From contig CAXXKA010000001.1 in assembly GCA_963668625.2 (NCBI GenBank), positions 512,001-576,000 of the forward strand: a stretch of DNA of 64,000 nucleotides. The letters run 5' to 3'. This DNA is from an uncultured candidate division Zixibacteria bacterium (GTDB lineage Bacteria; Zixibacteria; MSB-5A5; UBA10806; 4484-95). Of the stretch, positions 1 to 64,000 are shown in pieces; the stretch's first letter is position 1; each line of letters opens with the position of its first letter. The notes under the pieces are model-generated. The model saw only the letters and a list, made by a program, of their open reading frames with translations, ran no database searches and was not told the DNA's origin. The translations under genes and the position numbers were made by a program.

Positions 1-635
1 CAATCGTTCGGGCAACCTGAGAATTTGAATTTGAACTTGTAGGGGAATGCAGGACGGTGAAGCTCATCCTGGAAAGTCATGGTAAAATCATGACAGGCGG
101 CCATCGTGTCGTAGCAAGCCCATTCACATCGCGACATACCACAGCAGCAACTGGGGGTTCTTACGTCAGAACCGGAACCACCTATGTCGAAGTCAATTTT
201 CATCAGTTCATCGAATACGGGCTCCAACTCTTCGGTTCTCGTACCCAGAAGAATGATGTCACCGGTCGAACCGTGCATGTTGGTTAAACCTGAGCCATGT
301 CTCTCCCAGATATCGCAGATTTTGCGAAGAGCATCAGTGGTGTAGTACCAGCCGGCGGGCTGATTGATACGCATCGTATGGAAATGCGAGACGCCGGGGT
401 ATTTATCGGGAAGGTCCGAATAACGGCCGATAACACCGCCGCCGTAACCCATAACACCGACAATACCACCATGTTTCCAGTGACCAATCTTCTCGTTGTA
501 GGACTGTTCCAATTGTCCCAGAAGATCGGCAGACATCGGGCTGCGTTTGGCTGCCATCTTTATCTCTTTGACAAAGCTTGGCCAACCGCCCTTTTCCAAT
601 TCATCAAGTTTTGGAGTTTTTGGGAGTTCTGCCAT
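1..635 (-). CDS. dsrA: Dissimilatory sulfite reductase alpha subunit (5' part; runs off window)
   Basis: Not in ORF track; translated by hand from ATG at 635 (GGAG RBS upstream): [22 protein letters not shown]...[21 protein letters not shown]...[11 protein letters not shown]...[16 protein letters not shown]...[14 protein letters not shown], which are DsrA signature motifs. Confidence 0.97.
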
Positions 636-814
636 TGTATCTCCTTAAATTGTTGGGTGTTTTATGTGAATTAGTTTCTTCCAACACACCGAAGTGATAC
701 TATATCCTTTTCGATTGCCCTTTTCAGGTGGGCGATTTACCAGATTTCTGCAACGTAAAAATTATAATATGCATCGTTACTTATTAACAAAATTTGCCGG
801 TTGAGTCAAGAAAA

Positions 815-832
815 ATGTGAAAAAATTCATTA
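815..832. promoter_or_regulatory. Possible Rex-like operator just upstream of a putative dsrA -35 (TTGACT, minus strand, 809-804)
   Basis: ATGTGAAAAAATTCATTA versus Rex consensus TTGTGAA-N4-TTCACAA; only a partial match. Confidence 0.4.
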
Positions 833-1702
833 ACTTTGATTGTCAGAAATGTTCAAGTCGAAACACCTGTTATCTTTTGTAACTTTCACAACCTTAAAAT
901 ACAATTAATGTTAGAGGAAGCTAATTGATTTAGAGGAATGACTTCCATGACTTTCAAAATCAACCGTGTTGACCTAAAATACATTGAATCTTTAAATGTA
1001 TAACATAGTCTACGTATGACCGAAATTGTTCTCAGATTTAATCCCGGCTGACTTTCTTGCAGAGCGCAACATGTGGTCAGGATCATCATTGTCCTTGTTC
1101 TGAAGTTTCGATTTTTGAAACTGTTTTATTTCACTGAGCAGGAAGGAATCCTCAGGCGGTGCCATAAGTAGACAGATTGCCGTACTCCTTTCAGTTGCTC
1201 GCAATGATAGCCATAATAAGTGGTTGAGAGCTAACAAATAAGCGATCCCCTCTGATTCCGCCCAATTCTATATTTGGGTAATATATAATCTTTTAGCGCA
1301 ACCTGTCCTTTCCTGCCTGCTTTATTCATCCAGTGTTTTTTCAGGAAAGGATGAACAAAGGACTCCCCGCGACTTGGGCAAACAAGCTCCTTGTCAGTAC
1401 GGCTCCCAGGACGGGATGACAAACATGATGGTTATTATCTATCGGATATATAAATCGGCGATGGCCTTATCTTGCGCGGTGGCGGGCGTCATTGTCTGCT
1501 GCGTTTACCAATTCAAATTTACTGCTAAGCGGCACACGGGGACGTTAGGCGCCCACAAAAAAATCGGGTAAATGTTGAAAAGTCAATAAGACGGGTTGCA
1601 ACGACATCAAAGACACTTAATCAACCCGAACCGGAAGATTCATGTACAAATGCTTCGATTTGGACCAACATATCTGATAAACCGGCGGCTTTTGTCATCA
1701 AT

Positions 1703-1732
1703 AAAACAGGGGCGTCCAAACGAGCGCCCCTG
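1703..1732 (-). terminator. Intrinsic terminator after qmoB
   Basis: CAGGGGCG/CGCCCCTG stem followed by a short T-tract on the minus strand. Confidence 0.65.
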
Positions 1733-1758
1733 CTGAATTATTATGCTTAAGGCTAAGC

Positions 1759-3993
1759 TTACATGTCTTTGTACGGGTTGGGGCCAACCTGTTCGATGAC
1801 CTCAAGGAAATCGTCGAATATCTGAGGAATTTTTTCGTAGTCGGAGATCGCTAATTCATGAATCTCAACACGCTCTTCCTCGAGCACCAACTGTTTTAGT
1901 TTCTCCTTGACATTATCCATCCTGTAACCGGCTAACTCACTGCCTTTAATGAAATGGCACTGGTAATCATCACCCTTACGGCAGCCAATCAGGATCACGC
2001 CGTCAAAACCACTGGCAAGCGCGTCGCCGATCCAGATAGTGTTTAGTGAACCCAGGCAGCGAAGCGGGATCATCCTGATCATGGAGTTGTATTTCATGCG
2101 AAGCCTGGCGGCCATATCCACAGCCGGTAGGGCGTCGTTTTCGCAGATGAAGCACAGGATACGCGGTTTCTCCTCGAACTCATCGGGGATGAAGATCGAT
2201 TTGATCATCTGGGAGACCATATTAACACTGTAGTTCTTGAACGAGATGATTCGCTCCGGACAGGCGCCCATACACACGCCGCATCTACGGCAGCGATTGA
2301 GATTGGGGAGAGGTGTTCCTTTTTCGTCCTCATCGAGCGTACCGAACGGGCATTCCTCGGTACAGCGTTTGCACTGGGTACAGCGTTGAAGGAAGAAGTC
2401 GGGATAGCTCAAATCGCCTGCTCTCGGATGAACGGCTTTACCAACGCCGATAGCCTCGACCGCCTGGATGGCTTTTAAAGCCGCGCCGTGGGCATCATTG
2501 ATACTCTGGGCGAAATCCATAGGCGCACGCACGCCACCGGCGGCATAGATACCGGTTCTGCGAGTCTCGTAGGGGAAACAGATGAAATGCGAATCGGGAT
2601 AACCGTATTTCAATGTCGGCAGGTCTGTTCCCTGACGGTAATTCAAGTTGAGAATTTTCGCGCCGTGCTCGGCTCCGGCAGCCTCTTTCTTGCCGTCGGA
2701 GGTGGTAGTCTCTTCTTTAGGAGCAGCTTCTTCACCCTCGACCGGTGCGGGTTCCTCGTCAACGCGGGTAGTCGGCACCATACCTGCGGCCAATACCAGC
2801 ATATCCGCTGAAACCTCGATATCCTCACCCAACAGTGTATCGGTTACGTTAATCGTGATATTACCGTTGGTCTTTGCAACACTGGCAATCTCGCCTTTGG
2901 TGAAGAAGATATTTTCTTCTTCTTGAACGTTGGCATAGAATTTCTCGAACTGTGAGGGCGAGCGCAGGTCTTTATATATGATATAGATATTCGCGTTGGG
3001 GTATTTCTCCCTGACATACAACGCCTGCTTGAGCGATACACGGCAGCAAACGGCCGAACAGTAGGGGAGATGATCCTGGTCGCGGGAACCGGCGCATTGG
3101 ATAAACGCGATATTCTCGACCGGCTTGCCATCGGAGGGGCGCTTGAGATTATCGGATTTTACCAGTTCCTCCATTTCGATATTCGTGATAATATCGGGGG
3201 AAGAGCCGTAACCGAGATGACCGAGTTTGTGCGGATCGTAGGGTTTCCAGCCGGTGGCCTGAACGATCGAACCGATCTTTACCTCGGTGGTGGAACTTTC
3301 ACCTTTGAGGATGACGGTAAATTCGCCCGGCTGACCGGAGGTTTTTTCGACCTCGGTGGATTTGTGAATCGTGATATTTTCATTACTCTCGACAGCCTTT
3401 ATGAGCTCCTCGACTCCGGAATCCTCGGGCTTATCGTAGGGCGGGTTTTTCGGGAATACTTTGCTGAATTTATTGGCCCAGCCGCCGAGCTTGTCTGATT
3501 TCTCGACAAGGACAACTTTGTAGCCGGCATCGGCAGATGCTATTGCGCTGGTCATACCGGTCATACCGCCGCCGATAACGAGAATATCCTTACTGGTCTC
3601 GATATCGAGCGCAACCGGCGGTTCGGTGGCTTTAAGCTTGGCGATACTCATCTTGATATAGTCTTCGCCCAGCATTTGGGTGTCTTCATCGTTAGGGTCA
3701 TGGCTCCAGGCGGCGTATTCGCGAAGAGGAGTGCGGTCGGTTAAAGTCTCACCGCCGAACTCGAACATCTCGGGGAAAACCCTGGGGGAACACGCGCATA
3801 CCGCTATTCGGTTGATGCCTTCACCCTCGATATCTTTCTTTATCTCATCAACACCGGCCTTGCTACAGAGAACATCGATATCCTTGATAATCGCCGCGCC
3901 TTTTTCTTTAGCCGCTTCTTTCAGTTTCTCAATATCGAGAGAACTTCCAATGTCGCATCCCTTGCAGATATAACATCCGACTTTAGCTTCCAT
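1759..3993 (-). CDS. qmoB: Quinone-interacting membrane-bound oxidoreductase subunit B (HdrA-like FAD domain + ferredoxin + MvhD-like domain)
   Basis: GGGMTG FAD motif, QCAGSRD..HLPYCSAVCC, CTQCKRCTEECPFG, C-terminal CENDALPA..RCLGS..DDYQCHF; adjacent to qmoA. Confidence 0.93.
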   Translation of the reverse strand: MEAKVGCYICKGCDIGSSLDIEKLKEAAKEKGAAIIKDIDVLCSKAGVDEIKKDIEGEGINRIAVCACSPRVFPEMFEFGGETLTDRTPLREYAAWSHDPNDEDTQMLGEDYIKMSIAKLKATEPPVALDIETSKDILVIGGGMTGMTSAIASADAGYKVVLVEKSDKLGGWANKFSKVFPKNPPYDKPEDSGVEELIKAVESNENITIHKSTEVEKTSGQPGEFTVILKGESSTTEVKIGSIVQATGWKPYDPHKLGHLGYGSSPDIITNIEMEELVKSDNLKRPSDGKPVENIAFIQCAGSRDQDHLPYCSAVCCRVSLKQALYVREKYPNANIYIIYKDLRSPSQFEKFYANVQEEENIFFTKGEIASVAKTNGNITINVTDTLLGEDIEVSADMLVLAAGMVPTTRVDEEPAPVEGEEAAPKEETTTSDGKKEAAGAEHGAKILNLNYRQGTDLPTLKYGYPDSHFICFPYETRRTGIYAAGGVRAPMDFAQSINDAHGAALKAIQAVEAIGVGKAVHPRAGDLSYPDFFLQRCTQCKRCTEECPFGTLDEDEKGTPLPNLNRCRRCGVCMGACPERIISFKNYSVNMVSQMIKSIFIPDEFEEKPRILCFICENDALPAVDMAARLRMKYNSMIRMIPLRCLGSLNTIWIGDALASGFDGVILIGCRKGDDYQCHFIKGSELAGYRMDNVKEKLKQLVLEEERVEIHELAISDYEKIPQIFDDFLEVIEQVGPNPYKDM

Positions 3994-3996
3994 TGC

Positions 3997-5271
3997 TTAC
4001 CTCCTTCTCCCGATGTTAATAGCTTTTAGTGCAGCGCCTGTGGCATCCTGTAACGAGGTGGCAACATCCACGGGGCGATTGGCTACGCCGGCGCCGACGA
4101 TACCGTTTTTGCCATTAGGGGCTATAAAGCCGAACTCATCCAGAGCGGTATCCAACGGGGGATGATCATCCGCGGTATTGGGAACCATACCGGTCGCCAG
4201 CACTGCCAGATCGACCTCGGTCTTGGTAATCTCGCCGGTTAGAGTGTTCTCGGCTTCCATTATAACGTTACCATTACCGGTTTCGGTTATCTTGGCAACT
4301 TTGCCGCGATGGAAGTGGAATTTCTCGTCCTCCTGCACCTTGGTATAGAAATCTTCCATCCTTCCGGGTGAGCGGACATCGATATAGAACATGTGAATCT
4401 CGGCCTCGGGATATTGCTCGCGAATGTAGGTGGCCTGCTTCATCGAGGCCAAACAGCAGATTGCCGAGCAATAGGGGAGATGGTTATGATCACGCGAACC
4501 CGCGCATTGCACGAATCCCACGGTTTGAACTTCCTTGTTATCGGAGGGGCGTACTATCTTCCCTTTGGTGGGGCCGTTTTCCGAGGCCAGGCGTTCCATG
4601 ATAACGTTGGTTATAACGTTCTTGCACTTGCCGTAGCCAAGATTTTCCAGCTTGTTGGCATCATAAGGTTTCCAGCCGGTAGCCCAGATTATTGCTCCGA
4701 CTTTCAGCGTGATCGTCCGTGGCTGCATGTCCAACTCGACAGCATCGTAAGGACAGGCCTCGGCACATTTTTTCATGCGCTCGTCACCGGCAAACTCCGG
4801 GTCGACAACGTAGCGAGGCGGGTAAGCCATCATGTGCGGTTGATATATAGCTTTGGTTTTATCCAGGCCATAGTTCATTTCATTGTCACGTTCGATCTCG
4901 CAAACTTTTTCGCATTCTCCGCAGAGCGTGCATTTGTCATTGACGAAACGAGGCTTTAGCGTTACTGTCACCTCAAAATCACCAGCTGATCCGCTTACTT
5001 TTTCCACCTCAGCCAATGTCAGCACCCTAACATTCGAGTTACTGCGCATGCGCTTCAGGTTGATTTCGATTCCGCAGGTCGGCGGGCAAAGTTTGGGGAA
5101 GTATTGATTCATCGAGACTACTCGTCCGCCTATGGATGGGGTTCTCTCGAGCAATACGACATTCTTGCCTACCTCGGCAGTTTCGATAGCGGCGGTAATA
5201 CCGGCGATGCCGCCGCCGACTACCAGGGTGTCGGCCTGAATTTGATTTTCAACCGGCTCGAATTCTGCCAT
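3997..5271 (-). CDS. qmoA: Quinone-interacting membrane-bound oxidoreductase subunit A (HdrA-like)
   Basis: VVGGGIAGITAA, YFPKLCPPTCGIEIN, QCAGSRDHNHLPYCS; 424 aa; directly upstream of qmoB. Confidence 0.92.
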   Translation of the reverse strand: MAEFEPVENQIQADTLVVGGGIAGITAAIETAEVGKNVVLLERTPSIGGRVVSMNQYFPKLCPPTCGIEINLKRMRSNSNVRVLTLAEVEKVSGSAGDFEVTVTLKPRFVNDKCTLCGECEKVCEIERDNEMNYGLDKTKAIYQPHMMAYPPRYVVDPEFAGDERMKKCAEACPYDAVELDMQPRTITLKVGAIIWATGWKPYDANKLENLGYGKCKNVITNVIMERLASENGPTKGKIVRPSDNKEVQTVGFVQCAGSRDHNHLPYCSAICCLASMKQATYIREQYPEAEIHMFYIDVRSPGRMEDFYTKVQEDEKFHFHRGKVAKITETGNGNVIMEAENTLTGEITKTEVDLAVLATGMVPNTADDHPPLDTALDEFGFIAPNGKNGIVGAGVANRPVDVATSLQDATGAALKAINIGRRR

Positions 5272-5341
5272 TCTACTCTCCTTAAAACTTGGAAATAAGT
5301 TTAAGATATTAATTTATTCTTTTTCCAGCCGTTTCGATTGC

Positions 5342-5359
5342 TTGTGAAAAACATAACAA
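5342..5359. promoter_or_regulatory. Rex-like operator upstream of qmoA
   Basis: TTGTGAAAAACATAACAA, 18-bp imperfect palindrome. Confidence 0.55.
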
Positions 5360-5528
5360 TCGAGAATGCACTAACAGGCTTATATACAATACTTTTTCGC
5401 CTGTTTCAATGCATAGTATGGTAGATAATACTTAGAAAATACTTTGTCAAGAAAATATAATTACACGGTCAAGTTCAAGCAGTTTATTAAGATATCCTAA
5501 CTGAAATTATGTTCAATCTCGTTTTTGA

Positions 5529-5546
5529 TTGTATCTTTTATCACAA
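5529..5546. promoter_or_regulatory. Second Rex-like operator upstream of qmoA
   Basis: TTGTATCTTTTATCACAA, 18-bp imperfect palindrome. Confidence 0.45.
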
Positions 5547-5606
5547 ATAAAACTGCGAACTAAGTATTAATGAGGTTAATTGGATTTATTAATATATGAT
5601 ATATTT

Positions 5607-5720
5607 CATTACTGTCCCGTCTGTGCTATCTCATTACTTCGCAACGCGGCTTGCCTGCCGGCATATTGCACATGTTACATGACTCAAGAAGGTCTTCAGG
5701 CCGCGCTCGGAAACCAGGGG
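5607..5720 (-). mobile_element. Decayed partial copy of the 255-bp MITE
   Basis: cattactgtcccg...cttcgcaacgcggcttgcctgccggca...tacatgactcaagaagg...ggaaaccagg aligns to the right half of the element. Confidence 0.75.
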
Positions 5721-6010
5721 AAAGACAGATTAAAGCTGGGTAGCTCGTGAATCGGAATATCAGTGTATTGGAGCAGAGTTTTAAATTCATCTGAATGGAA
5801 AGAACGACATCCTGAGGCGCACTTTAACCAGGCCGGGTACTATTGAAATAGGATAATTTCTACATTTTCGTATTTGTTTTTTCTTGATAAAAATGTATTA
5901 ATTTATTAGTATTTTACATCAATATTAATTTGCAATTCAAATAAGACTTATTTCAAAATCGGATATTAATAGTTTAAACCTTGTTGATCGCATTAGGGGA
6001 AGGAGCATTT

Positions 6011-6577
6011 ATGCGGAAAATCGTTATAGTATTTTTGATTTTAGCATTCTTCACGCCGGCTTTATATGCCCTCGATGGTTTCTCGATAGGACCATACTAC
6101 GGCTATTGTTTTCCGGTAATTAACGATTGGGCGGAACCGGGGTCGGCTTACGGGATAAACGCCAAAACATCCCTTATGCCTTTTCTGGGAGTCGGCCTGT
6201 ATTTCAATTCGCGTGCTTATGATGATGTCGAACTCGTTTATTTTGATGGCGAACCATTCGGCTGGACGGAGTATATCGATGGTGGGGATGTTACCTCCTA
6301 CGGTATTAATCTCTACCTGGGAAAAACCGGCGGAATGGGACTGAACTATTACGCGATCGGCGGTATCGGCTCGCACAAATGGAAACGCGATTATAAGGAA
6401 GAGGATTCCAAAGTCGCGTATTCGCTGGGTTTAGGATTGGAATATGTATTGCCGATGAACCTGGGTATCGAGGCACGCGGCATATTCGAGGCAGCCTCGG
6501 CCGGCAACAAGAGCATGTGGAGATCGGCTATCGCCTCGGTTGGTGTAAACTATCATTTCAAACTCGGGCCAATGTAA
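6011..6577 (+). CDS. Outer-membrane beta-barrel protein (OmpA/OmpW-like)
   Basis: Signal peptide, alternating aromatic beta-strands, terminal ASVGVNYHF; GGAG RBS before ATG 6011. Confidence 0.75.
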   Translation: MRKIVIVFLILAFFTPALYALDGFSIGPYYGYCFPVINDWAEPGSAYGINAKTSLMPFLGVGLYFNSRAYDDVELVYFDGEPFGWTEYIDGGDVTSYGINLYLGKTGGMGLNYYAIGGIGSHKWKRDYKEEDSKVAYSLGLGLEYVLPMNLGIEARGIFEAASAGNKSMWRSAIASVGVNYHFKLGPM

Positions 6578-6589
6578 AAGGAGGGTAAA

Positions 6590-7111
6590 ATGAAAAAGAT
6601 ATCGATTTATGGGATGATTACTCTCCTGGCCATAATACTTTCGGGATGCCCTGATTTTCTCGGAACACCGCTTTTGATCGAATATGAGGTTGATGAGATA
6701 GTGTCTTCCGATGAAAACCTCGGAAGTGCTTATATCAATTTGGAAGATGACGATGATTTTGCCGAGCATCAGGATGAGATAGTTGCCGTGGATCACGTGT
6801 TCATCGGCGCGGTTATAGTAAATAACTCCGGCCATGCTGTTTCCGGTGAATTGTATTATTCAGTTGAAACTATGTATTCAGCTGATGAGGTGAGAAATGG
6901 GGCTGATTTGTTATACACTTCGCCGGATATCCCTGATCAGGATACATTGAGAGTATCATTTCAACCGGATATTTCAACCGGATTTGACCACGAATTGATG
7001 GCAGGCCAATTCCGTGTGTATGGCATCGGCAATCAGGATGATTTCGATGTTGAGGTTGAGGCTGAAATAAAGATACTGTTTTACTACAATCCCAATGAAA
7101 GCGAAGAATAG
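6590..7111 (+). CDS. Acidic lipoprotein, function unknown
   Basis: Lipobox LSGC; GGAGG RBS. Confidence 0.75.
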   Translation: MKKISIYGMITLLAIILSGCPDFLGTPLLIEYEVDEIVSSDENLGSAYINLEDDDDFAEHQDEIVAVDHVFIGAVIVNNSGHAVSGELYYSVETMYSADEVRNGADLLYTSPDIPDQDTLRVSFQPDISTGFDHELMAGQFRVYGIGNQDDFDVEVEAEIKILFYYNPNESEE

Positions 7112-7142
7112 CATATTCGAGTCGTCAGAATAGAATCAATAA

Positions 7143-7397
7143 CACTAGTGTCCGGTGTTTTTCGCTAATTTTTATATTTCTCTTTGGAAGTGTTAGTGAA
7201 AAATATTTTCCGATATAATTATTATATTCAGCGTATCATGCATCCTGACATGTCCTGCTGATGTTAGGCTTAGTTTCCTGGTTTCCAAGCGCTGCTTGGA
7301 AACCTTCTTGAGTCATGTAGAATGCGCATTCTGCCGGTAAACAAGCCACGTTGAGAAGCAGCGCTTCGCAACGAGATGGAAAGGCCGGACAGTAGTG
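7143..7397 (+). mobile_element. 255-bp MITE copy 1 (subtype A)
   Basis: TIRs CACTAGTGTCCGG / CCGGACAGTAGTG; 9-bp TSD AATCAATAA on both sides. Confidence 0.95.
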
Positions 7398-7587
7398 AAT
7401 CAATAATGTTTCTTGATACATTGAAAGCCTCCGGTAAACCGTTTTTTCGAGTCGTCGGGAATCCCTTCCTGACGACTTTATTTTACCATGATCAGTCAAT
7501 AAACCGTTTGAATGTTTCGATTAGATGATATATAATATCGCCTTAACTTAGCTACGCAATTGTTATGATTGTATTGGAGCATGAGGT

Positions 7588-8331
7588 TTGAGAAAAACGA
7601 TTCTATTTTTCGCGGTTCTACTGCTTTTTTCGGGATGCAATCTGTTCGAGGTAACCAATCCCTCGAATACCTCGACAGATTATCTGGCGGACGGCCAGAG
7701 CAAATACTGGAATCAGGATTTCGAGGGAGCCGTCATTGATTTCGAGAAAGCGATCCACCTGGATGCCGAGAACGGCGAGGCTTACTGGTGGCATGCCAAA
7801 GCTAAAATCCGCACTACCGGTTTTACTCCGATAGCCCTGATAAATGTCATTACCGGGCTTGACTCCTCCGGGGCGATACTGCCTTTCACCGATTGGAACG
7901 CCGATTCTGCCAGCGTAATTTACGAGGTACTGTTCGATATCAACGATGATCTGGAGAGGTTGTTTTACAACACTGTCAATGTCGGCGAACTCGACAAGCG
8001 TAACGTCGTATTCGATTACGCCCTGTCATTGGTATTACATGCTGTCCTAATGATGCGTGATACCAATATCGATGATATTATCGACACGACCGATATCAAT
8101 CTCGGTTCCTATTTCGAACAGGGCGAATTCAACATCCCGCCCGAACAATGGCAGCAACTTCAGCAGGTGGAACGTGCCGCGCTCCTGGATCGAGTGATTT
8201 ATATCCTGGAGCGTTTCAGTGATGTCTCCGTGTATATCACGGAAGATTTCGCCGGGATTAATATGAGCAGCTTGCGTTATACGGTAGATCGGATACTCGC
8301 GGTGCTATACATCCTGAGAATGGTACCATAG
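7588..8331 (+). CDS. TPR-containing lipoprotein
   Basis: Lipobox FSGC; TPR-like segment DFEGAVIDFEKAIHLDAENGEAYWW. Confidence 0.75.
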   Translation: MRKTILFFAVLLLFSGCNLFEVTNPSNTSTDYLADGQSKYWNQDFEGAVIDFEKAIHLDAENGEAYWWHAKAKIRTTGFTPIALINVITGLDSSGAILPFTDWNADSASVIYEVLFDINDDLERLFYNTVNVGELDKRNVVFDYALSLVLHAVLMMRDTNIDDIIDTTDINLGSYFEQGEFNIPPEQWQQLQQVERAALLDRVIYILERFSDVSVYITEDFAGINMSSLRYTVDRILAVLYILRMVP

Positions 8332-9435
8332 ATGATTTATCTCGTGCGTATTATAGCAATTTTGCTGATGCTCTTTATCACCGTGTACGGAGGGGAACGC
8401 TTTCGCCCAACGGGCTTGACTCCTCATCAGGATATACGCCAGATGGGTATGGGTGGGGTGAGCGTAGCGGTAGGCGGTAATACGCATGCTTTGTTCTATA
8501 ACCCGGCGCTTCTGAGCCGCCAGACATTCAAGCTCGATATCCTGCCCATTCATGGCGCTATGGATGATGATATATTCGAGGTGATAAATTTCATCGATGA
8601 TCACGCCGATGAGTTCGAGAATTTCGGACAGCTCAGTTCGCAGGAGCAATCTGAGTTCATTCGGCAAAGCGCGAAATTCGATAACAAATGGGTGAGCCTT
8701 CTCTATACACCTTATCTTGGCCTCACGGTTAAAGGTTTCGGTCTCGGCTGGTATAATGTCATTCAGGCGGATGTCAAAGTCGATCAGGGGATATTTATCC
8801 CGGCGGTTGCCATGCGCGGTTACAGCGATAACGTGTTCAGTATTGGTTATGGCACACACACCGAGAGATTCGGGCACGAGTTCGATATCGGAGCCTCGAT
8901 CAAATTCGTCACCCGCCGCAATATCGAGACTATCAGGGTGAGCGCATTCGATACCGAGAGATTGGAGGAGGTGTTCACCACCGCCCTGGAGGAACTCGAT
9001 GATACCTCGAGCGGTCTGGCGCTGGATATCGGCGGCCTGTACGAATACCGAGTTATCGATATCGGGTTTACCGTGCAGGACTTGCTGCAATCATATGAGG
9101 AGGGTATAAAACCGGTGGTTAAAATCGGGGCGTTCACTAAATTGCCGGAGAATTCAACGCCGGTGCCAATCGAACTTGGTCTGGATATCACCGACTTGTT
9201 CAACCGCCAGGGGGTAGGCTTGGCTCAGCGAATCAATTTCGGCGCGGAACTGAATTTCCTGGCGCATATATTCAAACTCAGGGGAGGATTTCATCAGGGG
9301 TACCCGACTGTAGGTTTGGGAGTCAGACTGCTGTTTATAAAAGCCGACTACGCCTATTTTACCCGCGAGCTGGGCAACCGGCCGGGGCAGTTTGGCGAAT
9401 CAACGCATAGAGTGCAGTTGGGATTGACATGGTAG
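8332..9435 (+). CDS. Outer-membrane beta-barrel, TraF/PorV/FadL-like
   Basis: N-terminal RQMGMGGVSVAVGGNTHALFYNPALL motif, beta-strand periodicity, C-terminal W. Confidence 0.65.
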   Translation: MIYLVRIIAILLMLFITVYGGERFRPTGLTPHQDIRQMGMGGVSVAVGGNTHALFYNPALLSRQTFKLDILPIHGAMDDDIFEVINFIDDHADEFENFGQLSSQEQSEFIRQSAKFDNKWVSLLYTPYLGLTVKGFGLGWYNVIQADVKVDQGIFIPAVAMRGYSDNVFSIGYGTHTERFGHEFDIGASIKFVTRRNIETIRVSAFDTERLEEVFTTALEELDDTSSGLALDIGGLYEYRVIDIGFTVQDLLQSYEEGIKPVVKIGAFTKLPENSTPVPIELGLDITDLFNRQGVGLAQRINFGAELNFLAHIFKLRGGFHQGYPTVGLGVRLLFIKADYAYFTRELGNRPGQFGESTHRVQLGLTW

Positions 9436-9438
9436 AGA

Positions 9439-10272
9439 TTATTTGATAAGAATCATTTTCTCTGATTGATTGAAAGCGCCGGCATATATTTTATAGAAAT
9501 ATACACCGGAGGCTAATCCATCAGTTTTCCATACGACTTGATAAGAACCCGCAGGCTTAGTCAAGTTGACTAGCTCATCAACTAATTGACCAAGAATATT
9601 ATAAATTCTGATCGAAACTTCTGATTGTTCGGGAATACTGTACTTGATGATCGTTGAGGCGTTAAAAGGATTGGGATAGTTTTGATATCACTAGTGTCCG
9701 GTCTTTTCATCTCGTTGCGAAGCGCTGCTTCGCAACGTGGCTTGTTTGCCGGCAGAATGCGCATTCTACATGATTCAAGAAGGTTTCCAAGCAGCGCTTG
9801 GAAACCAGAAAACCAAGCCTAACATCGGCAGGATATGTCAGGATGAATGATACGCTGAATAAAATAATTATATCGGAAAATATTTTTCATTAACAATTCC
9901 AAGGAGAAATTTAAAATTTAACGAAAAACACCGGACACTAGTGTTTTGATATAATGAATAACTTTCGGGTATCAGCGATTGTTCATTATCTCGAGCTTCT
10001 TTTCTAAGGCGAGGATTGAAGGTAAAAGACAACATCCCATTTGAATCATCGACATTTTCGAATAATACTATTCGATTTGGTAACACTGAGATATTATAAG
10101 GATGTCTCAAATAATTGGACTCCGTTTCAGGCAATTCTACTTCATTTAATACTTTCGATAAATCCTCTGATAATTTAAAGAGGGTAGGCCCTTCAGAATC
10201 GATAGCTATTATTCCTCTCAAACATACAGTTGTATGTAAATATATTTTGATATCTATGTAATTGTGTATCAA
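9439..10272 (-). pseudogene. CTD (YPNPFN) protein interrupted by MITE copy 2; probably also 5'-truncated
   Basis: Removing 9689-9943 and one TSD restores ...ESYSLYQNYPNPFNASTIIKYSIPEQSEVSIRIYNILGQLV...SGVYFYKIYAGAFNQSEKMILIK* (stop at 9439-9441); no signal peptide visible. Confidence 0.85.
9689..9943 (-). mobile_element. 255-bp MITE copy 2 (subtype B), intragenic
   Basis: Perfect 13-bp TIRs CACTAGTGTCCGG; TSD TTTTGATAT. Confidence 0.95.
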
Positions 10273-10287
10273 GTTAAATGTTCTAAC

Positions 10288-10322
10288 AAAAAATCCTCCC
10301 GCATCGGATGACAGGGGAGGAT
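10288..10322 (-). terminator. Intrinsic terminator
   Basis: ATCCTCCC/GGGAGGAT stem plus T6 on the minus strand. Confidence 0.6.
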
Positions 10323-10349
10323 CGAATTTATCTGAATGACATGATTTGT

Positions 10350-11180
10350 TTAATCTTTGAGTTTGTTCTTCTCCTTAAGCTCTTGCTTTTTGGCGGCGGC
10401 TACATCCGATTTGATTCTTAAGGTGTCCTCGCCCAGAAGCGCGAATTTCAGCCAGTCGTATGCGAAATTCAATAGCTCAACATCATCATCTTTTATTTTC
10501 GCCGCGACATCATCGGCAACATCGAATTTCTCCAGAAAGCTACTCTCGAAAACGAATTTGCGGAATTTATCGAGGTTGTACACCGCCGTGAAAAACATCT
10601 CTATTTTCTCCGGGCGAAGGTTGCCGCCCTCGGTGAAAAACTTGTTCGTGGTCAGCTCTTTATATTTCTCGCCGGCCTCGTTGTATTCTATGATGCCCTC
10701 GTTTTCCAGCCAGCCCTGCACCGAAATCTCCCGGTCGGAGTCGAATCCTTTGCAGATCGATTCCTCTAAAAGGAAATAAAACTCCTCATCCAGCTCTTTC
10801 GAGTCCTCGCCGGGGGAGGCCATGCCCAGGGGATACATTCTGCAAGCCCAGGGACGGTCGCTGTATACGGTGCAACCCTCGGGCCCGACGAAGGGGCATG
10901 ATTTCTTCTCATCATCCAGCATCTTAAGCATGACGACGGGGTATTTCAGGTTCTCATCGAACGGTGAGATGGTATGTTCGGATAAAAAATCCTCCGAGGA
11001 CATGCCCAGCTTGGTTTTCAAGCGGAGAACATCATACGGCGTCAGGAAGATATTGACATCCGCGCAACAGGCGTTGAAACACGACACCCCGGGATGGCAC
11101 TTGAACGAGAATTTGCTCTCTAAATTCAGGCGGGGGTAGTCTTTTAAAATCGCTTCTTTAAGTCTCTCTATCTCTCTCAT
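10350..11180 (-). CDS. YkgJ-family cysteine-cluster protein
   Basis: CHPGVSCFNACC...CPF...GCTVYSDRPWACRMYP. Confidence 0.85.
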   Translation of the reverse strand: MREIERLKEAILKDYPRLNLESKFSFKCHPGVSCFNACCADVNIFLTPYDVLRLKTKLGMSSEDFLSEHTISPFDENLKYPVVMLKMLDDEKKSCPFVGPEGCTVYSDRPWACRMYPLGMASPGEDSKELDEEFYFLLEESICKGFDSDREISVQGWLENEGIIEYNEAGEKYKELTTNKFFTEGGNLRPEKIEMFFTAVYNLDKFRKFVFESSFLEKFDVADDVAAKIKDDDVELLNFAYDWLKFALLGEDTLRIKSDVAAAKKQELKEKNKLKD

Positions 11181-11191
11181 GATTGCTCCTG

Positions 11192-11467
11192 TTATTCGTT
11201 TTCATCCACGATGAAATCAGTCATCGCTTTATCCGACCACACCGGCAGCGGACCTGATTCGCCGCTTGTGGGGTTATAGCGGTGACGGTATGAGGCTTTT
11301 TGCTGGAACTGCTCCAACATCCATTTCCAGCCCTTGATAAAGTAAGGGCAGTCGTTGTTAAAACAAACGTACTGCAGGGCGCCGGTCCAGGTGGATTCAT
11401 CCGGCGGCTGCCACTCGGTCATTTTCTGTTTGCAGTACGGGCAGATGGTTTTATCTTCTGTATTCAT
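11192..11467 (-). CDS. Small zinc-finger-like protein
   Basis: CPYC...CFNNDCPYF; 11 nt upstream of the YkgJ gene. Confidence 0.7.
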   Translation of the reverse strand: MNTEDKTICPYCKQKMTEWQPPDESTWTGALQYVCFNNDCPYFIKGWKWMLEQFQQKASYRHRYNPTSGESGPLPVWSDKAMTDFIVDENE

Positions 11468-11576
11468 AGTATCATCATTCTTCTTACAAGTTTAACGTTT
11501 AACGATCTCGTTTCCTTCAACATCTACTCGGGGCGCTCTTTACGGGGCAGACGAGGATGTCTACCGTCCACTTAGA

Positions 11577-11642
11577 GTAGGTCGAAACCCCTGCGGTTTC
11601 GACGTTGTTGAAATTGTCAAGACCACAGGGGGCTTGACCTAA
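11577..11642. repeat. GTAG REP doublet (second REP family)
   Basis: GTAG-GTCGAAACC-CCTGC-GGTTTCGAC followed by an inverted degenerate copy; near-identical REP at 39557. Confidence 0.7.
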
Positions 11643-11737
11643 TCCATTTCACCAATTTTCAATTCCGTGGAATATAATAAGTTAGTATAGCTGATGAAAG
11701 TAATTTATGAGGTATTTTTGTGGAAAATGGCAAGAAA

Positions 11738-13159
11738 CTATTTCATCAACACCATTTTCTCTGTTTTTGTAATCTCATCAACGGCCAGCTTATAGAAATA
11801 CACCCCCGAGGGCAGATCACCGGCATGCCATACCGCTTGATGATGCCCTGCCGGCTGAGTGGTGCTAATCAGCGTTTCGATTTTACGACCGAGAACATCA
11901 TATACCTCAAGCGAGATATCCGCCTTCTCCGGTAGATCGTAGCTGATCGTGGTCGAGGCGTTGAATGGGTTAGGGTAGCTGGTGGTTGTGAGGTAGGGTA
12001 GAGGGGAACTGGTTTCGTCGATACCAGTGGCATTTTCAAGTTTAATGATTCTTATAATCGAGTCGCAAATATAGAAAACTTCATCAGTGCCATCGAAATC
12101 TATATCCTCGGTAAGAAGATCATTATAAAGTACCGGAGCATCTCCAAATGTATATCTATAAAATGATAAATCCGTGTTTAATAATTCCATGTAGCCATTC
12201 AATTTTCCAATAATTACTTTTGCTTCGTGTTCTATATCAATATACTGGGCATAAGTATTCCCTACTGGAACTGCTCTAAAAAAATATTGTGTATCATCGA
12301 ATATATCTGAACAGACCAATACTTTTCCATTACCTGACAACAAAAGCTGATATGTATTGTTTGAAGAATCGTACATTGTATCTGAGCTTGAATAATTTTG
12401 AGCCTGACTACTAAAATCAGAAACAATCTCGAAATCTTCGTTATATAAACGTGCTATTCCACTATAGTCTATGCGGGGGTAGTGTCCGAACCACTGTAAT
12501 TTATCATTGCCTACAATAAGAAAGTAGTTAAAATTATTAATTCTAATATTGTAATGAGATGTTGGAAATCCACCACTTATAAATTCATATAAAAGGCTGT
12601 CTAATGCTGGATTAAATTGAAAAAGTCGACCGGTATCGCTAGTCGATTCAGAAGAAGGATAATGTTCAGCGATATATGCGTAATAGCTTCCATTGTCAAA
12701 TGGCAGATACCCAGCCATGAATGGTCCGCCCACGTAAGTGTATATGTACATACAGAAATCTATAGAATCTTGAGCTGTTACGTTCGGAACATCAACAAAT
12801 TTTAAGCGAAAATTATTCTCGTTATCCGGTAAATGCTCAACGATAAAACATCGCCAGACATCCAATGATTCAATATACTCAAGGTTTTCATACTTCCTGA
12901 ATTCGCTGTAATTGCTAATCCAGAGAGTATCTTTTGATGATCCATCGATTATATATGATCTTTCATCAGTTGCGATATAATAATCATAATACTCATCTTC
13001 ATTGAAATTGATAATCTTAAAAGATGTAATTAGACTATCTTCAACAATGAGAGAATCGCAGAGATTCATATTATAACCAGGGATTTGACCAGTACATATT
13101 ACGGGAATGATTGTTATAAACAAAAAAATGCAGGCTGAAAAGATAAATATTTTTCTCAT
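11738..13159 (-). CDS. Secreted FG-GAP-like beta-propeller protein with YPNPFN CTD
   Basis: Signal peptide from MRKIFIF (ATG 13159), DIDFDGTDEVF motif, CTD ending KMVLMK. Confidence 0.8.
   Translation of the reverse strand: MRKIFIFSACIFLFITIIPVICTGQIPGYNMNLCDSLIVEDSLITSFKIINFNEDEYYDYYIATDERSYIIDGSSKDTLWISNYSEFRKYENLEYIESLDVWRCFIVEHLPDNENNFRLKFVDVPNVTAQDSIDFCMYIYTYVGGPFMAGYLPFDNGSYYAYIAEHYPSSESTSDTGRLFQFNPALDSLLYEFISGGFPTSHYNIRINNFNYFLIVGNDKLQWFGHYPRIDYSGIARLYNEDFEIVSDFSSQAQNYSSSDTMYDSSNNTYQLLLSGNGKVLVCSDIFDDTQYFFRAVPVGNTYAQYIDIEHEAKVIIGKLNGYMELLNTDLSFYRYTFGDAPVLYNDLLTEDIDFDGTDEVFYICDSIIRIIKLENATGIDETSSPLPYLTTTSYPNPFNASTTISYDLPEKADISLEVYDVLGRKIETLISTTQPAGHHQAVWHAGDLPSGVYFYKLAVDEITKTEKMVLMK
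11787..11977. repeat. CTD-coding DNA repeat, copy A core
   Basis: 191 bp with one mismatch (by eye) to 14974-15164; also similar to 16396-16683. Confidence 0.9.
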
Positions 13160-13177
13160 TTTAGATATACCATCTTT

Positions 13178-13432
13178 CACTACTGTCCGGCCTTTCCATC
13201 TCGTTGCGAAGCGCTGCTTCTCAACGTGGCTTGTTTACCGGCAGAATGCGCATTCTACATGACTCAAGAAGGTTTCCAAGCAGCGCTTGGAAACCAGGAA
13301 ACTAAGCCTAACATCAGCAGGACATGTCAGGATGCATGATACGCTGAATATAATAATTATATCGGAAAATATTTTTCACTAACAATTCCAAAGAGAAATA
13401 TAAAAATTAGCGAAAAACACCGGACACTAGTG
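13178..13432 (-). mobile_element. 255-bp MITE copy 3 (subtype A), in the last codons of a CTD gene
   Basis: TIRs CACTACTGTCCGG / CCGGACACTAGTG; TSD ACCATCTTT. Confidence 0.95.
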
Positions 13433-14784
13433 ACCATCTTTCTAACATTAATTTCATTGTTAAACTTGACTGTTAAGAAATAAACACCAGTAGAAATATA
13501 GTTTTCATACGGCGACCAATTAAATGAATGCTCTCCTTCAGAAACATCACCTTCAAAAATATTCGCGACTTTTCTTCCAAGAACGTCAAACACCTCAATA
13601 TCCAATTTACCAGCAAAATTACAATACAGATTAATATTAGTATGGGCATTAAATGGATTTGGATATACAGTCGCTGAAAATGATTGCGGGAGATTTATCT
13701 TTTCATCGATATCCGTTTGCTCGATTTTCAGTTTCTCACAAATCAAATAATTATTTCTGCTAAATATAACTTCATCATACCCATCACCATCAATATCTCC
13801 TGCTGCCAATATTGATATCGGTTCAATGGGGCTTGAATGAGCTAAAACTTCCATATCCCCATTAAATAATACCATTTTATTTTGCCCTTCATGAATTGTA
13901 CTGATTATCAATTCATCGTGAAAATCACCTGTTACGTTTAATGCCTTAAAACAGGAAGAACTCGTATATTGTGGAAACTCTGCAGTACTATATGAATAGA
14001 ATTCTGTATCGGATTTATGGAGGATTAAGTGGTTGCTTGCATATAAGCAATAGGCGCTGTAAATAATATCATAGTCTGTTGAATCGTAGTTGCCAAAAGC
14101 ATGTTCAAAATTGACGTTCGAATCATAATCACAGTGAAGTAGAGTACGATCCGAAAGAAGATTGAAATCCAAATCATAAAAAAATATATACAAGTTTCCA
14201 TAACCTTCCAGGTTGCTTAAATAATCCCAGCCTATGCATGTATCATCATAAATATAAAAATTAGCACAGGGATAACCTATATATTTGGCTTCATAATCCC
14301 AGTTGCTTAGATTTATTTGATATCCAAAAGCTGCGGATATAAAATCAAGATAAGGAATATCATCTCTTCTGAAGAAATGAATATAACTTATTGGGTAAAT
14401 AAGGTATCCTGGCCACTCTAAATAGCCATCAGGATTATTTCCGAAATAAGTATATATGCTAATAGGAACCTCAGATGAATTTGTTCCGGCAAAATAATCA
14501 ATTAATCCGTCCGATTCAATATCCCCCATTTCTATGGCATTCATAGCACCGATACTTGTGTCTGCCCAGAGAATATCGCGGGTTGATCCATCATATATAT
14601 AGATGCCATTGTCGGTGCTTATAAAAATATCATCAGCATCATCATTATTTACATCATAGAGTTTTATACTCCTTGACGTGATTGAAATGCTATCAATAGG
14701 CTCAAACCTTAGCAAATCATATTGGGCGTGAGATGAAATTGAAAATAAGACGATTAGTACAATTATTTGATAGTATTTACTCAT
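13357..14784 (-). CDS. Secreted FG-GAP-like protein with CTD; C-terminus replaced by MITE sequence
   Basis: Signal peptide, DVNNDDADD and GDIDGDGYDEV motifs, YPNPFN; reconstructed ancestral end RKMVYLK*. Confidence 0.85.
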   Translation of the reverse strand: MSKYYQIIVLIVLFSISSHAQYDLLRFEPIDSISITSRSIKLYDVNNDDADDIFISTDNGIYIYDGSTRDILWADTSIGAMNAIEMGDIESDGLIDYFAGTNSSEVPISIYTYFGNNPDGYLEWPGYLIYPISYIHFFRRDDIPYLDFISAAFGYQINLSNWDYEAKYIGYPCANFYIYDDTCIGWDYLSNLEGYGNLYIFFYDLDFNLLSDRTLLHCDYDSNVNFEHAFGNYDSTDYDIIYSAYCLYASNHLILHKSDTEFYSYSTAEFPQYTSSSCFKALNVTGDFHDELIISTIHEGQNKMVLFNGDMEVLAHSSPIEPISILAAGDIDGDGYDEVIFSRNNYLICEKLKIEQTDIDEKINLPQSFSATVYPNPFNAHTNINLYCNFAGKLDIEVFDVLGRKVANIFEGDVSEGEHSFNWSPYENYISTGVYFLTVKFNNEINVRKMVTSVRCFSLIFIFLFGIVSEKYFPI

Positions 14785-14924
14785 TAAATTCCTCTCCTAA
14801 ATAATCTTTCTTTAATAATAATAGAAAAGTAAGAATAATAAACCTTTTCATCAACTCATTCCCAGATTAACAACCTTTCACTATAGTCTACAAATTAACA
14901 AAAAATAGTAGAATTAATAATAAT

Positions 14925-15164
14925 TTATTTCATCAAAACCATTTTCTCTGTCCGGGTATGTTCGCCGGTTGTTAGCTTATAGAAATACACCCCCGAGGGC
15001 AGATCACCGGCATGCCATACCGCTTGATGATGCCCCGCCGGCTGAGTGGTGCTAATCAGCGTTTCGATTTTACGACCGAGAACATCATATACCTCAAGCG
15101 AGATATCCGCCTTCTCCGGTAGATCGTAGCTGATCGTGGTCGAGGCGTTGAATGGGTTAGGGTA
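14925..15164. repeat. CTD-coding DNA repeat, copy B
   Basis: Near-identical to copies A and C. Confidence 0.9.
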
Positions 15165-16295
15165 AGCTGATATCGTAATACTGGAGGGGATTGATATTGG
15201 CTCATCCACATCAACAGTAATCACCTCGATATCATATATGTGAATCGCAGTTCGTTTAATTACTATTAGCTCATCGTATGGATCATCATCAATATTGCAG
15301 GTTAACCCGGGAGTAATGGACTCGCCTGGCTGAGCTATTCCCAGTATATCGCCTTTGCCGCTAAAAAGAATATTCACGGATGTTGTGGGAGCATTCACCA
15401 TACTGCATAGAGCTAAAAGCTCGGCATATTCGTTATCGGCGAAATTTCCAGCTAAAAAATAACCTACCGATGATAGACTGTCGTAATGGATACTATCGGT
15501 TTCCTCGAGCTCGCTATTACAGAAATGTAAAACCGGATCGGGTGTTTGCTCCTCCCAAATGCATTGAGCGGTATGTATGAATTCTATGCCGGGAGTATCG
15601 TTGAAATCAGCGAACGCCCGCGGAAAGTGCGTGTAATGATTCATATCACAGGATGCTAAAGTCTGGAAGATCAGGTCGTTAAGGTCGATATCCATAACAT
15701 AAGCGCCACAATATTCGCTGTAGTCATCCTCAGTATCGAATGTGCCGTAAATTAGGCTGTCCGTGTAATACATCGGATAATGCAGATCGTAATCGGCGAG
15801 ACGATCATATGTCAGCTCTTGAAGGTTCATCTTTAATATCCCGAACGAGGTCATGAAAACATAAGGTACGCCCTCGATACGATTAAAATGCAAATTATAA
15901 CAAGTGCCCGGCATAGGGTCGGGCCATTCGTAGATATTCTCTGTATCCATATCATATACAATGTAAAAATGACGGTAATATGGTTCGAGCGTTCCAACCA
16001 TCATATCGAGATCCCCGTCCGGTTCGATATCGGCAATCTCGATATCGGATATCGAACCCTCGAATGAGCTACATTGCCAGATCATCTCATTGGTAGTTAT
16101 ATCGAATATCTTTATCCGCGAATCATTCCCCACCACGATATCATCGATACCATCCCCGGTGACATCATACGGAAGTACGATATTCGATTCGGTACTGATA
16201 CTATCGATCAGGGGTATTGATAATAAATCATACTGAGCAAACAGGGGAACAGATAAGGCGAATATGACAAGTGCTATTTTAGCTATAGATTTCAT
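14925..16295 (-). CDS. Secreted FG-GAP-like protein with CTD
   Basis: Signal peptide, YDVTGDGIDDIVVG, ADIEPDGDLDM, YPNPFN...KMVLMK. Confidence 0.85.
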   Translation of the reverse strand: MKSIAKIALVIFALSVPLFAQYDLLSIPLIDSISTESNIVLPYDVTGDGIDDIVVGNDSRIKIFDITTNEMIWQCSSFEGSISDIEIADIEPDGDLDMMVGTLEPYYRHFYIVYDMDTENIYEWPDPMPGTCYNLHFNRIEGVPYVFMTSFGILKMNLQELTYDRLADYDLHYPMYYTDSLIYGTFDTEDDYSEYCGAYVMDIDLNDLIFQTLASCDMNHYTHFPRAFADFNDTPGIEFIHTAQCIWEEQTPDPVLHFCNSELEETDSIHYDSLSSVGYFLAGNFADNEYAELLALCSMVNAPTTSVNILFSGKGDILGIAQPGESITPGLTCNIDDDPYDELIVIKRTAIHIYDIEVITVDVDEPISIPSSITISAYPNPFNASTTISYDLPEKADISLEVYDVLGRKIETLISTTQPAGHHQAVWHAGDLPSGVYFYKLTTGEHTRTEKMVLMK

Positions 16296-16395
16296 ATAAA
16301 CACCTCTTTCACTAATTAAGCGTAATTATGAATATTGTCAATGATAAACTGCTCCGTATTGCTTGTATATTGCCAAATAAGCCCGGTTGAGAGGA

Positions 16396-16683
16396 TTATT
16401 TCATCAAAACCATCTTCTCAGTCCGGGTATGTTCGCCGGTTGTTAGCTTATAGAAATACACCCCCGAGGGCAGATCACCGGCATGCCATACCGCCTGATG
16501 ATGCCCCGCCGGCTGAGTGGTGCTAATCAGCATTTCTATTTTTCGACCAAGTATATCATATATCTCAAGCGAGATATCCGCCTTCTCCGGTAGATCGTAG
16601 CTGATCGTGGTCGAGGCGTTGAATGGGTTAGGGTAGCTGGTGGTTGTGAGGCAAGGGAGAGGGGAACTGGTTTCGTCGATACC
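16396..16683. repeat. CTD-coding DNA repeat, copy C
   Basis: Shares its linker with copy A and its last 16 codons with copy B. Confidence 0.9.
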
Positions 16684-17874
16684 TACTGTTTCCTCGGCTT
16701 TATAGATGTAAACCATGTTCCGATATAGGAAGAAAAACTCATCGGTACCATCATCATCGATGTCCTCGAAATGAAATGGTGAATTCATAAATGAATTGAT
16801 ATCGAATATCTCCCCATACAATGATAAATCGGAATTTAAAGCTACCGGGATATAGTATTCGTTATAGGTAAATATTTTAACTTCATTATTAAATATGAAG
16901 AATTTTGCGTTGTAGTCATCCTCAAGAAATAATTGGCAACTGACAAAGGAGGTACTATCGAAAATATTGTCATATACAATTAGAGTTTTGTCGTAGGAAT
17001 CTGGTTCCGACATTAAGTAAAGCTGCATTGGTGGTGTGTTTTGATCCTGCTGAAACATGTCAGCTTTAACATCAAGATGACAATAGTCATTATGATAGAT
17101 TTCGTATGAATAATCTATTCCCTGGTTTTCCGACATTATGATAGCCTTAGCATAATAATCATAATACCATATCCAGGGATCAACCCAACTCATCTCCTCG
17201 TGATAGTAATCACCTATGTGAAGAAGGTAATACTCGCCATTGTAAACGAATTCCTCATTGTTGATATAGCGGCCGCATTCGCGGAAATAATTATCATGAT
17301 TATGTTCATCAACTGAGTAAATTTCACCGTAATAATATGCCTCTCCTATATCAACCGCCCAACCATTGCAGCAATGCACATAAATTTTGTCAATGCCATT
17401 TAGATACCCTATATTATAAGAATTCCACCAACTGTAATCCCAATTTCCTGGTGACGATAAATATACATTAGTTAGGTAATCCATATGTACATTGGGAGGT
17501 TCAACCCAATAGATTGAATAAACATAGAAATCGTTAGTATTAACAGCATATAGCCTCCAAATATCCTCTGACTCAAGATGTACAATATTCGTAAGGTATT
17601 CAGTATCCCAGAAATCGCTTTGCCATATAGTTTCACCCGAATATCCATCAATAATGTTGGCGATATTATTATAATGGTAACGATCGCCATAGTAAAAATA
17701 ATCAGGATACTCATCGTTATTGTAATTAATAACGTCAAGTCCTACTGGATTTGATATGGGGAGCTCAAGTGAATCGTAAGGTACCAATTGAATTGCCGGA
17801 TTTTGAGCAAAAGAAATTTCTGCTATAAATACTAGAAACAAAACAATAAATAACCATTTTATATATCTGTTCAT
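16396..17874 (-). CDS. Secreted Tyr-rich FG-GAP-like protein with CTD
   Basis: Signal peptide, EDIDDDGTDEFF, YPNPFN...KMVLMK; GGAGG RBS. Confidence 0.85.
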   Translation of the reverse strand: MNRYIKWLFIVLFLVFIAEISFAQNPAIQLVPYDSLELPISNPVGLDVINYNNDEYPDYFYYGDRYHYNNIANIIDGYSGETIWQSDFWDTEYLTNIVHLESEDIWRLYAVNTNDFYVYSIYWVEPPNVHMDYLTNVYLSSPGNWDYSWWNSYNIGYLNGIDKIYVHCCNGWAVDIGEAYYYGEIYSVDEHNHDNYFRECGRYINNEEFVYNGEYYLLHIGDYYHEEMSWVDPWIWYYDYYAKAIIMSENQGIDYSYEIYHNDYCHLDVKADMFQQDQNTPPMQLYLMSEPDSYDKTLIVYDNIFDSTSFVSCQLFLEDDYNAKFFIFNNEVKIFTYNEYYIPVALNSDLSLYGEIFDINSFMNSPFHFEDIDDDGTDEFFFLYRNMVYIYKAEETVGIDETSSPLPCLTTTSYPNPFNASTTISYDLPEKADISLEIYDILGRKIEMLISTTQPAGHHQAVWHAGDLPSGVYFYKLTTGEHTRTEKMVLMK

Positions 17875-17944
17875 AAATTCCTCCCTGGAAAGTATGATGT
17901 ACTAATATAGAATATAAATTAACAAAATATATAGATTTGCCAAC

Positions 17945-17975
17945 AAAAAATCCCCCGCCCGAAAGGGCAGGGGAT
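17945..17975 (-). terminator. Intrinsic terminator after aprA
   Basis: TCCCC-GCCC GAAA GGGC-GGGGA stem plus T6 on the minus strand. Confidence 0.8.
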
Positions 17976-18007
17976 AGGATATCCAAAAATGAATGATCTA
18001 TCTGAGA

Positions 18008-19930
18008 TCAGCCACCCAGAAGCTCGTGCTCCTGAGCCTGAGGATAGACATGCAGCATCGGGCGTTTGGTCATTTCCCATTCGCCGGAACCTGGATTCCA
18101 GGTACAGTTGGCGAATACGTGCCAGTCGTTCTCATCCATGGTCGGGAAGTCGGCGCGACGGTAGTAACCGGGCCAACGAGTCTCTTCACGGAAGAGGATG
18201 GTACGGGTATGGGCCTCAGCCTGCCACATACGCTGGACATTCTCCCAGCAGCGAAGCAGTTCGTGCAGATCCTTGGCAGCCAGCTTGTCGGAGTCTTCTT
18301 TCAAGAAGACGAGCAGTTCGAGAGCTTTGTCGAGCATGGCTTTGTTGGTGCAGAATTGAGCGGAGACGCCACCAACATACTCATCCATGATTTTCTGCAA
18401 GCGGAACATGAACATCTTCGGTTTGATGTAGTTCGGGTTGGTCTCAGGATCGGTGGTATATTTGGCGTTAGCTTCGTAAGTATCCAGAGGCTTTAAGATC
18501 TCTTTCTTGTACTCTTCGGCTTTGGCCATATCGAAATTCGGCATGGAGTTATTGTCTGTGATGAACTTGACGGCGGCTTTACCCACAATACGACCCTCGG
18601 CGTGCGAGCCGGAGGAGAACTTGTGAGAGGAGGCACCGGAGGCATCACCGGCACAGAACAGACCCTTGACGGTCGACATGTGGTCGTAACCCCAGAAATA
18701 CTCGCTCTTGGTTTCGGCAGACTGTAAGTCTTCCGGACCGGAAACCCAGGCGCCTGAGGCACCGGAGTGCGAACCGATGAAATACGGCTCGGCAGCGGCG
18801 ATCTCGGAGGATTTCTTTTCGGGCTCTACATTGGAGGCGGCCCAGAGGATAGCCTGGGAGATAGTCATGTCAAGGAAGTCTTCCCATGCTTCAGCTTCCA
18901 GCTCTTTCAATTTTTTCTTGGCGGCTTTCTCGTCACCGGCTTCGGCGGCAATCTTCTGGATGGCTTCATCCGTACGCATGAAGATCGGACCTTTGCCTTC
19001 CATGGTGTCGAGCATGCCCAGCCAGTTACGCAGGTTGGCCGGAATCGGTTTTACCAAACCGTAAGGTTTCCAGTTCTCGAGCTCGGGACGACGCTCGATC
19101 ATATAGTTACCACCCATGGCGTTGGTAGCGGCTGATTTAAACAGCAGGAACCAGGCGCCGACAGGGCCATAAGCATCTTTAAAACGAACCGGGATGAAAC
19201 GGACTTCCTGGGAAGTCATCTCAGCGCCGGCGCGCAGGGTGAAGTAAGCGGAGGAGCCGGAGTTCCACGGGGGATACCAGGCGCGACCGAGACCCTCACC
19301 TGAGGAACGCGGTTTGAATACGTGAACAGCGCCGCCCATCGCGCAGATGGTGGCTTTGGCTTTGAAGATATAGAACTTGTTCTCGCGGGTCGAGAAACCA
19401 ACAGCGCCGGCAATGCGGTCGCCGTCAACAATCGGCTCGACGATGAAAACGCGTTCGAAGTATTCGCCACCGGACTCGGCCAATGCATTCTTGGCGGCCT
19501 CAGCGACGATAACTTTGTAGGACTCACCGTTGATCATGAGCTGCCAGCGACCCTCGTGCACGAAGTTGCCATCGGCATCTTTCCAGATCGGCAGACCCCA
19601 TTTTTCGAACAGGTGAACGGAGGAGTCAACGTGACGGGCGATATTGGCAACGAGATCCTCGCGGACAATACCCATCAAGTCCATGCGGACATAGTCGACA
19701 TAATCTTTTACGGTGTTTTTACCAGAGGTAATATCAACATACTGGTTGATAGCCGAAAGGCCCATGGCAACGGCGCCGGAGCGATCCATCGCAGCTTTAT
19801 CAACCAAGGTCACTTTAAGACCGTTTTTCTTAGCCCAGTAGGCGGCTTCCACGGCAGCGCCGCAAGAGGCCATACCACCACCAAGAATCAACAGGTCGGT
19901 GGTGACTTCTACATTTTCGAAATTCGCCAT
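18008..19930 (-). CDS. aprA: Adenylylsulfate reductase alpha subunit
   Basis: RSGAVAMGLSAINQY, WQLMINGESYK, GRAWYPPWN, RFKDAYGPVGAWFL, HKFSSGSHAEGR. Confidence 0.98.
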   Translation of the reverse strand: MANFENVEVTTDLLILGGGMASCGAAVEAAYWAKKNGLKVTLVDKAAMDRSGAVAMGLSAINQYVDITSGKNTVKDYVDYVRMDLMGIVREDLVANIARHVDSSVHLFEKWGLPIWKDADGNFVHEGRWQLMINGESYKVIVAEAAKNALAESGGEYFERVFIVEPIVDGDRIAGAVGFSTRENKFYIFKAKATICAMGGAVHVFKPRSSGEGLGRAWYPPWNSGSSAYFTLRAGAEMTSQEVRFIPVRFKDAYGPVGAWFLLFKSAATNAMGGNYMIERRPELENWKPYGLVKPIPANLRNWLGMLDTMEGKGPIFMRTDEAIQKIAAEAGDEKAAKKKLKELEAEAWEDFLDMTISQAILWAASNVEPEKKSSEIAAAEPYFIGSHSGASGAWVSGPEDLQSAETKSEYFWGYDHMSTVKGLFCAGDASGASSHKFSSGSHAEGRIVGKAAVKFITDNNSMPNFDMAKAEEYKKEILKPLDTYEANAKYTTDPETNPNYIKPKMFMFRLQKIMDEYVGGVSAQFCTNKAMLDKALELLVFLKEDSDKLAAKDLHELLRCWENVQRMWQAEAHTRTILFREETRWPGYYRRADFPTMDENDWHVFANCTWNPGSGEWEMTKRPMLHVYPQAQEHELLGG

Positions 19931-19952
19931 TTTTACAGTTTTCCTTCCCGTA

Positions 19953-20393
19953 TTAATTGATGGTGTAAAGCTTATCCAGTCTCAGAGCTTCGGGCTCCTG
20001 AGCCAGAATTTGGTCGTTCAAGTTATCATGAGCGGTTCCATAACCACCACTCGGTACGGCTTTGCCTTCCTCAGTGGTTCTGATCGGGAATTTAAAGCGT
20101 TTGAGCATTCCATTACGGAATTTAACCGTCCACATGATACTATCGGTCGAGCGCATCGGAGTGACAGCAGCATTCATCGGTACGAAATCTGCGTATCCGC
20201 GGATCTCGATAGCCTGCACCGGGCAGATTTTTACGCAGCTGTAGCATTCCCAGCACATTTCCGGTTCCTGATTGTAAGCTTTCATTTGCTCTTTGTTCAG
20301 AACCATCAAGTCGTTGGGGCAGATGTACTGGCAAGCAGTCTTGTCCAGAGCTTTACATCCGTCGCATTTATCAACGATTACGTAACTTGGCAT
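19953..20393 (-). CDS. aprB: Adenylylsulfate reductase beta subunit
   Basis: CDGCKALDKTACQYICPNDLM...CWECYSCVKICP...RGYADFVP...FKFPIRTT. Confidence 0.98.
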   Translation of the reverse strand: MPSYVIVDKCDGCKALDKTACQYICPNDLMVLNKEQMKAYNQEPEMCWECYSCVKICPVQAIEIRGYADFVPMNAAVTPMRSTDSIMWTVKFRNGMLKRFKFPIRTTEEGKAVPSGGYGTAHDNLNDQILAQEPEALRLDKLYTIN

Positions 20394-20438
20394 CCTACCT
20401 CCTTAGTAGATTAAACCTTCGTTATCTGTATTCTTTAT

Positions 20439-21671
20439 TTATTTCTTTTTCGTATCAGCGTCACCGGTAGCATGGCCGTGCATTTTGACCTCGACCTTGT
20501 CAGCATCACCTAAACCGGCATAGTACTCACGCAAAATCTTCAAGACTTCCGCGCGACTGAATTCGGCCGGAACATCGCCGCCCTCTGATAAGGCTTTGCG
20601 AAGAGCAGTGCCGGAGAGGAACAAACGATCCTCTTTCTTGTGCGGGCAGGTTTTCATTGAGGCCATACCGCCGCATTTATAGCACCAGAAAGTCCAGTCG
20701 ATCGGCAGCATCTTGCACTCTAAAGCGCCTTCCCATAGATTATGGTAGATTTCCTGAGCATCGAACGGGCCGTAGTAGTCACCAACACCGGCGTGGTCGC
20801 GGCCGATAATCATGTGGCTACAGCCGAAGTTCTGGCGGAACAGGCCGTGAAGCAGGCCCTCGCGCGGACCGGCATAGCGCATATCCAGGGGATAGCCACC
20901 GGTTACCACACGGTTCTTATCGAAATAATACTCAACCAGGGTATTGATGCAGTTGACGCGAACGTCAGCCGGAATATCGCCGGGTTTGAGTTTGCCGACT
21001 AACTGATGAATGAACAGACCGTCGGAAACCTCTAAAGCGATCTTGGCCAGATACTCGTGCGAACGATGCATCGGGTTACGAAGCTGTAAGGCGGCTATGG
21101 TTTTCCAGCCCTTTTCCTCGAAAATCTTGCGGCTTTCGGCAGGACGCATATAAATGTCGCCGAATTCTTTCGGGAAATAGCTCTCGGAAAGCACTTTCAC
21201 CGGACCAGCAATGTTCCAGGCTTTCTGAGCGTTTACCATCTTGACACCGGGGTGATCTTCATCGGTGGTGGTGTAGACGTGCTTGTTTTCGAAATCTTTG
21301 TCGATCTGGTAAGATTCGGTCACTTTCATCGTGCCCATAATCTCATCGGTCTCACCGGAAATAAGGCAGATCTCGGTACCCGGATCGAGCTTCTCATCAT
21401 GGGAAAGGGTTACGGGAATCGGCCAGAAGACACCGTTGGTCATCTTCATCTCGGCACAAACGCCCTTCCAGTCGTCGTGGCCCATAAAGCCTTCGAGAGG
21501 AGTAAAACCGCCAATACCCATCATGATAAGATCACCGGTTTCACGCGATGACATCACGATTTTAGGAAGCGATGCAGCTTTTTTCAATTCTTCTTCTTTA
21601 GCCTTGCCCTCAAGAAGGAGAATCTTTAACTCATCACTGCCATGCGGCTTAATAAGATTTGATTTAGCCAT
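20439..21671 (-). CDS. sat: Sulfate adenylyltransferase
   Basis: [43 protein letters not shown]. Confidence 0.98.
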
Positions 21672-21745
21672 AATTCAGTCCTATTTATTTAAAGTTCAAA
21701 ATTAAGAACATTCTTTTTTCAAAATCTCCTATACAGTTCGGCAAG

Positions 21746-21774
21746 AAAGTAACTTTTTTCACAAGCGGTGTCAA
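21746..21774 (-). promoter_or_regulatory. sat-aprBA sigma70 promoter with overlapping Rex-like site
   Basis: TTGACA-17-TACTTT on the minus strand; TTGTGAAAAAAGTTACTT (21764-21747) overlaps the spacer and -10. Confidence 0.6.
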
Positions 21775-21983
21775 GAAAAAAAGGACATATTATTTAAAAA
21801 ATTTAAAATCAATATTGGAATATTAGTGCGTATTTAGATATTAGATAATAAGTTGAATAGTTTCAAAATGATAAATATATATAGTATGGGGACTATAATA
21901 TACAATAATCCATTACCCAATAATTAAGTAGACTTGCCTAATTTTAGTTATCTTTTGGATTGTTGTTGAGAATACCTTACAGT

Positions 21984-22036
21984 TTGTGAATTAATTAACA
22001 AAATTGCTTGACTTAATGTTACATGCAATATACTAT
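21984..22036 (+). promoter_or_regulatory. Rex-like operator plus sigma70 promoter of qmoC
   Basis: TTGTGAATTAATTAACAA (21984-22001), then TTGACT-17-TACTAT. Confidence 0.65.
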
Positions 22037-22111
22037 TCAACCGATTAAAATTGAGGATAACTACGGTTTGCCGATATTGATGTAAATCGGTTTAAAAACA
22101 AGGGAGTTGTA

Positions 22112-23296
22112 ATGGCAGAAGCACGCGCCATAGCGCCCGATCCCGGGTTCGTAAAAGAGATTAAGAGGCTCGGCGGCAATAGCGTTAAAAAATGCTACCA
22201 GTGTGCGACTTGCTCGGTAGTATGCAATCTCTCGCCGGAAATCACACCTTTCCCGCGAAAAGAAATGATACTGGCTCAATGGGGCCAAATAGATAAACTG
22301 GTGAAAGACCCCGATGTATGGCTGTGCTATCAGTGCAACGACTGCACCACTCATTGCCCGCGAGATGCCCGTCCGGGGGATGTCTTAGCGGCGATTCGTT
22401 CTTATATATATAAGCACTACTCGTTCCCGTCCTTCATGGGCAAAGCTCTGGCAAATCCCAAAGCCCTGCCGATACTGGTGCTTTTACCGGCTATTATACT
22501 TTTTGCCATGATGTCCATGTTTGCCCCGGATGCCAACGGCGATGGTATAAAAGATTTCATGCAAGCCTCCGTTCCGGATTTTAACCTGTTTTTGCCTCAT
22601 AGCTCCGTGGATGCCTTATTCGTGCTCGGCAACATTATCATCTTCCTTTTTGCCGCGATAGGCTTCATCAAGTTCTGGAAAGGGTTACAGATACCGGGGG
22701 CTGATAAAAAGAAAGGATTTATCCCGGCCGCTATAGAGGTGGCGATGGAAATCCTAAAACACGGCAATTTCAGTCAGTGCGAGGCCAACAAAGCCCGCTA
22801 CTGGGGACATATGATGTTGCTCTATGGCTTCATTAGCGCCATGATCACTACCGGCGCGGTATTCGTATTCATATTCATACCGCATTATCTACACCTGCTG
22901 GGCATGGAAAGCCTTCATGCGTTTTTCGAGTTACCCATCGAGATGCCGCATCCGGTCAAGTGGATCGGCGCAATCGGCGGTATGGGCTTGATGATCGGTG
23001 GCGCGATGCTTATCATCCGCAGATGGATGAACAAGGATAACGTAGGCGCCAATGGCTACACCGATTACCTGTTCCTGTATATCATATTTTTAACCGGTGT
23101 GACCGGTATGTTTAGCTGGTTGATTCGTGCCGGCGGTTGGGCGATGGCTGCGTATGTGACCTATTTCATACACATGGTATTCGTATTCATGCTGTTGTGG
23201 TACATGCCGTACTCCAAGTTCGCCCACATGATTTACCGCACCCTGGCCCTGATTTACGCCCGCATGATAGGTCGTCAGGCTAGAGCTAGATTTTAG
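22112..23296 (+). CDS. qmoC: Quinone-interacting membrane-bound oxidoreductase subunit C (HdrC-like FeS + heme b membrane domain)
   Basis: KKCYQCATCSVVC, WLCYQCNDCTTHCPRDARPGD, several TM helices, PYSKFAHMIYRT. Confidence 0.95.
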   Translation: MAEARAIAPDPGFVKEIKRLGGNSVKKCYQCATCSVVCNLSPEITPFPRKEMILAQWGQIDKLVKDPDVWLCYQCNDCTTHCPRDARPGDVLAAIRSYIYKHYSFPSFMGKALANPKALPILVLLPAIILFAMMSMFAPDANGDGIKDFMQASVPDFNLFLPHSSVDALFVLGNIIIFLFAAIGFIKFWKGLQIPGADKKKGFIPAAIEVAMEILKHGNFSQCEANKARYWGHMMLLYGFISAMITTGAVFVFIFIPHYLHLLGMESLHAFFELPIEMPHPVKWIGAIGGMGLMIGGAMLIIRRWMNKDNVGANGYTDYLFLYIIFLTGVTGMFSWLIRAGGWAMAAYVTYFIHMVFVFMLLWYMPYSKFAHMIYRTLALIYARMIGRQARARF

Positions 23297-23321
23297 TTTA
23301 GGCATCTCAGATAGAATTTAC

Positions 23322-23355
23322 AGCCGCCGTGGTGAAAGCCGCGGCGGTTTTTTTT
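23322..23355 (+). terminator. Intrinsic terminator after qmoC
   Basis: GCCGCCGTGG/CCGCGGCGGT stem plus T-tract. Confidence 0.85.
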
Positions 23356-23356
23356 G

Positions 23357-23434
23357 TGGGTGGGGCCGTAGGTCGGTGAGCTGTAGCTCCCGACACGGGG
23401 TGGGGAAGCCCGATTGATGCGAGCAGATCCTCAT
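23357..23434 (+). repeat. GTAG REP plus left half of REP-doublet spacer
   Basis: GTAGGTCGGTGAGCTGTAGCTCCCGAC...; direct repeat of about 25101-25176. Confidence 0.85.
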
Positions 23435-23565
23435 TTGTAACGGTTTTTATTATAAGATATAACACTCTATTTAGTATTGTGCTTGCAATCGTAAAATGAA
23501 TATAGTTAAATATAGGTAATTAGCTATAACTATATCCTTAGTTAAATTCATCAATTTAAAGGGCA

Positions 23566-24387
23566 GTGATTGTGCTAATTAAATTTGTAGATTATGATAG
23601 TATTCCGCAGAGACTATATAATAGACTTAGTGAAGAGATTTTTAATTATTCGATTTCTATACTTGGATTATATGAAAAAGGTAATAAACCCGTGTCTCAA
23701 TTGATAGGTTCAGGTACATTGGTAAAATACAAGCAAATGAAGGGAATATTGACTGCTAAGCATGTCGTCGATTCAGTATTATTTAAAAAATCAGTAGGCA
23801 TTGGATTTGTCTATAAATCCCGAGGACATTGTCCAAGAGTGCTTAAAAGTGATTTAATAATTGAAAGATCTAAAAACAAAAAATGTGATATTGCATTCAT
23901 ACACCTTCCATTAAATCTAATTGGTTGGATTGAAGCAGGAAGAGAATTCTGGAATCTTGAACTAAACTCAGGTAGGGTGTTAAATAATGATTATCTAAAT
24001 GATGGTATATGGATTATTAGTGGTGCTATTGCTGAAAATGTAAAAGAGAAGCAGAGTGAAGGAAGATTTAAAACAAATTATATTATAGAAAATAAAATAT
24101 GGTTGTGTGAGTTTGAAAAAGAAATCCAAAACGAAGGATGCGATAAGATTGATGTCCTGATTGAATTTTTGAAAGTGGGATATCTCCCTGATAGTTTTGG
24201 CGGAACAAGTGGCGGAAGTTTATGGCAGATTCCTATCGATCTTAAGGGGGAGGTTATATTTAAAGTAAAAGATTTTTTATATACAGGGATCCCTTTCTAT
24301 CAAGAATTTGAAAGTGCCAAAAAAGTAAGAATCAAATGTGAAGGAAGAAATAGTATATATAAAAATGCTCTTGAGTTATTAAGTTAA
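23566..24387 (+). CDS. Trypsin-like serine protease domain protein (no signal peptide, AT-rich)
   Basis: Catalytic-triad-like motifs ILTAKHVV, CDIAFIHL and GGTSGGSLW. Confidence 0.65.
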   Translation: MIVLIKFVDYDSIPQRLYNRLSEEIFNYSISILGLYEKGNKPVSQLIGSGTLVKYKQMKGILTAKHVVDSVLFKKSVGIGFVYKSRGHCPRVLKSDLIIERSKNKKCDIAFIHLPLNLIGWIEAGREFWNLELNSGRVLNNDYLNDGIWIISGAIAENVKEKQSEGRFKTNYIIENKIWLCEFEKEIQNEGCDKIDVLIEFLKVGYLPDSFGGTSGGSLWQIPIDLKGEVIFKVKDFLYTGIPFYQEFESAKKVRIKCEGRNSIYKNALELLS

Positions 24388-24469
24388 TTTATCAAATATA
24401 AGAATAAAAGGAATACCGTGGCGTAAGTAAGCAAGCCATATCCCGAAGAGATAGGCGGAGAAGACTGCA

Positions 24470-24528
24470 TGATACAAGCAGATCCCCATCGCCTTGCGGC
24501 TCCTCAGGAGCTACAGCTCCTGAGCTAC
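24470..24528 (-). repeat. Right half of spacer plus inverted GTAG REP
   Basis: Reverse complement begins GTAGCTCAGGAGCTGTAGCTCCTGA; matches about 25158-25215. Confidence 0.85.
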
Positions 24529-24536
24529 TCGCGGCA

Positions 24537-25040
24537 TCATTCTCCGAATTCGCCATCAAGATTGTCGAGTTCTATCGCTCCCCAGTCTCTTGTGTAAACT
24601 CCATCCGCTATGTATTCATGTATTGAGGAATACTGCCAATCACATGGCCGCGATACTAAACCATGTTTGACTGGATTATAATGAATGTAATTAATGTGAT
24701 TATTTAGATCATCCTGGTCTCTAATTATATGATCCCAGAATCGGTTTTGCCACACTCTTCCGCTATTCATGTTCATTTTAACACGATATAACACTCCGAA
24801 ACTCATTTTGATTTTCTGCAAAATCTTTGAGGGATTTTTATTACCGGCCTCAAGAATAATATGAAAATGATCAGGTAAAATAACTCTAGCTAACAAGCTA
24901 AATTGTGATGATTGGAAAGTGTTACTAATAGCTTTGTTTAAAATATCTATATTATCAATAAGGATTGGATTTCTATTATAAGTTACATTCGTGATAAAAC
25001 AAATATCATCTGGTTTAAAATATCGTTTAATCTTGGTCAT
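24537..25040 (-). mobile_element. REP-associated tyrosine transposase (RAYT, IS200-like HUH)
   Basis: VILPDHFH (HUH), VWQNRFWDHIIRD, NYIHYNPVKHGLV, DWQYSS; flanked by REPs. Confidence 0.92.
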
Positions 25041-25100
25041 GTCGAATTATAATTACATAATTATTGGAAAGCAAGCGTAAATAGCAGCATAATAGCAATA

Positions 25101-25217
25101 TGGGTGGGGCGTAGGTCGGCGAGCTGTAGCTCCCGACACGGGGTGGGGAAGCCCGGTTGATACGAGCAGCTCCCATCGCCTTGTGGCTCCTCAGGAGCTA
25201 CAGCTCCTGAGCTGCTC
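25101..25217. repeat. Intact REP doublet (REPIN/BIME-like)
   Basis: GTAG REP at 25111, spacer, then an inverted REP ending at 25215. Confidence 0.85.
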
Positions 25218-25420
25218 AGAGAGAAAACCAAATCGAATTATTGACAAATATCGACCCATAGAGTATCATACCGATGTATTGAATGCCGGTTTTCATGACG
25301 AACTAAAAAGGATGATACTTGTCAAATAAACCACCCGGGATTACTCAGAACATTCATTTCCAGAGATTACTATCTAATAGCATATTTATAATCGAATTTA
25401 ATATTAATTAAGGAGATCAT

Positions 25421-26833
25421 GTGGTTAATCATCATAGTGCCAGAGCAGCGATCATATTAATCTTAGTTATGCTATCCATCACTGTTATTAACGCCGGGCA
25501 ACCCGATATGGAACCTGTCAGTTTAACGCCTCGGATTGGCCAGGAGATCGATTCGAGTGAGCGGGAGTATTACAACCTATTTCCCGATATCGAAAACTTC
25601 ATTAGCGCCTGGTTTTATAAAGTATCCGAAAAGGAATACAAGCTGATTTATACACATCTGGATTATGGGGATCAATCCCGGGGGGAAAGAAAAATCTCTG
25701 ATGAAATTTTCAATCTCACCCGTCACCATATAGAATTAAAAGATAGATATTTTGCTTTAAAACAGCGCGAACCTGGATCGGTTATCACTGAGCCTGAGAT
25801 GATGTTTAAGCTTAGCTTGAAATACGCGGCGCGGACAAAGTATGATATCAGCAATGAGATGCTTAATGATATTGTTAAAGAGTATCCCGAAAGTTCAATT
25901 TCAACTACTGCGGATTCGGTAAATACGATAGTTTCATTACTCCGAAAATCCGATAAAGTCCTGTTTAAGAAAGGCTCTCTTATCGATCAAAGCGGACGTA
26001 CCAGTTTAATCGTATTCAGCGGATACTACGGAATATGGCTGGGAATAGCCGTACCGGCAGCTTTCGACGCGGAAGAGACTGAAGCTTACGCTCTGGGCAT
26101 GTTATTGGGGCCATCGATTTCTGTCTATGCTGCCAGTGGATGGTCAAGGAACTCTAATATCACTAAAAGTAAAGCGAAAATGATTTCCGCCGGCGCGCAT
26201 TTCGGCACATTGCAGGGAATAGGCTGGACTGTATATGGTGATGCGAAATCACACGAGGTCATAGGAACCGGGGTTTTATCCGGGCTGGCCGGTATACTTG
26301 TCGCAAATCATCTTTCTAACAGCGTTGACTATACCGAGGGACAGGCGTCATTGATAGGTTCGAGTTTCGAATGGGGCATGTGGTACGGTGGAGTTTTTGC
26401 GGCAATGGCGGATGTTGATGATGATGAAATCGTTCTGGATATATTAATCGGTTCAGATATCGCCCTCTTAAGCGCCTGTGTTTTTGCGCCAAAAAGCAAC
26501 GCGTCCACCAGCAGGATTCGTCTGATTAATCTGGCAGGCATCGTGGGAGCAGTCGCCGGATTCGGCATCGATATATTAGCAAAAGTTGATGATGACAACA
26601 ATATAATGAGTTTAGCCGGTGCCGGAAGTTTTATCGGTTTACTGACAGGTATAAAATTAACCAGTGATTACGATAATGATAGAAAGTATTCATATAGTAA
26701 CCAGCGGGAAAATATATACGCCGGTCGGGCGGATGAATCATCGACTAAGATTGCGCCAGTATTTTCCTTTAAAAAGTATAATAGAAATTCTGAAAATTAT
26801 ATTCCTTATGTTGGGCTGAAAATAGATTTTTAA
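25421..26833 (+). CDS. Exported/membrane protein with Gly-rich hydrophobic helical repeats
   Basis: Signal peptide, repeated GxxWG/GxxxG helices, C-terminal YVGLKIDF. Confidence 0.7.
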   Translation: MVNHHSARAAIILILVMLSITVINAGQPDMEPVSLTPRIGQEIDSSEREYYNLFPDIENFISAWFYKVSEKEYKLIYTHLDYGDQSRGERKISDEIFNLTRHHIELKDRYFALKQREPGSVITEPEMMFKLSLKYAARTKYDISNEMLNDIVKEYPESSISTTADSVNTIVSLLRKSDKVLFKKGSLIDQSGRTSLIVFSGYYGIWLGIAVPAAFDAEETEAYALGMLLGPSISVYAASGWSRNSNITKSKAKMISAGAHFGTLQGIGWTVYGDAKSHEVIGTGVLSGLAGILVANHLSNSVDYTEGQASLIGSSFEWGMWYGGVFAAMADVDDDEIVLDILIGSDIALLSACVFAPKSNASTSRIRLINLAGIVGAVAGFGIDILAKVDDDNNIMSLAGAGSFIGLLTGIKLTSDYDNDRKYSYSNQRENIYAGRADESSTKIAPVFSFKKYNRNSENYIPYVGLKIDF

Positions 26834-26924
26834 TGGATAAAGCATAGTGAGTATTAAAATGATACTTTTAAGTTGCACTTCCTGACTGCCTAATAAGTAT
26901 TAGTAATTTATAAATATAATATTT

Positions 26925-27179
26925 CACTAGTGTCCGGTGTTTTTCGTTAAATTTTAAATTTCTCCTTGGAATTGTTAATGAAAAATATTTTCCGATATAA
27001 TTATTTTATTCAGCGTATCATTCATCCTGACATATCCTGCCGATGTTAGGCTTGGTTTTCTGGTTTCCAAGCGCTGCTTGGAAACCTTCTTGAATCATGT
27101 AGAATGCGCATTCTGCCGGCAAACAAGCCACGTTGCGAAGCAGCGCTTCGCAACGAGATGAAAAGACCGGACACTAGTG
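26925..27179 (+). mobile_element. 255-bp MITE copy 4 (subtype B)
   Basis: Perfect TIRs; TSD ATAATATTT. Confidence 0.95.
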
Positions 27180-27358
27180 ATAATATTTGATAATTATCTA
27201 AATATAGAAATTGTTAATTTTATAGCTATTACTAGGAGGAGTAGAAAAATAATACAGTATCTTACTATGGACAGAATATTATTCTTAGCTGAAATATAAG
27301 GATATCGGCTCCTAAGATTGTATTTAGCAATAAATTACCAACCACAAAAGGAGCCGAT

Positions 27359-28222
27359 GTGAAGAAAGTACTACGAATCAAAAAAAGCAAGGTCAGAAAA
27401 GCGAAAAGAAAGAGGTCACGGATTTGACTGAATATGGCGGTCTGGATATTGATATGAAGGCGGCCTTGGTCAGTGAATTGATACCTCTGGGTTTGATGCA
27501 TGTCAACGAGCTTTTGAAGGATGAGGTGAGGCGGTTGGCCAGTGAACGTTATCAGCGGGATGGTTTAGCCGGTCATGATCTCTGGAGCAGCCTGAGCTAT
27601 GACCGTGGTTTGCTGATGATAATCGATGGCTCCAAGGGTTTTCGCAAGGCAATCAAAGAGGTTTTCGGTCGGTACGGTGTTGTGCAGCGATGTCAATGGC
27701 ATAAGCGAGAGAACATCGTCAGCTACCTGCCGAAAAAGCTTCAGACCAAATATCGTCAGAAACTTCAGGCGGCCTATGAACTTGATGATTATAAGAAAGC
27801 CAGGGCGGCGCTTCTGTCGATAAAAAGAGAGCTTCGCCTGCTAAACGAATCGGCGGTGTCTAGTCTGGAGGAAGGTTTTGAGGAATCGCTGAGCGTTCAA
27901 CGTCTGGGTTTGTCGAGGGAACTGCGTCGAAGTTTGAAAACCTCGAATATCATCGAATCGATCTTATCGCAGGTCGCCTCTAAAATGAATAAGGTTGATT
28001 ACTGGAAGAACTCCAATCAGAAACATCCCTGGATAGCCAGTGCCTTGTTGGCGATCGAGCCTAAGCTCAACAGGATAAGCGGGTATCGTCAACTGAAGAC
28101 TTTACGGACAGCTTTACAAATGATAATTCCTAAAACCGGTAGAAAGGAGATAATAGCTGCCTGAGCAGAAAAGGGAGCCGATATCAAATAAATCAAATTT
28201 CAACTAACTTTGGGATTGACTC
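27359..28222 (+). pseudogene. IS256-family transposase remnant with probable right inverted repeat
   Basis: IIDGSKG, VQRCQWHKRENI, LKTSNIIES motifs; 5' frameshift and a large internal deletion; IR-like TCAACTAACTTTGGGATTGACTC at 28200-28222; left IR not found. Confidence 0.85.
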
Positions 28223-28431
28223 ATTTATGTAATTAAAATATAATAAGCGCCTAAGTGGTATAAGGCGATAAATGATGCATAATACAGCCGCTTTAATAGT
28301 AAAAGCTACTCTGTTGTAGAAACGGTCTTTACCACAAAATCTGAAATATTATAAAGAAACCTGTTTTAGTTAGGGTAAAAGTGCATTCGGTTTATTATCG
28401 GAAGCTCTAAAATTAATTATAAGGTAGTATT

Positions 28432-29937
28432 ATGTTTAAAAAAACATCTTTTATTGATTACAATTCAAATCCTTTCAAATTAGTCGTTAATATTTTAGTA
28501 ATAGCCTGTTTCGTTGTTGTATTGACAAAAATAATTTATTCTCTAATATTTCATACTAGTTTTTTTTTCGTCTCTGCGGCTTGGGTTGGCCTTGCCATGG
28601 ATCTGAAAGATGGCGTATTTTATAGACCGCTTTTTTCAGAATCTACTGGTTTTGGTGGTACTCGCTTTTTCCCATTATATTTTTCTATCCATGCGTTATT
28701 AATGAAATTGATGGGAACACCTATTATATCAGGCTATATTATCAGTATTATCTCTGAAATCATTCTATTCGGTGCCTGCTATAAGTTATTGCGAAAATAT
28801 AAAATTGAATTGAGTATAATTCTATGGTTACTAGTTTTATTGCTTTCGACTATAAGTATTCAAATTGGTTTTAGTGCAGTCCGTGCGGATATACTGCCGC
28901 TTGCTTTGAATATATTAGGGATATTCATATTTATATCTGACTGCAATACTAAATATAAAAGAATATTAGTATCATTCCTATTCATACTTGCATTTTCAGC
29001 TAAAATAACAGCTGTTTCAGGTTTGGTATCTGTTTTTATATGGCTATTTTTAAATAAAAATATGAAAGAAGGTGTCAAAATCTTAGCTTTAACATCTATT
29101 GGTTATATAATAGTAATAGGAATTATGTATTTGGGATCCTCAGGAAGGGTAATTGATATATTTGCATCTTGTGCATCCGGCAATATAGATATATTATCTA
29201 TTATCAATGGACCAATAAGGTTGGCTAAAAGAATTATTAGATATGATTTAGAGTGCGTAATGTTATCGTTTTGGGCGTTGTTTATAATATATAAGTATAA
29301 AAGGAATCTTACTAATAATTTATTTTTTATTTTCTGGATTACTTCAATAATTATCACTTTTTTCATATTTTTATCTCCCGGAACCGAAACTAATCATCTT
29401 GTAGATATCTCAACAGCATCGATACTGCTAATAGGCTCTGTGATATTCAATAGTAATTTTGTTAGGAGAAAGCTTTTTACGTATATGTACGCAATAATAA
29501 TTTCATTTGCTGTAATATATAATATTTTTTTATTAGTGAAATTAATAGATGGAAGTTCAAATTTGAATGTACGTTACCCTGAAGAAATCGTAGATATTTG
29601 CAGAGTGAATGATGGAATAATATTATCAGAAGATCCAACGATTCCAGTGTTAGCAAATAAAAAACCGTATATACTGGATTCCTTTATGCTTCGTATATTA
29701 GTCAACGAGAAAGAGGATATCAAAAAGTCGCTTATAAATGGCGTGATTGAAAGAAAATATTCAGTAATCATTTTTGAAAAAGACCCACTTATTAGTACCG
29801 ATAGGGATATTTATCTGCATTATGGAGAGGAATTTATCGAGGCAGTGATATCAAACTACACTGAGGGGATCAGGAAAGGCAAACGTGTTGTATATTTTCC
29901 TGACTATTCTGATTCGAACATATTTAAAAATGAATAA
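28432..29937 (+). CDS. Multi-pass membrane protein, GT-C (ArnT/PMT-like) glycosyltransferase candidate
   Basis: About 11 TM segments; FFPLYF, VRADIL and FSAKIT motifs; very AT-rich. Confidence 0.55.
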   Translation: MFKKTSFIDYNSNPFKLVVNILVIACFVVVLTKIIYSLIFHTSFFFVSAAWVGLAMDLKDGVFYRPLFSESTGFGGTRFFPLYFSIHALLMKLMGTPIISGYIISIISEIILFGACYKLLRKYKIELSIILWLLVLLLSTISIQIGFSAVRADILPLALNILGIFIFISDCNTKYKRILVSFLFILAFSAKITAVSGLVSVFIWLFLNKNMKEGVKILALTSIGYIIVIGIMYLGSSGRVIDIFASCASGNIDILSIINGPIRLAKRIIRYDLECVMLSFWALFIIYKYKRNLTNNLFFIFWITSIIITFFIFLSPGTETNHLVDISTASILLIGSVIFNSNFVRRKLFTYMYAIIISFAVIYNIFLLVKLIDGSSNLNVRYPEEIVDICRVNDGIILSEDPTIPVLANKKPYILDSFMLRILVNEKEDIKKSLINGVIERKYSVIIFEKDPLISTDRDIYLHYGEEFIEAVISNYTEGIRKGKRVVYFPDYSDSNIFKNE

Positions 29938-30033
29938 ATAATTGGAGAAACGCCTTAGTAAATCTTGATACCAGAAGGATGTTTGTGGATTAAGCCGCAA
30001 AGGGGCGAAAAACGGCCTGCTTGAGGCAAACGT

Positions 30034-30062
30034 TCCTCAGGAGCCCCGGCTCTTAGCCACTC
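30034..30062 (-). repeat. Degenerate REP of the RAYT-associated family
   Basis: TCCTCAGGAGCCCCGGCTCTTAGCCACTC resembles 24501-24530. Confidence 0.45.
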
Positions 30063-30115
30063 GATATCAAAAATTATATTTGTTTTTTGGTGTAAATAAT
30101 GAAATTATAAGACTC

Positions 30116-30463
30116 ATGAACTCTCAAACCTTCATCGGTTGCTGCGGCGCATACTGCAAAACCTGCAAGGCTTTTACTGATGGCTCATGCAAAGGATGCA
30201 AATTTGGCTATGAATCAGGGAAGAGGGATATCGATAAAGCCAGATGCAAAATCAAACTCTGCTGCTTCCGCGATAACGGCTTTCAAACATGTGCCGATTG
30301 TAATAAGCTGGAAGCGTGTGAAATAATCAACAACTGGTATTCCAAGAAAGCGTATAAGTACAAAAAATATCAACAGGCAATCGAATACATTCGTGAGTAT
30401 GGCTATGCGAAGTTTATAACGATTGCCGATAGTTGGAGTAATGCTTACGGTAAGTATGAATAA
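30116..30463 (+). CDS. DUF3795-like cysteine-rich protein
   Basis: GCCGAYCKTC...CKGC...CKIKLCC...CADC...C. Confidence 0.75.
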   Translation: MNSQTFIGCCGAYCKTCKAFTDGSCKGCKFGYESGKRDIDKARCKIKLCCFRDNGFQTCADCNKLEACEIINNWYSKKAYKYKKYQQAIEYIREYGYAKFITIADSWSNAYGKYE

Positions 30464-30481
30464 TGAGTTTTTAAGTATTAT

Positions 30482-30734
30482 CACTGCTGTCCGGCCTTTC
30501 CATCTCGTTGCGAAGCGCTGATTCGCAACGTGGCTTGTTTGCCGGCAGAATGCGCATTCTACATGACTCAAGAAAGTTTCCAGGCAGTGCTTGGAAACCA
30601 GGGCACTAAGCCTAGTATCGGCAGGACATGTCAGGATGCTGATACGCTGAATATGATAATTATATCGGTAAATGTCTTTCACTAACAATTCCAAAGAGAA
30701 ATATAAAATTTACCGAAAAAACCGGACACTAGTG
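30482..30734 (-). mobile_element. 253-bp diverged MITE copy 5
   Basis: TIRs CACTGCTGTCCGG / CCGGACACTAGTG; imperfect TSD AAGTATTAT / AAATATTAC. Confidence 0.9.
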
Positions 30735-30901
30735 AAATATTACGGTATTATATGGCTTTATACAATTTAATCCTTGCAACTCTCCCCGTATTTACCCGTA
30801 CAATAAATTCAACGAGCTTAATTCGCTTTTAAATGGTTAAGTACGTATAAAATCATTAAGCCATCAACACAATAACCAACTCAAACCAGAAGGAGCCATA
30901 A

Positions 30902-31585
30902 ATGCAATCCAAAGCAATTCTTGTCGGCAATTCCGATGGTATCGGAAAGGCGGTTACTAACCGGCTACTCAAACAGGGCTGGGATGTCATCGGTATCTCC
31001 CGCAGCGAATCCTCTTTGAAACACGAGAAATATCAGCATCACGTTTGTGATGTTGTCTCCGTGCAGTATCACGGGATTCTGGATGCAACGGTACAAACGA
31101 AGCCGGTAGATCTATGCATTTATTTTGCCGGTATCGGAGTGTTTTTAGATCCACTAGATATGAGCGGCGAGGCTAACGTAATCGATGTGAATCTCACTTC
31201 AATGGTCAAGACCGCGGCGGCTGTCGTGCCCGGTATGATCGAACGCGGGCAGGGGCATTTCATCGGTGTCTCTAGTGTCGCCGATGAGCTGATATCGGCG
31301 GAGGCGCCGTCGTATCACGCCTCTAAAGCAGGATTCACCAATTACCTTCGCGGCCTGGCGCTGGCGTTAAAACCCAAAGGCGTATATGTTACCAACGTAC
31401 GTTATGGTTTTGTCGATACTAAGCTTGCCAAAGGCGATATCAAGCCGTTTATGATGACAACCGAAAAGGCCGCCAACCATATGCAGTATTGTATCGATAA
31501 AAAGCCGGTGAACTACACCGCGCCGAAAGTGGTCATTCCGCTAATCAAATTTCGCAGGCTGATGATGAGCCTGGGAGCCAGGTAG
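30902..31585 (+). CDS. SDR family oxidoreductase
   Basis: GNSDGIG, catalytic S...YHASK, GFVDT. Confidence 0.9.
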   Translation: MQSKAILVGNSDGIGKAVTNRLLKQGWDVIGISRSESSLKHEKYQHHVCDVVSVQYHGILDATVQTKPVDLCIYFAGIGVFLDPLDMSGEANVIDVNLTSMVKTAAAVVPGMIERGQGHFIGVSSVADELISAEAPSYHASKAGFTNYLRGLALALKPKGVYVTNVRYGFVDTKLAKGDIKPFMMTTEKAANHMQYCIDKKPVNYTAPKVVIPLIKFRRLMMSLGAR

Positions 31586-31682
31586 ATTCTTGATTAAATC
31601 ATATGTAGATATCAATCAGTGAACATTCAATCTTATCGCTAACCTCACCGATATTCGCTCAAATCAAGAGTGATCAATGATC

Positions 31683-31711
31683 TTGACAAAAAGTACTTTA
31701 TATTCTATATT
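31683..31711 (+). promoter_or_regulatory. Sigma70 promoter, now separated from its gene by MITE copy 6
   Basis: TTGACA-17-TATATT. Confidence 0.65.
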
Positions 31712-31747
31712 CAGCTAAGAATGACTGTTTAATGATATAATATTTTG

Positions 31748-32002
31748 CACTAGTGTCCGGTGTTTTTCGTTAAATTTTAAATTTCTCCTTGGAATTGTTA
31801 ATGAAAAATATTTTCCGATATAATTATTTTATTCAGCGTATCATTCATCCTGACATATCCTGCCGATGTTAGGCTTGGTTTTCTGGTTTCCAAGCGCTGC
31901 TTGGAAACCTTCTTGAATCATGTAGAATGCGCATTCTGCCGGCAAACAAGCCACGTTGCGAAGCAGCGCTTCGCAACGAGATGAAAAGACCGGACAGTAG
32001 TG
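31748..32002 (+). mobile_element. 255-bp MITE copy 6 (subtype B), in a 5' leader
   Basis: TIRs CACTAGTGTCCGG / CCGGACAGTAGTG; TSD AATATTTTG. Confidence 0.95.
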
Positions 32003-32039
32003 AATATTTTGTATTAATGACTTATTTTCGGGAGGAATA

Positions 32040-34142
32040 ATGAATAAGTATCTAATTATATTGGTCGTCTTATTAATGGCGTGTTGTTTATCTACCCTGG
32101 CTGATGAGGCTAATATCGAATATGTAAATTCATTCGGCTGGACTCATGTTCATGATATCAAAATAGAAAGCAGTACGGCATACTGTTTGTTTTTAAACGG
32201 GCTCATAATATTCGATATCTCCGATAGCTCGAGTCCGGAGGAGTTAAGTCGTTTATATCTTCCGGGAAACTACACCTCTACGGCAGAGTACAGTTTGATT
32301 ATAGAAAATAATTATGCTTATATCACCAGGGGAAAAGCCGGCCTGTGCATTGTCGATATCAACGATCCGGCGCAACCTGAGCTTGTAACGAGTTTTATGA
32401 CGCCGACTATTGCCTACGGCATAGATTTAATGGATGATTACGCCGTTGTCTGCGGTAGCGGTGGCTTATACTTAATAGATATAAGCGATCCCGAGAATCC
32501 AATGCTGGAATCGAGACTGGAACCTCGCGGCGGTAACGAGCTACGGGTGTCGGGTCATTATGCTTTCGTCGCTTCTCGCTCCGAGGGAATGCTGGTTTTT
32601 AACCTGAATAATCCTCAGACTATCGAGCTGATAAACGGCTTTCCCGATAATGGCGGATTTCATCAAATAGAGATCGCAGGGGACTATGCTTTCCTGGACA
32701 ATTATTATATGATAGTGCTCGATATATCCGACCCATACGAGATTTCACTCGTAGGCGAAATCGAAACGACCGGTTGTACCAGTGATATAGCGATAGTCGA
32801 TAATCTCGCGTTTGTGGCTCGCAGCCATTATGGCATGACGATTCTCGATATAACCGATCCGGCAAATCCGGCGTTTGTCGGTGGCAGCGATCAGCAGGTA
32901 ACTGCCGATCAAATCGAGGCAGACGGTAATATCGTGATAACTGCTGCGGAGGGAATTAATCTATTTGACGTATCGACGCCATCGAGCCCTGAGTTGATGT
33001 ACTCGTATTCGGAGAACCAAAATGACTTTTATTCGGTTATAGCTGAACAAAACATCCTTTACGCCGGCGGATTTCATATTTATGATATTTCCGATATCCA
33101 AGCTCCGATTGATTTGAACCGTGCTGATTTTAGTGTACAGGATATGGCTCTCGCGGATGATTACACATTTTTTGCCTGTGGTTCGGATGGTTTAAAAGTA
33201 TTCGATACAAGCGATCCTGAAAACTTCAGTCTCGTTTATAGTGATGATAGATTTCTTTCATTATCCGATATTTCGATCGTCGATGATCAGATGTATCTGG
33301 CGGATAATACCGAGGGGTTGAAAGTATACGACATTTCTGATCGTGAGGATCCACAGTTTCTCTGGGATTATGTCATCCCCCACCGTGCTATAAATAATAT
33401 TGTTGTTGATGATACGATAGCTTTCATTTCGGTACATGAGCATGGCCTGCAGATAGTGAATTTCAGTAATCCCGATCAACCTGCAATTATTTACGAAATC
33501 ACTGAGCATTTATTCGATACACCCTATGAGGTGGTTTTGGGCGATGGTTTCGCTTATTTAACTCTGGGATGGAATTTGATAGTATTCGATATTGCCGATC
33601 TTTCGAATCCAATCCTGGCTGATTCGGTCCATATGAGGGGGGATGTCAGGAAGATGGATTTAGTTGATAATTACCTGTTTCTGGCTAATGAGGATTTATC
33701 CGTTTTCGATGTTTCCGATCCGTACAACATTATTGAACTGGGATATTGTATGACGCCGGGACGTTCCCGTGATGTTATTTATCATAATGAGCATATATTT
33801 TTAGCCGATGGCGCATCCGTAACGGTGTTCAGGCTGAATATCACATCCATAACCGATGATCCTGATCCCCACCTCCCATCATCTTTCGTGTTATCGCAGA
33901 ATTACCCTAATCCGTTTAATGCCTCAACCACGATCAGGTATGAATTACCGATTACCTCGAGGGTAAAGGTCGATATATATGATATTCTCGGGAGAAACGT
34001 AGAATCGCTGGTTGACCGGATAAAGCCTGCGGGATATCATCAAGTAACATGGCATGCTGATGATTTGCCATCCGGTGTATATTTTTACAAAATACAGGCC
34101 GGAGAATTATCCGAAACCAACAAGATGTTATTGGTTAAATAG
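32040..34142 (+). CDS. LVIVD-repeat beta-propeller surface protein with CTD
   Basis: Repeated GL.I.DISDP..P units, signal peptide, QNYPNPFN...KMLLVK. Confidence 0.9.
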   Translation: MNKYLIILVVLLMACCLSTLADEANIEYVNSFGWTHVHDIKIESSTAYCLFLNGLIIFDISDSSSPEELSRLYLPGNYTSTAEYSLIIENNYAYITRGKAGLCIVDINDPAQPELVTSFMTPTIAYGIDLMDDYAVVCGSGGLYLIDISDPENPMLESRLEPRGGNELRVSGHYAFVASRSEGMLVFNLNNPQTIELINGFPDNGGFHQIEIAGDYAFLDNYYMIVLDISDPYEISLVGEIETTGCTSDIAIVDNLAFVARSHYGMTILDITDPANPAFVGGSDQQVTADQIEADGNIVITAAEGINLFDVSTPSSPELMYSYSENQNDFYSVIAEQNILYAGGFHIYDISDIQAPIDLNRADFSVQDMALADDYTFFACGSDGLKVFDTSDPENFSLVYSDDRFLSLSDISIVDDQMYLADNTEGLKVYDISDREDPQFLWDYVIPHRAINNIVVDDTIAFISVHEHGLQIVNFSNPDQPAIIYEITEHLFDTPYEVVLGDGFAYLTLGWNLIVFDIADLSNPILADSVHMRGDVRKMDLVDNYLFLANEDLSVFDVSDPYNIIELGYCMTPGRSRDVIYHNEHIFLADGASVTVFRLNITSITDDPDPHLPSSFVLSQNYPNPFNASTTIRYELPITSRVKVDIYDILGRNVESLVDRIKPAGYHQVTWHADDLPSGVYFYKIQAGELSETNKMLLVK

Positions 34143-34227
34143 ATTTATATTGATGCGGCGGTTTTCAATTCCGCCAAATGGATTATTTTTAAGCATGATT
34201 CTTTTAAATAATCATTATATATCGTAG

Positions 34228-34341
34228 TTCCCTGTTTTCCAGGCGGCTCTTGGGAACCTTCTTGAGTAATGCAGCATGCGCATTTTATCGGCAGGCAAGC
34301 CTCGTCACAAAACAGCATTTCGCAACGAGGGGGTAGCAGTG
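34228..34341 (+). mobile_element. Decayed partial MITE (right half)
   Basis: gaaccttcttgagtaatgcagcatgcgcatttt...ttcgcaacgag...gcagtg aligns to the element. Confidence 0.7.
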
Positions 34342-34454
34342 ATAGCAAGCATAAAATACTATCATAGGTTTTAAAACATCCCTGAATACCCGATTATCAA
34401 TATATACTAAAAATCCCTTGCCTCGAACCGCTAAATCCCTTATCAATCATCACT

Positions 34455-35087
34455 ATGAAAAGAACTCTGCTTTGTGTAATGGTATTGCTTACATTTTTAA
34501 GTTGTGGACGGCGGGCGTATATCAGCCCGGAGCCCCATTTTGATTGGCCGGAGATGCATTCAAGCTTGATTAGCGGAAAGCTCGGAATACACATACCGGA
34601 GGATATTTTAAGCAAAGCGTATAAGCCATCCGAGACTACCGATTGTTGTAAACATAAAGCTATTGATTTAGGTAAAGGCCTGCTAAGATTTTCCGAGCAA
34701 TCGGCCAATTCGGTTTTCAGCGAGGTCAGGATTTTAGAGGCTAAGCCTAACGATACATATATCAAATCGTTAGAACTTCGCGGCCTGCTGAATTTCAAGG
34801 ATGCAGGCATGGTTGTCGAGTTTATGCCTTATGTCGAACCGGAGTACGGGGCTGATAATATCTACCAGTACAATATCAGGCTCAGCCTGAATATCGAGCT
34901 AACCTCGATTGACTTCATGCTCAATGATATTCGGGGTTTCAGTATAAATATTGAAAACGAAAGCACCCAGCCGATACCTCGTCACAGGATAAACGCCGCA
35001 TTGCAAAATCTCGTCGATGAGCTTTTCGAGTTAGCCGCTGATCACCTCGCCAAACAGATTATAAATATGTACGGCGCCAGAACTTAA
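34455..35087 (+). CDS. Lipoprotein, function unknown
   Basis: Lipobox FLSC. Confidence 0.7.
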   Translation: MKRTLLCVMVLLTFLSCGRRAYISPEPHFDWPEMHSSLISGKLGIHIPEDILSKAYKPSETTDCCKHKAIDLGKGLLRFSEQSANSVFSEVRILEAKPNDTYIKSLELRGLLNFKDAGMVVEFMPYVEPEYGADNIYQYNIRLSLNIELTSIDFMLNDIRGFSINIENESTQPIPRHRINAALQNLVDELFELAADHLAKQIINMYGART

Positions 35088-35096
35088 GGACTTCTT

Positions 35097-37901
35097 TTGA
35101 ATATTCAGCTTGATACTTTCTATAGTATAGATTTAGAGACCACCGGAATCGACGCCAGCGCTGACCGTATCACCGAAATAGGCGTGGTAAAATACGTGCG
35201 AGGGGAGAGGATAGAGACATTCTCCCAACTTGTTAACCCCGGTGTATCGATAACGCCGGAAATAGTCGGGCTGACCGGTATCGATAATTCGATGGTTGCC
35301 GAGGCACCCCCGATCGGCGAAGTGATGCCGGAGCTGGAAGCGTTTTTGGGCGAATCACCTTTGCTCTTGGGCCAGAACGTCAGGTTCGATATCGCGTTTT
35401 TGAAACATCATTTGTCGCTTCAATATCTGGCTATAGTCGATGAGTTCTTTCTCGATTCGGCTGCGCTTGCCCGTCTATGCTGGCCTGGACTCAGTCATTA
35501 CGCCCTGGCCGGATTGACCGATTTCCTGAATATCAAGCAGGAATCAGCCCATCGAGCATTACCGGATGCCGAGGTTACGGCAAAAGTATATCTTTATCAA
35601 CTGGCGGCAATCAGCAAGCTAGAACCTAAACTGAAAAACGTAGTCGCCGGAGTGCTCTTTGGACTGCCATATAAGGGGCAGGTATTAGAGTCGCTTGAAA
35701 ACCTGCCGGACAATCTTCCCGAACCGATTGTTTACAGTTACGATTACGGCGACAACATCCTGGGAGAAAAACAACTCGAGCCGAAAGATGATTTTATCGA
35801 TATAGATAATGATGAGGTAAATGAGATTTTCGACAGCGGTCTTCGTGAACTGATAGATGGTTACGAGGAGCGCCCCCAGCAAATCGAGATGGCCTCGAAG
35901 GTTGCGACCGCTTTCAACAATGCCGAGATACTTCTGGCCGAGGCGCCGACCGGTGTTGGCAAGTCGCTATCTTACCTGGTACCCTCAGTGCTATGGGCAA
36001 AGCAGAACGGCGAAAGCGTGCTGATTTCGACCCAGACAAAGAACCTCCAGGACCAACTTTTCAACAAAGATATACCTCTTCTAAAACAAGCTATGGATTT
36101 CGATTTCAAAGCCGTATTATTAAAAGGCCGGGGAAACTATCTCTGTTTGTTCAAATATTATGAGCTAATTAACGAGGCGATCAGCCACTACGGTATGGAT
36201 GAGCGTATTGCCTTGATGTCTGTCGTGCTCTGGGCCGAAACCACCAAAACCGGCGATTTCGCCGAGTGCACCGGTTTTTTTCCGGGGCGGTATCGCTATT
36301 TGTGGTCGCGCATGTCCTGCGAGGGTAATTTCTGTTTGGGACGGGTTTGCCGTTACTATAAGCAATGCTACCTGTACAGGGTGAGAAACGCCGCCGCCAC
36401 GGCGCATCTGAGAGTAATTAATCATTACCTGATGTTTGCCGATTTCGGTTCGGGGGGCGATTTGATTCAATCCTCCGGGCAGGCGATAATGGATGAAGCG
36501 CATAACCTGGAGAAAGTAGCCGCCGGCTATCTCGGGCCGGAATTGAATCAGAACCTGTTCATTACCGCATTTAACCAGGTTTATACTATAAAACCGATAG
36601 AGACCGGTTTCCTGACACTGGTGAAATCCAGAATGTTCGATCTGGATGAGGAATTGCAGGATACGTTCGAGAAAATAGTCGGCAAAATACAGAGCAAGCT
36701 GTTAAGAGCGAGAGGGAAGATCGGCGAGTTTTTCGATAAGCTCTCGCGCGCGGTGGTTAAAACTCCGGCGGGATACAGAGATAACCGCGAGATCAGCTAT
36801 ACCTCGCTAACCGGATATATTGCTCCGGAGCTGATCGATGATTCGATTATCGCCGTGAAGACGATCGAATCGATGATACTCGATCTCGCCGATGAGATAG
36901 AGACCGCTGATGATTTCAAAGATAAAGCCGAACTGACAATACGCGCCCGGGCAATTGCCCAGGATATATTGGAACTGCGGAGATCGCTGGAATTCCTGAC
37001 TTATCCCGATGAGAAAGACTATGTCTACTGGATGGAACTGGGGCCTAAAAGGGATGTCCGCCTTCAGTGCGCGCCTTTAAATGTCGGAAATATCCTTGAT
37101 GATAAACTGTACGGCCAGTTGAAAACCATCGTTATGTGTTCGGCTACCCTGTCGGTTGCAGGTAATTTCGAATTCTACAAGAATCGTCTGGGATTTAATC
37201 TTTCCTCCAAAGAGAGAGTTACCGAGATTGCTCTGGATAGCCCGTTTAATTTAAAACAACATGTGGGATTTTTCGAGGCGGGATTCATGCCGATTCCGAA
37301 TTCCAAGAATTTCGATAGCGAAGCGGCTAAAACCATCTATCAGTTGTTCAGCTCGACGAAAGTGCGAGGTATGGTGTTGTTTACCTCCTATAGATCGATC
37401 GAATCGGTTATAAACTCGATAGGCGAGAAACTGATTAAAAATGGTTTCGAGTTATTCGTGCAGGGTAACAATATAAGCCCGTTTCAATTGCTTTCACGAT
37501 ACCGGCAATCCTCACAGGGGATAATATTCGGTACCGATAGTTTCTGGGAGGGAGTCGATCTGCCCGGTAACGAATTGGAACTTCTGGTGATAGCCAAGCT
37601 GCCGTTTGCCGTACCCGATCGGCCCTGGACAAAAGCCAATCTCGATAAGATAGAGCGCGAGGGCGGCAACCCGTTCATGGATTTCTCATTGCCCGAGGCC
37701 GTTATCAAGTTCAGACAGGGATTTGGCCGCCTGATCAGGAAGAAAACCGATAAGGGCTGTGTGGTATCTCTCGATTCGCGTTTGAGCGGCAAGCAATACG
37801 GACGGTTATTCCAGATGTCGGTAAAACCGAATATGAAAGTTTGTCCGAACCTCGAATCGTTGATACATTCGATTGGCAAATATTACGAAATTAATAGATA
37901 A
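35097..37901 (+). CDS. dinG: DnaQ-type exonuclease / DinG-family helicase fusion
   Basis: DLETTG..HRALPDA (DEDDh), EAPTGVGKS, DEAH, FWEGVD, QGFGRLIR, Fe-S cysteines. Confidence 0.9.
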   Translation: MNIQLDTFYSIDLETTGIDASADRITEIGVVKYVRGERIETFSQLVNPGVSITPEIVGLTGIDNSMVAEAPPIGEVMPELEAFLGESPLLLGQNVRFDIAFLKHHLSLQYLAIVDEFFLDSAALARLCWPGLSHYALAGLTDFLNIKQESAHRALPDAEVTAKVYLYQLAAISKLEPKLKNVVAGVLFGLPYKGQVLESLENLPDNLPEPIVYSYDYGDNILGEKQLEPKDDFIDIDNDEVNEIFDSGLRELIDGYEERPQQIEMASKVATAFNNAEILLAEAPTGVGKSLSYLVPSVLWAKQNGESVLISTQTKNLQDQLFNKDIPLLKQAMDFDFKAVLLKGRGNYLCLFKYYELINEAISHYGMDERIALMSVVLWAETTKTGDFAECTGFFPGRYRYLWSRMSCEGNFCLGRVCRYYKQCYLYRVRNAAATAHLRVINHYLMFADFGSGGDLIQSSGQAIMDEAHNLEKVAAGYLGPELNQNLFITAFNQVYTIKPIETGFLTLVKSRMFDLDEELQDTFEKIVGKIQSKLLRARGKIGEFFDKLSRAVVKTPAGYRDNREISYTSLTGYIAPELIDDSIIAVKTIESMILDLADEIETADDFKDKAELTIRARAIAQDILELRRSLEFLTYPDEKDYVYWMELGPKRDVRLQCAPLNVGNILDDKLYGQLKTIVMCSATLSVAGNFEFYKNRLGFNLSSKERVTEIALDSPFNLKQHVGFFEAGFMPIPNSKNFDSEAAKTIYQLFSSTKVRGMVLFTSYRSIESVINSIGEKLIKNGFELFVQGNNISPFQLLSRYRQSSQGIIFGTDSFWEGVDLPGNELELLVIAKLPFAVPDRPWTKANLDKIEREGGNPFMDFSLPEAVIKFRQGFGRLIRKKTDKGCVVSLDSRLSGKQYGRLFQMSVKPNMKVCPNLESLIHSIGKYYEINR

Positions 37902-38103
37902 AACTTGCCAATTTGACCCCGATGACAATTTCATTTACTCCGTTTGAAGCCTCATTATGAAAATCTTGTTATAATCGTATATTTTACTTTTTATATCCAA
38001 TATCCTGCCGATAGAATAAATAAAGAAAATGCGCATAAAGCGCGGGTTTTAAGGGTGATTAATTGCCTTGAACGGAAAAATAATTACGGGATAGAGATAA
38101 TTG

Positions 38104-39549
38104 ATGGCTGTTGATACGCTTACCGCGAAAGCTCGTTTATTAATCGTCGATGATGACGCTAACCTGGTAGATACTTTCAGCGAATATCTGGAGAATTTTG
38201 ATTTCGCTCTGGATGTCGCCAAGACCGGGCAAGAGGCGTTGGAGATGGTTAAAACAGGTAAATACGACCTCATGCTTCTGGATATAAAGCTGCCGGATTT
38301 TTCGGGCATGGAGGTTTTAAAACAGGTCAAGCAGATTAAAAACGAACTGCCGGTGATGATTATGACCGGCTATATATCTACCGATTCGGCTATCGAGGCT
38401 ATGAAACACGGCGCTCATGAATTTATCACCAAGCCTTTCGATCTCGATAGCGTGATGGGAATTATCAACCGTCTGGTAAAACAGGCGCCTCCGATGCGCG
38501 GCCTGGCTACTTTCAGCGTTGCTCCGAAAATTGTCGAGGACGCGATCATCGGCCAGACACCGGAGATGGTCGAGATCGCCAAGATAATCGGCCAGGTGGC
38601 CGCCACTGATGCCTCTGTGCTGATTTTAGGCGAGTCGGGTACCGGTAAGGAACTGGTAGCCCGGTCTATCTATGCTAATTCGCTTCGTTGCGATAAGCCG
38701 TTTCTCTCGGTAAACTGCGCCGCCTTGCCTGATACGCTGTTGGAATCGGAGTTGTTCGGCCATGAAAAGGGCTCGTTCACCGGAGCGTATACCCGCAAGC
38801 TGGGTAAGTTCGAACAGTGTAACGCCGGCACGATCTTCTTGGATGAGGTCGCTGATATGAGCCTTGTTACTCAGAGCAAAGTCCTGCGCGTTCTTCAGCA
38901 GCAGGAGTTCGAACGTGTCGGTGGTAACCAGACTATCAAAGTCGATGTTCGAGTGATTGCCGCGACTAATAAGTCGTTGGTAAATATGATAAAAGATAGT
39001 TCATTTAGAGTAGACCTTTACTATCGTTTGAAAGTAGTTTCGGTATTTTTACCGCCTCTTCGCGAACGCCGCGCCGATATACCGCTTCTGGCAAATCATT
39101 TTATCCGCTTGTATGCTCAGCAAACCAATCGCGAGGAATTAAGCATATCCAAAGATGCCTTAAGCGGTCTTATGAGATACCCATGGCCGGGCAATGTCAG
39201 GGAACTCGAAAACAACGTACATTCGGCGGTGGTGATGTCAAAAGGTGATGTTCTCCAGCCGGATCATTTCCCGGTGCTCTCTGGCGAGGTAGAGAAAGTC
39301 GAGCTCGATTTATCGCAAATAGATGATGATTATTGCAGGATGTTCACCGAGATCATCGATAATAATTTCGACAAAATCGTTGGTATATCCGGTAATCATG
39401 TTTATTCGCATCTAAACTCGGCTTTGGAGAAAGCTGTTATATCAGCAGCGCTTAAATTCACCGGCTCCAACCAGGTGAAAGCCGCCGAGCTGTTGGGGGT
39501 GTCACGAAATACGCTTCGTGACAGGATAGCCAAATATGGGCTGTATTGA
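38104..39549 (+). CDS. Sigma54-dependent response regulator (REC-AAA+-Fis HTH)
   Basis: LLDIKLP, GESGTGKE, GSFTGA, WPGNVREL, NQVKAAELLG. Confidence 0.95.
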   Translation: MAVDTLTAKARLLIVDDDANLVDTFSEYLENFDFALDVAKTGQEALEMVKTGKYDLMLLDIKLPDFSGMEVLKQVKQIKNELPVMIMTGYISTDSAIEAMKHGAHEFITKPFDLDSVMGIINRLVKQAPPMRGLATFSVAPKIVEDAIIGQTPEMVEIAKIIGQVAATDASVLILGESGTGKELVARSIYANSLRCDKPFLSVNCAALPDTLLESELFGHEKGSFTGAYTRKLGKFEQCNAGTIFLDEVADMSLVTQSKVLRVLQQQEFERVGGNQTIKVDVRVIAATNKSLVNMIKDSSFRVDLYYRLKVVSVFLPPLRERRADIPLLANHFIRLYAQQTNREELSISKDALSGLMRYPWPGNVRELENNVHSAVVMSKGDVLQPDHFPVLSGEVEKVELDLSQIDDDYCRMFTEIIDNNFDKIVGISGNHVYSHLNSALEKAVISAALKFTGSNQVKAAELLGVSRNTLRDRIAKYGLY

Positions 39550-39556
39550 TATCTGC

Positions 39557-39583
39557 GTAGGTTGAAACCCCTGCGGTTTCGAC
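39557..39583 (+). repeat. GTAG REP (second family) between convergent genes
   Basis: GTAGGTTGAAACCCCTGCGGTTTCGAC, one mismatch to 11577-11603. Confidence 0.7.
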
Positions 39584-39595
39584 TAGTTTCCCAAC

Positions 39596-40102
39596 TCAAT
39601 ACAACCAACTCCGATACTCATCAATAAATTCTTTCATATCCTCAAACAACCACACCATACGATCGGCAAACCATACCTTGCTGATAAATATCAACATTCC
39701 ACCGAAAGCCGTCATCCATATATCGAGAACGACCAGTCCCCAGACAAATGGGATAATGCCAATCGAACTACCTGCGGAAAGGATATTAGGCATGACTTTA
39801 TGATGCGCCGGTACCGGTATCGTTTTACGATTTAGCCAGACTCTTTCGCCAAGCACTACTTTCGAGGCCCAGTTGTTAGTGCTTTTCGGCTCAGGGAAAA
39901 CGCGCGGATTTAGCCACATCCATATAAATACGATAGCTATTGGCAGAGCCGACCACCAGCCCAGCCATATCCTGCTCCAAAAAGCCGGGATAAGAAGCGG
40001 TATCAAGGAAAAGCGCGAGTAAACGCTCCGGGGGTTCGTGTGCCGCCGCCACGTTCTATCATCCATTTTAAACAGTGATGCTATTACTTTTTCAACGGAC
40101 AT
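39596..40102 (-). CDS. Membrane protein (DUF6653-like)
   Basis: WRRHTNP.SVYSRF, WLNPRVFPEP, WASKVVLGERVWL; TM helices. Confidence 0.7.
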   Translation of the reverse strand: MSVEKVIASLFKMDDRTWRRHTNPRSVYSRFSLIPLLIPAFWSRIWLGWWSALPIAIVFIWMWLNPRVFPEPKSTNNWASKVVLGERVWLNRKTIPVPAHHKVMPNILSAGSSIGIIPFVWGLVVLDIWMTAFGGMLIFISKVWFADRMVWLFEDMKEFIDEYRSWLY

Positions 40103-40288
40103 ATTGAGGTCACTTTATCAGATAGGCCGGGGGATGTCAAGCTCATAAAGAAATGCGAGTTTTTCTCACAGTACTCATTATGGCTATAGCCGGAATGGAT
40201 TATATTTTAGAGTCATGCAAGCGCCGTTTACTGCACAAATATGCATTATTCGGTTGACAGCTATATCCATACATACTAATTTAAACGC

Positions 40289-42106
40289 ATGAAAAATTTA
40301 TACGCATTATTAATAGTACTGCTGCTGGCCCCAATCGTTCTACCGCAGGATTCGACATTCAATCATAGAGAGGTGTTCGAAACTATGCTTAACGAGGCTT
40401 TAATAGCCATAAAGCTTACTCCGGAGGACCTGGCCCAGCGGGATGATTACCTCGAAAAGGACGAGTACCGTCTGCAGCTTATAGACAGCGTGATGCACGC
40501 GCCGCTAACCATGCTCGATATCTCCGAGGAGCTTCTGGAGGGTAAGCTGCCGCAGTATTCGGATTATATCGGTTACAAGCTGAAAGATTTTTTCTTAACC
40601 GGCAATCCCCGCGATGTCGTTCGGAAATACACTCGTAAAAGCGGTATTGATGGTATTACCATGTACCGCCTGGCTTATTTCATGGCCGGCACTGAGCATA
40701 TGACTACACATCAATTATACGGTAACATTCACTCATCGCTGTTGGATTCGCTGATTTACGGGTTCACCCTGCTTTTAGAGGAGGATACGCTGGATGAGTT
40801 TCGAACGGTGGAGCAGCTTGACTCGATAGGCGCTTACGAGGAGGAGTGGACCAAGCAACTGACAAAAATCACCTATGGCGTATCGGCCGAGGTATTCGGC
40901 ATGATGGGACAATCGCTTCTGGATATTTTCAATGATGCAATCATAAATGATGAAAAGGCGCAGGAGTTCAAACGGGGTTACCTCGAGTTCAACACTAAAT
41001 ACGGCAAGGTGTGTATCGGGGATGATACGAAACAAAACTACTCTGGCGATATATTTATCGTGATAGATTACGGCGGGGATGACACCTACGATATCCGGAA
41101 ATCCGGTACCGGCAATTTCACGTACATATTAGATTACGGCGGTAACGATATATACCATCTACCTAAAAACCGCATTGCTCCATACGCCACCGGCGCGAAT
41201 CTCATAATCGATTTTAATGGTGATGACTATTACGATGCCGGTTCCTGGGCTTTAGGATCGGGATTCTTCGGAAGCGGTGTGCTCTGGGATAAAAGCGGCA
41301 ACGACCATTATTACGGCGATACTCACACCATGGGCGCGGGCTGTTTCGGCTACGGGCTTCTGCGTGATGACGCCGGTGATGATACCTATAACGCCGCCCT
41401 GTTCTCGCAGGGATTCGCGTTCGTGCGCGGAGTCGGTATTCTTCACGATATTGAGGGTAACGATCATTATTTCGCCGGAGGTAAATACAAGGATGTCCTT
41501 CGTTACGAGGATCATTTCCTGTCGCTGTCGCAGGGATTTGCTTACGGGCTGCGGCCGTATATGTCGGGAGGTGTGGGATACCTGATCGATAACGAAGGAA
41601 ATGACACATACGAGTCGGATATTTTCGGACAGGGCTGCTCCTACTGGTGGAGTCTGGGTATCCTTGCCGATGGTTCGGGCAACGATAAATACCTGTCGTT
41701 CCAATATGCGCAGGGAGCGGCGACTCACATGGCGCTGGGTACTCTTTATGACGCCTCAGGTGATGATTTCTATTTCTCCAAAGGCGTATCTCAGGGCTGC
41801 GGCCATGATCGTTCGGTTGGTTTGCTTTATGATATCTCCGGCAGCGATAACTATATGGCTTACGATCTCTCGCAAGGCGCGGGTTCGGCCAACGGTATAG
41901 GCTTGATAGCCGACCTTCGTGGTTTGGATGCCTACCTGGTGAAAAAAGACCACAATACGCAGGGTTACGGCAATCCCAGGCGGGATTACGGCTCTATCGG
42001 TGTATTAATCGATGCCGGCGGGGAGAAAGACACTTACGCCGGTGGTACGGCCGCCGATTCGACCTGGCATACCGGCTCTAGATGGGGAGTAAGTATCGAT
42101 GAGTAA
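40289..42106 (+). CDS. Secreted Gly/Asp-repeat (D..G.D.Y) beta-solenoid protein
   Basis: About 10 repeats of QG.G...G.G.L.D..GND.Y; signal peptide. Confidence 0.75.
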   Translation: MKNLYALLIVLLLAPIVLPQDSTFNHREVFETMLNEALIAIKLTPEDLAQRDDYLEKDEYRLQLIDSVMHAPLTMLDISEELLEGKLPQYSDYIGYKLKDFFLTGNPRDVVRKYTRKSGIDGITMYRLAYFMAGTEHMTTHQLYGNIHSSLLDSLIYGFTLLLEEDTLDEFRTVEQLDSIGAYEEEWTKQLTKITYGVSAEVFGMMGQSLLDIFNDAIINDEKAQEFKRGYLEFNTKYGKVCIGDDTKQNYSGDIFIVIDYGGDDTYDIRKSGTGNFTYILDYGGNDIYHLPKNRIAPYATGANLIIDFNGDDYYDAGSWALGSGFFGSGVLWDKSGNDHYYGDTHTMGAGCFGYGLLRDDAGDDTYNAALFSQGFAFVRGVGILHDIEGNDHYFAGGKYKDVLRYEDHFLSLSQGFAYGLRPYMSGGVGYLIDNEGNDTYESDIFGQGCSYWWSLGILADGSGNDKYLSFQYAQGAATHMALGTLYDASGDDFYFSKGVSQGCGHDRSVGLLYDISGSDNYMAYDLSQGAGSANGIGLIADLRGLDAYLVKKDHNTQGYGNPRRDYGSIGVLIDAGGEKDTYAGGTAADSTWHTGSRWGVSIDE

Positions 42107-43022
42107 ATTTATATACGCGGCTGTTCTGGTGTTGATAATATCAAGCTCGCCTTTTGCCCAGGATAAAGCTACCGATGCCGAGATCGTCGATTCGCTATTC
42201 ATGCGTGTTACCTCCGGTATGGTTATGTTCAAAGACCAGGTAGAGCCATCCCGGCTGGCGATAATAGGATTGGGTGAGCGAGCGATACCCCGGATGCTGA
42301 CCAAGCTAGATACCCGGAGCGCGAGGGAAACTCACGCGGTGGTTGATATTTTTAAAGGTATCGGTGAGACAGCCGTGCCCGCTCTCGTTAAAAAGTTAAG
42401 GTCTCGGGATGATTATGTGCGACGGTTAACGATCAGATGTCTGGGGGATATTAAAAGCCCTCTGGCAATTGATAGCTTGATGAGTTACGCCAAGCATGAG
42501 GACTACAGGACACGTTCCGGTGTGATGGACGCGCTTGGGCGTATCGGTGAAACTCGTGGCGCCAATACCGTAATGGCCGGCCTGCACGATCTCGATGAAC
42601 TGGTTGCTACCTCGGCGGCGGTTGCCTGCGGGCGAATAGTCGAGGGCATCGATCCGATGGCTCTTATAGAATCTCTGGGACATCCATACTACGGGGTGAG
42701 ATATAGCTCCATGAATTCGCTGGTGAAACTGGGGGAGACGGCGGTCGAGCCTCTCATATTTCATGTGGAAAACCATGAGCGTGATATCAGTATCGGTTAT
42801 GCTATCGAGGCGCTCGGCAAAATCAGCTCTAAGAAGGCTGTCAAGGTATTAAAGCAAACGATGAAATCGAACAGGTGGAACATTCGTGCGTATACGGCTC
42901 AGGCGCTGGGGGAGATTAATCAGGGCAAAGCGAAAAAGATACTCAAAAACGCGCTAAAAGAGGAAAACCATCCTCTCGTGATAAGTAAAATCAATGAATC
43001 ATTAGCCATGAATGATGATTAG
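42099..43022 (+). CDS. Exported HEAT-repeat protein
   Basis: Signal peptide; repeated VR..A..ALG.I; overlaps the upstream gene by 8 nt. Confidence 0.85.
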   Translation: MSKFIYAAVLVLIISSSPFAQDKATDAEIVDSLFMRVTSGMVMFKDQVEPSRLAIIGLGERAIPRMLTKLDTRSARETHAVVDIFKGIGETAVPALVKKLRSRDDYVRRLTIRCLGDIKSPLAIDSLMSYAKHEDYRTRSGVMDALGRIGETRGANTVMAGLHDLDELVATSAAVACGRIVEGIDPMALIESLGHPYYGVRYSSMNSLVKLGETAVEPLIFHVENHERDISIGYAIEALGKISSKKAVKVLKQTMKSNRWNIRAYTAQALGEINQGKAKKILKNALKEENHPLVISKINESLAMNDD

Positions 43023-43024
43023 TC

Positions 43025-44227
43025 ATGAGTCTCGATTCTAAGCTAAATATATATCTCAATCGTTCATCCACTAAAAAGAGCAAATCCAATGCGGTTAAAC
43101 TCCAACCGCCGCGCATGGGCTATATCAGGAGTACGAGCCTGGGCGATATCTGGGTGGTCGATTGGGAGTACGAACGAGGATATCTTCACGGAAAAACCGA
43201 ACTCGAATATGTCGAAAATATCCATGAGTTCATAGATCCCAAACTCACCCGATTCAATCCGGCTATGGCTACGGTTTTAGACACCGAAACCACCGGGCTT
43301 GCGGGGGGAACGGGTACCTATGCTTTTATCATGGGCGCGGGATTCTGGCGGGATGATAAGTTCATCGTTCGCCAGTATATGATGCGTGATTTCAACGAGG
43401 AACCTGCCCAGCTAACGGCCCTTACCGAGGATTTCACCGGCAGCGTTATCACCTATAACGGCAAATGTTTCGATATACCCCTTCTCACGAACCGTTTCCG
43501 TTTGCACCGTTTCGATTCGCCTTTCGAAAAGGCCGACCATCTCGATATGCTTTTCCCCTCGAGGAGAATCTGGAAACATCGTTTGCCGGGTTTCAAACTT
43601 ACGGCAATGGAGTGTAACGTTCTGGGGTATGCCCGGGATGGCGATATTCCCTCGCATCTGATACCCTCGATATTTTTCGACTACCTTCAATCACATAATG
43701 AGGAATTGCTCTACCCGATACTTCACCATAATCGGGATGATATCTTAAGCCTGTATATGCTTGCCTGTATCGCCTCGAAAACTGTCAGCGACTGTTTCGA
43801 GATCGGTTCAAATGATGATGCGGTATTATTATCCCTGGCCGAGGCTTACTTCAATCAGGGTAACTACGAGTCGGCTATTGGCCTGATAGATAAAATTAAA
43901 TTCGAATTTGCCTCCAAAGATATCGCTAAACAGGCCTCGAGAATAAAAGCGTTATCGTATAAAAAAACAGGCGACTGGGAACGCGCTGCGCAGGCTTTTT
44001 CCGGGATGAACGATATAGAGCCGGAGATTTTCTCGGCCATAGAGTTAGCCAAATTGTACGAACACAAAATGAAAGATCCCGTGCGGGCGCTGGAGATCGT
44101 GAAACAGGCTGAATCGCTGTTGGAATTACTCGATTACATGGGGATTGACACCGCGAAAACGCGGCAAGAATTAGATCATAGAAAAAACAGACTACGTAGT
44201 AAAGTAAGCCGCCTGTTACATATTTAA
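43025..44227 (+). CDS. RNase H-like (YprB/MrfB-type) exonuclease with C-terminal TPRs
   Basis: LDTETTGLAGGTGT, TYNGKCFDIP, HNRDDILSL, ELAKLYEH. Confidence 0.85.
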   Translation: MSLDSKLNIYLNRSSTKKSKSNAVKLQPPRMGYIRSTSLGDIWVVDWEYERGYLHGKTELEYVENIHEFIDPKLTRFNPAMATVLDTETTGLAGGTGTYAFIMGAGFWRDDKFIVRQYMMRDFNEEPAQLTALTEDFTGSVITYNGKCFDIPLLTNRFRLHRFDSPFEKADHLDMLFPSRRIWKHRLPGFKLTAMECNVLGYARDGDIPSHLIPSIFFDYLQSHNEELLYPILHHNRDDILSLYMLACIASKTVSDCFEIGSNDDAVLLSLAEAYFNQGNYESAIGLIDKIKFEFASKDIAKQASRIKALSYKKTGDWERAAQAFSGMNDIEPEIFSAIELAKLYEHKMKDPVRALEIVKQAESLLELLDYMGIDTAKTRQELDHRKNRLRSKVSRLLHI

Positions 44228-44312
44228 CCGATATAATATTTTTTTTTGTTAATCATATAATTCATATATTGAATGAATCTCTGAAGCCGATAAAACTAGT
44301 GGGTATCAAATT

Positions 44313-45596
44313 ATGGTTAAACTACAGACTAAGATAAGTAAATTTGTCCAAATTCATACGATTCCTAATGTAATCGTTGCGTTACTGGAAGAGCTGGAAA
44401 GTGAAAATTCCAATTCAGCCTCAATCGCCAGGATAATCAAAAACGATATCTCCTTAACGGCTAAGCTGTTAAGGGTGGCCAATTCACCTTTCTATCGCCG
44501 CCAGTCTGATATTTCTTCAATCGACCAGGCGGTTACTAATCTGGGTTTGAAAGCAGTCAAGGCTCTTGCGCTTTCAGTATCTATGTTTGAAATAACGCAG
44601 GGACAGGAGTCGGATATAATCAATCTGGCCGATTTTTGGCATCATAATCTTGAGGTCTCGGTAATCGCCCGCGGTTTTGCCGAAAAAATCGGCGGTATTC
44701 AGCCTGAGGAGGCATTTATCTGTGGGATGCTTCATGACCTTGGTATTCTGTTTTTTGTCCAGGAATTCCAGGAGGAATACTCACAGGTTTTAAGATTGTA
44801 CAAATCGGGACGGACTTACGAGGAGGCTGAGATCGAGGTAATCGGTATGAGCCATTCCGAGGCTGGCGCCCGAATCGCTGCCGCCTGGAGATTACCGCAG
44901 TTAATTCAGGAAAGCATAGCAAACCATCATAGAAAAGATAATCCGATTAATCCCGATGAAAAGACAGAGATATGGCAGATTATCAATCTGGCTCATCGCT
45001 ATTGCCGCACCGGTCTGGATATCGAACCGAAAGTCTCAGCCGAGGCAATCGAAAACCGTCATGATTGTGCCACGGCAGCAGGACTTAACACGGAGACCAC
45101 CTGCCAGGTACTGGCCATGGTGCCGGAGATGATAATCGAGTCGGCGTCATTCCTCGATGTTGATATTGGCGATCCGATCGAGATTTTAAAGAAAGCCAAC
45201 GAGCAACTCGGCAGGGTTTACGAGGAATACGAGGAAGCCATTGTCGAGAACGAGTATTTGCAAGCGAAAATTTTAGAGCAGGAAAGACATCGTGTAGCCC
45301 TGGAATCTCTGCGCACGACTCTGGCTACGTTCTCTCATTATGTCAACAACGCCACCGCCGCGATTATCGGCAGGGCGCAAATACTGGATCTGTACCTCGG
45401 GCAGGGTAAGCTGGAGGATCCAGACGGAAAGATCAGTCACTCGATAAAGATAATCTCCGAATCGGTAGATACCATATGCGCGGTACTGGATGAGTTGAAA
45501 GAGTTCCCCGAGTTCAAGACCGTTGCTTATCACGGTTCCTCTCGTATTCTCGATATTGACAAAAATATAAAAGCCAGACTTGGTCGCCTGGCTTAG
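44313..45596 (+). CDS. HDOD domain protein with a C-terminal HisKA-like segment
   Basis: LLRVANSPFY, GMLHDLG, SHSEAGARIAAAWRLP; C-terminal FSHYVNNATAAIIG. Confidence 0.85.
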   Translation: MVKLQTKISKFVQIHTIPNVIVALLEELESENSNSASIARIIKNDISLTAKLLRVANSPFYRRQSDISSIDQAVTNLGLKAVKALALSVSMFEITQGQESDIINLADFWHHNLEVSVIARGFAEKIGGIQPEEAFICGMLHDLGILFFVQEFQEEYSQVLRLYKSGRTYEEAEIEVIGMSHSEAGARIAAAWRLPQLIQESIANHHRKDNPINPDEKTEIWQIINLAHRYCRTGLDIEPKVSAEAIENRHDCATAAGLNTETTCQVLAMVPEMIIESASFLDVDIGDPIEILKKANEQLGRVYEEYEEAIVENEYLQAKILEQERHRVALESLRTTLATFSHYVNNATAAIIGRAQILDLYLGQGKLEDPDGKISHSIKIISESVDTICAVLDELKEFPEFKTVAYHGSSRILDIDKNIKARLGRLA

Positions 45597-45641
45597 AATT
45601 TCCTGGGGATTCACTCCCACATTTTAATCAGCTTAAGTTTT

Positions 45642-46895
45642 CTAGAAAACCACTACTCCCAAATTCTCATTTTCATCGTCATCGTAGATATACTGTGTAT
45701 CTATAGTAGTGGAATCCGATGAGGGCCAGGTGTTACCCTGCGCGCTGATCGTGTTTGGGGATAAATTGTAAAAACACCATGTTGTCAGAGCGGAGAAGTC
45801 GTTGTCACCGCCGCTAACTCCCTCTAAATCAGCGTTGCCGCTATTTAATACGCCTATGGAATCGATATTCGCGAAAGTTGTACCGAGTAAAAATCCGAAA
45901 CTACCCTCACTAATAAAAACGCCGATATTCGCACCATCGATGGATACCGAGTTGAGATCAAGTGTGCTGGTAATAGGATCGATCAGGTTTATGGCGATCG
46001 AATCTATATCGGTAAACCTCGTGCCGGTCAGTATCGCTTTATCACCGGGTTCATCCACAACGAATCCGTAAACACAGTTCCGGACATTGACACCCGTGAA
46101 TTTAATGTTAGTAGATTGGCCGGATTTGATTGCCGCCGTATGAACGTTTTCGATTACGATATTCTGGGTTTTCAGAGTATCGATACCGTCCGTATAATCG
46201 GGATTCTCCGGGTCACCGAATTGTACTCCGATTCCCTGCTTGTTCAATCCTCTAATGGTGAGATTCTCGATATATGAATTTTCATACCTGAACCTGAAAG
46301 CAGCTTGATTGGATGGGGGTTGAACGATTGTCTGGCTGGTATCCGCACCCTTAACTCCGACCTCATCCCTGGGAATCAGCGGGAATGTTTCGCCATCGTT
46401 ATAAGTACCGGCGGCAACCCTGACAATTTGTCCCTGAATCGCTTTTGCCAGACCTTGTGTGATGGTTCTGTAAGGATGAGCTATCGTGCCTTTTCCGGTG
46501 GCGTCATCACTGGCCGAATCGACATACACTAAATACCGATCGCGGATAGTCAAGTTGATCGAATCGCTTTTAGTAGTGTCAACCTGGCTTACGGCCTTGA
46601 GCCAAATATCATCTATGGTAACCGAATTTTGCTCGTTCAGATAAACCGAGTTCGAATCTATAGTGCCGAGAGTATCGTTGCCGTTTTCAATACCATTTAT
46701 ATACCATTTCACGGTCGTGTCGGTAGTAACATACACATGGAACGTTAATTGATAGGGTTCATTGTAAAATACCGTAGCAGTATCATTAACAATAAATACG
46801 AACAATTCTTCTTCGACTTGTACGATGTCATCATCGCCACAACCCATGATAACGAATATACTTAGAAGAATAGCTAAGAAAACTGCCTTTTTCAT
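45642..46895 (-). CDS. Lipoprotein with DUF1565-like / parallel beta-helix domain
   Basis: Lipobox IMGC; GTIAHPYRTITQGL..VAAGTY..GETFPL. Confidence 0.75.
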   Translation of the reverse strand: MKKAVFLAILLSIFVIMGCGDDDIVQVEEELFVFIVNDTATVFYNEPYQLTFHVYVTTDTTVKWYINGIENGNDTLGTIDSNSVYLNEQNSVTIDDIWLKAVSQVDTTKSDSINLTIRDRYLVYVDSASDDATGKGTIAHPYRTITQGLAKAIQGQIVRVAAGTYNDGETFPLIPRDEVGVKGADTSQTIVQPPSNQAAFRFRYENSYIENLTIRGLNKQGIGVQFGDPENPDYTDGIDTLKTQNIVIENVHTAAIKSGQSTNIKFTGVNVRNCVYGFVVDEPGDKAILTGTRFTDIDSIAINLIDPITSTLDLNSVSIDGANIGVFISEGSFGFLLGTTFANIDSIGVLNSGNADLEGVSGGDNDFSALTTWCFYNLSPNTISAQGNTWPSSDSTTIDTQYIYDDDENENLGVVVF

Positions 46896-46991
46896 TTTAT
46901 TTCCTTTCATTCTCTAAATTCTATATTAAACTCTCGGCCAATATAGTATTTAGTTTATACAAAATCAAAGTAAAAAGGTTTCTTAAGATTA

Positions 46992-47561
46992 TCAGTTGTT
47001 CTCGTTTGCCTCTATCGCCTCGATCTGACTTTTAATGAATTTCGCCTGCTTCGATTCGGGCTCGATCTCGATAAATTTCCTCCAGGCCGCGATAGCCTCC
47101 ACCGGTTCATTCATACCGGCCATCAGGATGAAACCTTTATTGAACCAGGCCTGGCCCAAATTGGGTTCGAGGTTTATTGCCTTTTCCAAATACTCCAGCG
47201 CTTTCTCACTGTTTCCCTCACGAAAATGCATAACCGCACAATCGGTTAATATATCGGCCTGATCCGGTTCGATTTCCAGCGCTTTCTCATAATAAACTAT
47301 CGCCGAATCGGATTGGTTCAAATCGTAATTCAAATTTGCTATCTTGATGATTGTCTGAAGATTTTCGGGATCTTCGTCAAGCGCCGCTTTAAACGAGGCT
47401 AACTCCTCCTGCATCTTGTCCGATCCATCATCCTCCATAGCCATATTAGAGCCATGCGGCATCACCGTATTATCTTTTCCATTCATATAGAAGAATACGG
47501 CAATGGCGGCTATAAGAAAAAAAATAGAAAACTGTATCAACTTACGGTACGATTCACTCAT
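46992..47561 (-). CDS. Membrane-anchored TPR protein
   Basis: N-terminal TM helix plus three TPRs. Confidence 0.85.
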   Translation of the reverse strand: MSESYRKLIQFSIFFLIAAIAVFFYMNGKDNTVMPHGSNMAMEDDGSDKMQEELASFKAALDEDPENLQTIIKIANLNYDLNQSDSAIVYYEKALEIEPDQADILTDCAVMHFREGNSEKALEYLEKAINLEPNLGQAWFNKGFILMAGMNEPVEAIAAWRKFIEIEPESKQAKFIKSQIEAIEANENN

Positions 47562-47811
47562 TAGCTAATTCCTTCAGTTTATGACCTTTAAACAAGAATA
47601 AACCCCTTACTATCCTTAAAATGTTTCAATAAAATATCAATCTTAGTAATCATAATTATCCGCTGTTTGTCAAACTCTATTTATCATGGGGCTTGCTTTA
47701 TGTCCTCTACGAGGTTATTTTCAAAATGCTATAGCCAATAATTATAGTTCGGATTGTTATTAATAAAACCGGGCAAACCACGATGACGGTGATAACGGAT
47801 AGGGGAGATAG

Positions 47812-48714
47812 CTGGTTAAAACTGGAAAAGTAATCGCTGCTTTTGGCAAGCATATAAAGATATTTCATGAGGGCCGGGAGTATGACGGCCTCCTCAGAGG
47901 GAAACTTCTTAAAGAGAAACTCGATAGCTCCCCGGTGGCAGTCGGCGATAATGTCGAGATATCCATAGACAGCGATGGACAAGCGATAATCGAAACCGTT
48001 CTCCCGCGCAAACAATATCTATCACGCCCCGATAAAATAACACCCGAAAGGCGTCAGGTAATAGCAACCAACCTCGATCAACTGGTGGTGGTGACCTCGG
48101 CCAGCCAACCGCAATTCAAATCGGGCCTCATCGACCGTTTCCTGGTCAGCGCCGAGCGCGAGAATTTGCCGGCGGCAGTGGTCATAAATAAAATAGATTT
48201 GAAAGAGCCGATATATTTCACAGACTACGTCGAATCGTGGCGCAAGGCAGGCTATACCGTACTGTTTACCTCCGCCAAAAAACGTTTGGGTTTGGATGAG
48301 TTCAAAAAGCTTCTCGAAAAGAAATCCTCGGTATTAACCGGCCATTCTGGAGTAGGTAAATCCACGTTGATCAATTCGATTCAACCTCAACTTGATCTGA
48401 AAACCAAAGATGTTTCACGATTCACGGGCAAGGGAGTACATACCACCACCGCGGTGATTATGTATCCCCTGGATGTCGAAGGCTGGATCGTCGATACCCC
48501 GGGATTGAAAATTTTCAGTTTAACCGATATAGAAAAAAACGAAATGGCCGATTACTTCCCCGAAATAAGGGAACTCGCGCCGGGCTGTCGTTTTGATGAT
48601 TGCAATCATATCAGCGAACCCAATTGCGCGGTTAAACAAGCAGTCGGCGAGGGCAGGCTGTTCGAGGGGCGTTATGCAAGTTATAAAAAACTTTGGGAAC
48701 AGTTAGCTAAGTGA
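47812..48714 (+). CDS. rsgA: Small ribosomal subunit GTPase A; probable CTG start
   Basis: NKID, GHSGVGKST, HTTT, DTPG, CRFDDCNH..EP.C; frame is open back to CTG 47812, just after an AGGGGAG RBS. Confidence 0.93.
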   Translation: MVKTGKVIAAFGKHIKIFHEGREYDGLLRGKLLKEKLDSSPVAVGDNVEISIDSDGQAIIETVLPRKQYLSRPDKITPERRQVIATNLDQLVVVTSASQPQFKSGLIDRFLVSAERENLPAAVVINKIDLKEPIYFTDYVESWRKAGYTVLFTSAKKRLGLDEFKKLLEKKSSVLTGHSGVGKSTLINSIQPQLDLKTKDVSRFTGKGVHTTTAVIMYPLDVEGWIVDTPGLKIFSLTDIEKNEMADYFPEIRELAPGCRFDDCNHISEPNCAVKQAVGEGRLFEGRYASYKKLWEQLAK

Positions 48715-49023
48715 TAAAAAAGCAATACAATAAAGTAAAAATACAATTAAATAAAAACCGTACTTTTGGTTGCGAAAAACATGCATTTTCTAATAGGTTT
48801 TGTATCAAGGGGTTATATTTATTGCTGTTGAAAATCAAATGATGTGATGTAACTATAAGTATATCAATATGTTAAGTGATATGAAAAAATAGAGACGCAG
48901 TGTCAGAAAAGACTTGACGGCCTATGCGCAAATTATTATCTTGCCAAAGGTTAAGAGAATTTACATGATAATTTTTGAGGTTTTAATTTGATAAATTTGT
49001 CTGCGGAAAGGGGGGTTGAATGA

Positions 49024-49206
49024 ATGACAGGCGTCCAGGTACGTGAAACCGAGGCTTTTGAGAAAGCGTTAAGACGGTTTACGAAAACCTGCGAGAAGGC
49101 CGGAATCTTATCTGATATTAAAAAACATCAGCACTTTGAGAAACCGTCCGACCGCAGAAAACGTAAGCTAAACGCTTCTCGTCGTAAGCAAAGGAAAAGA
49201 AACTAA
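49024..49206 (+). CDS. rpsU: 30S ribosomal protein S21
   Basis: FEKALRRF...HFEKPS..RKRK. Confidence 0.95.
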   Translation: MTGVQVRETEAFEKALRRFTKTCEKAGILSDIKKHQHFEKPSDRRKRKLNASRRKQRKRN

Positions 49207-49227
49207 TTAGAGATTGGCGATTTGTTT

Positions 49228-49674
49228 ATGGGACTAGCCGAAACTATTACCAACGATATAAAGACCGCCATGAAAAGTGGTGATAAGGTTACCCTTAATG
49301 TCTTAAGGATGCTCAAGTCCGATTTCAAATACAAGGAGATCGAATTGGGCAGGGAGATGACAGAGGATGATTTTATGGCTGTCGTGAATAGTTCCGCTAA
49401 GAAGCGCCGTGACGCTATGGTCGAATACGAACGTGGTGGTCGGGCTGATTTGGTCGCCAAGGAAAAAGCCGAGCTGGATGTTCTGGTCAAGTACCTTCCG
49501 CAGCAGCTTTCCGAGAAGGAATTAGAGCAGATTATTGAAGAGGCAATCGCCGAGTGCGGTGCCTCTACGCCGGCAGAAATCGGTAAGGTTATGAAAACCG
49601 TAATGCCCAGAGTTAAAGGGCGCGCCGATGGCCGTGTGATAAACGAGCTTGTCTCGAGTAAACTGAATAAATAA
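49228..49674 (+). CDS. yqeY: GatB/YqeY domain protein
   Basis: DIKTAMK, YLPQQLSE, IGKVMK, GRADG; follows rpsU. Confidence 0.9.
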   Translation: MGLAETITNDIKTAMKSGDKVTLNVLRMLKSDFKYKEIELGREMTEDDFMAVVNSSAKKRRDAMVEYERGGRADLVAKEKAELDVLVKYLPQQLSEKELEQIIEEAIAECGASTPAEIGKVMKTVMPRVKGRADGRVINELVSSKLNK

Positions 49675-49693
49675 TATACCAGTTGGAGGGGGT

Positions 49694-50377
49694 ATGAATT
49701 GGGTCGATTTCTTTATTGGCGTTGTACTAGTTCTCACTGTATTTGTCGGCTATAAGAGAGGTTTATTCCGGGAGCTAACCACGTTCGCGGGTTTGGTAAT
49801 CGCCGTTATAGTCTCGATAAATTACGCCGACTGGCTTGCTTTTCAGATGGAAAGCGCTATCAAGATCGCGCCGACTTTGCGTTACGTGTTGGCCGTGGTA
49901 GTGTGTTTCATCGGATGCATGCTTATTTTCAAACTAATCGGTTACTATTTCTACAAGATGGTGAAATTAAGCCCGCTGAAATTTCCCGACAAAATAGGCG
50001 GAGCTGTATTTGGCGCGTTCAAGGGAAGCGTTATTCTTTCGCTGGTCTTTCTGATGTTCATTTTCTTTCCGGTATTTCAATCGTTTAACCAGCTTATAGA
50101 TGAGTCGATTTTAGCGCCGTACGTTCGCCAGGTGGTGCCGATGACATTCGATTACACCGATTATTTCCATCCGGAAAGCGGTGAATTCATGGACAAGGTC
50201 ATGTCGGGGGTGCTGGGTTCGCAGATTACCGAGTATTCGAAAAAACCCGAGTCTCTTCTGGACGAGGAAAAAGCGCTCGGCTTTACACTGGAAGACCTTC
50301 GTGTTTTAAACAACATCGATAAATACTTTGGCGAGGAAGTCGAAGTCGCCACCAACGGGGCAAAAGATCTTAAATAA
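49694..50377 (+). CDS. cvpA: CvpA family protein
   Basis: MNWVD...GYKRGLFRE...DKIGGAVFGAFKG. Confidence 0.85.
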   Translation: MNWVDFFIGVVLVLTVFVGYKRGLFRELTTFAGLVIAVIVSINYADWLAFQMESAIKIAPTLRYVLAVVVCFIGCMLIFKLIGYYFYKMVKLSPLKFPDKIGGAVFGAFKGSVILSLVFLMFIFFPVFQSFNQLIDESILAPYVRQVVPMTFDYTDYFHPESGEFMDKVMSGVLGSQITEYSKKPESLLDEEKALGFTLEDLRVLNNIDKYFGEEVEVATNGAKDLK

Positions 50378-50416
50378 TTTTCGTAAGGAGGGAAAGCTTT
50401 ACAGCCCGCTTGATGT

Positions 50417-52768
50417 ATGAATCCTCATACTATTAATGTACTGGAGTTCAACCGAATAGTTGAAATACTTCACGACCTCTGTTGGAGTATACCGGCCAAA
50501 CGAACAACAATTCTACCCTCGACTGATCCGGCACGAATCGATAACTCGCTAGAGTGCCTGGCTGAGCTGGTAGAGATATATCAAGCAGAAGGCGGATTAC
50601 CGAGCTTGCAGTTCGGCGATATCGATATGATGCTCGAAAAAAGCGCCGCCGAGGGCAGCGTGCTCGAACCATCCGAGCTGGCTGAAATAGCTGATCTTTA
50701 TATCATAATAAAAAGCTTCGTAGAACTTGATAAGCGATACGAAAACTTAAAAAAATTAATTACACGGCTTGATTACGATGAGGAATTAACCAGGGAAATC
50801 GAAAAAACCGTGCAGAAACCTAATGAAATAAAGGATAGCGCCTCGCCCGAGCTGCGGGATATACGCCGCCGTTTACGTAAAACGCGAGACTCGCTGGAGG
50901 CGAAATATAATTCATATCTGGATTCCGATTATTCGAAATACCTTTCCGATAAAGTCGTGACCATGCGCGAGGGACGGTTCGTTCTGCCCGTAAGGGAGGG
51001 CGATAAAGGTAAGATCAAAGGTGTAGTACATGATCGCTCGTCCAGCGGTGTTACCTTCTTCGTCGAGCCGTTCGAAACAGTCGAATTGAATAACTCCTAT
51101 CGCGAGCTTCTGTCCGCCGAGAAACAGGAGATATTCAGGATACTTCGACATTTGACCGACAGAATACTGGCTAAAATAAATGATATCAAACAAAGTATTC
51201 AGGTTCTCGTGCAACTCGATATACTCTCTGCTAAAGCTCGTTTCGCTATAAAGCTGAAATGCCACCGGCCGGAATTCGGAAAAGATGGCGTTATTGATAT
51301 TAGAAACGGCTATCATCCGTTGTTGCGTTGGCGTGATAAAGAAAATGGAACCAACGCCACCGTACCGCTCACTATCGAACTGGCAAAAGACTTCAGCACG
51401 TTAATAATCACGGGCCCCAACACCGGCGGCAAAACCGTTACCCTGAAAACGGTCGGCTTGCTTTGTATGATGGCGCAAACGGGGATGTTCGTGCCGGTTG
51501 ACGAGGGGACATCGCTAAAAATATTCAGTGATATCTACGCCGATATCGGTGATGAGCAATCGCTGGAGGCCTCGCTTTCGACATTTTCCGCGCATCTTGC
51601 TAATATCAAGCGCGCGCTGGAAAACGCCACCGATGATTGCCTGGTACTTCTGGATGAAATAGGCGCCGGCACCGATCCCGACGAGGGCTCGGCGCTTGGA
51701 CAGGCGATTATCGAGAGTCTCGCCAACCGCAAAGTGCCGTCTATTATAACGACACATCACGGCAAGCTGAAAACGCTGGCAGTCAACAATGAAAATATAG
51801 AAAACGGTTCGCTCGATTTCGATACGCTGAAAATGCAGCCAACCTATAAATTCAGGATGGGCATACCGGGGTTGTCTTATGCTATCGAAACAGCACGCAA
51901 GCTGGGCATAAGCGATACGATAACCGACAGGGCCGAATCGTTGATCGACCGCTCCGAACGTAAGCTGGCGGCTATTATAAGCGAGCTGACAGAGAAACTT
52001 CAGCAGGCCGAGGAAAAACTCAATAAAGCCGAAAGCAGCCGGTTATCTTACGATTCGCTCGTGCAAATTTACACCGGCAAGCTCGAGGAGTTCGAAAAAG
52101 AGAAGAAAAAATTAAAGAAAGAATCTCTCGAGGAAAGCCGGAGAATGATCCGCGAGGCTAAAAAAGAGATCGACAGCCTGATCGATCAGGCCAAGCATTC
52201 GGATAAAAAAATCGAAGCTCTACGAGATGTGAGACATAAATCGGATGAAAGATTGCATGAGATAAACCAGCAGGTTAAAAGTATCGAGCCGCCGATTAGC
52301 GAGCCCCGGGCGAACGGTGTCGTTGGCGAGCAAGTTTACCTGCCGGAGATGCAAGCTCGGGGAGAAATAGTATCGAAACCGGATTCGAGCGGTCGGGTAA
52401 AAGTTAAAGTCGGTAATGTCATGCTGGTGACCGATCTCGATAAGCTCTATAAAACCGAGCAAACATCAAAAACGAGGGAACCAAGACCGGTGCCCGGTGC
52501 GTATATCGATAACACGCCCAATCTCGAGGTGGATTTGCGCGGGATGACTTTCGATGAAGCTCAGCCGGTGCTCGACAAGTACCTCGATGATGTTTACCTG
52601 GTTGGGATGAGCCAGGTCAGGGTAATACACGGCAAAGGTACCGGGGCTTTAAAAGCCAAAGTACACGATCATCTGAAAAAACATAAGAGAGTCAAATCGT
52701 ACCGCCTTGGATACTGGAACGAAGGTTCATACGGCGTGACTGTTGTCGAGATAAAGAGGGATAAGTGA
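50417..52768 (+). CDS. mutS2: Endonuclease MutS2
   Basis: ITGPNTGGKT, DIGDEQS, LSTFSAH, DEIGAGTDP, Smr domain IHGKGTG. Confidence 0.96.
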   Translation: MNPHTINVLEFNRIVEILHDLCWSIPAKRTTILPSTDPARIDNSLECLAELVEIYQAEGGLPSLQFGDIDMMLEKSAAEGSVLEPSELAEIADLYIIIKSFVELDKRYENLKKLITRLDYDEELTREIEKTVQKPNEIKDSASPELRDIRRRLRKTRDSLEAKYNSYLDSDYSKYLSDKVVTMREGRFVLPVREGDKGKIKGVVHDRSSSGVTFFVEPFETVELNNSYRELLSAEKQEIFRILRHLTDRILAKINDIKQSIQVLVQLDILSAKARFAIKLKCHRPEFGKDGVIDIRNGYHPLLRWRDKENGTNATVPLTIELAKDFSTLIITGPNTGGKTVTLKTVGLLCMMAQTGMFVPVDEGTSLKIFSDIYADIGDEQSLEASLSTFSAHLANIKRALENATDDCLVLLDEIGAGTDPDEGSALGQAIIESLANRKVPSIITTHHGKLKTLAVNNENIENGSLDFDTLKMQPTYKFRMGIPGLSYAIETARKLGISDTITDRAESLIDRSERKLAAIISELTEKLQQAEEKLNKAESSRLSYDSLVQIYTGKLEEFEKEKKKLKKESLEESRRMIREAKKEIDSLIDQAKHSDKKIEALRDVRHKSDERLHEINQQVKSIEPPISEPRANGVVGEQVYLPEMQARGEIVSKPDSSGRVKVKVGNVMLVTDLDKLYKTEQTSKTREPRPVPGAYIDNTPNLEVDLRGMTFDEAQPVLDKYLDDVYLVGMSQVRVIHGKGTGALKAKVHDHLKKHKRVKSYRLGYWNEGSYGVTVVEIKRDK

Positions 52769-54495
52769 TGGGTTACATACCCGAGGACATAGTCGAGAAA
52801 ATCAAAGATGATACGGATATTCTCGATTTGATCGGTGAGTATGTCACATTAAAACGAGCCGGTAAAGATTATATGGGTTTATGCCCGTTCCACAGGGAGA
52901 AAACTCCCTCGTTTACGGTCGTGCCCTCCAAGGGATTTTACTACTGTTTCGGTTGCGGCGCCTCGGGTAACGCTATCGGTTTCATCATGCGCCACGAAAA
53001 TCTCGACTACCCCGATGCGATAAAACATCTAGCCAAACGTTCCGGGATAACTATCCCCGAAACCGGCACATCAGATTCCCTCTCTGGCAGGATTTATCAA
53101 GCTACCGAGTATGCGCATGCTTTCTTCAGACGTAACCTGAAAAACTCAACTGCTTACGAGTATCTCAGGGGGCGGGGGCTCAATGATGATACCATTGCCG
53201 AGATGGAGATCGGTTATGCGCCACCGGGGTGGGAAAACCTGTACCGCGAGGTGGTTGCCGATAAGCTGGCTCCGTCGGATTTCGAGAAAGCCGGCCTTTT
53301 CGTTAACAGCGAGAAAAAGCAGGGTCATTATGATAAATTCCGTAATCGCCTTATGTTCCCGATCAAGAATATCTCCGGCAGAGTGATAGCTTTCGGTGGC
53401 AGGGCGCTGGGCGAGGATGAGGGACCGAAGTATCTCAACTCCCCGGAGACGATGATTTATCATAAAGGTTCTGTTCTTTACGGCTTAAACTGGTCGAAAA
53501 ACGATATCCGCAGCGCCGGCAAAGCGATCATCACCGAGGGCTATTTCGATTTCATCTCGGTGTACCAGGCCGGAATCAAAAACGCGGTAGCCGTTTCGGG
53601 CACAGGTTTCACGCCCAACCAGGCCTCGATACTCGGACGGTTTTGTAAAGAGGTAGTTCTTCTTTATGACGCCGACTCCGCCGGAATGAAAGCCACGTTC
53701 AGGGCTGTCGAGGTGTTGTTCAATGCCGGGCTGGAACCGTATATAGTGAGGCTGCCTAAAGGCGCCGATCCAGATAGCTTCATTAAGGAGAACGGTGTCG
53801 AGCCGCTGCAGGTGCTTTTGGATTCGGCCGTGGACTATATCGGTTTCGTAAAAGAATCGTTGCCTGATGATTACGCCAACCTGCCGATTTCCCGACAGGA
53901 ACGTATCATCAAATCGATGGTTGAAACCGCTACGGGCATAGAGGATGAGCTTCGATACGATTTGTTCGTTCGCAAAGCGATTGAAACTCTCGGTTTGCCT
54001 CAATCGGCGGCGGCGAAGTTCCACAAGCGAAATCAGAAAAGTAAAAAAAGAAGCATCCCGGAGATTTTAGGAAGAGTAAAACTCGAGCGAAACTATTTGG
54101 GGTTTTTATTCGGCAACGCCGAATTCATAAAGGAAAGCTCGCAGTTGCTGAAACCTGAGGTTTTTACGGATGTCGAAAGTAAAGAAATTTATTCGAATTT
54201 GATATCAGTTAACAGTAACAGTTTTTCTATCGGAGATTTTCTCGAGCAGTTTTCCGATGACGGTATCCGTCGCAAGATTACCGAAATCATAGTAAGTGAA
54301 ACCGCCGGGGCTCCGCCTGATTTAAGGTTCAATGAGTACTTGGAGAAATTTAAGAATCTGCAGGTATCGGACAGGCTCAATATCTTACAGTCCGAGATAG
54401 CCCGAGCAGAGAGGGAGGGGGACATTGAAAATGCTGACAAACTTACCCGAGAATATCAAGACCTTCGAAACGTCGCTAGAAAAAAGGTGGTATAA
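52768..54495 (+). CDS. dnaG: DNA primase
   Basis: CPFHREKTPSF..CFGC, FRNRLMFP, KYLNSPET, EGYFD, DAD Toprim. Confidence 0.97.
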   Translation: MGYIPEDIVEKIKDDTDILDLIGEYVTLKRAGKDYMGLCPFHREKTPSFTVVPSKGFYYCFGCGASGNAIGFIMRHENLDYPDAIKHLAKRSGITIPETGTSDSLSGRIYQATEYAHAFFRRNLKNSTAYEYLRGRGLNDDTIAEMEIGYAPPGWENLYREVVADKLAPSDFEKAGLFVNSEKKQGHYDKFRNRLMFPIKNISGRVIAFGGRALGEDEGPKYLNSPETMIYHKGSVLYGLNWSKNDIRSAGKAIITEGYFDFISVYQAGIKNAVAVSGTGFTPNQASILGRFCKEVVLLYDADSAGMKATFRAVEVLFNAGLEPYIVRLPKGADPDSFIKENGVEPLQVLLDSAVDYIGFVKESLPDDYANLPISRQERIIKSMVETATGIEDELRYDLFVRKAIETLGLPQSAAAKFHKRNQKSKKRSIPEILGRVKLERNYLGFLFGNAEFIKESSQLLKPEVFTDVESKEIYSNLISVNSNSFSIGDFLEQFSDDGIRRKITEIIVSETAGAPPDLRFNEYLEKFKNLQVSDRLNILQSEIARAEREGDIENADKLTREYQDLRNVARKKVV

Positions 54496-55959
54496 ATGAC
54501 CGAAGAATATAACGAAACCATAGAAGAAAGCGCCGACGAAATAGAAGGCAATTCCGAGGGAAGCGAGACCGAGGAACATGTCGATGAAGTTCAGATCAGA
54601 AAAGACCTGATCGATTCCGATGCCGGTAGCGATACGGCCTGGGCTTATTTCAAAGACCTGGGACGTTTTAATATTCTGACCCGCCAGCAGGAAATAACTG
54701 TCGCCAGGCGGATAGAGATGCATAAAATCAGTATCAAAGAGATAATCTTTTCCTCGCTGACGGTACTCGAGAAGATGCTCGAATGCCAGGACAGGCTTAT
54801 AAATAAAGAGATACGTCTTGAGGATATAGTCTCACCCGAGACCTGCCGGTGGTTCGCGCCGGAAAATATCAAACGCGAGAAATCCAATGTTTTGAGCCGG
54901 TTCAAAAGAATCAGCAAAATCATGGATGATGCCGAGAACCAGGTTAGCGAGAAAGAGAAAATCAAAAAGGGTAAACTTCAATTAAGATATAATCTCAGGC
55001 GTAAGTTGATGGCCGAGATCGAGAAGTTTAATTTCAACCTGGAGTTTCTCGAAAGCCTGACAAAGGTTTTCAAACTGCAGGCCAAGGATGGCAGGAAACA
55101 TCGGCGACCACACAGCAGCTTGCCCGAACTTCAGGATAAATCACCGATCGATTACCTCTTCGCCGAGGAGTTGCCGGTCGATGAGCTGGAGAAAGTCAAA
55201 AGACGTCTACGGTTTTTGGAACGCGAATTGGAGAAAGCCAAGCGTATCATGGTCGAGGCCAATATGCGTCTGGTAATCTCGATTGCCCGCAAGTATATCG
55301 GGCGGGGTATGGAATTCATGGACCTGGTGCAGGAGGGCAATTCCGGGCTGGTTAAGGCAGTCGATAAATTCGACTACACCAAAGGATTTAAATTCGGTAC
55401 CTACGCCTCCTGGTGGATTCGTCAGGCGATAACGCGGGCGCTGGCCGAGCAGGCTAAAACGATTCGCACCCCGATGTATCTCAACAGCCAGTATGGCCGG
55501 GTGGCGAAAGTATCGCAGAATTTATTCCAAAAACTGGGACGCAAACCCGATATCAAAGAGATCTCCGAACAATCGGGATTCCCCGAGGATAAGGTCGAGG
55601 ATATCATGCAGATGATACCTCAAACAGTGTCGCTTTCCAAGCCGTTGGGGGATGACGAGGAGAACCAGGTGTTCAACCTGATCGCCGATCCTCAATTTTC
55701 AACGACCTCGGGTAAAGCCTCATTCGTATATCTTCAAGATCAACTGGAGAAGGTGCTTCACACGCTCTCTCGTCGTGAGGAGGAAGTAATTCGTCTGAGA
55801 TTTGGAATGAAAGATGGTATGCCCAGAACACTTGAGGAAGTAGGATTGATTTTCAATCTCACGCGCGAGAGGATTCGTCAAATAGAGGCTAAAGCATTAA
55901 AGAAATTAAGGCATCGCACACGTTCCGAAAAATTGAAAGAATGTATCGATCTGTTGTAA
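54496..55959 (+). CDS. rpoD: RpoD/SigA-family sigma70 factor (divergent)
   Basis: [41 protein letters not shown]; directly after dnaG. Confidence 0.85.
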
Positions 55960-56119
55960 GTAGACGGCGTTAGATGCTGGATCGTATCAGTTTTTTTTCG
56001 AGGTCAGGAAAGATAGTATGATTACTAATCAGCATCTAATAGCCGGATTATTACAGGGGCAAAATGCTACTTATTCCGGGTTAGAGATTTTATTATTGGC
56101 TTATGTCAAATATTCATTA

Positions 56120-56148
56120 TTGACAGATACTTACATTAATGCTATTTT
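56120..56148 (+). promoter_or_regulatory. Putative promoter of the CPPYC operon
   Basis: TTGACA-17-TATTTT with extended -10 TG. Confidence 0.5.
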
Positions 56149-56293
56149 ATTCATGTGAATGGAATCGATTTATCAATAATAAGTGTGCTCGGTTAAAATT
56201 ATTGCAACAAAGGTTAAGTATTTCAGTATATTGAGCTAGTCTCTCGTACAGCTCTTAAGCAAATGGTCTAACTTTAAAACGAATGGGGGAATT

Positions 56294-56614
56294 ATGAACC
56301 TCGATCCGAAAAAAGATCACTCAATTGACTTGGACACTGCCGCAAAATTAACCAAACGATTTCGAGCTAAAACTAAACCAGGAGACTCGATTTCAGTAGC
56401 TTTCAACAAGGCAGCAATTGCGGGGATCATGGATCAATCTGGATGTGTGGGGCTTAGGATGTATTTTGCCTTGACCGATGAAGGCAAGGAAACAGTCGTT
56501 TTAGTTGGTGTTGATGAAAAGGGAAATGATTTATTCAAAGGCCAACTTATGGAATGGGGAGGAGACTGTCCCCCGTATTGCTCGGGAGCGAATCCGCTCA
56601 ATGGCGAAAGTTAG
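56294..56614 (+). CDS. Small protein with GLRMYFA/LVGVD core and C-terminal CPPYC motif
   Basis: 106-aa ORF with GGGGGA RBS; ends MEWGGDCPPYCSGANPLNGES; no signal peptide. Confidence 0.8.
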   Translation: MNLDPKKDHSIDLDTAAKLTKRFRAKTKPGDSISVAFNKAAIAGIMDQSGCVGLRMYFALTDEGKETVVLVGVDEKGNDLFKGQLMEWGGDCPPYCSGANPLNGES

Positions 56615-56617
56615 TAC

Positions 56618-57343
56618 TTGTTCTACTTGTTCTTAATACAGAATAGTTTTACGATAATCGCTTTGATAACTGGCATTATTTGTTACCGGCGGTTATCGAA
56701 ACCATTGAAATTACTATTCTATCTCATTATGGTTATGGTAGCGGTAGAAAGTTATTCTTTCTACCGCTTTCTTGATGCAAAACCAAATCACTGGCCGTCA
56801 CATATATATATGGTTATAGAGTTCGTGTTGTTTTTCCTCATATTCAAGCAGTGGCAATCGAGCAAAATTATAATTAAAGCAATCAATTATGTCGTACCTA
56901 CATTCTTACTGTTTTGTATTATAAATTACATCTTTTTCAGCCAGCCGATATTTCTGCTCGTGGATGGTCTGATTGTTTTCAACTCCTGGGCTCTATATAA
57001 TTTTATACCGATAAAAATCGCAGTCGTATTTTTCACTGCCATTTCCGCTTTTACTATACTTCAATTGTTTGAAAACGACCGGGGAGATATCTTGGAGATC
57101 CCAGCTTTCTGGGTAAGCTCGGGCTTATTGTTCTTCTCGTCGGTATCGATTGTTTATTTTATACTGGTTACTTTTGTCGTAGTAAGTGATAAATACGCTA
57201 TTTATCCAGCTATCACAATGACAGCTACTAATGTGATGGCCAATTCTTTTTATGCAATGAGTTTCATTGTTCAATGGAAGCACTCCAGGGATTGTTCGCC
57301 GGAAAATATAAAAGATATAAGTAGCCAAGATTTTATGTTATAG
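56618..57343 (+). CDS. Multi-pass (about 7 TM) membrane protein, receptor-like
   Basis: Starts 3 nt after the upstream stop; about seven hydrophobic segments; N..P.HIY..IEF and P.FWVSSGLLFF motifs. Confidence 0.75.
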   Translation: MFYLFLIQNSFTIIALITGIICYRRLSKPLKLLFYLIMVMVAVESYSFYRFLDAKPNHWPSHIYMVIEFVLFFLIFKQWQSSKIIIKAINYVVPTFLLFCIINYIFFSQPIFLLVDGLIVFNSWALYNFIPIKIAVVFFTAISAFTILQLFENDRGDILEIPAFWVSSGLLFFSSVSIVYFILVTFVVVSDKYAIYPAITMTATNVMANSFYAMSFIVQWKHSRDCSPENIKDISSQDFML

Positions 57344-57458
57344 CATGAGGTTGTTTGCTTTTAATCGCTAATGCAATCCAGGATTAAGAAATTTATTTAT
57401 TGCATATTTACAGATTTGTGTTATTATTGCGTATATATGTACGGAATCAGGAGTTTCT

Positions 57459-58337
57459 ATGACTAGTTCATTATTCGGAAGTATGCTAATTATAATAGCA
57501 ATACTCACAATACTGTCAATTAGTATTGTCAGTGGTGTTATAACCCACAGCCGAAAAATCCGTGAACAGGAAGCTAAATTCAGATTGTTGTTTAATAAAG
57601 TAAGCGATGCTTTAATAGTGTTCGATATAGATGAGAAAATCCATAGTGTAAACGAATCAGCCGGTAGTTTACTAAAATATCAAGATAAAGAGATAGTAAA
57701 ATCAAATTTAAAGGATATAATAGTAAAAGATAAGTGGCTGGAATTATCCGAGAATTTAAAAAAAGTCTTTACTACCGGTAAATCCTTTAACTCCGAATCG
57801 AGCCTTCTGGATGCCAAAGGCAATACTATCGAGGTGGAGGTTATCGGGGTAAAAATAAAACTGAAAAACAAGCAATACATTCTTACCAGTTTCAGGGATA
57901 TCACTCGCCGTAAACATGATGAAATGCAACTCAGGAAGAAACATATTGCGCTTCAGGAGGTACTGGCGCACCTGGAGGATGAGAAACTGAAGATCAAGCA
58001 GCAGGTTGCTAAGACAGTAGATCAGGTCTTGATGCCGACGTTGAACAGAATAAACAGCAGCCAGACTAGTTCAAATCAGGGCTATTTTGATGTGTTAAAG
58101 AATGGTCTTGAGGAACTATCAAGCACCTCGAGTACGATCGTGCAAATTTACTCGAAACTGACACCGAGAGAGATCGAAATCTGCAATTTAATCAAAAACG
58201 GCTCGACCTCCAAAGAGATCGCTCAGACTTTAAACATCTCAATGTTAACTGTAAATAAACATCGAGAAAGAATAAGAAAAAAACTGGTAATCTCCAATAA
58301 AAGCATAAACCTAACCTCTTATTTGAAAAGGTTATAG
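57459..58337 (+). CDS. Membrane-anchored PAS + LuxR-HTH regulator
   Basis: N-terminal TM helix, FRLLFNKVSDALIV..VNESA..RDITRRK (PAS), LTPREIEIC..TSKEIA..TVNKHRERIRKKL. Confidence 0.9.
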   Translation: MTSSLFGSMLIIIAILTILSISIVSGVITHSRKIREQEAKFRLLFNKVSDALIVFDIDEKIHSVNESAGSLLKYQDKEIVKSNLKDIIVKDKWLELSENLKKVFTTGKSFNSESSLLDAKGNTIEVEVIGVKIKLKNKQYILTSFRDITRRKHDEMQLRKKHIALQEVLAHLEDEKLKIKQQVAKTVDQVLMPTLNRINSSQTSSNQGYFDVLKNGLEELSSTSSTIVQIYSKLTPREIEICNLIKNGSTSKEIAQTLNISMLTVNKHRERIRKKLVISNKSINLTSYLKRL

Positions 58338-58350
58338 CATAAGTATCTCG

Positions 58351-58366
58351 TACGTATATGTACGTA
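58351..58366. promoter_or_regulatory. Palindromic candidate operator
   Basis: TACGTATATGTACGTA, 23 bp upstream of a TTGACT -35 at 58390. Confidence 0.45.
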
Positions 58367-58427
58367 ATACGAACCTTATCTTTGCCGCATTGACTATCTC
58401 GAAATAAGTCCTATATATATTATAAAT

Positions 58428-58604
58428 GCAAAATAAAACTGTTTTGCGAATAGCTGAGAAAGTTTAGAACTCTAATTTCTGATTAGAGTGAAAGTCCCAT
58501 CTCTTTTTGGTGATAGGGGGGCTTATTTCATCCTCTTCGTGGACTAGTTGTTCGTTAATTACGTAACAATAGCCGCGATAAAATAAGCCTCTCTATTCTT
58601 TTTT
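58428..58604 (+). ncRNA. Candidate structured ncRNA or attenuator leader
   Basis: Hairpins at 58428-58447 and 58469-58489, a long rod at 58513-58596 with G-U pairs, then a T-tract; promoter-like sequence upstream; no ORF of 60 aa or more. Confidence 0.45.
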
Positions 58605-58851
58605 AATACCTGCATACGTTATAAGTACTCTATATACTACCATTGACAATAAAATGAATACACGATGTTAGTAGAACTGTTAATCCCCGATATCATTTAA
58701 GTCTTGAAATAATATAGATATAATAATAAAATCAGCTCTGGCTATTTTATGTATGTCGTTGGCCTGTAAAACAAAAACGAAACTAAAAACTAAATATTTC
58801 GTAAAAGGGGAAAGAAACAAGCGATAAATCCGCCTCAAAGGAGGTAAACTT

Positions 58852-60594
58852 ATGAACAAGCTCATGATCAAGACGGCAATAGTAATTGCAGCGTTCGTGT
58901 TAGGCACAGTTTCCTCATGGGCAGAGGTTTTGATAAAACTTGATAACCCGGAGTATGATAATATTAAGGTAACGGGTTTTGAGTTAGAAAAGCCAGGCAA
59001 CATTGAAATAGAGGCGGTTGGATTAAGCCTGAGATATCAGGATGATCTTAATGTGTATGCCTGGATTATCGATCATGATACACGAGAATTAGTTTGGACG
59101 ATGAAAGAACGTCGAGCAGACAGGATTCGCGGAAGTAAAGTGCTTTACGAAGAGAAACTGGATCAATATTTCGATAAAGGTAAATATGAAATTTACCTTT
59201 TTACCAGTGATTTTTCCTTTTCTAATATCTCTATTCATGGTACGGGTGATTTTTTCGAGTTTTTGGGGGATATTTTTAGCGATGATTATGACAGGGAATG
59301 GGATAAATATATCGAGGATTGCCATGTCCAGTTATCATCGAATGATATCTCTAAAAGTGATTTCAAGGAGTTTGATGCCAACGGCGATCTGCCCGGCGCT
59401 CTTATTAAATACAATCGAGTAGGTGATTCCGAATATATCTCGACTGGAATTAGACTTGAAAAGCCGATGTCATTAAAAATCTACTCATTGTTCGAATTTC
59501 CCAAAGATTATAGGGATCCGGTCGATTATGGCTGGTTGGTGAATGCTAAAACTCTTGAGAAAGTATGGGAAATAGACAGATGGAACACTGATTGGGCCGG
59601 CGGTAGTAGAAAAAACAGAATGTTCAATGATGAGATCAAGCTGGACAAAGGCGATTATATACTTTATTTCGTTACCGATGATTCTCATTCATATGAACGA
59701 TTTAATGCTAATCCCCCTTACGATCCTATTAATTGGGGTATCACTATTTTGCCCGGAAAAGATTTCGATAAAGGCGCTTTCAAAACTTATGAGCCGGCGG
59801 GCAGGGGAGATCCACTGCTTGAATTAACCCGAGCTCGGGATCGTGATTTCCTCGAGCAGCCTTTCAAGATGAAAAAAGACGGTGTTATTCATATCTATGC
59901 CGTTGGCGAATATTCATATAGTTCGCGTGAGTTTGCCGATTTCGGCTGGATACAAGATGCCGCCAGTGGTAAAATAGTCTGGGAAATGAGCTACCGTAAT
60001 ACCGACCATGCCGGTGGAGCTAAGAAAAACCGCAAATTCGACGGCCAGGTCGAGCTGAAAAAAGGCCAGTATATAGCTTATTATTCCACTGATGATTCGC
60101 ATTCGTACCGTGACTGGAACGATTCACCGCCGTTCGATCCTAAAGCCTGGGGGCTTGCCATTTACGCGGGACCTGATTTTGATAAGAAAAATTTTGAAAA
60201 GATATCCCAAAAGGATCTAACCTCGAATTCCAATATCCTGGTTAAAATGGTGATGGTTCGGGATGGCGAACGCCGGCGCGAGAAATTCACGCTGGATAAG
60301 CAGTCGCGTATTCATATTTATGCCATAGGCGAGGCCGATCGCGATGAGATGTATGATTACGGCTGGATCGTCGATGATCGCACCAATCGCTCGGTTTGGG
60401 AAATGACCTGGAGAAATACCGAACCTGCCGGCGGAGCTCGAAAAAACCGTCTATTCGATGACGATATACTGCTTGATCCAGGTACCTACGAGGTATATTT
60501 CGTCTCCGATGGCTCGCACTCGTTCAACGATTGGAATGCCTCTAAACCTCGCGATCCGATTAATTGGGGTATTACGGTCAGTAAATCAGAATAA
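58852..60594 (+). CDS. Secreted protein of four tandem ~140-aa repeats, function unknown
   Basis: Signal peptide; repeated GWI..VWEM..RNT..AGG..KNR.F...TDDSHSY..WN..P.DP..WG; GGAGG RBS. Confidence 0.85.
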   Translation: MNKLMIKTAIVIAAFVLGTVSSWAEVLIKLDNPEYDNIKVTGFELEKPGNIEIEAVGLSLRYQDDLNVYAWIIDHDTRELVWTMKERRADRIRGSKVLYEEKLDQYFDKGKYEIYLFTSDFSFSNISIHGTGDFFEFLGDIFSDDYDREWDKYIEDCHVQLSSNDISKSDFKEFDANGDLPGALIKYNRVGDSEYISTGIRLEKPMSLKIYSLFEFPKDYRDPVDYGWLVNAKTLEKVWEIDRWNTDWAGGSRKNRMFNDEIKLDKGDYILYFVTDDSHSYERFNANPPYDPINWGITILPGKDFDKGAFKTYEPAGRGDPLLELTRARDRDFLEQPFKMKKDGVIHIYAVGEYSYSSREFADFGWIQDAASGKIVWEMSYRNTDHAGGAKKNRKFDGQVELKKGQYIAYYSTDDSHSYRDWNDSPPFDPKAWGLAIYAGPDFDKKNFEKISQKDLTSNSNILVKMVMVRDGERRREKFTLDKQSRIHIYAIGEADRDEMYDYGWIVDDRTNRSVWEMTWRNTEPAGGARKNRLFDDDILLDPGTYEVYFVSDGSHSFNDWNASKPRDPINWGITVSKSE

Positions 60595-60632
60595 ACAATC
60601 TCTCACCCTCCTTGTGGCTTTGCCATAGACCT

Positions 60633-60654
60633 AGCCCGGTACGCGCCGGGCTTT
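60633..60654 (+). terminator. Intrinsic terminator
   Basis: AGCCCGG/CCGGGCT stem plus a short T-tract. Confidence 0.55.
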
Positions 60655-60790
60655 GTTATTTATATTAAAAGCCACCGGTTCTGTGACCGGTAGCAGTTTA
60701 ATGATATGTCTTGACGAAATCCTCCCATCAGTTATATTCGAATAGAGCAGGATGGTGTGATTTGAATCTTATCCGAGGAATTTGTTAACT

Positions 60791-62419
60791 ATGATTAAAA
60801 AAATATTCGTAATTGCTCTCATATTGGCATGCGTTGGCGCCGCCGGAGCTACAATAATTAATGTGCCCGATGATTACCCTACTATCCAGAGTGGTATTAA
60901 CGCCTCGGTTGACGGCGATACGGTATTATTGGGTATAGGAAGTTATGCCGAACATATAAATTTCAATGGCAAAGAAATATTACTTACCTCGGGATACCTG
61001 TTTAGCGGGGAGGATGACGACCGGATTCTGACCGCTCTCTGTGATAGTACGATAGAAGAATCACTGGTAAAATTTGATTCGGGGGAAAGCAGCAACTCCA
61101 TAATATACGGGCTCACACTCGCCCACGGGCGCGCGATGTACGGCGGCGCTATCTGTTGCCGTAACTCCAGCCCAACGATAGCAGAATGCGATATAGCATT
61201 CAATGAATCCATGGGATTCGGCGGAGCTATTTTCATCGAAAACGGTTCCCCCGTGATAAGAAATAATTACATTCTCTATAATCATGCGATAGATTGCGGC
61301 GGCGCCATGTACCTCTTAAACAGCGATGCCGAGATTAGAGATAATAAAATCAGCCTGAATACAGCCGATGAAAACGGCGGGGCTTTGTATCTCTGGTATT
61401 CCAATCCGGCTGTCGAAAACAATTTATTTCCCGCCAATGAAGCAGGCGACAGGGGAGGTATGGCTTATCTCTGGTTCTCCGATCCGCTTATCATGAATAA
61501 TACCGTACAATATAACCTGGCCCAAAGATACGGCGGCGCCATGTATATTTACGCCTCTGCTCCGCTAATTTATCGAAATAATTTCGAGGAGAACAGCTCA
61601 ATCGAAAGAGGCGGCGCGATATTCGCCTGGTACTCCGATCCCATCATTAAAAATAACGTGATTGCCGGGAACAGCTCGGCTCTTTGCGGCGGAGTATATA
61701 TTGGAAATAACTCCAATGCCGAGGTGATCAACAATACCATAGTATTGAATACCGCCGAAAGAGGCGGCGGTTTCTATAGCTGGGGATGCGATCCTGTTCT
61801 GGAAAATAATATTTTCTGGTATAACCGGGCCGAGATCGGTGCGCAGATTGAGCAGGGCACCGATACCAACCCGATAGTACGTTTTTGCAATGTCGAGGGC
61901 GGCTATGAGGGAGAGGGTAATATCGATTCCGAACCGTTGTTTCGGGATACCCTTTCATACGATTTTCATCTGATGGATACTTACTGCGATGATCCTTACG
62001 ATTCGCCCTGTATTGATGCAGGCAATCCTGATATTGCCGATGACACGCTTGATTGTAACTGGGGATTGGGAACGATCGCTAGTGATATTGGAGCTTTTGG
62101 CGGTGGTAATATCAATGTCGGAATAGAAGATAATGATCCTCAAACGATTCTCCCTGCCCGGATGGATATCATCTGTAATTACCCCAACCCGTTTAACGGT
62201 TCGACCGTTATATGCTTTCAGCTATCGCAACCGGGTGATATCGAATTGTCGATTTATGATATTCTTGGGCGCAAGGTGGAGTGTGTTCGTGAAGAACATG
62301 AGGCAGCCGGAACGTATACGATTACCTGGCTGGCTGACGGCAAGCCATCCGGGATATACTACGCACGACTGAAAACCTCGAAGAGCATGTTCTCGACATC
62401 AATGATTTTACTGAAGTAG
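60791..62419 (+). CDS. Right-handed parallel beta-helix surface protein with CTD
   Basis: VPDDYPTIQSGI, repeated N.A..GGA units, SPCIDAG, NYPNPFN. Confidence 0.88.
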   Translation: MIKKIFVIALILACVGAAGATIINVPDDYPTIQSGINASVDGDTVLLGIGSYAEHINFNGKEILLTSGYLFSGEDDDRILTALCDSTIEESLVKFDSGESSNSIIYGLTLAHGRAMYGGAICCRNSSPTIAECDIAFNESMGFGGAIFIENGSPVIRNNYILYNHAIDCGGAMYLLNSDAEIRDNKISLNTADENGGALYLWYSNPAVENNLFPANEAGDRGGMAYLWFSDPLIMNNTVQYNLAQRYGGAMYIYASAPLIYRNNFEENSSIERGGAIFAWYSDPIIKNNVIAGNSSALCGGVYIGNNSNAEVINNTIVLNTAERGGGFYSWGCDPVLENNIFWYNRAEIGAQIEQGTDTNPIVRFCNVEGGYEGEGNIDSEPLFRDTLSYDFHLMDTYCDDPYDSPCIDAGNPDIADDTLDCNWGLGTIASDIGAFGGGNINVGIEDNDPQTILPARMDIICNYPNPFNGSTVICFQLSQPGDIELSIYDILGRKVECVREEHEAAGTYTITWLADGKPSGIYYARLKTSKSMFSTSMILLK

Positions 62420-62859
62420 CGTTAACCATAAGGCTATTGGCTTATCGTATAGTTACCACTATTCTTATTATATATGTAGTAAACAATATACGAAAAAAAA
62501 CTTGACATGATATGTCGCTTGTTCTAATATTGACGATATAAATAGCAGCAGTAGAATTATCATCCATGTTGTAGTTGATGTATTCCGGTAATTGTTTGCA
62601 TCACGGGATTAGATGGGGGAACAATATTGATCTGGAACACTTATTAGCTTAAAAGAATATAATTAAAATGTTAAGGTATTTCTAGGAACATTATCACAAC
62701 CGTTAGTATTAATAATGAAAAAGAGCTTAATCGGAATTTCCAGTTTCCATGAAAGGAGGGTATCACCCCGAGTGTTGTACGAAACGCCGATCGGTGTTTT
62801 AAATTTGATGTAATTTCTTTAAAATTAAAAGCACGAACCCAAATTTGTAAGGAGGGGTT

Positions 62860-63735
62860 ATGCACAAGAAAATTTTAGCTCTACTTATTTTAATTCCATT
62901 TAGTTTATCCTTTGCTAATTCAGTTGATATTTGGTTCGGCGGCCAATTTGATGGTTTTGCCTGGAATGATGTGATGGAGGTTACTCCCGGCCAGTGGATT
63001 GATATCCCGGTGTACGCCATGGGTAACAGCGATGATATATACCTTGCAGATATGACGCTTCCGTTGGGAATCAATAAACAGTACATCGATAAATTCAGCA
63101 TAGAGGACAGTCGAGCGCTGGAGCCGCTCTCAGAATGGGATGTTGCGGTATTTGCCAATGAAAATGATGAGTTCGAGGAGGGTTGGTCGAGTCTTTCGTT
63201 CTTAGGATTCAGCCAGATTTACTCCAAGGATTCTCCTTATGCCCATTTCGAGACTCCGACTAAGATAATGACATTCAGGGTTCATATCATCGATGATGAG
63301 AACCTGATGAACGAGATGGCCCCCAACGCTATTTCCCAGGGTATGGATATCCGTCAAAGTACCGCCAACATGGGCAATCCAACCGGCGATATAAGTTTCG
63401 AGGTCAATCAGCATTTCGCCAGTTTCCTGTTCAGCCCGGCCACCGCTATCGATGACCTGGTGGAGATACCCGATATGTATTTCCTTTCGGAAAACTACCC
63501 GAATCCTTTCAATCCGACGACGTTGTTCAAGTATGGTATACCCGAGGCGGCGCATGTAAATATAGAAATTTACGATGTGCTGGGACGCAGGGTCGAGACG
63601 CTGGTCGATGAGGATCAAGAAGCCGGTTACCATCAGGTTACATTCGATGGCGACGGTTATTCCTCCGGCATGTACTTTTTCAAAATGGCGGCCGGTGATT
63701 ATAACGAAACCAAGAAGATGACTCTAATCAAGTAG
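62860..63735 (+). CDS. Secreted protein (possible cohesin-like domain) with CTD
   Basis: Signal peptide, ENYPNPFNP...KKMTLIK; GGAGG RBS. Confidence 0.85.
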   Translation: MHKKILALLILIPFSLSFANSVDIWFGGQFDGFAWNDVMEVTPGQWIDIPVYAMGNSDDIYLADMTLPLGINKQYIDKFSIEDSRALEPLSEWDVAVFANENDEFEEGWSSLSFLGFSQIYSKDSPYAHFETPTKIMTFRVHIIDDENLMNEMAPNAISQGMDIRQSTANMGNPTGDISFEVNQHFASFLFSPATAIDDLVEIPDMYFLSENYPNPFNPTTLFKYGIPEAAHVNIEIYDVLGRRVETLVDEDQEAGYHQVTFDGDGYSSGMYFFKMAAGDYNETKKMTLIK

Positions 63736-63761
63736 AGATGGGATTTCTTACCATTCGCTTT

Positions 63762-63790
63762 AAGGCGGTGCATATGTACCGCCTTTTTTT
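63762..63790 (+). terminator. Intrinsic terminator
   Basis: AAGGCGGTGC/GTACCGCCTT stem plus T-tract. Confidence 0.85.
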
Positions 63791-64000
63791 ATGCTAGAAA
63801 CCACCGATTCGCCCGGTGTGTAGGTTTTAAGCAAAGCATAGTATAGTATAGTGGCCCCCAGACGATTTCGTCTGCTGCTTATGGGTAGCATGTTGGCAAA
63901 TGGGGTAGATGGGGAGAGGCTGTCCCAGGATATTTCAGATAAAACGTAACTGCTATGACCAGCCTCAGCTATACGGTTTATTGGTAGATCACGTTTGGAA

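Follow-up and report, generated by a model that had tools for sequence, protein, structure and literature searches.

Intramembrane-sensing kinases such as BceS, which operates with the BceAB transporter, and LiaS, which operates with LiaF, borrow a separately encoded membrane protein as their sensor, and in haloarchaea the seven-helix receptor sensory rhodopsin II signals to a separate membrane-anchored transducer, HtrII, through helix contacts within the membrane. The ComP/ComA pair of the comQXPA system is of the HisKA_3/NarL type. Both agr (AgrB-D-C-A) and comQXPA are described as having signal and receptor genes that diverge fast while the adjacent kinase core and regulator stay conserved (PMC4408185, PMC3673130), and saePQRS of Staphylococcus aureus as comprising a lipoprotein, SaeP, a membrane protein, SaeQ, an intramembrane-sensing kinase, SaeS, and a regulator, SaeR (PMC3748130, PMC5083920, PMC4388633). 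Marine Bacteroidota have BguR, described as a membrane-spanning one-component DNA-binding regulator that acts without a phosphorelay (bioRxiv 10.64898/2026.01.10.698779).

The locus discussed here lies in a 64,000-nt stretch of DNA, referred to below as the window, from an uncultured Zixibacteria bacterium (contig CAXXKA010000001.1, positions 512,001-576,000), where three same-strand ORFs 3′ of a sigma-70 gene encode a small protein, a seven-helix membrane protein (7TM) and a regulator (Table 1). With a probability that we put at about one half, it is a kinase-free member of a widespread signalling cassette, in which the small protein, the 7TM protein and the transducer helix form one input device in mutual contact. 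The initial annotation had described three co-oriented, AT-rich genes directly after rpoD, and the ORF list, Pfam and the GC profile, with values of 0.31-0.42 across about 55750-59250 vs 0.45-0.52 immediately upstream, agree with it. For the 7TM gene, homologues favour the long TTG start over a 212-aa gene call (P0003) that would lose helix 1. The AT-rich gap of 334 nt between the sigma-70 and small genes holds a promoter-like hexamer pair, which is no evidence of a promoter because such sites show no excess in the region over shuffled DNA (10 found, 11.7 expected). An Rfam search of 55800-59000 gave no match, and among 16 clade loci no common 8-mer, as a shared operator might leave, was found 5′ of the small gene except the ribosome-binding site. 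Short direct repeats occur at 56141/58741 and 57434/58355, possibly by chance.

Table 1. Positions, within the window, of the three genes and of neighbouring features.
Feature	Position	Strand	Description
Sigma-70 gene	54496-55959		Upstream of the three genes; Pfam Sigma70 r1_2, r2, r3, r4
Promoter-like site (TTGACA, 17 nt, TATTTT)	56120..56148	+	10/12 positions match
Small protein gene	56294..56614	+	106 aa; CPPYC 10 residues from the C-terminus
7TM protein gene	56618..57343	+	241 aa; TTG start 3 nt past the stop of the small gene
Regulator gene	57459..58337	+	292 aa; TM-PAS-LuxR/GerE HTH

With saePQRS, whose auxiliary proteins act on the kinase, the cassette shares a four-gene operon in which a small (lipo)protein and a polytopic membrane protein accompany a regulator and a kinase all but devoid of extracytoplasmic sequence, but its membrane protein is modelled as seven helices in a GPCR-like bundle, its kinase has a single TM helix, its small protein is mostly leaderless, its input parts are hypervariable, and the window form has no kinase; in hmmscan against Pfam and NCBIfam, no consistent match pointed to homology with SaeP/SaeQ, LiaF or BceAB. 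A sensorless transducer and a co-encoded membrane protein are traits of accessory-dependent two-component systems and of the cassette as well, although the kinase and response regulator of such systems, present in Bacteroidia cassettes, are absent in the window. The resemblance to BceS and LiaS extends to HisKA_3 kinases, NarL/LuxR-type regulators and a presumptive reliance on another membrane protein for perception, whereas the accessory proteins are of unrelated families and BceS and LiaS have two TM helices. As in agr and comQXPA, a hypervariable block adjoins a kinase core and a regulator that are both conserved, yet in those systems the polytopic kinase is the receptor, a short processed peptide is the signal and a dedicated maturation enzyme is present, in contrast to the separate receptor-like protein, single-pass kinase, folded 100-residue candidate signal and lack of a maturation gene in the cassette. 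Unlike sensory rhodopsin II/HtrII, the cassette has no conserved helix-7 lysine, its transducer has one helix, not two, and its output runs through a kinase or a LuxR HTH, where HtrII has a signalling domain of the chemotaxis type. BguR is membrane-anchored and phosphorelay-free, as is the product of the third gene in the window, but it has a large periplasmic sensor of its own, whereas the window regulator has few residues outside and sits behind a small/7TM pair.

Gene order is conserved across wide phylogenetic distances. Related loci were sought with a 10-row alignment. The small and 7TM genes are adjacent in all 72 assessable genome-contig loci from many phyla, in 53/59 loci from an even sample of Bacteroidia, and in 17/20 loci of the relatives of the window genome; among these relatives, locus L037 holds one further small/7TM pair across a gap of 346 nt, and loci L168 and L172 have divergent 6-7-TM ORFs within the gap. 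The median gap between the two genes is 6 nt, and both co-occur in the same 21 of 61 relatives. The initial annotation had placed similar pairs in Bacteroidota beside a histidine kinase with one TM helix and a LuxR response regulator, and the neighbourhoods bear it out: the next gene is kinase-like in 56 of the 72 pairs from many phyla and 47 of the 53 from Bacteroidia, with a regulator gene after it in 49 and 44, respectively. Pfam identifies HisKA_3 and/or HATPase_c in 51/67 next genes, along with a hybrid kinase, a PAS-GGDEF-HD protein and a REC-GerE protein, and the second-next gene is REC plus GerE in 44/77. The relatives of the window genome instead have an orthologue of the PAS-GerE regulator directly after the 7TM gene (15/20 loci), so that the proposal of a kinase-free version of the circuit also holds, while most Gemmatimonadota pairs and a genome of the same genus (G002) have no adjoining transducer gene. 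About one in six of the sampled Bacteroidia genomes has the module, as do several further phyla. No description of the small/7TM/transducer cassette was found in the open-access literature searched, and both families are unnamed in Pfam, in NCBIfam and in the public records examined.

The transducers have little with which to sense. In the window regulator, a hydrophobic segment (residues 1-31, with one TM helix at about 6-30 and a short N-tail) precedes a PAS domain (PAS_9, 5e-9, residues 52-149; also TIGR00229, 2e-17), a helical linker and a GerE/LuxR HTH (1e-12, residues 233-281). Its 17 Pfam matches are to PAS and HTH families only; HisKA, HATPase and REC were found in neither Pfam nor NCBIfam searches, and by Pfam no autoinducer-binding domain, the trait of LuxR acyl-homoserine-lactone receptors, lies N-terminal to the HTH. 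Its C-terminal part (residues about 150-292) is found again at the C-terminal end of 800-1850-aa ORFs of this genome. Every listed transducer with an N-terminal TM helix has the same plan, in which 5-15 residues precede a single TM helix and the domains after it are cytoplasmic, with no extracytoplasmic sensor, and hence the single helix is the only feature common to the differing types. Five such output types come after the same small/7TM pair; in Bacteroidia a minimal HisKA_3 kinase is encoded ahead of a REC-LuxR regulator, and in the window's clade TM-PAS-LuxR takes the place of both. Together, the small and 7TM proteins appear to supply the sensor that a very common class of single-pass kinases lacks.

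The 7TM protein is modelled by AlphaFold2 as exactly seven long helices (pLDDT 89.7) joined by very short loops, and the charge distribution (K+R of about 5.4 in inner loops vs 2.0-2.4 in outer ones) places the N-terminus outside and the C-terminus inside. In structural comparison the closest folds belong to GPCRs and rhodopsins (Z 10.7-13.6 across 190-220 residues), where values below about 13 may reflect a common helical arrangement; the same reading applies to the microbial rhodopsins (TM-score 0.47-0.59, Z about 11). None of 77 family members has a match in Pfam, where the nearest, 7TMR-DISM_7TM in 1/77 at E 0.026, falls well short of the cut-off, and no relative was found in NCBIfam or the PDB; PADLOC and PHROGs likewise gave no match to the small or the 7TM protein. 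Retinal binding is not expected, since no lysine is conserved in helix 7 or at any other conserved position. Roles as an intramembrane protease, a DsbB-like protein or a transporter were set aside, there being no conserved Cys or His and only receptor folds among the matches.

The window's small protein has no hydrophobic segment or signal peptide and is predicted (model pLDDT 88) to form a folded alpha/beta domain of ~85 residues, followed by CPPYC and a 10-residue tail. A word-index homology search gave one relative of it and none of the 7TM protein, and the family surfaced only with exhaustive HMMER searching, which yielded 2051 cluster representatives at E<=1e-3. The conservation expected for CPPYC was confirmed in the form CPxxC: R55, C92, P93 and C96 are invariant in 46/46 single-domain members, and the motif is present in 127 of the 142 small proteins paired with a 7TM gene, the other 15 lacking the Cys pair but keeping the Pro-Pro core and tail. 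Opposite these Cys-less proteins no distinct residue changes were seen in the 7TM partners. The tail after CPxxC has a set length, 8 residues in 67/127 and 10 in 20/127, and the two residues within the ring vary among paired proteins. Two-domain tandem forms with two CPxxC motifs are frequent among the homologues and hint at a dimer presenting four Cys; the fused longer forms matched were nine, all two-domain proteins of 224-257 aa, and none was a small-7TM fusion, which is weak evidence. The initial annotation had expected no match to a characterised family, and indeed no relative was found in Pfam, NCBIfam or the PDB, apart from a weak Thioredoxin_8 match (E 0.006), the sole Pfam match, in 1 of 46 members; Foldseek gave no fold match at E<=0.001, and VIA a best Z of 3.4, with no thioredoxin or known metal-binding fold among the matches listed. 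Synteny elsewhere, a conserved CPPxC motif and a small protein outside any characterised unrelated family are the points on which that annotation had made its reading depend, and none of the three went against it.

The input parts diverge faster than the output parts. Among 67 cassette pairs whose regulators are >=60% identical, 64 have a 7TM protein with lower conservation than kinase and regulator alike, mean identities being 49% for 7TM, 69% for the small protein, 73% for the kinase and 77% for the regulator; polytopic membrane proteins evolve fast in general. Between loci L070/072/078 and L097/103, regulators (88-94%) and the cytoplasmic part of the kinase (89-92%) are nearly unchanged, whereas identity is 20-23% in the N-tail and TM helix of the kinase, 20-29% in 7TM and 45-55% in the last 22 residues of the small protein. 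A clear replacement of the whole block, kinase helix included, was seen in this one event; in other close pairs the 7TM protein diverges with the helix 93-100% identical. The identity of 7TM follows that of the small-protein tail (partial rank correlation 0.62) more closely than that of its N-domain (0.29), figures that are descriptive only because locus pairs are not independent. The window and a same-genus genome share 83% identity in sigma-70, 46% in the small protein and 30% in 7TM. Variation in 7TM has no side bias (outer half 59% vs inner 61%; outer lower in 14/24 pairs).

In the input device that we propose, the GPCR-shaped 7TM protein would be the membrane receptor, the fixed-length C-terminal CPxxC tail of the small protein its specificity-bearing partner or ligand, and the single N-terminal TM helix of a transducer devoid of its own sensor domain the third part. 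A change of state in 7TM would pass sideways in the membrane to that helix and, in most lineages, lead the minimal HisKA_3 kinase to phosphorylate the REC-LuxR regulator; in the window's clade, TM-PAS-LuxR would act directly on DNA, with PAS as a possible second, cytoplasmic input. The docking of the 7TM receptor onto the transducer helix, put forward in the initial annotation, gains indirect support from the receptor-like fold, the sensorless transducers and the one replacement of the helix together with 7TM. A complex prediction for 7TM and the small protein (score 0.00) gave no verdict and counts neither for nor against contact. As to the membrane side on which the small protein would act, at least nine members paired with a 7TM gene bear a Sec or lipoprotein signal, which would make the domain extracytoplasmic in them, about 108/150 family members are leaderless by a crude test, and the 7TM partners of signal-bearing proteins are unflipped, as in the leaderless group. 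A single fixed contact face is therefore hard to picture.

The original view of the small protein as a signal precursor or a redox/metal switch has lost ground, given its folded, conserved domain, the Cys-less members and the lack of a processing or export gene beside it, and the two roles are weighed separately here. It is doubtful that the locus is a pheromone-like circuit, in which the small protein or a CPxxC peptide leaves the cell, the 7TM protein senses it outside and signals via the single-pass transducer, and the variable block sets communication groups (pherotypes) like those of agr and comQXP. The contrast between a variable block and the conserved kinase core and regulator beside it fits the pattern described for ComQXPA pherotypes (PMC4408185), and the signal-bearing members, the set tail length and the variable in-ring residues are in keeping with export and recognition; but the small protein is a conserved 85-residue domain, not a short leader plus peptide, the majority are leaderless, the neighbourhoods examined contain no conserved peptidase, exporter or modifying enzyme, conserved 7TM positions lack the Cys, His or Ser that would point to an AgrB-like peptidase, and the window's clade shows no greater variability in the tail than in the domain (43% vs 39%). 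Unlikelier still is the more specific form of a prokaryotic peptide-GPCR counterpart, in which the tail would be an agonist in the receptor pocket and tail, receptor and helix would diversify jointly, giving rise to private groups for communication or self-recognition in Bacteroidota, Gemmatimonadota and allied phyla.

A cytoplasmic switch, in which the CPxxC pair, perhaps in a dimer, binds metal or forms a disulfide and reports to 7TM or the transducer, would account for the invariant C, P and C, for the four-Cys dimer suggested by tandem homologues and for the leaderless majority, yet it is highly improbable in view of the paired members that keep the Pro-Pro core and tail without the cysteines, the signal-bearing and lipoprotein forms outside the cytoplasm and the lack of a clear likeness to thioredoxin or known metal-binding folds. 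Equally slim are the chances that the small/7TM pair is cargo, serving the envelope (in transport or membrane protection, for example) under the control of the regulator with which it is co-transcribed, while the transducer alone senses the membrane. Regulators frequently share an operon with their targets, the 7TM loops average a mere 3-9 residues and some pairs have no adjoining transducer gene, but the transducers would then sense with nothing beyond one helix although five output types follow the pair, the kinase helix was swapped together with 7TM in one allele switch, and the 7TM fold matches are receptors or rhodopsins throughout, with no transporters.

To our knowledge, peptide quorum sensing is essentially unknown in these Gram-negative phyla, and the peptide-GPCR reading, if true, would give them a cell-cell signalling system. 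The proposed input device, if it holds, would provide a bacterial seven-helix receptor that works through a separate transducer. It would also offer a natural series of outputs on the same input (kinase, hybrid kinase, c-di-GMP enzyme and direct LuxR regulator) and a recognition block whose fast evolution may set groups apart by communication or specificity, with the window form coupling that input to transcription without phosphotransfer. The cassette is present, in its four-gene form (loci L104, L111 and L124), in the cultivable and harmless genera Pontibacter, Hymenobacter and Flavobacterium (F. aurantiibacter), and is therefore directly testable.

The three co-oriented genes that the initial annotation placed after rpoD are all present as claimed, 3′ of a sigma-70 gene with regions 1.2, 2, 3 and 4 (Pfam), and the locus is AT-rich as it had stated (GC 0.31-0.42 versus 0.45-0.52 upstream). 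The small protein, described there as lacking a signal peptide, has no hydrophobic segment; the protein said to have about seven transmembrane (TM) helices and to start 3 nt later (the 7TM protein) yields an AlphaFold2 model with seven long helices (pLDDT 89.7, pTM 0.86), its TTG start confirming the spacing; and the regulator carries the expected single N-terminal TM helix, PAS and LuxR domains (hydrophobicity; Pfam and NCBIfam matches). A shorter gene call for the 7TM protein (P0003) is the poorer choice, because homologues align across the first helix, which favours the TTG start. The small and 7TM genes are each single-copy in this genome, and stop read-through at their in-frame junction would yield a fusion protein; the shared frame is probably incidental, since the spacing differs in other loci (median 6 nt, with some overlaps). 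A search of the window's clade for a conserved operator gave none.

Coordinates of the genes and minor features (window positions unless a contig or homologous locus is named)
Feature	Position	Strand	Description
Small gene	56294-56614	+	106 aa; ORF listing
7TM gene	56618-57343	+	241 aa; TTG start 3 nt past small-gene stop
Regulator gene	57459-58337	+	292 aa; N-terminal TM helix, PAS, GerE/LuxR
Gene downstream of regulator	58852-60594	+	580 aa; N-terminal signal-like helix, about four internal repeats
Small/7TM junction	56612-56620		Shared reading frame, parted only by TAG and one codon
Hairpin within 7TM coding region	56740-56768	+	Perfect 12-bp stem, 5-nt loop; terminator-like in scan
Extended loop of 7TM protein	56939-57001		Residues about 108-128; extra hydrophobic 14-20 residues between helices 4 and 5
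Direct repeat	56141-56156 / 58741-58756		16 nt, 88% identity; upstream of small gene and of 580-aa gene
Direct repeat	57434-57447 / 58355-58368		14 nt, 93% identity; flanks regulator gene on both sides
Matches to regulator C-terminus, same genome	C8:85820-86233; C6:883757-884164; C4:161068-161508		43-53% identical to last 140 residues or so; C-termini of ORFs of 1147-1846 aa
Stand-alone receiver domain, two relatives	L040 308-673; L041 6474-6839		122 aa; 3′ of TM-PAS-LuxR gene
Multiplied small/7TM arrays	L111 (Hymenobacter fastidiosus) 5333-7717; L151/L122 1934-5501

Neither the small nor the 7TM protein matches Pfam or NCBIfam, and no recurrent Pfam family appeared among 46 small-family or 77 7TM-family members. 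For the small family, an exhaustive HMMER search gave 2051 cluster representatives at E<=1e-3 (682 at E<=1e-10), many being two-domain tandem forms about 250 aa long, and a profile search of PDB sequences gave only E>=0.29. Entries consulted in NCBI and UniRef carry the name "hypothetical protein", and so do all the clusters that the ESM Atlas yielded, which have no Pfam 38.1 families and are commonest in Bacteroidota. The small-protein model (pLDDT 88) consists of two helices, a beta-hairpin and a tail, with no Foldseek neighbour at E<=0.001 and a best VIA Z of 3.4. Of the CPPYC tail emphasised in the initial annotation, the Cys-Pro motif is conserved and the full spelling is not: R55, C92, P93 and C96 are invariant among 46 single-domain members, and the family motif is therefore CPxxC. 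It occurs in 127 of 142 small proteins adjoining a 7TM gene, the other 15 mostly retaining the Pro-Pro core and tail, and is followed by a tail of fixed length (8 residues in 67 of the 127; 10 in 20, as in the window).

Members of the 7TM family have seven helices joined by very short loops, with Lys/Arg on loops 1, 3 and 5 and the C-terminus, which implies an N-out, C-in topology. Conserved positions include P15, G19, N57, Y64, E68, F96, F164, W165, Y173, G176 and N205, among others, and no Cys, His, Ser or Lys. The best Foldseek matches are microbial rhodopsins and GPCRs (E 8e-3 to 0.3, TM-score 0.47-0.59), and the best 50 in a VIA all-against-all comparison are GPCRs, GPCR-like folds and rhodopsins (Z 10.7-13.6 over about 190-220 residues); since a common helical arrangement can produce Z values below about 13, we claim only a predicted receptor-like bundle and not homology to either group. 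The window's extended loop is absent from aligned homologues, and model confidence there is low (pLDDT 63-64).

Linkage of the two genes was assessed in three locus sets, all picked through the small protein alone. Within the window's phylum the small gene occurs in 21 of 61 relatives, and the 7TM gene in the same 21 (21 of 285 genomes and 3 of 20 families across the whole phylum sample). By a uniform count, the 7TM gene lies directly 3′ of the small gene in 17/20 relatives' loci; one further relative (L037) has the pair with a 346-nt gap, and the remaining two loci, L047 and L048, are second copies. The second set, 80 genome_contigs loci (titles including Bacteroidia, Ignavibacteria, Gemmatimonadota, Calditrichaceae and Edwardsbacteria) less two duplicates of loci already in the analysis, gave 72 of 72 assessable loci, six more being left out for too little downstream DNA. 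An even sample of one Bacteroidota class had matches in 50 of 301 genomes, including the unpublished G469; its 60 loci come from all matching genomes except that one, and 53 of 59 have the arrangement. Among the misses, L168 and L172 have the gap filled by a 6-7-TM ORF too divergent for the 7TM profile, L190 is a gene fragment, and L133, L134 and L135 form a separate, divergent subfamily of two-domain tandem paralogues with Sec signals, a CPxxC ending and no adjacent 7TM gene. Some genomes carry arrays, either one small gene with three 7TM paralogues in tandem ahead of the kinase, or several consecutive small/7TM pairs.

That such pairs stand beside a kinase and a LuxR regulator in Bacteroidota, as the initial annotation had proposed, holds: the next gene is kinase-like in 47 of 53 even-sample pairs, with a regulator following in 44 of these, and in 56 of 72 genome_contigs pairs, with a regulator in 49. 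A Pfam run on the next ORF in L051-L130, chosen by a simple filter (67 proteins), found HisKA_3 and/or HATPase_c in 51 and no match in 13, 12 of these on the opposite strand and mostly from Gemmatimonadota; variants were a PAS-HisKA-HATPase-REC hybrid (L058), a PAS-PAS-GGDEF-HD protein (L086) and a REC-GerE protein (L066). The second-next ORF is REC+GerE in 44 of 77. All these transducers, like the TM-PAS-LuxR regulator, share one layout of 5-15 residues, one TM helix and cytoplasmic domains. As their outputs vary, nothing but this helix with its flanks is common to every transducer, and this is our main argument for the pair acting on the helix.

The input parts also diverge fast. Between the window and G001, a genome of the same genus, identity is 83% for sigma-70 and 64% for an upstream 576-aa ORF, as against 46% for the small and 30% for the 7TM protein; against the relative G009, the regulator (56%) and downstream 580-aa protein (67%) compare with 39% and 35%. 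Complete cassettes number 83; in 67 cassette pairs with regulators at least 60% identical, mean identity is 69% (small), 49% (7TM), 73% (kinase) and 77% (regulator), the 7TM protein being less conserved than both kinase and regulator in 64, and, because the locus pairs are interrelated, all such divergence figures are descriptions and not tests. One five-locus group shows a block replacement: between L070/072/078 and L097/103 the regulator is 88-94% and the kinase cytoplasmic part 89-92% identical, as against 20-23% for the kinase N-tail and TM helix, 20-29% for the 7TM protein, 67-74% for the small domain and 45-55% for the small protein's last 22 residues, the kinase-helix replacement counting as one event. 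Pooled over 16 close pairs, the kinase N-terminus is 66% identical versus 93% for the remainder, and the small domain 78% versus 65% for its tail. The rank correlation of 7TM identity with small-tail identity is 0.70 (0.62 with kinase-core and regulator identity removed), and with small N-domain identity 0.58 (0.29 likewise). In the window clade, a deeper one, identity is 28% over regulator residues 1-30 and 46% over the rest, and the small-protein tail is not more variable there.

The best reading, to which we give a probability of about 0.5, is that the 7TM protein, the small protein and the transducer helix form a three-part input device. In it the 7TM protein would act as receptor and the small protein as its cognate partner, the latter's tail carrying the specificity, and the single helix would be the receiver; in the window, output would reach DNA directly by way of PAS-LuxR. 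The side of the membrane on which the small protein acts bears on the alternatives. Most family members, the window's included, lack an export signal (about 108 of 150 representatives leaderless by a crude test), and at least nine partners of 7TM genes have a signal of lipoprotein or Sec type or are anchored N-terminally (L123, L131, L132, L136, L138, L144, L090, L114, L065). The 7TM orientation is equal in partners of both kinds, 7TM variation has no bias to either half of the membrane, and no small-7TM fusion was found. Either the small domain works on both membrane sides in different lineages, or leaderless forms are exported by some other route.

These exported forms, and a variable block resembling those of agr/com, would suit a true pheromone or pherotype circuit, yet the small protein is a folded domain, most of its relatives are leaderless and maturation genes are absent, and we regard such a circuit as unlikely. 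A cytoplasmic redox or metal switch is weakened by exported forms and Cys-less members, and has only a slim chance of being correct. Equally improbable is that the small/7TM pair is cargo regulated by its neighbours, which would leave the transducers without a sensor and sits poorly with co-replacement of the kinase helix. In gene organisation the cassette is closest to saePQRS and to other intramembrane-sensing systems that depend on accessory proteins; its evolutionary pattern is like that of agr and comQXPA, and its membrane logic like that of a sensory rhodopsin with its transducer, but it misses defining features of each. For this reason, and because no description was found in the open-access literature, the cassette, made up from two unnamed families, is a variant of accessory-sensor signalling with no earlier description.

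In the window the cassette takes a kinase-free form, as the initial annotation envisaged. Of 20 relatives' loci, 15 have a TM-PAS-GerE orthologue 3′ of the 7TM gene (Pfam-confirmed in 12; two are 980-aa multi-PAS forms). The G001 locus is cut off by a contig end; in G002, also of the window's genus, secG and tpiA come next after the pair, and that genome (89% complete) yielded no close orthologue of the regulator. A tree of 85 7TM proteins places the window (SH-aLRT 96) with the f1/f2 proteins, namely 12 PAS-LuxR-linked ones plus those of G001 and G002. A wider set (SH-aLRT 95, 32 rows) takes in Gemmatimonadota, Calditrichota and PAS-bearing-kinase cassettes, and the Bacteroidia minimal-kinase cassettes fall in the other half of the tree, which is unrooted, so that no direction of change is claimed. 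By this grouping, the kinase-free form is a variant specific to the clade and inherited within the phylum.

Regulator residues about 150-292 (linker and HTH) share about 50% identity with the ends of ORFs of 800-1850 aa in the same genome, at their C-termini, and look like a lineage-typical output module. The very long ORFs among the tabulated matches have similar counterparts in relatives and may be giant one-component LuxR regulators of a family specific to the lineage. Several relatives other than the two with a receiver domain have groES and a 545-aa ORF, probably groEL, 3′ of the TM-PAS-LuxR gene. The window's 580-aa protein has no match in Pfam, NCBIfam, PADLOC or PHROGs; its orthologue in G009 (L043; 67% identical) also lies directly 3′ of the PAS-LuxR gene, and the protein could be a target of the regulator.
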